Made by a program: the position numbers and the translations under genes. Of a stretch of DNA of 64,000 nt, positions 1 through 64,000 are shown piece after piece. The stretch is taken from positions 4,836,001-4,900,000 of the forward strand of contig NC_134035.1 in NCBI RefSeq assembly GCF_964204645.1. Direction: 5' to 3'. Source of the DNA: Tubulanus polymorphus (lineage: Eukaryota; Animalia; Nemertea). Every line of letters starts with the position of its first letter. Positions within the stretch are counted from its first letter, which is position 1. A model generated the notes under the pieces. It made no database searches and was not told the DNA's origin. It saw only the letters and a program-made list of their open reading frames with translations.

Positions 1-180
1 TTGTTCACTTTTATCAAAGTCATCTACTGCTAGCGTTCCCCATGAATTGTTTAGCACATTTAAATGACAGCGAGCTGATGAGCCGCTACGTTTGTTTATA
101 TAGTCTTCAGTCAGAATTGTGCAATTATTTTTCTAATTTTGTGTGTTGTTCTCGGGGTCAAAGGTCTATGTCTCGTAATA
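1..180 (+). repeat. Direct duplicate of 18020-18199, including a putative signal-peptide exon (104-163)
   Basis: Near-identical to 18020-18199. After tttatatAG the segment reads xFSQNCAIIFLILCVVLGVKG (second copy ...GVRG); the two differences inside it are synonymous (CTA/CTG) and conservative (K/R). Confidence 0.7.
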
Positions 181-3100
181 AAGAAGTTTCCAGTTTCTAG
201 GCGCCAGTTTATGGCGGTCCCTCGAGGTCCCCATTGTTGCGATAATTTGCGCTCATTTTTAAAACATAAGTTTAGATTGAATATCATATAGTTCTGCAGT
301 CCCTTGCTCGATGAAATCAATTTATACACCATTTTAAAGGAAATGAAATGCAGATATTTGCTGGCGATTCTTGGAATTTTTGAACGCAACAATTGAGAAC
401 AGTGACAATGTGAAACCAAGGACCGCATATCTTAACTGTGCGTAAAAGAAACCGCAATATCTATTAATTTAGAAATATCTAAGTATTTCTTGAAGCTATA
501 TTTCCTATTTTCACAGAGGTTAAGGAGGGTTATTTGCAGTTTAAGCCTGCGTTAAAATCTTTTGAATATCTTTCCTGACGACTGATCTGTACCCGCTTGA
601 GTTTGAGATTACGCGCAAAAGGGGTCTCTTTAATTTAATACAAAATCTTCAGAATGATATGAAGCCTCATGAATCTGGATCTTTCAACCCATCTCTTGAA
701 AATGAGTTCAGTACACCCCACCCATAAATAACAATTCAATACCGCATCTTCAGGACGATATGCAGCCACAAAATTCTGGATCTTTCTACTGAACTATTGA
801 AACTTAGTTTAGTACACCCTACACATATAGGACAATTGAAATCAGCATCTTCAGGAAGATATTAAGTCCCAAAATTCGGGATCTTTCGACCAATCTATTG
901 AAAATTAGTTCAGTACATCCTACCCATATATGACAATTCAATACTGCATCTTCAGGACGATATGAAGCCCAAAATTCTGGATGTTTCGACCAATCTATTG
1001 TTTTCAGTTCATTACACCCTTCCCATAAAGGACAATTGAATTAAGCATCTTCAGGACGATATGAAGTCACAAAATTCTGGATCTTTCAACCAATCTACTG
1101 GAAATCAGTTCAGTAATCAAATACATCATTTTCAGGACCATATGTATAGCGAGAAAATCCAGATCTTTTGACCCATCTTTTGAAAATGAGCTCAGTACAC
1201 CATACCCATATATGACAATTCAAAAAAGCATCTTCAGGACGATATGAAGCCACAAATTCTGGATCATTCGACCAATCTATTGAAAATTAGTTCAGAACAC
1301 GCTACACATATAGGACAATTTAATACAGCATCTTCAGGACGATATGAAGCCACAAAATTCTGGATCTTTCAACCAATTTATTGGAAATCAGTTCAGTAAT
1401 CACATACCCGATCTATTGCAATTGAATACAACATCTTCTAGACCCCTTGTAGCCACAAAATTCTGGATCATCCAACCGTTCTCTTGATAATCAGTTCAGT
1501 ACAACCCATAGCATCTATAAAGATTAAATACATCATTTTCAGGACCATATGTAGTGAGAAAATCCAGATCTTTCGACCCATCCAATGGAATTTAGTTCAG
1601 TACACCCTACCCATATGTGGGTAATTCAATACAGCATCTTCAGGACGATATGAAACCACAAATTCTGGATCTTTCGACCAGTCTTTTGAAAATCAGTTCA
1701 GAACACGCTACACATATAGGAGAATTTAATACAACATCTTGAGGACGACATGAAGCCACAAATTCTGGATATTTCTTCCAATCTATTGAAACTTAGTTCA
1801 GTACACCCTACCCATATATGACAATTTAATACAACATCTACAGGACGATATGAAGCCCAAAATTCTGGATGTTTCTACCAATCTAATGAAAATCAGTTCA
1901 GTACACCCTACCCATATAGGAAAATTTAAAACAGCATCTTGAGGACAATATGAAGCCCCAAAATTCTGGATGTTTCGACCAATCTAATGAAAATAAGTTC
2001 AGTACACCATCCTCATATATGACAATTCAAAACAGCATCTTCTGCATGATATAAAGACACAAATTCAGGATCTTTCGACCAATCTCTTAAAAATTGGTTC
2101 AGTACACCCTACCCATATATGACAATTCAATACTGCATCCTCAGGACGATATAAAGTCCCAAAATTCTGGATCTTTCGACCAATCTATTGAAAATCAGTT
2201 CAGAACACTCTACACATAAAGGACAATTGAATTCAGCATCTTCAGGACGATATGAAGCCACAAAATTCTTGATCTTTCAACCAATCTATTGAAACTAAGT
2301 TCAGTACACCCTACCCATATATGACATTTTAATACAGCATCTTCAGGACGATATGAAGCCCAAAAATCTGGATGTTTCGACCAATCTATTGAAAATCAGT
2401 TCAGTACACCCTACCCATTTATGACAATTTAATACAGCATCTTCAGGATGAAACGAAGCCCCAAAATTCTAGATATTTCGACCAATCTCTTGAAAATCAG
2501 TTCAGTACACCCTACCCATATTTGACAATTCAATACTGCATCCTCAGGACAATATAAAGTCCCAAAATTCTGGATCTTTCGACCAATCTGTTGAAAATCA
2601 GTTCAGTACACCATCCCCATATATGACAATTCAAAACAGCATCTTCTGCATGATATAAAGACACAAATTCAGGATCTTTCGACCAATCTCTTAAAAATTG
2701 GTTCAGTACACCCTACCCATATATGACAATTCAATACTGCATCCTCAGGACGATATAAAGTCCCAAAATTCTGGATCTTTCGACCAATCTATTGAAAATC
2801 AGTTCAGAACACTCTACACATAAAGGACAATTGAATTCAGCATCTTCAAGACGATATGAAGCCACAAAATTCTTGATCTTTCGACCAATGTATTGAAAAT
2901 CAGTTCAGTACACCCTACCCATTTATGACAATTTAATACAGCATCTTCAGGATGAAACGAAGCCACAAAATTCTTGATCTTTCGACCAATGTATTGAAAA
3001 TCAGTTCAGTACACCCTACCCATATTTGACAATTCAATACGGCATCTTCAGGACGATATGAAGCCACAAAATTCGGGATTTTTCAACGCATCTATTGGAA

Positions 3101-6100
3101 ATCAGTTCAATAAACACCTAACCAATCGATTGCAATTGAATACGACATGTTCCAGACTGTATGTAGCCACAAAATTCTGGATCATCCAACCGTTCTCTTG
3201 ATAATCAGTTCAGTCAACCCATAGCATCTATAAAGATTAAATACATCATTTTCAGGACCATATGTAGCGAGAAAATCCAGATCTTTCGAACCATCTCTTG
3301 AAAATGAGTTCAGTACACCTTACCCATAAATGACAATTCAAAACAGCTTCTTCAGGACGATATAAAACCCCAAAATTCTCGATGTTTCGACCCATCTATT
3401 GAAAATTTGTTCAGTTCATCCAACCCATATATGTCAATTTAATACAACATCATCAGGACGATATGAAGCCCCCAAAATTCTGGATATTTCGACCAATCTC
3501 CTGAGAATTAGTTCAGTACACCCTACCCATATATGACAATTCAATACTGCATCTTCAGGATGATATGAAGCCCCAAACTCTGGATCTTTCGACCAATCTC
3601 TTAAAAATCAGTTCAGCCTACCCATACATCATCCCTACCCATACATCATTTTCAGGACCATATGTAGTGAGAAAATCCAGATCTTTCGACCCATCCATTG
3701 GAATTTAGTTCAGTACACCCTACCCATATGTGGGTAATTCAATACAGCATCTTCAGGACGATATGAAACCACAAATTCTGGATCTTTCGACCAGTCTTTT
3801 GAAAATCAGTTCAGAACACGCTACACATATAGGAGAATTTAATACAACATCTTGAGGACGACATGAAGCCACAAATTCTGGATATTTCTTCCAATCTATT
3901 GAAACTTAGTTCAGTATACCCTACCCATATATGACAATTTAATACAACATCTACAGGACGATATGAAGCCCAAAATTCTGGATGTTTCTACCAATCTAAT
4001 GAAAATCAGTTCAGTACACCCTACCCATATAGGAAAATTTAAAACAGCATCTTGAGGACAATATGAAGCCCCAAAATTCTGGATGTTTCGACCAATCTAA
4101 TGAAAATAAGTTCAGTACACCATCCCCATATATGACAATTCAAAACAGCATCTTCTGCATGATATAAAGACACAAATTCAGGATCTTTCGACCAATCTCT
4201 TAAAAATTGGTTCAGTACAACCTACCCATATATGACAATTCAATACTGCATCCTCAGGACGATATAAAGTCCCAAAATTCTGGATCTTTCGACCAATCTG
4301 TTGAAAATCAGTTCAGTACACCATCCCCATATATGACAATTCAAAACAGCATCTTCAGGACGATATGAAGCCACAAATTCTGGATCATTCGACCAATCTA
4401 TTGAAAATTAGTTCAGAACACGCTACACATATAGGACAATTTAATACAGCATCTTCAGGACGATATGAAGCCACAAAATTCCGGATCTTTCAACCAATTT
4501 ATTGGAAATCAGTTCAGTAATCACATACCCGATCTATTGCAATTGAATACAACATCTTCTAGACCCCTTGTAGGCCACAAAATTCTGGATCATCCAACCG
4601 TTCTCTTGATAATCAGTTCAGTACAACCCATAGCATCTATACAGATTAAATACATCATTTTCAGGACCATATGTAGTGAGAAAATCCAGATCTTTCGACC
4701 CATCCAATGGAATTTAGTTCAGTACACCCTACCCATATGTGGGTAATTCAATACAGCATCTTCAGGACGATATGAAACCACAAATTCTGGATCTTTCGAC
4801 CAGTCTTTTGAAAATCAGTTCAGAACACGCTACACATATAGGAGAATTTAATACAACATCTTGAGGACGACATGAAGCCACAAATTCTGGATATTTCTTC
4901 CAATCTATTGAAACTTAGTTCAGTATACCCTACCCATATATGACAATTTAATACAACATCTACAGGACGATATGAAGCCCAAAATTCTGGATGTTTCTAC
5001 CAATCTAATGAAAATCAGTTCAGTACACCCTACCCATATAGGAAAATTTAAAACAGCATCTTGAGGACAATATGAAGCCCCAAAATTCTGGATGTTTCGA
5101 CCAATCTAATGAAAATAAGTTCAGTACACCATCCCCATATATGACAATTCAAAACAGCATCTTCTGCATGATATAAAGACACAAATTCAGGATCTTTCGA
5201 CCAATCTCTTAAAAATTGGTTCAGTACAACCTACCCATATATGACAATTCAATACTGCATCCTCAGGACGATATAAAGTCCCAAAATTCTGGATCTTTCG
5301 ACCAATCTGTTGAAAATCAGTTCAGTACACCATCCCCATATATGACAATTCAAAACAGCATCTTCTGCATGATATAAAGACACAAATTCAGGATCTTTCG
5401 ACCAATCTCTTAAAAATTGGTTCAGTACACCCTACCCATATATGACAATTCAATACTGCATCCTCAGGATGATATAACGTCCCAAAATTCTGGATCTTTC
5501 GACCAATCTATTGAAAATCAGTTCAGAACACTCTACACATAAAGGACAATTGAATTCAGCATCTTCAAGACGATATGAAGCCACAAAATTCTTGATCTTT
5601 CAACCAATCTATTGAAACTAAGTTCAGTACACCCTACCCATATATGACATTTTAATACAGCATCTTCAGGACGATATGAAGCCCAAAAATCTGGATGTTT
5701 TCGACCAATCTATTGAAAATCAGTTCAGTACACCCTACCCATTTATGACAATTTAATACAGCATCTTCGGGATGAAACGAAGCCCCAAAATTCTAGATAT
5801 TTCGACCAATCTCTTGAAAATCAGTTCAGTACACCCTACCCATATTTGACAATTCAATACTGCATCCTCAGGACAATATAAAGTCCCAAAATTCTGGACC
5901 TTTCGACCAATCTGTTGAAAATCAGTTCAGTACACCATCCCCATATATGACAATTCAAAACAGCATCTTCTGCATGATATAAAGACACAAATTCAGGATC
6001 TTTCGACCAATCTCTTAAAAATTGGTTCAGTACACCCTACCCATATATGACAATTCAATACTGCATCCTCAGGACGATATAAAGTCCCAAAATTCTGGAT

Positions 6101-8304
6101 CTTTCGACCAATCTATTGAAAATCAGTTCAGAACACTCTACACATAAAGGACAATTGAATTCAGCATCTTCAAGACGATATGAAGCCCCAGAAATCTAGA
6201 TCTTTCGTCCAATCTATTGAAAATCAGTTCAGCACACCCTACCCATATAGGACAATTGAATTCAGCATCTTCAGGACGATATGAAGCCACAAAATTCTGG
6301 ATGTTTTGACAAATCTATTGAAAATCAGTTAAGTACATCCTTCCCATATTTGACAATTCAATACAGGATCTTCAGGACGATATGAAGCCCAAAATTCTGG
6401 ATGTTTTGACCAATCTCTTGAAAATCAGTTCAGTACATCCTACCCATATTTGACAATTCAATACGGCATCTTCAGGACGATATGATGCCCAAAATTCTGG
6501 ATGTTTTGACCAATCTCTTGAAAATCAGTTCAGTACATCCTACCCATATTTGACAATTCAATACAGCATCTTCAGGACGATATGAAGCCCAAAATTCTGG
6601 ATGTTTTGACCAATCTCTTGAAAATCAGTTCAGTACATCCTACCCATATTTGACAATTCAATACGGCATCTTCAGGACGATATGAAGCCACAAAATTCTG
6701 GATCTTTCAACACATCTATTGGAAATCAGTTCAATAAACACCTACCCGATCGATTGCAATTGAATACGACATGTTCCAGACTGTATGTAGCCACAAAATT
6801 CTGGATCATCCAACCGTTCTCTTGATAACCAGTTCAGTCAACCCATAGCATGTATAAAGATTAAATACATCATTTTCAGGACCATATGTAGCGAGAAAAT
6901 CCAGATCTTTCGACCCATCTCTTGAAAATGAGTTCAGTACACCCCACCCATAAATGACAATTCAAAACAGCATCTTCAGGACGATATAAAACCCCAAAAT
7001 TCTCGATGTTTTGACCCATCTATTGAAAATTAGTTCAGTACATCCTACCCATATATGACAATTTAATACAACATCATAAGGACGATATGAAGCCCCAAAA
7101 TTCTGGATATTTCGACCAATCTCTTGAAAATTAGTTCAGTACACCCTACCCATATGTGAAAATTCAATACTGCATCTTCAGGACGATATGAAGCCCCAAA
7201 ATTCTGGATCTTTCAACGTTTCTATGTGAAATCAGTTCAGTTAACACTTACTCGATCTATTACAACTGAATACAACATCTTCTAGACCGTATGTAGCCAC
7301 AAAATTCCGGATCATCCAACTGTTCTCTTCATAATCAGTTCAGTACAATCCATAGCATCTATAAAGATTAAATACATCATTTCATAACCATATGTAGCAA
7401 GAAAATGCAGATCTTTCAACCAATCCATGGAAAATTAGTTCAGTATACCCTAACGATTATATACGACAAATAAATACGGCATCTTCAGGACGACATGAAA
7501 CCCCAAAATTCTGGATGTTTCGACCAATCTATTGAAAATCAGATCAGTACACTCTTCCCATATAGAAAATTGAATACAGCATCATCAGGATGATATGAAG
7601 CCCCAAAATTCTGGTTCTTTCTACATAACTATTGAAAATCAGTTCAGTACACCCTCCCCATATAGGACAATTGAATACAGTATCTATACAGGACGATATG
7701 AAGGCCCAAAAATCTAAATCTCTCGACCAATCTATTGAAACTTAGTTCAGTACACCCTACCCATATATGACAATTAAATACAGCATCTTCAGGACGATAT
7801 GAAGCCCAAAATTCTGGATGTTTCGACCAATCTATTGAAAATCAGTTCAGTACACCCTACCCATATATGACAATTAAATAGAGCATCTTCAGGACGATAT
7901 GAAGCCCAAAATTCTGGATGTTTCGACCAATCTGTTGAAAATCAGTTCAGTACATCCTACCCATATTTGACAATTCAATACAGCATCTTCAGGATGATAT
8001 GAAGCCCCAAAATTCTGGATCTTTCGACGCATCTATCAAAAAATTAGTTCAGTACATCCTACCCATACAGGACAATTCAAAACAGCATCTTCAGGACGAT
8101 ATGAAGCCCCAAAATTCTCCATGTTTCGACCAATCTATTGAAAATCAGTTCAGTACACCCTACACATATAGGACAATTGAATATGAGGCCCCAAAATTCT
8201 GGATGTTTCGATCAATCTATTGAAACTTAGTCCAGTACACCCTACCCATATATGACAATTCAATACAGCATCTTCAGGATGATATGATGCCCCAAAATTC
8301 TGGA

Positions 8305-8965
8305 CGTATCGGCCCCACTCCGCGCGGTTGCACCACAGCGCGGGATTTACGCGAAGCAGCAAACACAAACATGGCCACTCTCTCAATTTTCAATGATAGA
8401 AATCGTGTGTGCATTTCAATTATTTCGGCTGTTAGGGTTTTAAGGCACACTATAAGTTGATGATGTGATATGGCGATGTTAATTAATGATAATTATGCAG
8501 TGAAGCTAGTCACGAACGGTGCCGATTGAGTGTACAGCTGCCAAAAACACTGAAATGTGCGTAGTAGCGTAACTATTTGCAGTGAATTGCAGACGAAACA
8601 TGAAGCCTTAACGGCCGTTTAAAAAAAAATTATACCAATCGCAATTGTAAAATAAAAATGAGATAGAACCTAAGTTAAAATTCTGGCCATTTCTAAAATG
8701 TTATTACTAATTTTTAGTCAGTGCCGAACGTTTAGTTTTCCAACAATAATGAGGGGTGGTAGGTAGTCATGCAATTCAAGTCAACATTTATTACACGTTA
8801 CTTCCGTGTTGTTGAAAATCTCGCGAGTCCTGGACCAAACCCCATTGAACAATGTGATCTGTGTGCTGGCCATAAATGCACACAGATCACACTACACTAC
8901 CCATTACACACTCCAGTACCCACAGCTTTCATATATCCATCCAAATATTTAGAGTGTCTTTCTTC
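8305..8965. mobile_element. 661-bp non-satellite insertion in the satellite array (unclassified)
   Basis: Splits a monomer at AAAATTCTGGA|TCTTTC, with CTGGA at both ends (8300-8304, 8966-8970); 14-bp hairpin at 8853-8891. Confidence 0.55.
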
Positions 8966-10281
8966 CTGGATCTTTCAACGTTTCTATGTGAAATCAGTTC
9001 AGTAAACACTTACTCGATCTATTGCAATTGAATATACGACATCTTCTAGACCGTATGTAGCCACAAAATTCCGGATCATCCAACTGTTCTCTTCATAATC
9101 AGGACGATATGAAGCCACAAATTCTGGATCTTTCGACCAATCTCTTAAAAATTAGTTCAGTACACCCTACACATATGTGACAATTCAATACTGCATCTTC
9201 AGGACGATATAAAGTCCCAAAATTCTGGATGTTTCGACCAATCTGTTGAAAATCAGTTCTGTACACCCTACCCATAAAGGACAATTGAATACAGCATCTT
9301 CAGGACGATATGGAGCCACAAAATTCGGGATCTTTCAACGCATCTATTGGAAATCAGTTCAATAAACACCTACCCAATCTTTTTTACAATTGAATACGAC
9401 ATCTTCTAGACCGTATGTAGCCACAAAATTCTGGATCATCCAACTGTTCTCTTCATAATCAGTTCAGTACAACCCATAGCATCTATAAAGATTAAATACA
9501 TCATTTTCAGGACCATATGTAGCGAGAAAATCCAGATCTTTCGACCCATCTCTTGAAAATGAGTTCAGTACACCCTACCCATGAATGACAATTCAAAACA
9601 GCATCTTCAGGACGATATGAAGCCCCAAAATTCTGGATGTTTCGACCAATCTATTGAAAATCAGTTCAGTACATCCTACCCATATAGGACAATTGAGTAC
9701 GGCATCTTCAGGACGATATGAAGCCACAAATTCTGGATCTTTCGACCAATCTCTTAAAAATTAGTTCAGTACACCCTACAGCTATATATGACAATTCAAT
9801 ACTCTGCGCCCTCCAGGACGATATAAACCCCCAAAATTCTGGATGTTTTGACCAATCTGTTGAAAATCAGTTCAGTCCACCCTACACATATAGCACAATT
9901 TGAATTCAGCATTTTCAGGACGATGAAGCCCCAAAAATCTAGATGTTTCGACCAATCTATTTAAACTTAGTTCAGTACACCACCCATATATGACAATTTA
10001 ATACGGCATCTTCAGGACGATATGATGCCTCAAAATTCTGGATCTTTCAACGTTTCTATGTGAAATCAGTTCAGTAAACACTTACTCGATCTATTGCAAT
10101 TGAATACGACATCTTCTAGACTGTATGTAGCCACAAAATTCCGGATCATCCAACTGTTCTCTTCATAATCAGTTCAGTACAACCCATAGCATCTATAAAG
10201 ATTAAATACATCATTTCAGGACCATATGTAGCGAGAAAATGCAGATCTTTCAACCAATCTATGGAAAATTAGTTCAGTACA

Positions 10282-10691
10282 ATTCAATTCAATTCAATTC
10301 AATACTTTATTACAACTTAAAAGTTTTACAGTAAAACATACAAGTATATAATGCAATAAAGGAGAAAAAGGACAATTAATTTTAAAGAGTAGAAAATTAC
10401 AATTTAAAATAGACAGGATAACACATTTGCGGAACAAGCATGATTTAGAGGACACACTCCGGGGCTCAGTCATGAGAAAACTGGAAGAAGCATATGTATA
10501 CTACCAGGGAGGTGGGAGTGAAAAACCAAGTAGAGGGTTCACTCCCACCTCCCAGGCATATCTAACAAAAAACCCTGTTTCTTTTGTCTGTTATTTGTTG
10601 TATATAGTTACAGAAAAGGTTACAGATCTCAAAGTCGTTACCATAGGACATCAGGAGAATAAAAAGTTCATCCTCGGAAAAATTTTCGAAA
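10282..10691 (-). mobile_element. 5'-truncated non-LTR retrotransposon (L2/CR1-like 3' end) in the satellite
   Basis: Minus strand: ORF tail FENFSEDELFILLMSYGNDFEICNLFCNYIQQITDKRNRVFC* (stop 10562-10564), 3'UTR stem-loop GGGAGGTGGGAGTGAA...TTCACTCCCACCTCCC, AATAAA, then a (GAATT)n tail; the satellite monomer resumes on both sides. Confidence 0.75.
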
Positions 10692-13600
10692 ACACCCTAA
10701 CCATTATATACGACAAATAAATACGGCATCTGAGGACGACATGAAGCCCCAAAATTCTGGATGTTTCGACCAATCTATTGAAAATCAGTTCATAAACCCT
10801 ACCCATATAAGACAATTCAATACAGCATCTTCAGGACGATATGAAGCCCCAAAATTCTGCATGTTTCGACCAATCTATTGAAAATCAGTTCAATACACCC
10901 TACACATATAGGACAATTGAATTCGGCATCTTCAGGACGATATGAAGCCCCAAAATTCTGCATGTTTCGACCACTATTGAAAATTAGTTCAGTGCACCCT
11001 ACCCATATATGACAATTCAATACAGCATCTTCAGGACGATATGAAGCCCCAAAATTCTGGATCTTTCAACGCATCTATCAAAAAATTAGTTCAATACACC
11101 CTACCCTTATATGACAATTTAATACAGCATCTTCAGGACGATATGATGCCCCAAAATTCTGGATCTTTCAACGTATCTATGTGAAATCAGTTCAGTAAAC
11201 ACTTACTCCATCTATTGCAATTGAATACGACATCTTCTAGACCTTATGAAGCCACAAAATTCCGGATCATCCAACTGTTCTCTTCATAATCAGTTCAGTA
11301 CAACCCATAGCATCTATAAAGATTAAATACATCATTTCAGGACCATATGTAGCGAGAAAATGCAGATCTTTCAACCAATCTATGGAAAATTAGTTCAGTA
11401 TACCCTAACCATTATATACGACAAATAAATACGGCATCATCAGGACGACATGAAGCCCCAAAATTCTGGATGTTTCGACCAATCTATTGAAAATCAGTTC
11501 AGAACATCCTACACATAAAGCACAATTTGAATTCAGCATCTTCAGGATGATATGAAATGACAATATTCTGGATGTTTCGACAAATCTATTGAAAATCAGT
11601 TCAGTACACCCTACCGATATTTGGCAATTAAATACAGCATCTTCAGGACGATATGAAGCCCAAAATTCTGGATGTTTCGACCAATCTATTGAAAATCAGT
11701 CCAGTACATCCTACCCATATAGGATAATTGAGTACGGCATCTTCAGATCGATATGAAGTCCCAAAAATCTAGATCTTTAGTCCAATCTATCGAAAATCAG
11801 TTCACAAACCCTACCCATATAGGACAATTGAATTCAGCATCTTCAGGACGATATGAAGCCACAAAATTCGGGATCTTTCAACGCATCTATTGGAAATAAG
11901 TTCAGTACATCCTACCCATATTTGACAATTAAATACAGCATCTTCAGGACAATATGAAGTCCCAAAATTCCGGATCTTTCAACGCATCTATTGGAAATGA
12001 GTTCAATAAACACCTACCCGATCATTTGCAATTGAATACGACATGTTCCAGACTGTATGTAGCCACAAAATTCTGGATCAACCGACCGTTTTCTTGATAA
12101 TCAGTTCAGTACAACCCATAGCATCTATAAAGATTAAATACATCATTTTCAGGACCATATGTAGCGAGAAAATCCAGATGTTTCGACCCATCTATTAAAA
12201 ATTAGTTCAGTACACCCTACCCATATATGACAATTCAATACAGCGTCTTCAGGACGATATGAAGCCCCAAAATTCTGGACTTTTCAACGCATCTATCAAA
12301 AAATTAGTTCAGTACACCCTACCCATATAGGACAATTCAAAACAGCATCTTCAGGACGATATGAAGCCCAAAAATTCTGCATTTTTTGACCAATCTATTG
12401 AAAATCAGTTCAGTACACCCTACACATATAGGACAGTTGAATTCGGCATCCTCAGGATGATATGAGGCCCCAAAATTCTTGATGTTTCGACCAATCTATT
12501 GAAACTTAGTTCAGTACACCCTACCCATATATGACAATTTAATACAGCATCTTCAGGACGATATGATGCCCCAAAATTCTGGTTCTTTCAACGTATCTAT
12601 GTGAAATCAGTTCAGTAAACACTTACTCGATCGATTGCATTTGAATACGACATCTTCTATGTAGCCACAAAATTCCGGATCATCCAACTGTTCTCTTCAT
12701 AATCAGTTCAGTACAACCCATAGCATCTATAAAGATTAAATACATCATTTCAGGACCATATGTAGCGAGAAAATGCAGATCTTTCAACCAATCTATGGAA
12801 AATTAGTTCAGTACACCCTAACCATTATATACGACAAATAAATACGGCATCATCAGGACGACATGAAGCCCCAAATTTCTGGTTCTTTCTACATATCTAT
12901 TGAAAATCAGTTCAGTACATCCTACCCATATAGGGTAATTGAGTACGGCATCTTCAGGACGATATGAAGCCACAAATTCTGGATCTTTCCACCAATCTCT
13001 TAAAAATTAGTTCAGTACACCCTACCCATATGTGACAATTCAATGCTGCATCATCATGACGATATAAAGTCCCAAAATTCTGGATGTTTCGACCAATCTG
13101 TTGAAAATTAGTTCAGCACACCCTACACATAAAGGACATTGTGAATTCAGCATCTTCAGGACGATATGAAGCCACAAAATTCCGGATCTTTCAATCCATC
13201 TATTGGAAATCGGTTCAATAAACACCTACCTGATCGATTGCAATTGAATACGACATGTTCCAGACTGTATGTAGCCACAAAATTCTGGATCATCCAACCG
13301 TTCTCTTGATAATCAGTTCAGTACAACCCATAGCATCTATTAAGATTAAATTACATCATTTTCAGGACCATATGTAGCGAGAAAATGAAGATCTTTCGAC
13401 CCATCTCTTGAAAATGAGTTCAGTACACCCTACCCATAAATGACAATTTAATACAACATCTTCAGGACGATATGAAGCCCCAAAATTCTGGATGTTTTTA
13501 CCAATCTATTGAAAATCAGTTCGGTACACCCTACCCATATAGGATAATTGAGTACGGCACAGGACGATATGAAGCCACAAATTCTGGATCTTTCGACCAA

Positions 13601-14159
13601 TCTCTTAAAAATTAGTTCAGTACACCCTACCCATATATGACAATTCCATACAGCATCTTCAGGATGATATGAAGCCCCAAAATTCTGGTGCTTTCTACTT
13701 ATCTATTGAAAATCAGTTCAGTACACCCTCCCCATATTGGACAATTGAATACAGTATCACAGGACGATATGAAGCCCCAAAAATCTAAATCTTTCGACCA
13801 ATCTATTGAAAATCAGTTCAGTACACCCTCCCCATAAAGGACAATTGAATACAGCATCTTCAGGACCATACAAAGCCCCAAAATTATGGATCTTTTGACC
13901 AATCTTTTGGACGATATGAAGCCACAAATTCTGGATCTTTCGACCAATCTCTTAGTTCAGTACACCCTACCCTTATATGACAATTCAATACTGCATCTTC
14001 AGGACGATATAAAGTCCAAAAATTCTGGATCTTTCGACCGATGTACTGAAAATCAGTTCAGTACACCCTAAGGACAATTGAATTCAGCATCCTCAGGACA
14101 ACATGAAGCCACAAAATTCCGGATCTTTCAATGCATCTATTGGAAATCAGTTCACTGAT

Positions 14160-14425
14160 AAGGAATGAATCATCCTCAGGTTAAAGTCAATAGTAGTCTA
14201 GGCCTATATAGCAGCCAGTCTATATAACTGACCCAACACACGCTCCCATTTCTTTCCACAATTTGGTTCAGTACACAGAATTGCAAACAGCCCTGTCCAG
14301 AAAGGTTAAATCTATTCTATACTTGGTACTCATTCTTCTTGAAATTTCGGATATTTCGAAGCGCGATAATTCCCCTTGCCGGCCTTCATCATAGATTTCG
14401 GGGTTGCGCGCGATCGTTCACGTGA
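14160..14425 (-). pseudogene. Diverged partial duplicate of the 3' part of harmonin exon 16 plus adjacent intron
   Basis: Colinear with ~29566-29815 (e.g. CCCATTTCTTTCCACAATTTGGTTCAGTACACAGAATTGCAAACAGCCCTG); the donor GT is mutated (gtactcattc vs gtactcactc). Confidence 0.85.
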
Positions 14426-15566
14426 AACTCGACTCACCTATAATAAGATGTGGCTAAACAGGGTTTACGAATTCTCAGCAAAATAGCATTCTTCATAGTA
14501 ATAACGCCAAGTTTTATCCTGGGCCCAGTGTCGTAAAACCAGTTTAAGCTTAAAACGGTTATGTTTGAATTGTTGAACACGTTGAAAATATTGAAAGTAA
14601 CCAATAGCAATTACACCAAAAATTAGAGTTAAACTTAAACGTGAAACTGTACCCTGATAACGACTTAGCTGAGTTTGACTCTAGAGAATAAACATTAAAG
14701 CCAAGTTGCATATTTGAACAATGTCCTGTCGCGCTCCACTATATAACTGGAACCATGACCGTGACCGGGACGTGATTAGCCTATGCATTCTGTACATGAG
14801 TCAGTTATATATCGGATGTTATACGAGACACACGTGCAGTTTTGTATAGATTTAGGATATCGACTCTGCGAGAAAATACATTAGATTTTTGAAATACACT
14901 ATCTGGAACTCACAAATTCAGACTTTCAAAAAAACCATTGTTCGTATCTGGACGCTGCAACGATCTTGTAGAGCGGATTCAAAATATTCACTTCGGAGCT
15001 GCAAGAACGTACGCAGGTTTTTGAAACGGGAATTCGCTACTCGACTTTCTCGAGTTCATATCGTTCGCATCTGGATAAACTACAGCAATCAGTGTTAGAG
15101 CCGATGATATCGTAGAATGAAGTGTCGATTTCATTGAAGATTGTAACGCTAAGAAATCTGTTTGGAATAAACTTGTGTAATATCAGGATATGATAAGCTT
15201 TTGGACAATGATTATCGGATTGATAAAATGTGACCGCTAATTGATTAAACCGTTGGTGAGACATTCTTATACTCTTAATTAGTGAGGTAATTGATTAAGT
15301 TGCATTCCTGTTTGTTCTTTGATAAATTATTCCCGTATGATTATGCCATTGAAAATGAATAAATTGATGTCTATATTTGATATTGTTTGTTATTGTTTTA
15401 TTCATTCCACTCTTATTGTGAGAATTAATGGTCTATTGGTGACTCGGGGGGCTTCGATCATAGGTTCGTGTAGAGACTCTGATGGTAAGACGATGAAGAA
15501 TAGGCTACACATTGCCCTGGCAGGTTAGGAATGAAGGCCCGTCACCCTGGGAATAACTCCTTTATG

Positions 15567-16790
15567 CCCTGGCAAGCGAGTATAGGTCCGGTCCCGCATT
15601 TAGGCTGTCTTCCTAGGGTGAAATTGGCCTTTTTTGCCCTGGCAAGCGAGTATAGGTCCGGTCCCGCATTTAGGCTGCCTTTCCTAGGGGGAAATTGGCC
15701 TTTTTGGCTCCTTTTTGCCCTGGCAAGCGAGTATAGGTCCGGTCCCGCATTCAGGCTGCCTTTCCTAGGGTGAAATTGGCCTTTTTGGCTCCTTTTTGCC
15801 CTGGCAAGCGAGTATAGGTCCGGTCCCGCATTCAGGCTGCCTTTCCTAGGGTGAAATTGGCCTTTTTGGCTCCTCTTTGCCCTGGCAAGCGAGTATAGGT
15901 CCGGTCCCGCATTCAGGCTGCCTTTCCTAGGGTGAAATTGGCCTTTTTGGCTCCTTTTTGCCCTGGCAAGCGAGTATAGGTCCGGTCCCGCATTTAGGCT
16001 GCCTTTCCTAGGGTGAAATTGGCCTTTTTGGCTCCTCTTTGCCCTGGCAAGCGAGTATAGGTCCGGTCCCGCATTCAGGCTGCCTTTCCTAGGGTGAAAT
16101 TGGCCTTTTTGGCTCCTTTTTGCCCTGGCAAGCGAGTATAGGTCCGGTCCCGCATTTAGGCTGCCTTTCCTAGGGTGAAATTGGCCTTTTTGGCTCCTTT
16201 TTGCCCTGGCAAGCGAGTATAGGTCCGGTCCCGCATTCAGGCTGCCTTTCCTAGGGTGAAATTGGCCTTTTTGGCTCCTCTTTGCCCTGGCAAGCGAGTA
16301 TAGGTCCGGTCCCGCATTCAGGCTGCCTTTCCTAGGGGGAAATTGGCCTTTTTGGCTCCTTTTTGCCCTGGCAAGCGAGTATAGGTCCGGTCCCGCATTC
16401 AGGCTGCCTTTCCTAGGGTGAAATTGGCCTTTTTGGCTCCTCTTTGCCCTGGCAAGCGAGTATAGGTCCGGTCCCGCATTCAGGCTGCCTTTCCTAGGGG
16501 GAAATTGGCCTTTTTGGCTCCTTTTTGCCCTGGCAAGCGAGTATAGGTCCGGTCCCGCATTTAGGCTGCCTTTCCTAGGGTGAAATTGGCCTTTTTGGCT
16601 CCTTTTTGCCCTGGCAAGCGAGTATAGGTCCGGTCCCGCATTCAGGCTGCCTTTCCTAGGGTGAAATTGGCCTTTTTGCGCTGGCAAGCGAGTATAGGTC
16701 CGGTCCCGCATTTAGGCTGCCTTTCCTAGGGAGAAATTGGCCTTTTTTGGCTCCTTTTTGCCCTGGCAAGCGAGTATAGGTCCGTTCTTG
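15567..16790. repeat. 81-bp GC-rich tandem repeat, ~15 near-identical copies
   Basis: Unit CCCTGGCAAGCGAGTATAGGTCCGGTCCCGCATTYAGGCTGCCTTTCCTAGGGKGAAATTGGCCTTTTTGGCTCCTYTTTG; 81-bp spacing (15718, 15799, ...). Confidence 0.97.
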
Positions 16791-18122
16791 CGTCTAGGCT
16801 GTTGTCCGTGCCCACCCTGGAGAAGGGGTGGCTCCTGCTCGATTTTGCACTGGCAAGTGAAGATTAATCCTGCGACAATGGGTATGGGTCAAACGAGTAA
16901 TTCTCACAAGAAATGAATAGAACAATAACGACAACGAAATACTAATTCAAAATATTGATTATGATATATTTATGTTTATTCTTAAATGGTCAATCATAAA
17001 TGAATGAATAAAGGAAGACAAACAGAGGAATCAGACTCACCTCTCAGTTTCAATATCATAAAATAAATCAATCTTTAGAAAATATACAATATCTCATTAA
17101 CGTTCTTTATGATTATCGATTGCACTTGATAATTATTCCAATCACTGAGTATCAGCTTATTATATCCCGATATTACACAAGTTCAAATCATATCATCCAT
17201 TCATACACTGATTGCTGCAGTTTTATCCAGATGTGATTGATGGGATTTTGACTTTCGACTTAATACCAGGTGACTAGTGTTTTTCTGAATACAGGAATCA
17301 TTTTACAAACAACAAACAAGAATCCACTTAACAACCGCGGTTTGAAAATAAATTATCAATCTCGCTCGTAATGTAACGTAAGTCATTGTTTCATCTCAAA
17401 GCGATCGCGTTTGATTATTATTCCGATGAACACGCGCATTGTCCGATACACCATCTGATTATTATGTTCCGATATTGCACAAGTTTATTCCTTACAGATT
17501 TCTAAGCGTCACCATCTTCACCGAAATCGAGCATTCATTCGCCGATGATTCTACGATAAGAGTTAGGACTGATCGTTGCAGTTTATCCAGCTGTGAACGA
17601 TAAGTTGATAGTTCAGATGAACGCGAATTCCAATAAAGAATTCCATATTCTTTAGTTGCAGCTCCTTTGAGCAAATATTTCGGAATCTCTACAAATAAAC
17701 CGTAAGCCTATGTGAGCCGTGAGACATTATACCTGATGCATGTACACGATGTATATCTGGTCACGTTCCGGTCACGGTCACGGTTAATCTAACCGTACGC
17801 GACGCTAAGATCAAATCATGCGAGTTGTATACCTCTGAACTGAAAAATATCATACAATTTGTAGACACATAAAATCAAACAAATCTGCATTAATCTAATA
17901 ACAATACAACAATACAATACACGGGTTGGATTCATGCAGTTGATGATAACGATCAATTCTAAAAACTTAAAACTCAATTACTGTTATCCATTTCGAACTC
18001 TACCTGATTTTTTCAGCATTTGTTCACTTTTATCAAAGTCATCTACTGCTAGCGTTCCCCATGAATTGTTTAGCACATTTAAATGACAGCGTGCTGATGA
18101 GCCGCTACGTTTGTTTATATAG

Positions 18123-19712
18123 TCTTCAGTCAGAATTGTGCAATTATTTTTCTGATTTTGTGTGTTGTTCTCGGGGTCAGAGGTCTATGTCTCGTAATAG
18201 ATTAGAGGGATAGTTTCTGGTCGCGAAATCCATATCCTTATCCCTAATTAATGATGCGGAATGGCATTTCGTGTTCATATATTCCCGCTGGGCCAAATAA
18301 AGAGAATAAAAGAAAAAACTCAGATTATCTGAGACACTCTGCGGACAAGATTCGGATGAAGTGGGCATTTGAGTCTGGCCTATTCTTGACCGAGGGTTGT
18401 GGATAACGGGATTACATTTGCATTGCTGAAGTAGATGTACTTAACATGGACTCTAAAAGAAGAGTCTACGATTCGAATTAAAAGAGCATCGGACCACTAT
18501 TTGGGCCCAGCCTACTCGAATGGTCCAGAGTCTCCATCCCTTCTATAACAAAGTTTGATCCGGTGCAGATGGTAGAGATGGTGGTGATGGTGATGCCGGA
18601 GAAGGTGATGGTGCAGAAAGAGGAGACGATGGTGATGATGGCAGTGATGCTGTGGGTGAAAATGGTAGCGATGCCAGATGTAGTGGTGATGCTGGTAATG
18701 GAAATAGTGGGGATGATGAGTGGTAGCGATGCTGGTGATTATGTTGATGCTGGAGGTGATGGTGATACTGGAGTAAATGGTGGTGATGCTGGTCAAGGTG
18801 ATGATGGTGGTGAGGCTGGAAGTGATGGTGGTGAGGATACTGGAAAAGGTGATGACGGAAATGAGACTGGAAGTCATGGTGGTGAGGTTGCTGGAGAAGG
18901 TGATGGTGTTGATGATGATGATGATGATGATGATGGAGCATCCCTTCTATTACAAAGCTTGATCCAGTGCAGATAGTAGAGATGGTGGTGATGGTGATGC
19001 TGGGGAAAGTGACGGTGGAGACAGTGGGGATGATGGTAGTGATGCTAGGGGTTGCTGGAGGTGATGATGGCAGTGATGCTGGAGAAGAGGTGATGGTGAT
19101 AGTCGAGATGGTGTTGATGGTTGTGATGGTGATGCTGGAGGTGATGGTGCAGATAGAGATGATGGTGGAGACGGTGGTGATGCTGGTGGAAATAGTGACG
19201 CTGATGGCGATAGAGAAACGGTGGTGATGATGGCAGTGATGCTGGAGGTGATGGTGATAGTCAAGATGGTGTTGATGGTTGTGATGGTGATGCTGGAGGT
19301 GATGGTGCAGATAGAGATGATGGTGGAGACGGTGGTGATGCTGGTGGAAATAGTGACGCTGATGGCGATAGAGAAACAGTGGTGATGATGGCAGGTGAAA
19401 ATGGTAGCGATGCTAGATGTAGTGGTGATGCTGGTGATGGAGATAGTGGGGATGATGAGTGGTAGCGATGCTGGAGGTGATTATGTTGATGCCGGAGGTG
19501 ATGGTGATGCTGGAGTAAATGGTGGTGATGCTGGTCAAGGTGATGATGGTGGTGAGGCTGGAAGTCATGGTGGTGAGGATACTGGAAAAGGTGATGACGG
19601 AAATGAGACTGGAAGTCATGGTGGTGAGGGCACTGGAGAAGGTGATAGTGTTGATGCTGGAGAAAGTGATGGTGGTGGTGGTGATGATGATGACAAACTG
19701 GACACCAACTTA
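18123..19712 (+). pseudogene. Probable pseudogene of a secreted Gly/Asp-rich low-complexity protein, internally duplicated
   Basis: Signal-peptide-like exon 18123-18182, then GAT/GGT-rich tracts reading GDAGGDG... in shifting frames; ~18535-18935 is duplicated within ~18940-19700, and both copies share the frameshift at GGGGATGATGAGTGGTAGC. Confidence 0.45.
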
Positions 19713-20252
19713 ACACCTAGTTTGAAATGCGTTCTGGCGGCAATAAGAGATCATACTGTCTTGATTGTTTATATTATGTCAGCGGCATCCATTCAAATAA
19801 AAAAGAATTGTTTCTTATGTAATAATGGTGATATTTTCATTCATTAAAGCGGTCTATTACATCATAAAAATCCATTGTTCGATATTGAACAATTGAATAG
19901 AATTTCATAAGTCACGGCCATTCTCTATACAGGTTCCAGATAAACAGCAGAGCGATCTAGGAATAGGTAAGATCGAAATCACAGATGTTAACATGAAATC
20001 TAGATGAATTGAGAAATTATATTTCGATGATACATTTCAATTGATTATTGAATTCAATTGATGATGAAATGAATAGAATGGGTGATGTGGTATGGGTGAT
20101 GAAACAATAGATGATAAGCAGATCTTTTTCAAGCAATTTCCATGAGGAATATTGAGGATTCATCTATGTCAGGAGGACAGAGATTAAGACATCTTGTGAA
20201 ATTGATTTTGTGAAGTTGTCTATACATATATTAACATATACTGGTACATATA

Positions 20253-20412
20253 TGGATCATTCATTTATTACGTACGCAGGAAATTTGACTTTTTCAACCT
20301 CCCCCTCTGTACGCAAAATCGGCCATTCTTTCATATACTTTAAGCATTACAGTACTCAATAGCGCTGAGCCCTCCCCCTCCCCTAATGCGTACGTAATAA
20401 ATGAATGATCCC
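20253..20412. mobile_element. PIF/Harbinger-like MITE
   Basis: TIRs GGATCATTCATTTATTACGTACGCA / TGCGTACGTAATAAATGAATGATCC; 3-bp ATA flanks. Confidence 0.75.
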
Positions 20413-20522
20413 ATAATCAAAATAAGTAACATATGTTTAAAAAGTATGGTAAAATGGACGAAAATATGGGACGGATTTTCATCAGATCTTCAACAGTAAA
20501 ATACGGAGATTTAAAGCGTATT

Positions 20523-20713
20523 GAGTCGAGAAGAAAAACGATATCCGTGTATGATGAATAAACGCGAGAGATCCCACAATTACGCAGCTAAAAAGAGAAA
20601 CGTTGAAGGATGTACGCCTGATGATGGCTAATAGTCTTTAGCCAAAACATTGTGCAAATATATATATACTCTTCAATTCAAATTTTCTCTTGGCTGAATT
20701 ATTGTGGGATTTC
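20523..20713. mobile_element. Degenerate family A Penelope-like insertion with a decayed hammerhead motif
   Basis: Matches the 30006-30264 element; CTGATGA at 20618 with stem GGCTAA/TTAGCC, but GAAAC is mutated to AAAAC; inserted in the first unit of the 106-bp repeat. Confidence 0.7.
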
Positions 20714-21110
20714 TTCAAAGTATATTCTTTCACCAAACAGTTCGGTTCATCTCCTAAGTTGAAACTTGGAATGTTACGGAACAATCTACAATCAGATCTT
20801 CAACAGCAAAATACAGAGATTCAAAGTATATTCTTTCACCAAACAGTTGAGTTCATCTTCTAAGTTGAAACTTGGAATGTTACGGAACAATCTACAATCA
20901 GATCTTCAACAGCAAAATACAGAGATTCAAAGTATATTCTTTCACCAAACAGTTCAGTTCATCTTCTAAGTTGAAACTTGGAATGTTACGGAACAATCTA
21001 CAATCAGATCTTCAACAGCAAAATACAGAGATTCAAAGCATATTCTTTCACCGAAAAAGTTCGGTTCATCTCCTCAAGTTGAAATATGGAATGTTACGGT
21101 ACAATCTACG
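20714..21110. repeat. 106-bp tandem repeat, ~3.7 copies, plus a partial unit at 20481-20522
   Basis: TTCAAAGTATATTCTTTCACC recurs at ~20714, 20820, 20926 and 21032 (last with one mismatch). Confidence 0.9.
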
Positions 21111-21303
21111 ATATATGCCTCCTCTCCTCACAGTTCGATATAAAGGTTAATTTTGAATGCGCGTGATTCGAGTCCTATTCGACGATCATATAAACGAAAT
21201 CGGCAAATCAGCGTCCCCGTGATCACCATCGACGTCATCTGCTGCGAACTGATTCTTCCGTTCGTCGTACGCGCGTTCCTCTCGTGCGATCAACTCGTCC
21301 AAA

Positions 21304-24300
21304 TCAGAAATAGGTACTGAAATATACGAGCGTAAATTGAATCAATTTTATGTATTATATACAGTAGCAATGACTGCAAGCAAGAAAACGAAGGTTCATA
21401 AGGAAGGACCGGTCTTAGTTGCTCCGTGTGGATAAGAGGGTTGTGGGTTCGAAGCCATGCTATTTGATCAGGACACGTCAGTGTTACCCGAACCACTGAT
21501 CTAACAACATACGTTGTACGTGGATTTAATCAATCTGATTGAAGAGTTTTTCACAGTACTGGAAATAAAATAAAAACCTAATAGGCCTTTCCCTTCAATA
21601 AGCTAGGTGAGTATCTAGATAGTTAGAGGAGTTTTTGTCATGCCATATCAGACGACGCCGAATACGATAAAGTGATCTAGATGATGACAACTTTCTCGGA
21701 GGTCGGTCATCGCCTGAAACCGGGAGAAGATTCACAAGTCGACTAAAACGAAGTACCGAGTGTGTAACGAGGGTGTGATGATTCATGCAAAGCGGGGGCA
21801 GTAGAAGCGAAGATATATCGTATAAACAACGAATTTACCCCGATTGATAGTGAGGCAACATCGGGAATAAAATCAATCGAATATTCAGACAATATTTAAT
21901 TGTGATTCCATTTTTTTCATGCAATCATTGCAGTGACAAATTCTAAATACCGCCGGTAGTAGTCGTCCGGCACCGAAGGAATAATTTCACATAAATGGAT
22001 GTGGCTACACATTTATACACTGTAAATGAGGTTGGCCTGGCTTTTTTCAAAGCAGTTTAAAAAACTTCAACTCCGATTGCAATGGACACAGACTTTCTAA
22101 CATCACCCCTCATACTTAAATACTGTACAATGCAGAGGTTGGCCAAAAATTCAACCGTAGAACTGGACCTGACGCACAAGGCGTACACACAGGGATAATT
22201 GAATGATAAAATACACTCACTTAAACCCTTTTCACTTTAAACACTTTTTCTATCCGAATCTGTCAATTGTCACTTATTTCAATATCAAAGAATGAAAAGC
22301 TACGGTGATACATTTCAAAACATCCCCCGCCGAAGGTCGAGTTCATAATGAAAAAAAAAAAATCTAATAATAAAATTGAATGCGATAATCTGCGCGTTTG
22401 CCCAGCTTACAAAACTGCTCTGAAACTACACCGACCCATCCAATGCGGACCCGTGGTTTGCATTTGATGACTACGCTTCAAGTGAATGAAATTGTAAAAA
22501 TACAGTCGTATTCAACATTGTCATGCGTAGTTCACATGCATTTCATTATTTCTAGCCGTGAAATTCATTTAATACTATACTCACTCATGTAATCAGGCCG
22601 CGTGCTTTAATAATCAATAATAATAACGTACTCGATATTAAAAACAAACATTTTCACGTAATGAAAAAAAAATTTGCTTATTAACGCAATAGGAAGATGC
22701 ATGCTATCTCATGATTTAGAGAATATACTCGTTGATGGACACATTCACTCCACCCAAGAGTTCCCTCAGGGTGGCCACTTTCCACCTGTTTACGAATCCC
22801 CTGAGGTTTCCCAGATTTTTCCACGTGATTACACAAAATAATTTTTAGGTTCAAAGTTCATTTTCCATTGAATCACGTACTGGTATTGATAAAGAAACAC
22901 GCGGTCAATAGCATTATCGGAATTCCCTGGGTTTTCCAGGTTATTGGTAAAATTTGTCAAATTCCGTGGGTTTTCGCTGATTTTTTTTATTCCCTGAGTT
23001 TTCCAGGTCAGTGGCCACCCTGTTCCAAATTTGACAACCTCCAAACTGTACCACAACTGAGTTCCACTATGGAACTAACTGATGAAATATCTAACATGAA
23101 ACTAATCGTGATCAGTTAGATTGGTTCCATTGAATTGAGACCAGTTTTATGCATCTCCCTTTGATTGCTGCGCCCAGTCACTACCAAAGTCCAAAAATGA
23201 TCTTAGATCTTAAGAATCAAGTTGTATGCTATGATACAACTGAAATGTGCTCGGACTGGTTTAAAAAGTCTTGACTGCAACTGGCTGCTGGGCGTTGTAG
23301 GGATACTTACCTAATAAAGCACAACACTAAACGAGAATCATAAAGAATAGTTTACCGGTAAATCATATTCACAGATTTTGACAAAATTTGATCACAGTTT
23401 TGAGTAAATATAATGCTTAATCATTTTCTCTGATGATGAAGTCTAGTCAAAACTCCGAAGCCGTCAGAAAATGAATGTTTTAATCATCAACTGTTGGTTT
23501 TACTCATCAACTCTTGAATACCGAGATTAATATCAGTCTACTAGTCATAATGCTAAACATCTGGTTATTCTCTAAGGTTAAATCTTACATGATTGAAATG
23601 AGACGGATAGACGATGCGAAAAGTTCAGAAACATACATGTACATGGCTAAATCAATTTAAAAAGAAAATTCATAAACAGACAGCGATGAAAATGATAGCA
23701 AACATTACGATATCTGACAGACATTTGAACGGTAGTAATGACGATTTCAAATAATGATCGAATCAACTGATTAAACTTTACCTAAATTACATATACGACA
23801 ATGGATACAAGCTGAAATAAAATAATCATTTTCGATGACTATTCTAGACATTTCGCAAGCTAATTTCGACGTCGATGATACGTCGACGGGAGTTAGGAGT
23901 GTAAATATTTGAAACTATTTCCAGATGAATATCATTAACCCTTTCAGTGCATCTACACAGCAGTGCGGTGTATAAATTGGGTACTTTGCTAGTACACCGC
24001 ATCATGGTGTATTGACGTTATAAGTACACATGTAATTTTTATCTCTATTGAAAGTTTGCAGCACATGTCAAACATAGTTGAATATCAGTCACTAATGATA
24101 CATCGCGCTGCGGTGTAGATGCACTATAGCGGTCTGACGGTTATTCAACACTGGACTGGAATTTTTCTGAATTTTCATTTATCTCCAGCACTTTCAGGTA
24201 TTAATAAGTCAGCACTGAAAGGGTTAAGAGAAACCCTCAACATCAATTCAAACAACACTGTGATTGTTTTCTCTTTTTTTCTGCCCAAATGTAAGAAAAG

Positions 24301-27300
24301 AAAAACAATAACAGTTGTTTGAATTGATGTTGTGCGCTTTTCATAATGATAGGGGTTAGGTGTACTTTCATATATATTACCAGTAACGTTTTTCATTCTA
24401 CTTACATTTCGTCCTCGTAGTTTTTCGGCGGTGCCTTCGCGATGACTACTTGTATATTTTCCTATTTCAAAAAAAAGGTTGACACTTACTCTATTCTTTC
24501 CATAGATCCCCCATGACATCATATCGCCTAGTACAGACAGTGTCCCTACAGATCAGTTATTCCTGGATATAAGGAGATTTCAAGGAGAAAATTTTAAATT
24601 TCGAGGAAGTGTCTGCATCACTTTCATGTCCTAATTACATAGACTTCTCCTAAATTGGTACTACTTTTCTGGTTTGGTTGTTTTGTAACCAAATCTTTAA
24701 CCTTAAGACTAACTAAACTCAGTTTCTAATTTGGTAATTGCCAAATTGGGTAAAAAAAGTCCTGGCCCCAACTGTACCGATTTAGGCGTAGTTTTCTGTA
24801 CAATTACAAATATTTCTAATTGCCTTTTTCTCAAATTGAAGGAGTTTTGGGCATTTTGCTCGAATAAAAGGAGTTTCAAGCACAGGTGTTTTTAAGGAAT
24901 CGAGGAATCCTAGGGATCCCGAGTGATTTTGGTGGCTGTTCCCGTAAATTCCTCACTGACATCGAAAATAAGCTACGGACTTCAGGATGGATTGATACTA
25001 TAAACCGTGGGAAACTAAATAACATTTTGAGCTCGACTTACTGTGGCCTTCTTACTAGCTTCTTTCAGTATGTTCTGAGCTTGAGCCAGAGTGATGTCTA
25101 ATAAACTCGATTTATCGACGATCATCAATTGATCACCTTTATGAATCCCACCTGAAAAATGAGGAAAAAAAAACAACATATTCTGTAGTGATCGAGATGA
25201 AGCGAGGGAAACGCACTGGGAAAATTCATGCAAATAATGATTTCACTTTCCATGGTTTCATACACTGAGTTCTGCTTTACCCCTTCAGTGCTGACTAATT
25301 AATGCCTAAAACTGCTGGAAATAATAATTTGAACATTTTCAAAGATTCCACATCAGTGTGTTGAATAATGGGCATACCACTATAGTACGTCTACACAGCG
25401 GTGCGGTGTATCGCTAGTCACTAATATTTAACTACGTTTGATAGATGCTGCCATCAGTGTACAAGCAAAGTCCACCAGAGTAGACACAGTGAAAGGGTTA
25501 ATTCAGATCAGTTTAATATAGATTTTGAATTAATTCAGATATCATTCATACCCCATACATTACATACATAAGTGTATGTTAGATATGACTTTATACCGGA
25601 TTAGATCAATAATCGCATTGATTTCATTGGTCGAAAATCATCTGAATTAAGTGGGTTTGACTGTATGTATAAATGTTACTATCAGTTAATTCGAAAAATA
25701 GAAAAAAGCTTTTTTGCAATTTTACAGTTTATCCGGTGAAGTGGTGAGATGCTACAACTTACCGTGTCGATCGACAGCGCCACCAGGGAATATATCAGAA
25801 ACGATGATCTTTCCTGCTAACGGTGAGTCAGTGCCACCTTCGATAGCGATATCTAATGGAAAATCCTAGAATAGAGTCAAAATTCAAAATATTTTAAAAT
25901 CACTTTATGGATCCGTAATGTGGAACAAAACATCATTGGATAGACAGTTCAATAAACTACACAGGAAAGTTGAGAGACAAAAAAAACCCAAATAAATATA
26001 ACAGAGTGAATTATATGAAAGATAAGTGGATCAATACAGCGGTATAAAACTATTTACAGTGAACCCCTGATATACTACCCTCCCACTTACTGCCACTCCC
26101 ACCTACTGCCAGTTTTTCTCAATGTACATCTCAATACAAATACATAGTAAAACACCTCCGATATACCACCATACACTCTACACCGCCAAAATCGTTCTGC
26201 ACCAATGTGGGTGGTATATCGGGGCTTGAACGTAGTTCGGTTTAGAATTAGACTTCTATTTCACTATTGATTACCACAAACTCACTTTATCAATGGTCAA
26301 TAACGCTATCGTTCGTCCGGCAATTTGCTGCGGCGTGAATAATTTCGACGCATCGAAGTTTTCTTCTTTCATCTCGTCTGCCAATTTAACGTCTTCGATA
26401 ATCGTGCACCTTCAAAAAACCAGTGGAGAATTCCAGTGAATTATACAGTAATGAATAATAAAAATAATAATAGGAATTTAATAGGAACTTTTTAACGAAT
26501 TGATCAAACACCGACTAGAAGACAGGTCAAGCTTGTGTCAAGTTCGGGGGCCTAAAATCTAGTAAAGTGAATATGAAATAATTTTGACTACGTAAAAAAC
26601 TGACTGTAAGTAAATCACGCCATCTAGCGGTGACGTGTCACATTATATAGTACAGGCACTAATGAGTAAAAGGCAAAAACCCAAAATATCCCCACATGTA
26701 TAGTACGGCTATAAATTAGCCATTGTCGCTGTACATGATGGTCAATATAAGGGCTATAACAAAACCAATGCTACTTTGGTTCATCTCTGATAGTGCCCGA
26801 AACCAAATGCATTATTCAGAGAAAGTAAAACATGAAAAAATTGATACAACTGATTTACAACATTCTCTCTAATGAAAAATCTAACAAGTTTATAGGCAAG
26901 AAAATCATACACTCCTTTTCATAAATGTCAAGAGGGATTTATAATGAAAATTTCTAAATGCCTGATAACACAAAAAAGAATGGGAGGGCATTTAATTAAA
27001 CTCGAGCAAATAATAAGGCCTTATCGTCAGTTTTGTTAGTCAAAAATGAATAAGGCAGATGAACAAACATTCATTACAATATATACGGAGAGTTGAAGCG
27101 GTTAAGAGCGTCTCACCACAGCCCCACGTTCAGTTGTCAAAGCCACATCAACTTAAGAAGGTAAGATTTTTGAAAAACGGATCATCACACACGCATCTGG
27201 TTCTTTACAACTTAACAGTAACGTTTTATTGTGGTACTAATAGCTGCTGCGCATTGAATTAGAAATCTAGATTTTTATATCATTTTTTAATGGGGAAATT

Positions 27301-30300
27301 CCAAAAATAAAACTTTTAAGTTATTTTTCTAAGGGAGAGATGACTGGTACACAGTTACAGATATAGGCTAGGGGTAGTAATACCAATATCACTTCTCTCC
27401 AGGAAGAGATGACTGATAAACAGTTACAGATATAGGCTAGGGGTAATAATACCAATATCACTTCTCTCCAGGAAGAGATGACTGATAAACAGTTACAGAT
27501 ATAGGCTAGGGGTAATAATACCAATATCACTTCTCTCCAGGGAGAGATGACTGATACACAGTTACAGATATAGGCTATGGGTAATGATACCAATATCACT
27601 TCTCTCCAAGGAGAGACGACTGATAAACAGTTACAGATATAGGGTCGGGGTAATAATACCAATATCACTTCTCTCCAGGAAGAGATGACTGATAAACAGT
27701 TACAGATATAGGCTAGGGGTAATAATACCAATATCACTTCTCTCCAGGAAGAGATGACTGATAAACAATTACAGATATAGGCTAGGGGTAATAATACCAA
27801 TATCACTTCTCTCCAGGAAGAGATGACTGATAAACAGTTACAGATATAGGGTCGGGGTAATAATACCAATATCACTTCTCTCCAGGAAGAGATGACTGAT
27901 AAACAGTTACAGATATAGGCTAGGGGTAATAATACCAATATCACTTCTCTCCAGGAAGAGATGACTGATAAACAGTTACAGATATAGGCTAGGGGTAATA
28001 ATACCAATATCACTTCTCTCCAGGGAGAGATGACTGATACACAGTTACAGATATAGGCTATGGGTAATAATACCAATATCACTTCTCTCCAGGTAGAGAT
28101 GACTGATATACAGTTACAGATATAGGCTCGTGGTAATAATACCAATATCACTTCTCTCCAAGGAGAGACGACTGATATACAGTTACAGATATAGGCTCGT
28201 GGTAATGATACCAATATCACTTCTCTCCAGGTAGAGATGACTGATATACAGTTACAGATATAGGCTCGTGGTAATAATACCAATATCACTTCTCACCAGG
28301 GTGAGATGACTGATGCACAGTTACAGTCTCAATAATTAGCTGATGTTAAGATCGCCAAAGGGGTCCATCGCTTAATTTTATTGTTATTAAGCAAAACTGA
28401 CATCTAAAATACTCTTGGAAATACAATTCATCCGTTCTACTTTCAGCAACATCATGTTAAGAACAATCGCTTGGGTCGTATTTTTCGTAGCCGTCGTTTA
28501 CATGGTTACCGGACAAAACTCGACGATGGCGCCAGGCGGAAACACCGGTGTGGCCGGCGGAAACACCGGTGTGGCCGGCGGAAACACCGGTATGGACAAC
28601 GGAAACTCGACCAGCGGAGGAAACTCAACCGAGAGCGCTGAATCATCCTCATCTTCATCGTCGTCGTCATCTTCGGAAGAGGATTCCGGTTCGTCGTCCG
28701 AAGAATCCTTCGATACTTCAAACAGCACTGGTAAGTGTACTTTAAACTCGGGGCCTTATGTTTTACTCATCAAAAACTGATTTGATTTCGTCGTTGATTC
28801 AGTTTAGTTATCGATTCAAGTTTAACACTGACTAATTCTAACTGTAACACACGATTGTGGAACCGAAACCTTGACCAATTTTTTAAGATAGATTAATGGG
28901 CATTCATTGAGTCTATATGCATCGGTGAGGGAGAGGCTAGAAATTTGTCAATTCTATGCATAATGCTTAGAATTGGATGGTTGCATACATTGGTGATTTG
29001 AAAATCAGCAATATAGTTATTGAGTTTAGATACTTTAATCTGAATGAACCATTACGACACAAATGACCATAAAGCCTTTTACTAACAATACTAACGATAT
29101 TATATTCATTCCAGACACTGGAAATTCAACATCTGCCAACTCAACTGTTGTCAGGAGGAAGAGACAATTGGAGGTGAGTTTTTTTTAATAGAATCTCAAT
29201 TAGGAATGCTCTCAGCTTGACTGTTTAGCAGAAAATTTCGTTTTAACTGATAGATCCTTATATCCAATATAAAATCCATCCATTCGGAGAAACCTGTTAC
29301 TATAAATGAACTTCAAGGCACCAGGAAATCTGTTTGTTATGAAGTCATCAATGAACATTTAAGAAAATATCTTTTTCCGATTCCTTTTTTCAGATCTAAA
29401 CGCAGCCGATATTTCTTTCCAAATCTAAAATATTTCCCGATTGAAGATGAGGAAAAAGTTGAAAAAATATTAAATTGTGATTTCTATCATTCAAAAGCAA
29501 CTTATTGTCTTTTCACTGAAGTTTCGTTCAGGATTTTTATGTTCATCACGATGAAAGACTTTCGCTAAGGAATGGATCAACCACAGGTTAGATTCAGAAT
29601 TACTTTATACAACTGACCTAACACAGGTTCAATCCCATTTCTTTCCACAATTTGGTTCAGTACACAGAATTGCAAACAGCCCTGTTTGGAAAGGTTAAAT
29701 CTATTCTATACTCGGTACTCACTCTTCTTGGAATTTCGGAGATTTCGAACCGCGATAATTCCCCTTGCTGGCCTTCATCATAGATTTCAGCGGTTGCGCG
29801 CGAGGGTTCACGTTGACGATAACTCTCGATTCGAGTTGAGACGTTTCCGGTGACTGTGGGCGCGGCATCGAGGAAGACGCGGGAACGCCAGAGGAGGAGG
29901 AGGAGGATGGATTCAGAACGTGCGGTATATGATGAACCGGCTCGGTGGCACCATGAGTCTGAAAACATAAAACGCAAAATTCACAAACAACAAAACAGTT
30001 CCATAACAAGAGAAATCCCACAATAAGTTCAGCCAAAACGAGAAACTTGAATAGAAGAGTTATATATATTTGCGCAACGTTTCGGCTAAAGACTATTAGC
30101 CATCATCAGGCGTACTCAGTACGCCTGATGATGGCTAATAGTCTTTAGCCGAAACGTTGCGCAAATATATATAACTCTTCTATTCAAGTTTCTCGTTTTG
30201 GCTGAACTTATTGTGGGATTTCTCTTGTTATCTTCTTACACGGATATTGTGTATCTTCTCGTCTCAAAACAGTTCCATAGTTCTACAGTAAGAAAATTTG

Positions 30301-33300
30301 ACTCTTTGCAGTCAAATAATTCAATGGAAATCGACTAATTTCATCGACTCAACATCTTGCAGTCAAATTACAGGGCTGGCAGATGCAAGTTGACATTGGC
30401 CTGGCTGATGATACAATTTTTTTAATGGGTGCATTTCAAAGGCTATTGAGACCATTATAGTTTTCCGGTATCATGATTCAGGATTCACTATTGAGTCAAT
30501 TTGTTGATGAATGTTACAGATCATAATGATTTAGACGCAGAATAGTAGATCAAATACGTTTTCATCAATGGGCGCAGGCCAAAAACCTTCAGGAACAGTC
30601 ATCATCGGCAAAATTATTGGCCTTGCCAAAACCGCCCCAGCTACGCCAGCCCTGAATTAACTGACAACTGTGGAATATCTATAAAACATTCTCCCATTAA
30701 AATAAATGTACATGCAGCGACCTAAAGGAAAAGAAACAATGACTCTAACACAAAAGAATGAGGATACTTCAGAGCACGACTTACACAATAAGAATCACTA
30801 CAAAATTCAACATAAAAGTGCTTGTTTTCATCAAAAACCTAGCGACGATTTGACATGCTGTGCATAAAAAACACAACTAAAACACAACAGACGTACAACA
30901 CGATATCACCATACAGTACTGACCCCTGGTGGTGTTAAGTGTTTATAATACATAGATTCGCGTTGCGCTTCTTCGGCTATTTGTTGGTATCGTTGCAGAC
31001 GGACTTGTTGTTCGCGTTCGGCGCTGATCTCCTGAACGTGTTGCACGACGTTCTTCATTTCCTCCTCTTTCTGCAGACGTTTTATTTTCAACATCTGACT
31101 GTCCTGACGTTTCAATCCGTACGGCTGTCGCAAATAGCCACAAAATAGGCGTTTAATCAACAAACCGACTATCTCAGATACATCACAAAATTGTAGAGAG
31201 AATCCCACAATAACAGTGAAAAACAGTCCGAAAATGTAACTTATTATTGTAGGATTCTCTCTACATTATCGTCTCAACACAGATATAGTGTTTTATCAAT
31301 CGTGATATCACAAAATTGCAATACATGTACAATCACATTTCATAATTCTAACAACGAGAAAGTTATTCTAACACAAATCAGCATTGACATGTGCAGATTG
31401 AAGAACTCGCGTTTGTACAATTTCCAGCTATGAAATTTTACGAAGATATAATACAGACAACCTATATAGAGCCACAGTAGGACGGAAATTATTAAGACTT
31501 TCATTTTCAGATTGATAAAGTGTCATAACAATAATCTCAATCCATTTTATGACAATATCTCTTACTTGATGAGGCTGAACTGAAATCACCTCATCAGGTG
31601 AGATATACTAAAGTTAGCAGTGCATGCACTTCGTAAGCCAAATGTTAACTTGATTCAAACATTATCAATCTAAACATTTAGTACCCATCCTATTGTGGTT
31701 CTATAAATCATTCCAATCTCCACCAAAAGTCTATTATTTACATACCTTCCTTCTGATTTCTTGCTCCCGCATCAGTTCTTCAGCTTCCTTCGCTAGAAAC
31801 ATAAAAATAAGAAGATACCGTCCATAAAGAATATCAAATTTTCAGAAGAAATCCCTCACTAAATCAGCAACTTATTTCAACCTATGATCAATACCTATTT
31901 TCTCCTGCTCTCGTTCTTGCTCTTCGATGCTGATGCGCATGAGTTCGTCTTGAAGTTCACGGGCGTTGCGTTCTAAAATTCGAAAGGTTTGAAATTAACT
32001 AAAAATTGACGCAATTTCGAATACAGAAGTAGTACGATGTAACAATATATGTTTGCCGTTCAGAAAAATATCAATTAAATGAACCATGTTAGAAGCTAAC
32101 AGCAATGTTCCATTAACTCTTAGAATACCTGGTACCCGTTCATCTAGCGATAGCATATGTTTCACATATATTTTCTATTTAGTTTGAATGTTATTCTAAA
32201 ATATGTTTGTATAAAATGAGATTGAACTAGTGCGTTTTTAAGCTGTGACATTTTTCGGCAATTTTTTTCACTTGGAGCGAGCAATTGGCGGTTTTCTGAA
32301 AGTATTAACAGTGGTGTTGGAACCGTAGCGACTGCAGCGGCAAGAGCCATGGCAATAATTTACTGTTTTTTTTTTTTCTCTAGAATGTTTTTGATGAAAT
32401 TGATATTTATTCGCCACGGCAATATGAGAACCTGTCAAAAATCGGCCATTGGCCGTGGCAATCAAAAATTGCTTCCAATTGCTGCCTGATTAAACTTGTA
32501 AGATGATCAGAATGATGACTAAAGTGCCAGTAATTTCTTACAGGTCTCCTTGAAGAATTATTCACCACAATCGTGAACAAAAATTCCCGAACGCAATGTC
32601 TCGACTTTTAAGGAAGTGTAAATAAGTGTATAAATTCATCGAGGTCACAAAGTTATCGAAGCTCTAGAAGTAAAATGCTGCTACATATCGAGATTGAATA
32701 AAAAAGTGTCGATTATTTTGTTATAGAAAAAACAAACAACTGTATCGTGAGTTCTACGCCGTATCGAGCTACTTTCAGATACCTGACACTGGTTTCTTTA
32801 ATATAGACTTGGTAGGTCTAGCAGCCCTTATCGCTGGACAAAGTGAGAAAGAAATGTTTCGTGTGAAATGAACAAACCGCAAATTGTGACATTTTTTTCA
32901 AAATTTACGTTCGAAACCGTCGTGACAAACAGTCGTACCTTCTTCCTCTTTTCTTATCCTCTCATTTTCTTCTTTCTCTAAACGTTTTCGTCGTTCTTCC
33001 TCTTCGAGTTTTTTGCGTATTTGTTCGCGTTCCTGTTCGCGTTGTCGTTCGAGCGCGGCGGCTCGTCGACGTTTCTCTTCTTGTTCCGTCTGCTGTCTGA
33101 GTTTGGCTTCGGCTTCGTCTTTCTGTCTGCGTTCTTCAGCTAACACTTTGCTTAAAAAAAATACACACGTGCCAGAGAGAGAGGTGTAGACAGACCAGAC
33201 TAACTAGGATCTCTGATTGTAGTAGTTTTCACAAAAAATGAGAATAATTTGACATAAAAACATTCTGCTTTTGAGGGTCTTTTAATATTTTTGGTACTTT

Positions 33301-36300
33301 TGGTAATTGAGCTCTTGAAAAGAGTTGAAACCCTCATAAAGAAGTCGTAGTGTGGATCTGCATAGGTGAGATAGAGCTTGGATAGGCAGAATTTCTGCCC
33401 CAACCACAGAAACAGACCCTGGCAGGTGATCCTAACGTGAACAAAACCAAAAAATCACACGTGCTTTTCTCCAAAGATCGCTTCAATAACACTCCAGGCA
33501 AAAACGAAAAACAAAATATCTTAGAAATAGCAAAACAACTGCATCACATAAAAGCAAAGCTGATTTCCACATATCCTTACAAATTGATGCTTTAGTTACA
33601 AACATATCCTAAATAAAACGAGACGAATAGTACTTTATAGGTTAACTAGTTTATTAGATGCACGAGCTTTCGCTACTAATGTATAGTAGCTTCATCTCTC
33701 ATTCACCCGATGGAGCTACTATACATTAGTAGCGAAAGGTCGTGCATTTAATAAACTAATGTCTATTTCAACCTGACTTGAGAGCATTCCGGGTGGCCTA
33801 GCTCGCTCATTTTTGGTAGTACATACCTGATAAAGGTCTTATTAGGACCAGAAAGGACAGGCAGTCAACCTAAATCATCATTTTTTAATCCATTTGAAAC
33901 TGTATTGAAGGATATCCAAAAAGTCTTCACTGAAAGGGGTTAAATGAAGAGAAGTGACTCCATTATTTTAAAGTTTAACAATATGTTTCAATGCCTACGT
34001 ATCAAATTTCAGTTGGTAGGCATGGAAACATATTGTTTAACTTTCAAATCATGGAGTCTCTTTTCTCTCAGGAACCCCTCTCAATGAAGACTTTTTGGAT
34101 ATCCTTCAATACAGTTTCAAATGGATTAAAAAATGATGATTTAGGTTGACTGCCTGTCCTTTCTGGTCCTAATAAGACCTTTATCAGGTATGTACTACCA
34201 AAAATGAGCGAGCTAGGCCACCCGGAATGCTCTCAAGTCAGGTTGAAATAGACATTAGTTAACCTATAAAGTACTATTCATCTCATATTTATTCTACACC
34301 TGGTTAACATGGCTCCTCCACGAAACATATCTTGTTGCAGTAGTCATCGATCGTAATTACAGTATATAAGATATATTGAAAAATAAATGATAGCTCTACA
34401 TGAGCATAATCAGATACTTGAGTTATGATATATAAAATAATATATGATAATCAAGTTATTTGGTAAGAAAAACCTTAAAAAGATTGTTTCAAGAAACATC
34501 TTCTTACCGAATCAATTCAATACTGAAAAGCACAAAAAAAGAGTATAAAATTGTATAGAATGTCTTTCCATTGAATTCATCCTCACCATACATTTCCATA
34601 TACTGATACATAACCTATATCAGCATGTAACTGGCACAAACATGTCTGTTTATGACTGCAGTGAACTGATGTAAATCTCAGCATAGAGTTAACGAATAAA
34701 ACCCACAGTTACTTCTGTAAAAACAGGTTATTGCCTTGAGGTTCAAACTAAACCTCATCATCATAGGAACAAAAGAATAAACTGTTTTTACTGAAGTAAC
34801 GGTGGGTTTTATTATGTATGTTTATCTGAGGCATACATGTAAGGCAGACATGTACATGTAGTTGAGGCAAACATAAACATGTTGTATCTGAGGCATTCAT
34901 AAACATGTATCTGAGGCTTACATGAACAGGTATCTTAGGCAGACATGTACATGTAGTTGAGGCAAACATGAACATGTATCTGAGGCATTCGAACATGTAT
35001 GTGAGGCATTCGAACATGTATCTGAGGCTTACATGAACAGGTATCTTAGGCAGACATGTACATTAGTTGAGGCAAACATGAACATGTATCTGAGGCATAC
35101 ATGTACATGTAGTTGAGGCAAACATGAATATGTATCTGAGGCATTCATGAACATGTATCTGGGGCAGACATTAACGTGTATCTGAGGCATTCATGAACAT
35201 GTATCTGGGGCAGACATAAACGTATATCTGAGGCAGACATGAACATGTATTTCAGGCTCAAGACAGTAACATATCGTGTACCTTTCTTTGTCGTTTTTTT
35301 CACGTAATTCTTTCTCTTTAAGAAGCGTCATCTGCTGTAATCGAAACGATTTTTCATCATCGGGATTCATCCCCGGGTGCAGACGGGGGCAAAACAAATC
35401 AGAACCCTGAAGCGATATACATAAACTATGTTTTAATAATTACTCCTACAGTAAGAGACCAGAAACTTTTGGACGTAACAAAATTTCAAATCAATATCTT
35501 ATCGAACACTTACGGCGCCTTTTCTGATGGTTATCGTAAGTTGACAACTGCTCTTCAACGCGACTACGGCTTCCGAATGAGATATATTTAGAAAACTCGT
35601 TCCGTTGACGTCGACGATCTGATCTCCAACTTGTATTCCGGATTCTTCGGCGAGACTTCCGACTCGTATCGACTGTATGAATATACCGGGTTTATGAACC
35701 GGACCGCTGCATATACTGCATTACAAACAACATAGAAGATTCATAGAGTAGCTGTCTTGTTAATCGGGTTCAGAATAAATAACAAGACAAGTAGCACTAT
35801 ATAGATTAACTACTTATTTGACGCACAAGCTTCACCTGATGAAGCTTCTATACATTAGCTTGAGCGTCAAATAAATACCGTAGTTAACCTATAAAGTGCT
35901 ACTTGTCTCGTTATCTTAACAACATAGAAGACAGAGTTATTGAATGGTTGATGATTTCACAATTCATTTTCCGACATTTTTGACTAGATTTCATCATCAG
36001 AAAAACGAAAATAACATAATAATGGTAGACAGTGTATACCATTACTTTATATCGATACACTGTCCACCATTACACTACATACCATTATACACTTTACCAT
36101 TATACTGTTTACCGTATTGTTATTTTCATTTCTCTGATTCTAAGATCAATACAACTCATAGAAGGCACCTTATCAAAGGTACACAAATTTTTTATCAGCG
36201 GTACTGTGCAAGGCACCACTCAATAGGGTGTCATTGTCTCTAGCGCCACCATGGATAAATTTCTCAAAAGCTGATTTAACGTTAACCAGTGGATAACTGA

Positions 36301-39300
36301 CATAGTGGCGACATATTTGTCACCATGGCATTCAGTTGGTCAAAAATTGTGATGAGTTAACTGGTGGATAAGATACCATAGTGACCACTGAAATTGCACG
36401 GTGACTATCGTGTTTGGCCCTGATGGTTAACTTTTGAACAACTAGATATGGAACCTATATTGACCGCGTGACGGATGAATATACCCCCGGTAATTTTATT
36501 TACATACCTACATCCAAAACTGTCGGATCCAGCCATATTCACGAACAGTTTAACCTCGTGGTTTTCGTTTTCTACACCGTCCAATACGTGTTGCTGCCAT
36601 CAAAACGAAAATACGACGATAATGAATGTAGATAGCACGATGATAAATACGTAGTCAAACCCCGATATACCGCCCACAGAACAATGCAGAACGGTGCAGA
36701 ACGATTTTGGTGGTATAGAGAGTATGGCAGTATATCGGGAGCGTTTTACCATGTATTTGTATAGGGATATACATTGAGAAAACCTGGCGATATGCGGGGA
36801 TGGCGGTATATGGGAGGGTGGTATAACAGGGGTTGACTTAATATTTCAATGTTTCTGTATCTCTTACCAGTAATTTCGAGGAGTCCAAATAATCGACGTA
36901 TTTCCATGAGACAGGATCGGCAGCAGTACTGAAATCAAGTGACACCTTGATGTAAACTGTGGACAGATGGATACATGTTAACTAATCATAAACCCAGAGT
37001 ACTTACTCTCTGACCGGAATCATTCCAACACCTGAAAATAGAATTCGCAATTTCGTTAGCTCAGTTTTGAAAGCGCAGAATTCATGATTTTCAGACCGGG
37101 ATTCGGGCGAAGGCTTACGTCTAACTTTCAGGATGATTTCGCTGCGAGATTTAATCAGATTGAGAACCTCCTCGTGAATGGCCTGATCGATCGTGAATCC
37201 GTTCACTCGAACTATCTGATCCCCGACCTGAAAACGCAAGCATACAAAAATACAATACAAACCTTAATGTTGACCAAAACACTAAAAATGTCCATAAACC
37301 GTATCTTACTCAAGCGGATGCAAAAACCCACATTCATAATAAGAATCAGCCCATCTAGTTGGTTATTGAAAAATTGAAATAAACATGCTGAATATAGGCA
37401 GAAGTATTCAGCCTGAAACATTAGATCCATAGGCCTATACATAAACCTGTTGTTTTACTGATTGTACCATTTTAAGAATCTGCTTTTAGTCTAAGACAAT
37501 TGAAAAGTAACTCACACGCAGGCCTTTCAGTGCAGCTTGAGAATCAGGCAGTACATGCGATACAAATATACCAACACCATGCTCCAATCCTACAAAATAC
37601 TCCAACAAATCGATGAAATGAAATCATTCAAGAAGCAGACCTACAACTATTACTATACATACCACCACGAACTGCGAATCCTAAACTTTCGGTCGGGCTA
37701 CGGCGTAAACGAATGACTCTGAGTTTCTCGCTGGGTTTCGGCGGCGCCAAGCGGTCGTATTCGATCTGATGTTTCAACGGTATCAGCGGCCTGAAACACG
37801 ATTTAAACGAATAAATCGTAATATTCCAAACACCACCACGATAAGTAAACGTTGAATAGAAACGCAACTAAAATAGATGTATCTTCCTCAAGAACTCCTT
37901 GGAACAATAACATTCCAAGGATAAATACGGTCATTCCTCATTGCCTCTCTTTACCCAGTAGAAAAAGTATACCTCGCCTGATAGCACTGAAAGATAGTTC
38001 AAACAAGTTGAAATATCATTTTTGGTATGGTACCATTATAGAAATGTGACACAGTAAGATCAAAATTGGAATTTCAGCAATAATTACTGGTAGTACTTAT
38101 TCTCTTTGACCATGTATTCCCCATAACCTCGCTAATACCAAATACTGCACTGGTACTTGGACCATCGATGGAATTATGTTTTACCTCGACCAGGATTCGG
38201 GCCAGACCTCCTCATCTTCGACCTTATACCTACGCACCCAACAGTCTATCCGAGACAGATTTATTAATCAAAGCTGTCTTCCGAATTCGTAAATAGAATT
38301 CCAAAATGCACGGAACGAATCCTGAATCTATATCGAATCTATAAACGATGAATACCGAATTTCATTATCCTTCGTAATTGTTCTAGCTGTGAATCCGCAT
38401 TCTGCGAGCATAAGACAAAGTGGAAAAGTATTCCATTCAATCCGATAGAGATTTGAGGAGAATTGAACACAAACGTACACGCAGAAATCCGGCACTATCA
38501 ACTGTTGCCTACTCATGCACGTAAACTCTCTCTCTCTCTAGTTACCAGCTACTATCCCCTGATATTAATTATGAATATTGTGATGTAATGAAGACAAATA
38601 AAAGATTACGGAATCGTTAATAATTCAAACGCCTAACATCAATTCTTTTTCAAATCACAGCTATTTCTGTTCAGTTCAGTTCCACAGCTCTGTGACCATC
38701 GAGTTAAAATGGAATTGTATCGAAGCGGGTTTCTTGCAAGAGGCTGAACCTGTTGCATCACTTGCGAATTAATTAGATTAGTCCATTTCGGGTTTTTTTG
38801 TCAAAAGGTCTCGACGAGTGATGATACATACTATACTTCGTGGGCTCCCTACAGATCAGTCATTCCAGAATTCAAAGACTTTTCAAGGAGTTTTCAAGGT
38901 GAACATTTCAAAAAGTGTATGCATCACTTTCATATCCCAATTACTGCAGACTCCTCCTAAATCGGTACTGTTTATCTTAGTAAACTACAGTATTCAATTC
39001 GGTAGAATCCATGTGTATAATAACTAGGCCTAAAACCTAAAATTTTCTAATTGCCAATTTCTCAAAACTCTAGCAGATTTCAAGGACTTTTGGGCATTTT
39101 GCTCAAGTTCAAAGATATTCAAGGACCTTGAAAAATATTTTTGGTTTAGAAGGAGTTTTCAAGGAATCAAGGAGTCATAGGGACCCAGACTTGGTAAAAA
39201 AGAGGCAGTTTCGATAATTTACACACGGGACAAAAACTTAACCTGGGTTTTACGAATTGAGAGGCAAAATCTGCGTTCAACGTATTGTACAAAATGCAAT

Positions 39301-42300
39301 TCCGATATTGCAGAAGACACTGGCAAACTACGTGTGCACCAGAGATCGCACGAGTAGCCAGACTCACACACGTGAGACCTCACAGTTCAAGTAAACGCTT
39401 ATACAGATAAAATGCTTGCGAAATCATGTTAAATTTATTGGATCGATAACGCAAGGTGAAGCAATTAATTGAGTTACTATTTATTTATTCATTCTGTTTA
39501 CCTATAATAAAACACACATCCCGCAAATTAATCCTGCTAGGCCGCGAGCGCTGCTATACGCGTCCCAACAAGATCCCTGGATCTATGAACAATAACTCGT
39601 ATTGGGTAAACGATGAAATCTCACGAAACGCGTAACGGACAATGAATTCATACCTGATATCGTCGTAAAGCTGCATTTTGATCGGATTATCGATAACATC
39701 GCGTAACTGAGCGATCAAAGCCTGCAGATCTAACGTACTGAAAATAGAAATCAACCAGACTTCGAGTCTTAAAGAAAAATACATTTTACTTAGAACTCAC
39801 AACTGTGGAACTAGGTCCAGTTGCACAGTCGTGACTTAAGTCCAGAAGTGGTCTTAAATCTTAAGACTGGTCTTAAGTTGTTAGATTGGCTATAGAACTA
39901 AGTTGGTCTTAGACTGGTCTTAAGTCTAAGCCATGACTATGCAACCGGCCACAGGAGCCAGTTGCTCAAAGGTTTGTGAAAGATAAGCAACGGATAAATA
40001 CCATAGTAAAACAATGGACTTTTGATAGTTACTACGTCACCTATCCGCTGGTTAACTCTAACCAACTTTTGAGCAACTGGTCCCAGAACTCGAAAAATCC
40101 GGATCCAGTTTCACAATTGTGAGTATAAGAGTAACCTCACGAGATAAATCTTAACTCGAAACCGTGGAACTAGGTTCAGAACTCAAAATCTGGATCTAGT
40201 TTCACAATTGAGAGTTAGAGTAACCTCTCCAGTCAAATCTTAACTCACAACAGTGAAACTAGGTCCAGAACAAAGTTCCACCTCTAACCTATAGCCTATT
40301 GAGCAAATATCTTGTCGTCAGTTGTTCGGAAACTAATGAAATTATGGCATCGAGAAATGAATATGCTTCATGGATTGCTCCGATGATTACTATCCGATGG
40401 TTAGGGTTTATTCTACTTAATTCTCGGATCAAAAAATTACAAATAATCTTGAAGGTCAGGGTAAACCCAAAAGCATGTTACATTCCTTCTTCAATTTTAC
40501 CATTGGGTCTTATCTGTGTACAGCGTAGAATAAACTGCATGTAATAAATATGCAGTAAAAGTTTGAAAGAACTAAGAAATTGTACGCGTTGATTACAATT
40601 TTGGAAGTACAACTAGGGCTGAAATGAAAATCCTGACATAGATGGATGCATCATGATTTTGGGAAGGAAAAAAGTTTTCTTACGTTACCTTTGATAACGT
40701 CTGAGAACAGCGTATAAAACTTCGCGATCCGGTTCGTCAGGAAGCACATTCTGCACCTGTGTCAAATAAAAATATCACGATTAACTTCATGACTTTATTC
40801 GATCTCTCTGGTCCTTTAAAATCCTGCCTGAGAAGCACGCTTTTCCACATGCCAGTACTGTTATCAATCGCCGTGTTCGGAAAATTTAGCTCTGTCTAAA
40901 AAATGACCACCTTCCCCTCAAATCAACATACTAGTATACGTAAACCAGAAAACAACTCTCTCTTTTCCTGCTATTCGTCGCTATATTTACCTTAGTCATG
41001 ATATTTGTCCTTAATCGAACTATCCTATCATCCCAACTTGTGTTAAAATACGTCCAATCCATTGCTGAACCCAGTTTTTATACATATCAAGTTTTTTTTT
41101 CAAGTAATCTCAACGCGGGGCTATGAATTTAGTGGAATTAATCGGAAGCACAAATTTTTTTAAACTATATTGCTGCCTAATTTTTAAGTTTTGCAATAGG
41201 AAATTAAATTATTTTTCAATGAAAAATAAGTTATATTGTAAACTCTAATTCAAACACTATTTCTACATCCGATGATGAGTAAGTTACATATACAAAATCC
41301 TCCTGTTTCAGTTCACACAGATTTGAACGTTTTTAAATCTTAAACTCTTAAGGTGAACGCATTGTCATGAAGAGATGAATAACATGGAAACATTGCAGCG
41401 AAATTGTTACCGCTCTGAGCAAATAATCTCGAGATCGTGAATAATTAAATGCGCGCAGCAACAAGTTGATCATTAATAGGTTTGATTACCTGTCTATATG
41501 CGTGGTATCTAATTACACTTTAACGTCGCCGGGGAGGCATACGCAGGAAATCTATCAGAGGGTGAATTAGCGACCAGCTTATCACCTTACGGTCACAGTA
41601 GACTGCAGTTTGACCTTAATGGGTATACTTTATAGTGAAACATTAATTAATTAACAACTAACCACCCGTTCTAGTCATTCGAATTAAAAGACCTACAGGA
41701 TCAGGTATGTTCTCCAAACCAAGCTCAGCCAAGAACTGATGTCCTTTTTAAAACAGGTTGAAATCGACATTTGGTGAATAGCGTTTTAACACATTTGAAT
41801 CTGGGATTGTGACTATAGTATAGGCAGACTTTCAGCCAGTATTACAACAGTCAAAATGAATTACATGCATTTTTAAAAGGTTTGACCTGAAAAAAATACC
41901 GACTTGCCAATGTCTACGAGATATGTGAAAATACGAATAAAAGAAGTTGACTGCCACCACTAGAAGAACACAATTTCGCACATGCTCACCACTTCAAAAT
42001 AATTGCCCCTTAACTCTTTCAGTGCGGACTAATTAATACCCTATAGTGCTGGAGATAATTTGAAAATTTTGAATCCACCCTAATGTGTTGATTAACGGGA
42101 ATACCACTATAGTGCGTCTACACTGCGGCGCAGTGTATCGATAGTTACTGATATTTCACTATTTGACAGGTACTGCCATCTTTCAAGAGAGATAATTACT
42201 AATTACATCAATGCACCGCAGTGCGGTGTACTAGCAAAATCCATCACTGATTTATACACCGCACTGCAGCGTAGACGTACTGAAAGGATTAAGGGCTACC

Positions 42301-42848
42301 AATAGAAAAGCGCTAAGTTTTCTATGCTTTGGATACCGCTGCTGAAAAGTAGCGCTACTTATGAAACTCGACATAAGGCCTAGGCCTAGTTGATGTCATA
42401 GCCTATGCTATTATAAATACTATGTGATATATTTGAAATTACAAAATATATATTCAAATTTGATGTAGCGAAAATCTTAGCAAAATCTGACACATATCGC
42501 TACTTTTCAACTGCAAGGTCCCTTATAACTTGACAGAATGAAGCCAAGAAATGATTGAAGCCAAGCCAAGACTTATCGGCATAACACATGTTTTCCTGTC
42601 CAGACCTGTGGTCTAATTAAGGTTGAAAAGACCTATTCTTACTACGATGCAAATGAAAGGCTGTGAGGCCATGTCAACTCCCTCCAAAATGTACTAACTT
42701 GACTCCAAGACCAAATGTCCAAAATTCAACTACTAAAACTACTTAGTACTAGCCCTCCTCGGACTGCTGCCTATTTACATTATTTTTAGCGACGAAATAA
42801 ATAACCTACCTTGGTGTTGAATTCCTTAGCCACACGACGCTCCATCAT
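21304..42848 (-). CDS. USH1C: Harmonin (Usher 1C; N-domain, 3 PDZ domains, coiled coil), 21 exons, ~726 aa
   Basis: Phase-consistent GT-AG exons: 42848-42810, 40756-40689, 39737-39654, 37790-37663, 37589-37516, 37227-37119, 37031-37007, 36928-36868, 36593-36508, 35715-35514, 35406-35282, 33150-32939, 31972-31895, 31792-31746, 31124-30924, 29958-29723, 26409-26286, 25865-25763, 25151-25042, 24461-24406, 21316-21304. Peptides [66 protein letters not shown] and [12 protein letters not shown] parallel vertebrate harmonin ([13 protein letters not shown] ... PPKEYDDELTFF). Confidence 0.95.
22767..23022. mobile_element. MITE with CAGGGTGGCCAC termini (hAT-like)
   Basis: TIR CAGGGTGGCCACT ... AGTGGCCACCCTG; no clean TSD. 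Confidence 0.65.
23418..23546 (+). mobile_element. Family B Penelope-like insertion with a degenerate hammerhead
   Basis: TTTTCT-CTGATGA-T-GAAGT..ACTCC-GAAG-CC-GTC-AGAAAA; ATAATGCT duplicated at 23410-23417 and 23547-23554. Confidence 0.65.
23939..24223. mobile_element. piggyBac-like MITE; further copies at ~25281-25497, 42014-42288 and 47272-47768
   Basis: TTAA|CCCTTTCAGTGC ... GCACTGAAAGGG|TTAA; internal sequence shared among four copies. Confidence 0.8.
24538..24921. mobile_element. MITE family, second copy at ~38840-39189
   Basis: Shared TCCCTACAGATCAGT ... AAGGAATC(G/A)AGGA..TAGGGA sequence and degenerate CAGGGTCCCTA-type TIRs. Confidence 0.65.
26057..26232. mobile_element. Tigger/pogo-type MITE; inverted copy at ~36651-36841
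   Basis: TA|CAGTGAACCCCTGATATAC ... GTATATCGGGGCTTGAACG|TA. Confidence 0.65.
27332..28327. repeat. 69-bp minisatellite, ~14.5 copies, derived from a SINE segment
   Basis: Unit GGAAGAGATGACTGATAAACAGTTACAGATATAGGCTAGGGGTAATAATACCAATATCACTTCTCTCCA; resembles 47497-47562 of the SINE. Confidence 0.93.
28454..29399 (+). CDS. Small secreted Gly/Asn/Ser-rich protein (~113 aa), nested antisense in harmonin intron 16
   Basis: Exons 28454-28730, 29115-29173 and 29394-29399 with canonical sites and matching phase; signal peptide [27 protein letters not shown] repeats, several NST sequons, poly-Ser/acidic tract, C-terminal RRKR furin site; candidate 5'UTR exon ends at 27160 (AAG|GTAAGA). Confidence 0.75.
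30006..30264. mobile_element. Family A Penelope-like palindromic insertion with a 15-bp TSD
   Basis: Perfect 114-bp-arm palindrome 30003-30231 (centre 30117); CAAAACAGTTCCATA duplicated at 29991-30005 and 30265-30279. Confidence 0.85.
30122..30161 (+). ncRNA. Minimal hammerhead ribozyme motif; mirror copy on minus strand at 30073-30112
   Basis: CGC-CTGATGA-T-GGCTAA(tagtct)TTAGCC-GAAAC-GTT-GCG: core boxes, stem II, palindromic AACGTT stem III, stem I CGC/GCG. Confidence 0.7.
30371..30654. mobile_element. MITE with CAGGGCTGGC termini
   Basis: TIR CAGGGCTGGC/GCCAGCCCTG, flanked by AATTA on both sides. Confidence 0.65.
31194..31306. mobile_element. Short palindromic insertion related to family A
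   Basis: TAGAGAGAATCCCACAATAA ... TTATTGTAGGATTCTCTCTA; 12-bp TSD ATCACAAAATTG at 31182-31193 and 31307-31318. Confidence 0.7.
33609..34322. mobile_element. Family C Penelope-like palindromic insertion (hammerhead-like) hosting a younger foldback element
   Basis: AAACATATC duplicated at 33600-33608 and 34323-34331; combined copies give CAC-CTGATGA-A-GCTACTA..TAGTAGC-GAAA-GCTC-GTG. Confidence 0.7.
33759..34255. mobile_element. Foldback-type MITE with 171-bp perfect TIRs and a TA duplication
   Basis: 33759-33929 is the reverse complement of 34085-34255; the interior is imperfectly symmetric; TA at 33757-33758 and 34256-34257. Confidence 0.85.
34826..35256. repeat. Imperfect ~22-23 bp minisatellite (GAGGCANACATGAACATGTATCT-like)
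   Basis: Repeated TGAGGCA...CATGTA units in harmonin intron 11. Confidence 0.85.
35740..35917. mobile_element. Family C Penelope-like palindromic insertion with a 14-bp TSD
   Basis: AACAACATAGAAGA at 35726-35739 and 35918-35931; CAC-CTGATGA-AGCT at 35833; ends TAGTTAACCTATAAAGT like the 33.6-kb copy. Confidence 0.75.
39790..40270. mobile_element. Cluster of adjacent MITEs (GG.CCAGTTG-type TIRs); related copies at ~48446-48590 and 57371-57495
   Basis: GGTCCAGTTGCACAGTCGTG...CATGACTATGCAACCGGCC and GGAGCCAGTTGCTCAAA...TTTGAGCAACTGGTCC. Confidence 0.7.
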
Positions 42849-43473
42849 CACTTCGAAATGCGGGTTATTCACAGTTTTACAGCGCTAAAATTTGACATTA
42901 TTTGTTGTTATTTACAGTTTGGGCGCACAACGGGAAACCCGGAAATGAAAACCTTAGGGAATCCCCTGTCCGCGATCGGGATTTCGTCAATTCAATTGAA
43001 TTTATTTCTAAAGATTCTTAGACTGAAACTGATAAATACAATTCAATAAGTATGTTAAAGTGATAAAAAACTTTGACATATTCAAATGAAATTTAAATTA
43101 GAGTAGTTTTGAAGCCTTGCACGCGCAGAAAACCCGGAAAGGGAATTGCTGGAATTCCCCTTTTGTAGCGGGGATTCCACAAGTGCAATTTATTTATTTT
43201 CAAGCGAGAACGGTGCATTTTAATTTCTAACACGAATCAATCACGTTTTGTAAAGAACGAATTACTCTTGAAATGAAATTAAGATAAATCAAAATGAAAT
43301 TTGACTTTTCAGTTTTCGCACGCGCAGGAAACCCGGAAATGAAAATCGTGGAATTCCCCTTGGACATTCTTCCGGGTGGTCTATTCTAGATATTTCGTCG
43401 ACGCGCGTGAATACGGTCGCACGCTCCTACCAATTTCTCTCCGATATCCACCGATCTCTTCGAACGAGCGAAA
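42849..43473. promoter_or_regulatory. Bidirectional promoter region between USH1C and FKBP4, with a triplicated motif block
   Basis: Start codons are 625 bp apart; AAACCCGGAAA...GGAAT(T)CCCCT occurs at ~42935, 43130 and 43329; imperfect heat-shock element TTCtaGAtatTTC at ~43384. Confidence 0.7.
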
Positions 43474-46400
43474 ATGACGTCCACGGCACCCGCCGCTGAT
43501 ATCGACGCCGCTTACAAACCCTTCAAAGGCGACGATTTCGACGACGAAGTGAACGATCCGTTGAAGGAACCCGAACGAGCTCCTCCCGGCGAACCGGAGG
43601 ATATTTCCACCGATCAGGACGGCGGACTCGTCAAACAGGTTTTACGGATAGGATGGGGCGAATCGCCGTTGTCCGGTGATAAAGTTCGCGTTCATTATTT
43701 GGGAACATTTTTAGACGGCACGAAATTCGACTCGAGCTACGACCGAAATGAGTTCTTCGAATTTGAATTGGGGAAAGGTACGTGTGACCTATATTACGTC
43801 CTTTTCATATTAAGATGGCCTTTTTGGAATTTTATCAAATTCTGTGAAACTTTCAGTTTCTAAGACGAAAATCATTTTGCCCTTATCTCCAAACAGTGAT
43901 TTAATCCAATTTGGCCGCCTTAATATGCATGAGGCGTACTGTATTATGTGTATTAATGATGAACAATAAAGTAAGCCAACAATTCAACATTTAACATGTC
44001 TACTTATAGGTCAGGTTATTAAAGCCTGGGACATCGGCGTTCCAACCATGAAACGAAACGAAAAAGCCAAGTTCGTCTGCAAACCCGAATACGCTTACGG
44101 GGAACACGGCAGCGGAAAAATACCGCCGCACGCTACGTTAGTTTTCGAAATCGAGTTGAAAGATTGGACGAGTGAAGATATCTCGCCGAAAGGCAGCGAA
44201 GGATTGATTTACAGGCGAACTCTTCGTAAGGGTGAAGGTTACAAGATGCCCAACGATGGTGGTGTAGTGGAAGGTAATATTTCTGATTGCGTTTGAAGTA
44301 GTATTTATTTAACACTTTTTTAAAATCAATTTTTATACTGGCATGCATTAGTTTCGACTGTAGTTTTACTGAAACCTAGAAACTGTACTCCTTCAGACAG
44401 TCTGTAGCCTGTAACCATTCCCTGTCAGACATGATTCCACCCTTTCAGATTTTCACCATTTTAGTGTTAAGCGTGGACGATCAGTTTATGAAAGTATGCT
44501 GATGAAATATGGAATGTCTGGTGTTTGTAGTTCATTTTCAATTAAAATGTCTTAGGTGAAATTCGGGGTCCAGTTTCATAGACTGGTATCATCTTTAACC
44601 TAGGGGCCCGTTTTGTAGACTGGTATTAACTTTAACCCAGGGCTTAACTCAGTTGCAAATGAATTGAGTTAGCCCCTGGGGTAAAGTTAGTACTAGTCTA
44701 TAAAATGGGGCCCTGGACGCATGTGAAGTATGGATGATCAGTTTATGCTGATAGTGAGGTTGTACAGGGTGCGGGCTGCAGACTGAATCCATATCTGTGT
44801 TAAATTCTAAACCTAATCTAATCCTTCTCTGGAAGGGTATCAGGACAATTCCCCCCCCCCCCCGAATGAAATCTTTTTAATGTTGAAGTAACACAGATAT
44901 TTACTTCAAATTAATTACACAAAGTGAACTAATACTAGCTTATTACTCAAGGACTGCTTTAAAATTTTTGATCTGCACACAACATCAGTAATTCTATATC
45001 TTATAAATCTATATTCAATAATATACAAATGAATTTCTAAGTAAAGTATTTAGGTGGTGTTAATCCAAATGATAATCAAAAAGGATTTTATTCGGGGGGG
45101 GGGGGCAATTGTCCTAGAATCCTCTGGAAGTTAGGGCAATAACCTTGCACTCAAGTACAGCCTTCTGGCTTACCCATTGTCCTTTCCAAATTATCTGATG
45201 CTGTATTTATGAAATTTATTGTAAAAGGGAGATAAGTGAAGAAATTTTATTCTAACAGTGCACATCGTCGGCCATTACGATAAAAAACAATTCGACGATC
45301 GCGAAGTGAAATTCGTCGTCGGCGAAGGCAGCGAATCGGGAATCATCGACGGAATCGAACACGCCGTGAAGAAGTTCAAGCAGGGTGAGAAATCGCGGCT
45401 GAAAATCAAATCGAAACTAGCGTTCGGTAAAGATGGCAAAGAGGAATGGGGAATCCCGGCAGATGCGGATATCGAATACGACGTCGAGTTGAAGAATTTT
45501 GAGCGTGTACGTATGATTTAATGGTTTGGCTGATCGTGATGCTTAGAATCCCTAAAAACCTTTGAGTCGGAGTTTTTGAAAAACTGTATTCTTCTTTTAT
45601 AGGCTAAAGAAGGTTGGGAAATGGACGCAGAAGAGAAACTTGACCAGTCGCAAATAGTTAAAGACAAAGGAACGAATTATTTCAAGGTCAGTTAAATACG
45701 TGAAATTCAGTTGATCGAAGAAAGTGTTTCGTAAAATGTGCCTTACTCAGTTACTGTAAATATTTTTGATTGAGTTATAAAGGAATACTGAGTTCGGGAC
45801 TCGGTTCAAGTATTGTCAAATTTATACCGAGAATTGGCGAAATTAAACCACAAATTTCAGCTATTTTGAATTGAAGGCTAGTTCCTCTTTATTTTTATGC
45901 AAAAAAAAACAACAATTACGAGTTGAAGTTTTGGAAACGTCCAATATCGATTTGTAGATTTTCTTTAATTGAATTAAAACGGTAACTTTAAATCTTATTT
46001 TATTTGTAACTTCGAAGGATGGAAAATATAAATTAGCGGTGAAACAATACAAGCAAGTGATCGATTATCTGGAGGAGAAACAGGATCATGAGTTTAACGG
46101 GGACGATGAGAAAACTCGCCGCTCGAAACTCATGTCGGCGGCGTATTTCAACATGAGTTTATGTTACATCAAAGTAAAGAACTGGTTCGAGGCTTACCGA
46201 GCGGCCGACCGCGGACTCGACCTCGATAAGAATAACGAGAAGGGCCTCTATCGTCGTGGTTTGGTGAGTAGCGAGCGAATATAGATATGTTTCATTTAAG
46301 GTGTGAGAAAGGAATGGCTGGTATCTGATCCATAAAGCCACAACAGAATCTCAAGTTAAACAAAATTGATCCTTGAAAATAGTATATATGTCTTTGTACG

Positions 46401-49400
46401 ATACTGGAACATACTGTGGAACCTCGTTACGACGAACTCGGACACAACGATTCATCGGATATAACAAATATAGAACTTTGTCCCAAGTCAGATAATCTAA
46501 TTAATTACATGCTGGATATGAAGAACTATGGGTTACAACGAGCATGTTTTCTGGTCCCGTGAAGCTCGTTGTAACGAGGTTCCACTGTGTATACTATTTT
46601 CAAGGATGAATTTTGTTTTAGTTGTGATTCTGTTGAGGCTTTATAGATCAGTCGACTCTACTGGTTGTAGTGTCAGGTCTAGTTAGGCTTAAGTTGTGTA
46701 TCCATAATCGGTGCACTAGGCTGATGTAGATAACTCCTTACGAGTCATTGCTAGGAGTCACTTCTCACCCTGTAGAACCACTAATCTGAAATCAGGTTCT
46801 TGTAAGTGCAGTAGACTGCTTACATCTTAAGTTAGCCTATGGAAATTCAATTGCTATACAATTGAAATTAGGTTCTTAAATTTTTTGTTGACAATCAGCT
46901 GATAAATTCTAGTTAAGAGGCACCCGAAGTTAGACTGTGGAAATTTAATTGATATTCAATAGAAATCAGGTTCTTAAGATTTTACTTTACATTAAGCCGA
47001 TAAATTCTAGTTAAGAAGAGCCCGTCTTTGATGCGCGTGCGCTTTTCATTTCAGGCTCGTTACGAATTACGCGATTTCGACGAAGCTGAGAGGGATTTGA
47101 AACGCGTTCTCGAAATCGACCCGAAGAACAAAGCCGCGCATAATCAACTGATACTGTGTCGACAGAAAATCAAAACGGAGAGGGAGGTGGCGAAAAAGAA
47201 ATACTTCGGCATGTTCGATAAGTTCGCTAAGATCGACGAAAAGGTACGAGATAAAAGATTTCTATTACCTCAAGTCTTTCAGTGCTGTCTTAAAAGTGTC
47301 CCTAAAGCGTGGAGCAGTATGGCCGAGTGATTGGAGTGCTCGGCTCTGGGAAGCCAGGTCGTGGGTTCGAAACCCCGTACATTGCCGTAGTGTCCTCGGG
47401 CAAGACACTTATCCTCATCGCCTCTCTCCACCCAGGAGTAAATGGGTACCTGGTCTGATGGATGACTCCTGAGCGCCTAGCAGCTGCTCGGATGTTACCT
47501 CTCCCCAGGGAGAGATGACTGATACATGGAATAGAGTTATAGGCTGGGGGTAATAATACCAAGTTTGGAGCGCATTTGAACAAGACTCTAGTTTGGATAC
47601 TTGCGCTATGTAAATGTCAATTATTATTATTATTATTATTATTATAAAGTGCTGGAGATAATTTGAAACTTTAAAAAGAATTCCACCCCAGTGTTCAATA
47701 ACAGGCATAGCACTTTCATCGCCAATTTATACACTGCACTGCGGTGTAGATGTGCTGGTAGGGTTGAAAACGAACGCTATGAGATGGGAAAACACACGAC
47801 ATACCGGTACATAGTCTTAATGTTTCTAGCAGAATGCTTAACCATTTTCATGGTACAGTCAAATTCGAGACGGTCATTTGGTCGATGACTTACCAGTATC
47901 CAAATGACGATTTACGCTTAGTAAATTGAATTGGGAAATTACAAACTGGAATTCAAAAAATGAAAAACGACTTCAGTAATGTGTTGATATTACTGAGACT
48001 TGGGTTCGGCAGTATTTATTTGAAAGATAAACTTGAAATACGTAAATGAGAAAGATATCAGCATTTGATCATTCATTATTTACTACAAAGAAATCCGTGT
48101 AATTGCTGCCGCGTTTTGATGAACTGATTTTTGATTCATCTCTAAACAGAAAGCAAAAGAGAACAAACAAAACGGCGACGGTATGAAAAAGATCGAGGAT
48201 TGGAAGAACGAAGAGGCAGACGGAATGATCTCGCTCGAACAGGAAGCCGAAGCGTTCGGCGAAGAGATTAACGTCGTGAAAGAAGAGAAGAAGGATAGAA
48301 GTGAGAAGATGGATGCGACCGAGATGCCCACGGATCACCCCGGTAAATAGACATTACTTTCATTTCGGTATATTTCATGTGCTTTGCTAAAATCTCCACA
48401 AACAACAAGAAAAAAAGCTCGAGGTTATTCTGACTATGTAAACCCAGGGGCCTGTTCCATAGTCGAGACTTACGACCAAAAGTGGTCTTAAATCTTAAAT
48501 CTGGTCTTGAGTTGATAGATTGGCTATATAACCAAGATGGTCTTAGACTGTCTTGAGTCTAAGCCCTGTCTATGTGGAACCAGCCCCAGGGCTCAGTTGC
48601 ACGGTTATGACTTAAAAAAGGTCTTGAATCTTACACAAATGGTCTTAGATTGTGATATTGGCTACGAAAGCTAATTAGTTTAGTCTAGACCAGTTTCGAA
48701 TCTCTAAGTCTTTACTCAGTAACTAACCCCAGGAGTCCGAGTTCGTAGATCTAGACCTAGTATTGATAACAAAAAGTAAATGGCTACGATGATGAACGTT
48801 ATTGTAGCTATCCCCGACGACTTGACGGGCAGCCCGCTCGAGTGCCCTCATCTCGCTATGGTCGACGCCATGAAGAAGGCGTACGAAGACAAACAGAAAA
48901 TCGATAAAATCAAAGCGGAAAAATCGAATAAAGGTACAACGACGAGTAGTAACGATTGCGGTCAACGGCGCTTGTCCTTTGAAACAAGCGAATGTTAATT
49001 CTGCAAGTATTCGAAAAACATTTGTTACGTATTAGGTACTGCATAGGTAAGCGTCTCTTAGCATACGTTGTGATCGGTGTATTGTATGCCTCGTAAAAAG
49101 GACAAGCACTTGACCCCCATATCGTCATTACATGTGCAAGTTTGAGCATAAAACATGCATGTCTATTACGTATATTTATGATGCTTCACTCGTCTTGTTG
49201 TTTAATGTAAATAAAATAGCATGATTTGTTTATTCTTTCTCACAAAGATATGTTGGATTTTTTCATACACATATTTTACTCCCGACCCTGTGAGTAAGCG
49301 TCGCACTAGCAACTACAGACGTAGTCATCGACATACACATAGACATACACAGAGTGGTATTGATTACTGTTATCGCGAATATTGATGTCGTTTTCTCGCG

Positions 49401-51306
49401 CCGAGTCGAAGCAAGACAAGAATTGATCAGTTATTGATCTGCGCGCTCTGTCACAGAACTAGCACTCATTAAGACATCGCGTCGTTAGCAGTAATTACTA
49501 ATTATTTGTCGTCTGCCACTATGCACGGTAATATTGATTTATTCGTAATACCGATGGTCATTTCGTAATGTATATTACGCAGATAAGGCGAAAAAAGAGA
49601 GGGAAGAAAAAGAGAAAAAGTTTGAAGAAGCTCAATCAGCCCATCCCCATATAGAAGGTATCCAGTGATAGCGAATAGTAAATTTTTGATTTAGTTTTGA
49701 TTAAAAAGAGAATATGAAATCCTAATCATTGAAATTAAAAGTACAGACGGTTCTTAGAATGAGCAATGTAGCTGACGAATTTTGTTTTAAGTACCAACCG
49801 ATACGGACGGTAACCCGATATTAGAATGCCCTCATCTGGCGATGGTCGATGCGATGAAAAAAGCGTATGAAGATAAACAAAAACAAGAAGAGGAGACGAA
49901 ACAAAAGAAAATGGCCGCAGCAGAGGAGGCAGCAAAAGGTACAAATGAACCAAAATTATGGAGAATATATGGAGAATAAAGAATCCATTCGGTTCATCGA
50001 GTTGACTTTGTTTTAAATCAATGAAGTTGACCCTGTTTTATAGAAAAAGCTCTGAAAAAAGAACGAGAAGAAGCTCAGAAGCGACTGAGCGAAGCCCGGT
50101 CGGCCCATCCCGATATCGAAGGTATATCACGAATCATAGCTGTAGTTGGTATCGAGAAACTTTGTTGCCGCAGAGAATTGAGTTTGACGCGATTTAACTT
50201 TTGAAAATTTGAATTAAAGTACCGACTGACACTGATGGTAACCCGATATTAGAATGCCCTCATCTGGCGATGGTTGACGCGATGAAAAAGGCGTATGAAG
50301 ATAAATTAAAACAAGAGGAGGAGACAAAACGAAAGAAATTGGCTGCTGCAGAAGATGCTAAAGGTATCGAAGATGGTCTTCACTTGTTGAGGATGCAGAA
50401 ATCTTGCATTTTTGTGTCACGGTGTGTTTCTGACCTTTGTTGATGTTTTCCCATTACATTCTTGTGTAGAAAAAGCTTTGTTAAGGAAAATGGAAGCTCA
50501 GAAGAGACTGAATGAGGCTCAGAACGCCCATCCTAATATCGAAGGTACTTTCATAGTAGCCATAGTCTTTCACGTAGCGCGAGATTTAGATGCAGATATC
50601 TTACGTTTTCGAGTGATATACTTATCGTACATGTACATAATTTGAATTGAAGTGCCCAGCGACACGGACGGTAACCCGATATTAGAATGCCCTCATCTGG
50701 CGATGGTTGACGCGATGAAAAAGGCGTATGAAGACAAACAAAAACAAGACCGGCAAAAATTACAACTCGCGCAAGACGAGAAATGCAGCAGAGAAGGTAG
50801 CATTTGCAGTAGATAGTTGAGAATTAGAAATCGCACAGATTCGTGTCGCAGTAGAGAGTACAGCACTGAGTTAATAGCAGTTATGGAATTGAGATCGTGG
50901 TCGATTCTAGGCCCCGAAACGGTCGAAGATTTGAGCTTAAAATGACGCGGAAGTTGAAGAAAAGTTTGTGGAATTCCATTCCACTACAGGATAAGAGACA
51001 TATTATCCACTTTAGGATGATAAGAGACTTATTCAAGCACTGATTTCAAAGACCTATTTTAATGCTAGACATAGAATTTACCCATTTATATACTTGTAGC
51101 TGTGTTTTATTGCTGTTGTTGCCCTGCATTCATTTACGATTATATATAACGATGTTTTCTTTCACATTTGCAGGTCATTTCTTACTAAAAACTAAATTTC
51201 ATTAAAATTGAATGGACTGATTAATCGATAAAGTCATAGCAAAGATTGCACTGATGATAAGTTTGCAAAATTTTTCGTTTCAGAGACCGAAGCCAATAAA
51301 GTGTGA
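43474..51306 (+). CDS. FKBP4: FKBP4/FKBP52-type peptidyl-prolyl isomerase (2 FKBP domains + TPR) with a repeated C-terminal extension; ~779 aa long form, ~511 aa if exon 7 reads through to the stop at 48350
   Basis: Core exons 43474-43777, 44010-44273, 45259-45506, 45603-45686, 46018-46263, 47055-47243, 48150-48342 ([77 protein letters not shown]). Extension exons 48808-48933, 49583-49657, 49792-49938, 50044-50121, 50220-50363, 50470-50544, 50653-50796. Terminal exon uncertain: 51284-51306, or from 51174 or 50911. Confidence 0.9.
44836..45121. mobile_element. Mutator-like MITE with a 9-bp TSD
   Basis: CTCTGGAAG at 44827-44835 and 45122-45130; TIRs AGGACAATT(C)nGAAT / ATTC(G)nCAATTGTCCT. Confidence 0.8.
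46414..46587. mobile_element. Tigger-like MITE inside an older inverted-repeat element (46325-46650)
   Basis: CTGTGGAACCTCGTTAC...GTAACGAGGTTCCACTG; outer arms 46325-46387 and 46590-46650 are imperfect reverse complements. Confidence 0.7.
47311..47645 (+). mobile_element. tRNA-derived CORE-like SINE with an (ATT)n tail, inserted into a piggyBac-like MITE
   Basis: A box TGGCCGAGTG, B box GGTTCGAAACC, CORE-like GTGTCCTCGGGCAAGACACTT...GTAAATGGG, tail GCGCTATGTAAATGTCA(ATT)n; approximate TSD TAAAGYG. Confidence 0.85.
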
Positions 51307-53933
51307 AAATCTACGATGCGAGATTGTCGTCAAGGACAACGCAGCAGACGCGCTGATCTCAATATGAAATGATTAAATGTAGCTAAAAGGTTCAAAACGG
51401 GAGATGAAAAAACGTTTCTTCACTTGAGCAGCTAAACTACTGCGGGTGACTGCATTTAAACGGTCAGTATGATATGCAAAAAGTTAAAAAATATGGTGCA
51501 GTTACAGAAATGTTGAATCCAGTTTCGCAGACTGTAAGTTGAAATATGAACCTTTCATTGTTTAGGCCTACACTCTCGACGATTATAGATTGAAATTTTA
51601 CTCTTTTGGAAACGTAATCGGTAATTTTAACGTTGACTGTGGAACTGGTGCTAGGAATGAAATATAACATTGTTGCATGCATCTCATATAGCGCGGTATT
51701 ATATGAAACATTTTGTTTATGTCGTCAGTTGGCATTCATATTGATAATCTATGTGCAGTTGACTAACTATCTGTAAAGCATTTATCAGCGATAGTAGACA
51801 TGTAGTTCATTATTCTGTAAAAGCATTTAAAAAAAGAACCAGCTCTACAGTCGTACGAGTTCAAAAATTACGCAATAGTTTTCACGGCCGTCAATGAAAG
51901 ATTTTGAATTTCACTCAGATAAGACTTGAGTATTTGATGTTTTGTTATTTTAAGAAATGAACCGATTTCTAAAAATTTCAAAATTATGCAGGTTATAAGT
52001 AGTTGATGAAGATGCTTACAAAACGTTTTCCGCCACCCACCTCCTCCCGACAAAATTTCGCCAAATTTTTTGGCAGTAAATCGGTTTTTCATCATTTTGT
52101 AATTTTCGCATTTTTCGTTACGCGAAAGATAACTACATTCCTCGTAATGCGTGAATATTCGGTCATGAATAGTTTGTAGTTTGTTTATAAGTTTAAGCCT
52201 ATGTATATATATTATCTATGAAGAATAATTGTTTGTGTTGTACCATAATTGTTCTGAAGGCCACGAAAATAATCCTAAAATTTAACTTACCGATATTTTA
52301 CATTCTTATATCGTATTCTCCATGTCGAGTACTTCGCTGTACGTCTGGTATCGTCTGAAATAAACCAAATTGTTCTTCAACTTGAATCGAAATTCAGTTT
52401 TTGTTTGTTGTCAGTTTTACTGTAATGGACTCTTTGATCTTGGCGAATTCAAAACTATACAGGTTGAGGAACTGTCTGGTCATGTCGGAAGTGTGAAGCC
52501 CAGGCTTTGTTAGCCACGCTCTTGAGGAAACCAGTCCAGAACCCACACTCGAATGGCAGGCACGTTATACATGTTGCAGTCATAATAAGGATTTGCCCGA
52601 TAATATTGTTAGGATGATTATAAAGATAGGTGCCCAGTTGAGAGTTGCATGCACAAGTACCTTTTACCAAGGAAGTATTACACTTCCCTGCTTTTACAGA
52701 AGACATACGTAGTTAAGGGCTCTGTAGAATCTTGCTGCTGTGAAGCATTTATCAGGCCCCAAGGCTGCCATTTACAGTCAAATTCAAATTACTAAGTGTA
52801 AACATGATAACCATCCAAACTATGAGGACTTGAATAAGTTTGACTTCATAGTGTGCAATGCCTATACATAGAACTTGTTACATGGAATCATGCCCGAGGA
52901 CTATTTTTTCACTTAAGAGCATGTTACAAGAACGTCACTAAGATGTTTTGCCATCATCAAATCTTATCAAAATTCTGTAGCCATCCAGCATCATACTCAT
53001 CTACAAGATAACATACGCAACAATGCTTTTAACCCCAGCTTGTCAACTGGACACGCTGTTCCTTGTCAAGTCATCAAAATCATATATCCCCAACCCATTT
53101 TCCAGGGGATTATGAAATACTGGTAGCCGTCTAGTCGGACACCTTACACTGTATCAAATATCAGCCTTCCACTATAGGTCAGACAGCCTCAAATAGCATT
53201 CTAACAGATTTAAACTCCTCGAATAAACGAACAATGTCTCGATTTTGATGATAAAACCAATTTATTCACGAAAAATTAACAACTAAAGTCATGGATGTGT
53301 GCATTAAATATTTGTTCCCAAAAAATCATTGTCGATTACATCACAGTTAAAATACGAGGGGTTTATATTCTACAGTAAAAAGCGCTTTTAATATGTTCCC
53401 AGCTCCACAGTCCTGCGATAACATTTGACTTTTAGCGTTAAATAATTGAAAATAAACTAATGAGACAAATCTAAAAATAAATTTCATTAAAAGCCTTTTC
53501 TATAAGCTATAAGTGGAATTATTAAGAATATAAAATGGTAGAATATTAGAAAAGTGTGAAAATTAGTATAGATGGATACTTAAGTGTGAGCATTGCCGAA
53601 AAATAATAGCGTACAATTGAACGAATCAGAAATCAGTTTCAAGAAGTAGACCATATTTCACGCAGAATTTAGCACCAACATTTATGCGTCGAAACAAAGA
53701 AGGATATCATGAATCAAAAATAATTTAAACAACCAACGAATAAGTATAAACTCTTCCATCCAATATAATCATCGGCCATAGAAATATGGCGTCGACACGG
53801 GCTTCCCCGATAGTAACTCTGTATACATTCGTACACGTAAGGAAGTCGAAAATGTGACCGTCAGCTTTCTGAGAGTCACGCGCGGACGGCTGATAGTCGA
53901 CAGTTCGCAGATCTCTCTATCGTAGATTCTCGC

Positions 53934-56900
53934 CTAAACCCGATTTACCAATATACATTCATTCTTCTCTCTGAAATACTCGTTGAACCTCACGACGGCG
54001 TAGCTGAAAATATATGCACATACATACGTTATGCCGACTAATTCTTACGATAAACGTGGATCGATGCTCAGAAGTGAAGAACGCTATTTTCTTTACTCAC
54101 TCGAGGAAATCGAAGTCGAGTGTGGAATGAGCCGCCTGAATCACCGCCCACATTCCCCAGAATAAGTGAGCCATCTAGAAATATAGATAAACTAATGATT
54201 AATGCGTGCAATATAACCACATTTGTCTACGAGGACAGGGGTTCATATTGTGACAGAGTCTCCTGACACTGTCAGCTTCGAATCCCTGTGAGGGAGGATG
54301 GGTCTACTAAGACAGGGGCTCGTCACTCAGTCTCCTGTTATTTTTGTTTCTCTGATGATGGAAGTTTAATCAAAACTACGAAACTATCAGAAAATAAATA
54401 GTTTTTAGTCATCAACTGTTGGTTTTACTTGTCAACAAAGTTCCCTGAAGCAATTGGCTTAAAATTCCTACGATGGAGAATAGGTCTGGGACAGTCTCAC
54501 GATGCCATCAACTTCAAATCCCAGTGAGGGAGAATGGGTTTATTAGGACAGTGGCTTGTCACAGAGTCTCACGATGCAATCAGCATCAAATCCCAGTGAT
54601 GGATAATAAGTCTACTATGGCAGTCTCACTATGCCATGAACTTCAAATCCCTGTGAAGGAGAATGTGTTTACTAGGAGTCTCATGATGCCATCAATTTTA
54701 AATCCCTGTGAGGGAGAATGTGTTTACTAGGAGAGTCCCATGATGCCATCAACTTCAAATCCCTGAGGGAGAATGGGTCTACTAGAATAGTGACTTGTCT
54801 CCTGCGACGGATCCCTGTTGTAAGGATGTACCCATGCAAAGTGAAGGGTCAATACTTACAAGCATAAAAACTTGTACTTGTTCATACAGAGTTTCCACTA
54901 ACTCCTCAGTGATCGGCGCATCCGACCTGCCTTCTATGTCATGTTTGTACTCGAGATATTTGCGCAACCACGGCAATTGCTCGTCTTTTTTCGGCAACTT
55001 GTCATAGTCGACGACGTCGAGTCCTGAAATATGTGTGGAAAAACGTAAGCCAGAGTTCACTGATGTTCTTCAGGAATCGAGGGCATCCCGCATTCAAACG
55101 AAGGATTAAAATTCACGCTACCCCCTTCCTAATAGCTACCAACAATTAAAAGCTTGGTTCCAAATCAATTAATGCTTTTAGATTCTGGCTTAATGAGACA
55201 ATGATAACGTTTTGAGTTAATTTTGGGCATCTTGAATAAAATGAAAATTTATTTAATTCGCTTATACACCACCCTTGCTTATCCGCTGAAATTTCAGAGG
55301 CCCTGATAGTGGAGTATAACCGAGTGTTGATGGGTATTGTAAGGACATCTTTCAACATACCTGCCCATTCACAAAAGTGATTACCGATATCATAACCGTA
55401 GTAATTAAATGCGGCATATTCGTAATCAATAAAATACGTTCGATCTGCAAAACAAATAATACGAAAAAAGTTGTTACTGGTAGCTTTCAGCTGCAAATTA
55501 AAAGCATATCTTGACTAGTACACTGAATAAACACAGTATTTCAGAGTTAATGGATAAAACCCACAGTTGATGATATAACAGTTTTATTCTGACACTTTTT
55601 ACGTTTTAATTAAACTTCATCATCAGAGAAATGGAAAAAACAGGGTTTTTTTCGACTTTTTTTCATTTCTCTGATGATGAAGTTTAGTCAAAACTTCGAA
55701 ACTGTCAGAATAGATTGTTAAATCATCAGTTACTGTGGGGTTTGCTCATCTTATTTCATACTCACCGTCTTTTTTGTTGTAAACCATATTTTTCAGTAGT
55801 AGATCGTTGTGTGAGAAAACGGGCGATGCTCCGAATGATTCGACGACATCGCGTAATTGTCGTAATTCCGTCTCTAGTTTCGCGACGCTCGGCACCTCAT
55901 TGACAAATCTAAAATGACAAAAAAATGGAAACTTAAAATGATTTTATTCAAAACCTAAGAGTAAGTTTTAGGTAGGTTTCGATTGAACATACGCTGTACA
56001 TATTAACTGAACTTTAGAAGAAAAGTTCGAAATTTGGTATGTTCTCAGTTTTCTGTTAAGATATGATTGGGTTGTTAACGGCGCGTTTTAAGTACGATGG
56101 TTGAATCGACCTGAGCCGGGATAACTGAGCTCAAAAACTAGTTCGGAAAAAATCTAGCTCACTAGCTGTCACTCCAGCAGCACTACAGAAGATACATACA
56201 ATATCTTCAACATATAATATCTTCAAGCATGCTGTCCTCATATATGCCTATCTATACCACTGAAGGAGCAATCAAGCTAATTATTATAGCTTATCAATAA
56301 CTATGAGATCTCACTTGAAAACTAATCAATTATATTGAATTAATTGCTTTTTGTTTCTGCGTTTGCGAAAGTACTTAGTGATATTCAAACGGGAGGTATA
56401 CCGTACACAATACAGCCGATAAAAATGCATTCGACATTTCAAATATCAATTTCGATCCACTGTTCTCACTGAGCAAACGTGGTACAGCTGTCACCAGTTA
56501 CTAATAAAAACCACCAGTGTTTCCAGCATTCAACGATTCATCAAACAAATGAAACCCACTCGACGACATACTCCGAATACTGGTGATGAAATTAATCATT
56601 CTTTCGCTATATTACGATGTAGAATGTATGGTAATTATAGTTGAAACAAAGGCCAATACTATAGGTTTTTAGCATTTTAACCTACTTAAGAATGTCACAT
56701 ATGGCACAACTATATAGTTTTCATATTTATATATTTTTCATTTTTTTTTTAGTAATAATAAACCTCTCAGTAATGTACGGTAATCTATCGTCTAAATTCA
56801 TATCGTACCTGTTGTTTTTGTCTGGATCGTCAAAGCTTTTCGGGCGCAGTGCCAAGTATTTTTTCAAAGTGTTGAAATAGGACGACTCGCACGGCCGGCC

Positions 56901-58899
56901 GTTCGTATTCGGTATATCTGAGTATTTGATACTGTGGATAAGCGCCATTTCTCGGGCAATCAATCTACCAAAAAAGAAAAATAGATTTAAGACATAAATC
57001 GCTGCTGCGGGTTTATATTGCGAATGCGGCATCACGTCATAAAGCCAGTTTTAAATCTCTGCTAGGTAGGAAGATGGCAGAATCGCACGATGTGTCATCA
57101 GTTGGTATTCCTGCTAGGGGGATGGATCCATGAGGGCGGAGGTTTGTACCGTGGCGGTGCCTTATAGCGCCACCAGGTACAAGAAAAATCAGCATTTATA
57201 ATTCATATTTCAGCACTAGTCTGAAGAATACCAGACGATATGACATTATGACCCCAGAACACTTGCTTTCAGCACAAACCATTCGTCTAACCCTAGCATT
57301 TCTAGTGTCACTTGGCCCAAAAGAAGACCGTAGGTACACAAAAGGTTACGTTCGAAAGACATACCAACCGGGGGCCAGTTGCTTCAAGTTGATTTGATAA
57401 CTGGTGAATAAATACCATAGTTACAATGAACATTCAATTGCCACTGTGTCAACTATCCACTGTTTAACTCTAACCAACTTTTGAGCAACTGGACCATCAA
57501 AAGTTGGAAAATCTGTCCGTTATAACAAATGGTTCTTATGGTTCTCATATAAGAACTATTTGTTATAAGTACTGACAGATTTTCTGAAATGGGAGGAAAT
57601 TACATGATGTACATCGGAACCTCTTTGCAGACACTCCCGCAGACAAAAACAGTCTGTTTAATTCGAACTGATATTTCATTTTATCAGTGAGAAATGAATG
57701 ATTTGACATTACGTGCATTGTCAACATAATATATAGGCTAGTCCTCTTATTGTAGAGTATTATCATAAACATATCACGGAGTATTAACATATCACGGCCT
57801 AAAATTGTGAAAATCAAATGTACCCAGTAATTGAAATAGAATAATTGTAATTGCCGAGAAGATAATACGTTCTATTATACTCGTACATACATTATGTATA
57901 TACGATATCATTAATATCGACTATAAATATAAAACGACTCGGGTCTGGACAATAGAGAACTATTCAGTAACATATGGATCCCTAAGCATTATTGATCTAA
58001 ATGAACTTTCCAGAGACAGACAGAGACCTGGATGAAAATATAGAACGATTTGAATTGTGCATCCACTTAAACCTGGAGGACATGTATTTGGTTTGATCAG
58101 AGGAGTAAAAGTGGTATAGCTGTATTTCATTCTGATACTGATAGCAGACTCAATCCAACAAACCCCATTCATCAAAGTTATAATTCGATGATTTCAAATG
58201 TTTTAGAGTCAAAACTATGGTTCTGTTTTTCCTCAAAGGCTCTAAAAGACTATTTGACCTAATTCTTGAATATTATAGAATTCCCGGGCATCGGCCTAAT
58301 GTAGATTACTTATTTCAAATCAATTGGGACATGTGATTTATTTTCGAGAAATCTAATCTAGAAAATTGAATTTTAGTTGATTCAGTAAACCTTGATTCTG
58401 TCCCTCAGACATGACTGGGAAAAAAACTAAATCATTTTCTGCTACAAATAAGGACCTGCAAAATTTTTCTAGAGGTAATAAGACAAATTTGTCGGGTCTT
58501 TTTTTTGTCCGAGTTAGGCTAGGTTTACCATATTTTAGGGAAAGCCAGATTGGACTTTCTATTGGCAATGGTTAAGAAATGATTCCAATTGCGAAGAGTA
58601 ACAAATTAAAGTCCAAATCTCCAGCGGCCATATTGAACTTACCCGGACACGTGAGGGTCTCGTACGATCACGTCGTCAGTCACCGAGCCATGGATGAATC
58701 CGTAAGCGAGTCCGTTATTGTATACGCAGTATAGCGGTTTCGCGGCGCCGATCGAATTCAACAGCCTCATGTTCATCTGTTCGGCCTGCCGGTCGATAAT
58801 CAGTTCAGTTTTCTTGCCGTAAATTCGAATCAGGACGACGTCGTCGAACGCCCCGACGTAACATCCAATCAGCTTATTCGTGATTCCATCGGTAAAAAC
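53934..58899 (-). CDS. ETNK1: Ethanolamine kinase (choline/ethanolamine kinase family); exon 1 not in this window
   Basis: Exons 58899-58643, 56964-56809, 55908-55766, 55444-55361, 55023-54860, 54174-54101, 54003-53934; motifs FTDGITNKL, VLIRIYGKKTELIIDR, VFSHNDLLLKN, FIDYEYAAFNYYGYDIGNHFCEWAG, HLFWGMWAVIQ, DFDFLDYA. Confidence 0.92.
54225..54815. repeat. Imperfect ~55-70 bp tandem repeat in an ETNK intron, interrupted by a family B element
   Basis: Recurrent GTCTCACGATGCCATCAACTTCAAATCCCTGTGAGGGAGAATG. Confidence 0.8.
54347..54393 (+). ncRNA. Family B hammerhead-like motif, slightly degenerate
   Basis: TTTCT-CTGATGA-TG-GAAGTTT(aatca)AAACTAC-GAAA-CT-ATC-AGAAA. Confidence 0.5.
55511..55750. 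mobile_element. Family B Penelope-like inverted (palindromic) insertion
   Basis: 55511-55635 is a reverse-oriented family B copy facing the forward copy at ~55660-55750. Confidence 0.7.
55667..55710 (+). ncRNA. Minimal hammerhead ribozyme motif with an intact core and GUC site
   Basis: TTCT-CTGATGA-T-GAAGTTT(agtca)AAACTTC-GAAA-C-t-GTC-AGAA: stem I TTCT/AGAA, 7-bp stem II, minimal stem III. Confidence 0.75.
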
Positions 58900-58910
58900 C
58901 TGAATATGAA

Positions 58911-58941
<31 letters not shown>

Positions 58942-59200
58942 TGTTTTCTTATATAGCACAGATCTAAGAAATAATCACAATACAGAAAATTGTTAAAATT
59001 ACATAAGTTAGGTATACATGCATAATAAAACAATACATAGTAGGTTTTAAGAGTAGGTTTGGCTAAAAAGGTATGTCTTAAGATTACGTTTAAAAATATC
59101 AACAGACACACTTTCAGAGATATTGGAAGTTTGTTCCAGAGGATTGAGGACTAATACATTTAAAAGATCGACTGCCGTACGAAAACCATTCATAGTGAAT
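58911..59200 (-). mobile_element. L2-like LINE 3' fragment
   Basis: Frameshifted minus-strand peptide YGSRSFKCISP / LWNKLP / SVDIFKRNLKTYLFSQTYS*, and an (ATT)n tail preceded by GTGCTATATAAG. Confidence 0.7.
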
Positions 59201-59493
59201 CCATCAAATGACGTAGCGAAGTGTTTTATATATTTATATTTATATATATTATGTTTATCTATTTATTATTGGAAATAATTCTCTGAAAGTTAGGTGCACT
59301 TGTATAGTATTCGGAATAATTACTAGGCCTACAGTGCATGCTACCCCTCATATAGGCTCATTTTTTGCAATCATTGCAGCTCTAATTTGATCGGATGCGT
59401 TTTAATAAATGTGCTTATAAACCTACAGTCTGGTTAGGGCCTACATATTTCGTAGTGACTGCAGTTTGGTGTCCCTATAGGGCCTAATGGTTA

Positions 59494-62400
59494 GGGTAAC
59501 TCACTGTAATTTCGGAAGACCACATAAGTTCGGAAGTTTTCTTCTACGGCCTCTCCGCGGTCGCGGAGAGGGAATACCTATTTGGACTAGCTTAAATTTG
59601 AAAAAGGGGGAGTAGGTTGGTATTTCCTGGGAATTCCACGGGAATCCGCGCCATTTTGATGACGTAGTACGCATTTCTTTCTGGCACACGAAATCAGCGC
59701 GGCAAATCGCTAAAGTCGGTCACGTAAGTACACTATTGATTCGACCCGCTTTTACGGCATTTCGTGGCAGCCGATACGTAAACACTGCCGCGAAGTTCTA
59801 GGAAGCCGATAGTTTGTTTATAAACATTCATTTACTATCGGAATACGCTCATTGTTACATAAACGTCGATTTTCAAAAACTCAAACGCCTACACATAATT
59901 TCGGAAATCCCATACCCAGCTTTCACGGCTCCTCCACGTAATTTCGGAAGTTCCGAAATAATGTATAATTGTTATTGCGTATGTTTACACAGCTGTTTTT
60001 CCTAGAAATGAACGATTCTATTTCTAATTCAAAACAACAAACAACTTTTTTAGATTAAAATTGAATTTATTTAAGCTTAGGCCTATAATTAGTTGGACCT
60101 TGTGGCTAATGACTGTAGCAGCCTAATAAAATTAAAACAAATTGAAAAACTACCACAAATTGAAGGTCTTAACCCTAAGCTGTTTTATCGGCCCGAGGAC
60201 AGTGCCCTTTCTCTGTAAGCATTAATTTAAAATTTGGTTTTATTTCCAGGATGCCAAAGGTTTATTGCAAATGGTCAGAAGACCAAATGACCAACGCGAT
60301 TGAATCAGTGAAATCTGGCTCTTCGATATTGAGAGCAGCCAGTGAGTTTTCTGTACCAAAATCAACTCTGCATGATAGAGTTAGTGGAAAAATCTGTCAT
60401 GCAACAGCAAAATTAGGCAGGCCGACCCATCTCAGCATGGTGGATGAGACAAAACTTGCAGACTTTGCAAAGAACCGAGCTGATTTGGGGTATGGGTTTT
60501 CGAAAAGTAATTTTCTGAGGTATGCTGGTGATTTGGCACTCAAACGCGGCAAACCATTCCAGGAGGTATGTCTATTGACTTGTGATCTGTTAATTCTCAG
60601 CTTGGTATGTAGGCCTATAAGTTAAAAAAACCTATATATATATACCGGTATTTATATCTGTAGGTTGTTCCTAGTGACCAGTTTTGGGCTGGCTTTAAAG
60701 CCAGACACCCAAGCGTATCGTTGCGAAAGCCAGAGGGCACTGCTGCTGTTAGGCACCAGTGCATGAACGTGAAAAAAGTAGGCAGCTATTTCAAGGCCAT
60801 CCAGAGTGCATTGGCTGGTATTCAGCCAATGTACATCTGGAACCTTGACGAAACCGGGGTTCAGTTGACCCACGTACCAGGGAAAATCGTAGCAAGGTAG
60901 GGCAAATTGATGATTTTTGATGTAACGAACTGGCCAATTACACTGATCTTATTACAACTACATTCTTATTGTTAATATATCATCTAGAAACAGAGTTTAA
61001 TTTTACAATTCTCTGCTGATACCTTAATGAATAGGCCTACTTGGTTTTTTCAGAAAAGGAAGCAAGTACGTTCAGTCACGGATTAGCGGAAACCGGGAGA
61101 CGATTACTGTTATGGCGTGTGGTAATGCCTCAGGGCAAATGCTGGCACCACACGTCATATTCAAAGGAAAAACTGTCGCTTCGCTGCAATCGGTGGATTC
61201 GATAAATGCTCCGGCTGGAACAACTCTGTCAGTTTCAGAAACAGGGTGGACTAAACAGGTATTTATTAAAACAACAAAAATATTAAACAATTATTTGAAA
61301 TCCACCATATTCTAACCATTAAATGTATTTTATCTTTGAATTTTCTAGGGTATTGCCACACTTTGGTTTCGAGAAAGCTTCCTTCCGGCAATCGGACAAA
61401 CACGTCCACAAATATTAATTTCAGATGGCCATAATAGTCACAACTTCCTAGAACTAGTCGAATTAGCCAGACAGAACGAAATCACTCTAGTTGAGTTGCC
61501 AGAGCATACATCACACTGGCTGCAACCCCTAGATAGGTAACACCACAATCCTTTTCTTAACTCTTTGTAGTATATTCTAGCAATAATATTAATGGTTTAT
61601 TTTTACATAAACAGAACGTGTTTCAAGACTTTAAAGTCTAGCTGGAACCGCTTATGTCAAGAATTCTCCAATGATTACCCGGGGAGAGTGATAAACAAAA
61701 GCTGCTTCTTCGAAATATTTCGCAAGGCTTGGCAGAGCATTTCACCAGATATGCTTATCAATGGTTTCAGGTCTTGCGGAATATTTCCTTTCAACCCGTA
61801 TGCCATACCAAACGAGGCGTACTTACCGTCTACAACAACTGTTCGCGATATAGTGAGTTATACATTCATATATGTATTGTATCGGCTAAAATGTCCTCAT
61901 ATATAAGTGACTAGCATTTATTTATATTCAGATATCAGATCCTGCTTCATTATTGCCAATACAATCATTTGAATTGAATCAAAATCCACCAAGCGAGGTA
62001 ACATATTACAATTATGCAATTTTGCAATAGAATTTGAAAAATTTACGTTTTTCTTGATGAATTTTGTTCCATAGTTACACTAATAACAGTTGACGATAGC
62101 GTTATGATTGCTTTAACAAACTTTTAGAATTACTTCTGTGTTTCAGCATTTTTCTGTCCTTGGAGAGCTGCTACATGCAAGATATCCTTTTAAAAACCTG
62201 AATAAACCTGAATAAATTTGCAAGAAACTGAAATGAATTCAATTCAAAATATTTTATTTTAACTTTTGAAAATTAGTGAAAGATACTTATACTGTTTGAT
62301 ATTTTTTTCAGGCTCTACCGGTGAACAATTCTCGTTCTTATAGTACTGCGCTACAGACGTTGGAGTCGGTTATCTCACCTGAAATGAAAATACAATTTGA

Positions 62401-64000
62401 ACGTCAATACAATGAGGGATATGATGTCGCGGGAGATTCCCTGTATGAGGCATGGAAATCCCTGAAATCAAACGAAATTAACATTCATTCCAACATTTTC
62501 AACAATTCATCATCGCCAGGTGAGACTCAAATGAAATGGGTCTGTTTGATTCAACTAATTGTTAGAACGTGAAATTACCTTTCTAATCTCATTTTCAAGC
62601 TGACTCGGACAAGGATGTTTTAAAATATCCGATTGTGGAAAGTCGTCGCTCGAAAAATCGCACAGAAGATTCGAAACGATATTTCATCCTCACAGCAGAT
62701 GATGCCTATGCGAAAGCTCTCGAGAAAAATCGGAAAAAAGAAGAGAAAGAAAACAAGAAATTAGAACGACAAGAGAGAAATAAGAAATGTGCAACAAGTG
62801 TAAGTTTCAGGGACAACCTCCGGTCGAGTTGTGAGTTCATTCATTTCCCGGTACATGGTGATGATTCTTGACCTGCTAGGTACTTAGTCTATAAATATTT
62901 CAGGCGTCCTCAAGACCAGTGGAGTCTCCTGTCGAGGAAAAAAAAAACGAAAATCGTGTAGTTGAGGTAGGCCTATGAAAATTAAACATTTAATGAAATA
63001 AGGTTTTTTGGAATTTAAAATTGAGAAGGGCTACAATGTGTATCTGAATTTCAGGATCCTGTGAGTGTGCCTGAAACAAGTGGCGTGAACTTGATTCACG
63101 AGATCAATATAAGGTAAATTACTACATGCTTAGCTTAAAAACATGTAATAGGCCTACCTGGTTAATAGTGATGAATAATCTATCATTACTGGGTAATTAT
63201 CATTGTAGTGAAGGTTCATATGTAGCCCTATACCAAGAGGGCCAGAAAGGCAGAAAGCACCTTTACTTCGGAGTGGTATGTTTCATCGGCTAAATTTTAA
63301 CTGAAAAAAAGGAGAAATAGAATTCATGTACGGATAGTTATATATTCAACTATTTGCAGATTCTGGAAATATCGAATGACGGAGAAACAATGTCGGTGCA
63401 ATTTTTGGAACAATATTGCAATAAAAATCTGTTCGTTTGGCCGGACGTGGAGCTCATAGAAGATCATCCGGTTGAAAATATTGTAAACAGCTTGGAACCA
63501 CCAGAAGTAGTGAACACAAGGATTCAGATGGTTTTCCGGGCTGCCGAATTTGTGAAAAGTTGCGATTTATTTGCTTGCATATGTACATAAATGTTTTACT
63601 GTAGGCCTACTGTTGATAATATATGCACGTATTTGTTGTTAAGAAAAAATTATTTAAATCATTAAAGTTATTTCTGTTATTGGCTACGATTATGTATTAT
63701 CTCTTTATTCTACAGTCGTAAGATGTTTTATAATATTTATTAGCCTACCGGCACCAGTAGGCCTATTTAGTTGTGCAATAAAAATGTGCTGTTGTTAGTG
63801 TTTTGCCTTTAATAGACCTACATACATTCTCAGTTTTCCATTTTATTACCTTCTTATCTAACGGTCCTCCTTTCAGGTGTGATGAATTTTAGGATCAATT
63901 TCCCAAGCCAAACATTCTTCGTGTTTGCATGATTAAGCAGTCATCTCCCGTCACTTACAGTCTAGGCCACCGTTTGATTTCCAACGTGACAACCATGTAG
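59494..64000 (+). mobile_element. pogo-superfamily (DD35D) DNA transposon, probably within ETNK intron 1; right end not seen
   Basis: Putative left end TA|GGGTAACTCACTGTAATTTCGGAAG; subterminal (A)ATTTCGGAA-like repeats at ~59507, 59527, 59896, 59939 and inverted at ~59951; transposase downstream. Confidence 0.65.
60251..63590 (+). CDS. Intact 12-exon pogo-type transposase (~690 aa): HTH_psq, CENP-B-type HTH, DDE_1 (DD35D), C-terminal Tudor/SH3-like domain
   Basis: Exons 60251-60565, 60664-60896, 61054-61258, 61349-61536, 61615-61852, 61932-61997, 62312-62519, 62600-62799, 62904-62966, 63055-63113, 63209-63275, 63360-63590, all in phase; motifs [73 protein letters not shown]. Confidence 0.9.

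What the first reader, a model, noticed from the sequence alone, without database searches (positions are those of the whole stretch)
48320..50796. FKBP52 with a spliced tail of four His-Pro...Cys-Pro-His modules: candidate heme/metal-sensing Hsp90 co-chaperone
Seen: after the TPR region, exon 7 ends MPTDHP at a phase-1 donor (G|GTAAAT). Seven symmetric phase-1 exons follow in A-B-A-B-A-B-A order. Spliced, they give [34 protein letters not shown] and three copies of AHP(H/D/N)IEVP(T/S)[26 protein letters not shown], joined by E/K/A-rich helical spacers. The peptide core is invariant while third codon positions and introns differ, which suggests purifying selection. Each HP...CP module is only formed across a splice junction. 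Known: Cys-Pro plus a nearby His is the signature of heme regulatory motifs, and the vertebrate FKBP4 I know has no such tail. Inference: a lineage-specific, splice-tunable (0-4 modules) heme/metal/redox-binding extension.
Basis: partly seen in the sequence, partly recalled or inferred. Interest (0 to 1): 0.85.

Follow-up and report, generated by a model that had tools for sequence, protein, structure and literature searches.

The report
Optional repeat tail on nemertean FKBP4
The single FKBP4-like Hsp90 co-chaperone gene of the ribbon worm Tubulanus polymorphus has seven optional mini-exons in its last intron that encode four near-identical Cys-Pro-His loop-helix modules; these are strongly conserved as peptide, have no relatives in any database searched, are skipped by the main mRNA, and their proposed heme or metal binding is untested.

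Summary
Seven AG/GT-bounded exons lie at 48808-50796. All are multiples of 3 and all are phase 1-1. They alternate A-B-A-B-A-B-A and encode four modules with an invariant 19-residue block, L-E-C-P-H...Y-E-D-K.

The host gene is the only FKBP4-like gene (two FKBP domains plus TPR) of this 268-Mb genome. RefSeq model XP_074660178.1 already joins exon 7 to A1-B1-A2-B2-A3.

A1 differs from A2-A4 at 9-11 synonymous positions over 21 codons, with no amino-acid change. That indicates an old duplication under strong purifying selection, so the peptide is translated and matters.

The RNA evidence from one run, available only as contigs, gives a different picture:
- The dominant transcript (depth 512) splices exon 7 directly to the terminal exon and skips the whole array.
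- The array is covered at depth 15-47, mostly unspliced.
- Only B1>A2 and A2>B2 are seen spliced. Exon 7>A1 is not seen.

The module has no homologue among 1.84 billion representative proteins, Pfam, PDB sequences or metagenome DNA. None of 120 FKBP4 orthologues has a Cys-Pro in the tail.

Heme binding is plausible. The core resembles the IRP2 heme regulatory motif, and the Cys-Pro sits at a loop-to-helix junction. It remains untested. Soft-metal binding or plain protein docking fit equally well. I rate this a new variant of a known kind, of moderate interest.

The parts
43474..47243 (+). Exons 1-6 of the FKBP4-like gene: two FKBP PPIase domains and the TPR domain. Exon pieces lie at about 43474-43785, 44009-44281, 45249-45512, 45600-45690, 46015-46263 and 47055-47243.
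   Evidence: tblastn of P0001 on the window. Pfam FKBP_C and TPR. RNA joints 46262>47054 and 47241>48148 at depth 512.
48150..48342 (+). Exon 7: the acidic tail carrying a motif conserved in spiralians (D-W-x-N-x-x-A-D-G-M...E-A-F-G-E). It ends T-D-H-P plus the first base of a split codon (phase-1 donor, G|gtaaat).
   Evidence: the contig ends at 48342. The motif is shared with P0007, P0008 and P0038.
48808..48933 (+). Cassette exon A1, the most divergent module copy (loop [11 protein letters not shown], then C-P-H and the helix). It has the weakest acceptor of the array (pyrimidine fraction 0.42).
   Evidence: It is included in RefSeq model P0001. In run X2 it lies inside an unbroken, unspliced contig spanning 48479-49657.
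49583..49657 (+). Cassette exon B1: a Lys/Glu-rich helix ending A-H-P-H-I-E.
   Evidence: Its donor is used: RNA joint to 49792 at depth 11.6.
49792..49938 (+). Cassette exon A2: module 2 plus an E/K/A-rich spacer.
   Evidence: RNA joints into it (49657>49792) and out of it (49938>50044) are seen.
50044..50121 (+). Cassette exon B2: a helical spacer ending A-H-P-D-I-E.
   Evidence: acceptor used at depth 7; donor not seen used.
50220..50363 (+). Cassette exon A3: module 3.
   Evidence: In X2 its donor is read through, and the RefSeq model also reads through this donor into the intron.
50470..50544 (+). Cassette exon B3: a helical spacer ending A-H-P-N-I-E.
   Evidence: No spliced junction is seen. 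It is not in the RefSeq model.
50653..50796 (+). Cassette exon A4: module 4, with a tail ending ...E-K-C-S-R-E.
   Evidence: It carries four polymorphisms relative to run X2, all at third codon positions: three synonymous and one Met>Ile.
51284..51306 (+). Coding part of the terminal exon (phase-1 entry; gives E-T-E-A-N-K-V-stop). The 3' UTR continues beyond 51900.
   Evidence: RNA joint 48342>51286 at depth 512 with GT..AG ends, and contig 51286-51900+ at depth 474. Sequence.
48780..48998 (+). An ATG-initiated 72-codon ORF in frame with A1 that runs into the retained A1-B1 intron. It would be a possible stand-alone one-module product only if an internal transcript start exists.
   Evidence: ORF list. 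There is no evidence for a transcript start here.

Best explanation
This is an array of seven symmetric (phase 1-1) cassette exons inside the last intron of the single FKBP4-like Hsp90 co-chaperone gene of Tubulanus polymorphus. By default, exon 7 splices straight to the terminal exon. That gives a conventional protein of about 516 residues ending ...T-D-H-P-E-T-E-A-N-K-V. When cassette exons are included, they insert in frame up to four copies of one unit. Each unit is an acidic, proline-rich loop (A-H-P[15 protein letters not shown]), followed by a Cys that caps a helix beginning [16 protein letters not shown]. The helix continues as a 40-50-residue Glu/Lys/Ala-rich spacer. The result would be a beads-on-a-rod tail displaying four identical sites about 70 residues apart on a protein that docks on Hsp90. 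Shown here: the exon anatomy, the skipping isoform, two internal splice junctions, strong purifying selection on the peptide, and the absence of homologues. Inferred: the module is a binding site whose helix face (His, Met, Val, Met, Tyr) together with the Cys-Pro cap contacts a ligand. I put about 45% on a thiolate-ligated cofactor being part of the function. That splits into heme about 25% and Cu(I)/Zn about 15-20%. I put about 30% on plain protein docking. Inclusion is presumably conditional on tissue, stage or stress.
For: Exon anatomy and reading frame. Host gene identity and single copy. A public model joins exon 7 to A1-B1-A2-B2-A3 (XP_074660178.1). RNA: the dominant contig joins 48342 to the terminal exon at depth 512; joints 49657>49792 (depth 11.6) and 49938>50044 (depth 7) are seen; the array is covered at depth 15-47, while bins lying wholly inside the upstream introns (46591-46984, 47773-47969) read 0. 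Selection: 9-11 synonymous and 0 amino-acid differences between A1 and A2-A4 over 21 codons, and 3 of 4 polymorphisms in A4 are synonymous. Structure: an AF2 single-sequence model puts the helix start at the Pro of C-P-H, helices of 48-56 residues and loops at pLDDT about 62. His, Met, Val, Met and Tyr fall within a 100-degree arc of the helical wheel. Cassette acceptors are weaker than the constitutive ones, with pyrimidine fraction 0.42-0.58 (except B3, 0.74) against 0.68. The motif matches the descriptive pattern of CP motifs, and P-I-L-E-C-P-H-L resembles the IRP2 peptides TPILCPFHL and TPILCPHFLQPV, which bind heme at 0.3-0.8 uM (PMC10377097).
Against: In run X2 six of the eight junctions of the full model are not seen, including exon 7>A1. 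One unbroken contig runs through the A1 acceptor, the A1 donor and the B1 acceptor. In that sample A1 was therefore not used as an exon above the contig threshold, and array RNA looks mostly like a partly processed retained intron. Only one RNA run was usable, and only as contigs, which drop rare forms. No second species could be examined. No ligand has been tested. The loop before the Cys carries net charge -3, which is unfavourable for heme propionates. The whole 19-residue block is invariant, not only Cys and His, so conservation does not single out ligand residues. The AF2 model was built from a single sequence, with pTM 0.25.
Confidence: 0.55

Rival explanations
1. One reading: each module is a CP-type heme regulatory motif (Cys thiolate plus the adjacent His and/or the upstream His-Pro). 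The tail would then make the Hsp90-FKBP complex sense, buffer or hand over labile heme, with the dose set by splicing.
For: The Cys-Pro has aliphatic Ile-Leu upstream, an adjacent His, and sits at a loop-to-helix junction. These are the features listed for CP motifs in PMC10377097. It is close to the validated IRP2 motif peptides. Multiple copies are typical of HRM proteins such as HO-2 (PMC2742820, listed). Hsp90 drives heme insertion into several apo-hemeproteins (PMC8946885 and PMC9922822).
Against: There is no homology to any heme-binding domain. The loop is acidic. The constraint covers the whole helix. Any exposed Cys-Pro peptide binds hemin at micromolar affinity in vitro (AAAACPAAA, 3.8 uM), so the motif alone is weak evidence. 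Inclusion is low in the RNA seen.
Confidence: 0.25
2. The module binds a soft metal ion (Cu(I), or Zn(II)) through Cys, His and the two Met residues, helped by the acidic loop. This would link the co-chaperone to metal trafficking.
For: C-x-H-x2-M-x3-M places His, Met and Met on one helix face. The loop is rich in Asp/Glu and has a conserved His. FKBP52 is reported to interact with the copper chaperone Atox1 and to affect cellular copper (PMC2801609).
Against: It does not match a defined metal-binding domain. The Met, Val and Tyr residues could simply form a hydrophobic docking face. The second His of H-P-H is not conserved (it is D or N in copies 3 and 4).
Confidence: 0.17
3. The module is a cofactor-free short linear motif: an amphipathic helix that docks onto a protein partner, such as a client, the cytoskeleton, or the protein's own TPR or FKBP domains. 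It is displayed multivalently on stiff Glu/Lys helices.
For: All 19 core residues are invariant despite saturated synonymous change, which is typical of an interface. The model shows a helix with a hydrophobic face and long E/K/R/Q/A-rich spacers (58-90% of residues).
Against: No partner is known. The hydrophobic moment is modest (0.43 per residue). This reading does not explain why Cys-Pro-His and the upstream His-Pro recur.
Confidence: 0.3
4. The array is not part of the FKBP4-like protein today. It would be either a separate small gene or ORF transcribed from within the last intron (for example the ATG at 48780), or a retained-intron RNA whose exon-like pieces are no longer translated.
For: Exon 7>A1 is not seen. 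A1 and the A1-B1 intron lie in one unspliced contig. The array is covered contiguously, introns included. An ATG-started ORF is in frame with A1.
Against: Purifying selection on the peptide rules out 'not translated' over evolutionary time. All seven exons keep phase 1-1, which matches the phase of the exon 7 donor and the terminal acceptor and is expected only if they are spliced into this gene. The 48780 ORF would contain only one module and would leave A2-A4 unexplained. RefSeq joins them.
Confidence: 0.1

Closest known systems
FKBP4 / FKBP52 (insect FKBP59): large TPR immunophilins, Hsp90 co-chaperones
   Same: Two FKBP_C domains followed by a TPR domain and a charged C-terminal tail. It is 47-58% identical to animal orthologues over the shared part and is the only such gene in the genome.
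   Different: None of 120 orthologues has a Cys-Pro in the tail. Here up to 263 extra residues can be inserted from seven cassette exons just before the last seven residues.
CP-type heme regulatory motifs (IRP2, HRI, HO-2 and others)
   Same: A Cys-Pro dipeptide with aliphatic residues upstream and a nearby His, located between secondary-structure elements, often in several copies. The core resembles IRP2's T-P-I-L-C-P-F-H-L (PMC10377097).
   Different: The surroundings are acidic. One residue is inserted between Leu and Cys. The constraint extends over a further 15 helix residues. No binding or regulatory data exist, and there is no common descent with any HRM protein.
ER/K-type single alpha-helix spacers (named from my own knowledge, not tested against a curated set)
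   Same: Spacers of 40-50 residues that are 58-90% Glu/Lys/Arg/Gln/Ala and are predicted as continuous helices.
   Different: Here they are interrupted every ~70 residues or so by a conserved loop-helix motif. Their stability as isolated helices is not shown.
Arrays of symmetric cassette exons encoding repeated modules (exon duplication with tunable repeat number)
   Same: Same-phase exons, each a multiple of three, so any subset is in frame. The all-skipped form and some included junctions coexist.
   Different: The unit is split over two exon types (A and B), so the His-Pro and Cys-Pro-His parts come from different exons. Inclusion is very low in the sample seen.

Membership tests
FKBP4/FKBP52-type TPR immunophilin | Two FKBP-type PPIase domains | tested here: met
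   Pfam PF00254, E 4.7e-52, two stretches in P0001. The exon pieces also match individually.
FKBP4/FKBP52-type TPR immunophilin | C-terminal three-repeat TPR domain | tested here: met
   TPR_1, TPR_2 and TPR_8 hits at residues 339-424.
FKBP4/FKBP52-type TPR immunophilin | Closest relatives are FKBP4/FKBP59 orthologues | tested here: met
   The top 120 hits are named FKBP4, FKBP4-like or FKBP59, with E down to 1e-214.
FKBP4/FKBP52-type TPR immunophilin | Binds the Hsp90 MEEVD tail; PPIase activity | not testable with these tools
   Needs biochemistry.
CP-type heme regulatory motif | Cys-Pro dipeptide | tested here: met
   Read directly in all four A exons.
CP-type heme regulatory motif | Lies in a flexible loop joining secondary-structure elements, with aliphatic residues upstream | tested here: met
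   In the AF2 model, Cys is the last loop residue before the helix and Ile-Leu lie upstream. This is a single-sequence model, so the evidence is modest. Criteria are from PMC10377097.
CP-type heme regulatory motif | Cys-dependent reversible heme binding (Soret band near 370 nm), tighter than generic CP peptides | not testable with these tools
   The control peptide AAAACPAAA already binds at 3.8 uM, so a comparison with such controls is needed.
CP-type heme regulatory motif | Heme changes the protein's activity, stability or interactions | not testable with these tools
   No data.
Alternatively spliced cassette-exon array | Exons are in-frame multiples of three, of equal phase, with canonical splice sites | tested here: met
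   Lengths are 126, 75, 147, 78, 144, 75 and 144 nt, all phase 1-1 with AG...GT.
Alternatively spliced cassette-exon array | Both skipped and included forms present in RNA | tested here: inconclusive
   The skipped form is dominant (depth 512). Two of eight inclusion junctions are seen (depths 7-12). Exon 7>A1 and five others are not seen. The data are contigs of a single run.
Cu(I)-binding Met/His/Cys motifs | Clustered Met/His/Cys with M-x3-M spacing on one face | tested here: met
   His, Met and Met sit at wheel angles 100, 40 and 80 degrees. This is pattern evidence only.
Cu(I)-binding Met/His/Cys motifs | Metal binding | not testable with these tools
   No data.

The most novel reading that the evidence does not exclude
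A splice-tunable tail turns an Hsp90 co-chaperone into a multivalent carrier or sensor of labile heme (or Cu(I)). It would physically couple cofactor supply to Hsp90-driven maturation of apo-metalloproteins, using an IRP2-like Cys-Pro-His motif that arose independently in a nemertean.
Probability: 0.2. Interest if true: 0.75.

Novelty: new variant of a known kind. Interest (0 to 1): 0.45.

Why it matters
Hsp90 is known to drive heme insertion into several apo-hemeproteins, and FKBP52 has been tied to copper handling. No Hsp90 co-chaperone, however, is known to carry its own cofactor-binding repeats. If the tail binds heme or a soft metal, it would be a natural example of a chaperone adaptor with a dosage-adjustable cofactor site. 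It would also be a clean case of a heme-regulatory-type motif born de novo by exon duplication. Even without that, it is a well-defined orphan peptide module under strong selection whose ligand can be sought directly. At present it is a single-species, minor-isoform feature with no functional data.

Tried and rejected
Homology searches all came back empty:
- Pfam, exon by exon and on the public model's tail, gave nothing above cut-off.
- PDB sequence search gave only weak chance hits, to ZPR1 and ATP synthase d.
- The ESM Atlas gave no usable feature hit, and its structural rows are short-helix noise.
- A profile of the four cores against 1.84 billion representatives returned only the gene's own RefSeq model. 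Two other hits are bacterial repeat proteins without Cys, whose scores are sums of 10-15 weak partial matches.
- Word-indexed searches of the tail and of the B1-A2-B2 piece found nothing else.
- A metagenome DNA scan found nothing.

Other readings considered and rejected:
- Transposon or dispersed repeat origin: the module occurs only at this locus.
- RNA gene in the region: no Rfam match.
- EF-hand-like reading of the D-T-D-G-N loop: A1 lacks it, and the Gly and Glu positions do not fit.
- Neuropeptide-type precursor (identical peptides between spacers): the N-terminus is the cytosolic FKBP domain and there are no dibasic flanks.
- Gene conversion as the sole cause of identity: A1 is saturated at synonymous sites yet identical in peptide.

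Limits of the evidence:
- Run X5 (labelled RNA?) held none of the region, not even constitutive exons, so it says nothing.
- X3 and X4 behave like low-coverage DNA.

The only joined sequence used is the public model P0001 returned by a tool. It lacks B3-A4 and the true terminal exon, so the full four-module protein was never searched or folded.


Full report
**What is in the sequence**

Exon 7 of the upstream gene ends at 48342 with ...M-P-T-D-H-P plus one base, before gtaaat. Seven further exons follow:

| Exon | Coordinates | Length (nt) |
|---|---|---|
| A1 | 48808-48933 | 126 |
| B1 | 49583-49657 | 75 |
| A2 | 49792-49938 | 147 |
| B2 | 50044-50121 | 78 |
| A3 | 50220-50363 | 144 |
| B3 | 50470-50544 | 75 |
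| A4 | 50653-50796 | 144 |

Each exon is preceded by AG and followed by GTA. Each is a multiple of three and enters and leaves in phase 1. The introns are 465, 649, 134, 105, 98, 106 and 108 nt.

The A exons encode a loop, then C-P-H, then a helix-forming stretch and a charged spacer. The B exons encode a Lys/Glu-rich stretch ending A-H-P-x-I-E. The four A translations share an invariant 19-residue block from L-E-C-P-H to Y-E-D-K. A terminal exon starting at 51284 is also entered in phase 1 and gives E-T-E-A-N-K-V-stop.

**The host gene and organism**

Exons upstream, from 43474, carry two FKBP_C domains and TPR repeats. A profile of the module cores searched against 1.84 billion representative proteins returned one true hit, P0001. 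This is RefSeq XP_074660178.1, 'peptidyl-prolyl cis-trans isomerase FKBP4-like' of the nemertean Tubulanus polymorphus. P0001 is this very gene:
- It contains exons 1-7 followed by A1-B1-A2-B2-A3.
- It then reads through the A3 donor into the intron.
- An automatic public model therefore already joins the tail to FKBP4, but only in part and with an odd 3' end.

The gene is the only FKBP4-like gene in the 268-Mb assembly. Its closest relatives are FKBP4/FKBP59 orthologues at 47-58% identity.

**Is the tail found elsewhere?**

It is not, in anything searchable here.
- The other two profile hits are bacterial repeat proteins that lack the Cys. They score only by summing 10-15 weak partial matches.
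- Searches with the tail region and with the B1-A2-B2 piece found nothing.
- A metagenome DNA scan found nothing.
- The module occurs only at this locus in its own genome.
- Among 120 FKBP4 orthologues, none has a Cys-Pro after the TPR domain.
- Spiralian-looking orthologues (P0007, P0008 from Capitella, P0038) share the exon 7 motif D-W-x-N-x-x-A-D-G-M...E-A-F-G-E and stop shortly after it.
- No orthologue closer than 58% identity is in the databases. Absence elsewhere may therefore reflect missing relatives rather than a very young origin.

**Selection**

Over the 21-codon core, A1 differs from A2, A3 and A4 at 9-11 nucleotide positions. That is about as many as there are synonymous sites, and none changes an amino acid. 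Eleven neutral changes all being synonymous has a probability of about 1e-6 to 1e-7. The A1/A2-4 split is therefore old, and the peptide has been held constant by selection since then.

A2-A4 are closer to one another (dS 0.2-0.5), while their introns hardly align. Some short-tract conversion or nucleotide-level constraint may add to their identity.

Relative to RNA run X2, exon A4 carries four differences. All are at third codon positions: three synonymous and one Met>Ile.

**RNA evidence**

Only contigs of older runs were available. X2 is RNA, because its contigs join exons across GT..AG introns.
- Its dominant contig (depth 512) joins 46262>47054 and 47241>48148. It then joins 48342 directly to the terminal exon, skipping 2943 bases and the whole array. 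The two letters 'between' at this joint are a synonymous GAG/GAA polymorphism in the split codon.
- The main product is thus a conventional FKBP4-like protein of about 516 residues.
- The array region is nevertheless covered from about 48368 to 51312 at depth 15-47. Bins lying wholly inside the two upstream introns read 0. This RNA is therefore specific to the last intron and is not background.
- Most of this RNA is unspliced. One unbroken contig runs 48479-49657, through the A1 acceptor, the A1 donor and the B1 acceptor. Others run through B2>A3, A3>B3, B3>A4 and A4>terminal.
- Two junctions are spliced exactly as predicted: B1>A2 (49657>49792, depth 11.6) and A2>B2 (49938>50044, depth 7).
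- Contigs drop rare forms, so this shows low inclusion in that sample, not absence.
- Six of the seven cassette acceptors have poorer pyrimidine tracts than the constitutive ones. A1 is the worst at 0.42 against 0.68; B3 (0.74) is the exception. This fits default skipping.

**Structure**

An AlphaFold2 single-sequence model of P0001:496-699 (mean pLDDT 72, pTM 0.25) shows three helices of 33-56 residues; only the first two (48 and 56) are complete, since the query ends inside the third. Each starts at the Pro of C-P-H, so the Cys is the helix cap. The helices are joined by 19-20-residue loops (A-H-P[16 protein letters not shown]) at pLDDT about 62. There is no confident packing between helices.

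On a helical wheel, His, Met, Val, Met and Tyr fall within a 100-degree arc. The loop has net charge -3. The spacers are 58-90% Glu/Lys/Arg/Gln/Ala. The picture is of identical sites on stiff charged rods.

**Function**

Nothing here tests binding.

For heme:
- The motif meets the descriptive features of CP-type heme regulatory motifs: a Cys-Pro between secondary-structure elements, aliphatic residues upstream, and a nearby His that favours six-coordination (PMC10377097).
- P-I-L-E-C-P-H-L is strikingly like the IRP2 peptides TPILCPFHL and TPILCPHFLQPV, which bind heme at 0.3-0.8 uM.
- Hsp90 is known to drive heme insertion into apo-hemeproteins (PMC8946885 and PMC9922822).

Against heme, or neutral:
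- The same paper shows that AAAACPAAA binds hemin at 3.8 uM. An in-vitro Soret shift alone would therefore prove little.
- The loop is acidic.
- Conservation covers the whole helix, not just the ligand residues.

Alternatives:
- A soft-metal site (C-x-H-x2-M-x3-M plus acidic residues) is also plausible. It has a biological hook, because FKBP52 interacts with Atox1 and influences cellular copper (PMC2801609).
- A cofactor-free docking helix explains the uniform constraint best, but it does not explain the recurrent His-Pro and Cys-Pro-His.

My estimates are heme about 25%, metal about 17%, plain protein docking about 30%, and not part of the FKBP4 protein about 10%.

Exons were searched by reference. 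The only joined sequence used was the public model P0001 that a tool returned. It lacks B3, A4 and the true terminal exon, so the complete four-module form was neither searched nor folded. Both read tools were at their caps after one call each, so the splicing question could not be taken further.

**Verdict**

The feature is a real, selected, orphan, optional tail on a nemertean FKBP4. It is mostly skipped in the RNA seen, and its heme/metal role is plausible but untested. I rate it a new variant of a known kind, with interest 0.45.

Noticed in passing
window 46394-46590 and 47340-47600: Very high summed contig depth in all three holder runs (up to 6423 in X2 and 6317 in X3), with many small internal joints. 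These are high-copy dispersed repeats inside introns 5 and 6 of the FKBP4-like gene. Rfam finds no family there.
   Followed up: partly
window 48440-48720: Two to three tandem copies of an element of about 130 nt (each starting c-c-c-a-g-g-g-g-c-c-like) in the intron between exon 7 and A1. Depth is raised (244 in X2) and contigs break there, so it is likely a short interspersed repeat.
   Followed up: no
window 48780-48998: An ATG preceded by an in-frame TAA opens a 72-codon ORF that runs into A1 in its coding frame and ends in the retained A1-B1 intron. It would give a one-module peptide if an internal transcript start existed.
   Followed up: partly
window 50364-50443 (P0001 residues 700-725): The RefSeq model XP_074660178.1 ends by reading through the A3 donor into the intron (G-I-E-D-G-L-H...). 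It omits B3, A4 and the terminal exon that the dominant RNA uses. The public annotation of this gene's 3' end is therefore probably wrong or represents a retained-intron form.
   Followed up: yes
window 48195-48265 (exon 7): The tail motif D-W-x-N-x-x-A-D-G-M-x-x-L-x-Q-E-x-E-A-F-G-E is shared with Capitella and two unnamed orthologues, but not with arthropod or vertebrate FKBP4. It is a conserved spiralian-type tail element of unknown role.
   Followed up: partly
window 50717: Run X2 carries G>A here, changing the second Met of the invariant block in copy 4 to Ile (A-M-K-K to A-I-K-K). It is the only replacement polymorphism seen in the array. It lies 31 letters from a contig end, so it needs confirmation.
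   Followed up: partly
window 47620-47645: A perfect (ATT) microsatellite of 8.7 units in intron 6.
   Followed up: no
G000:C7:3326902-3327360: The only other match to the FKBP4-like protein in the genome. It is 33% identical over the TPR part (residues 263-419) and is presumably a different TPR co-chaperone.
   Followed up: no
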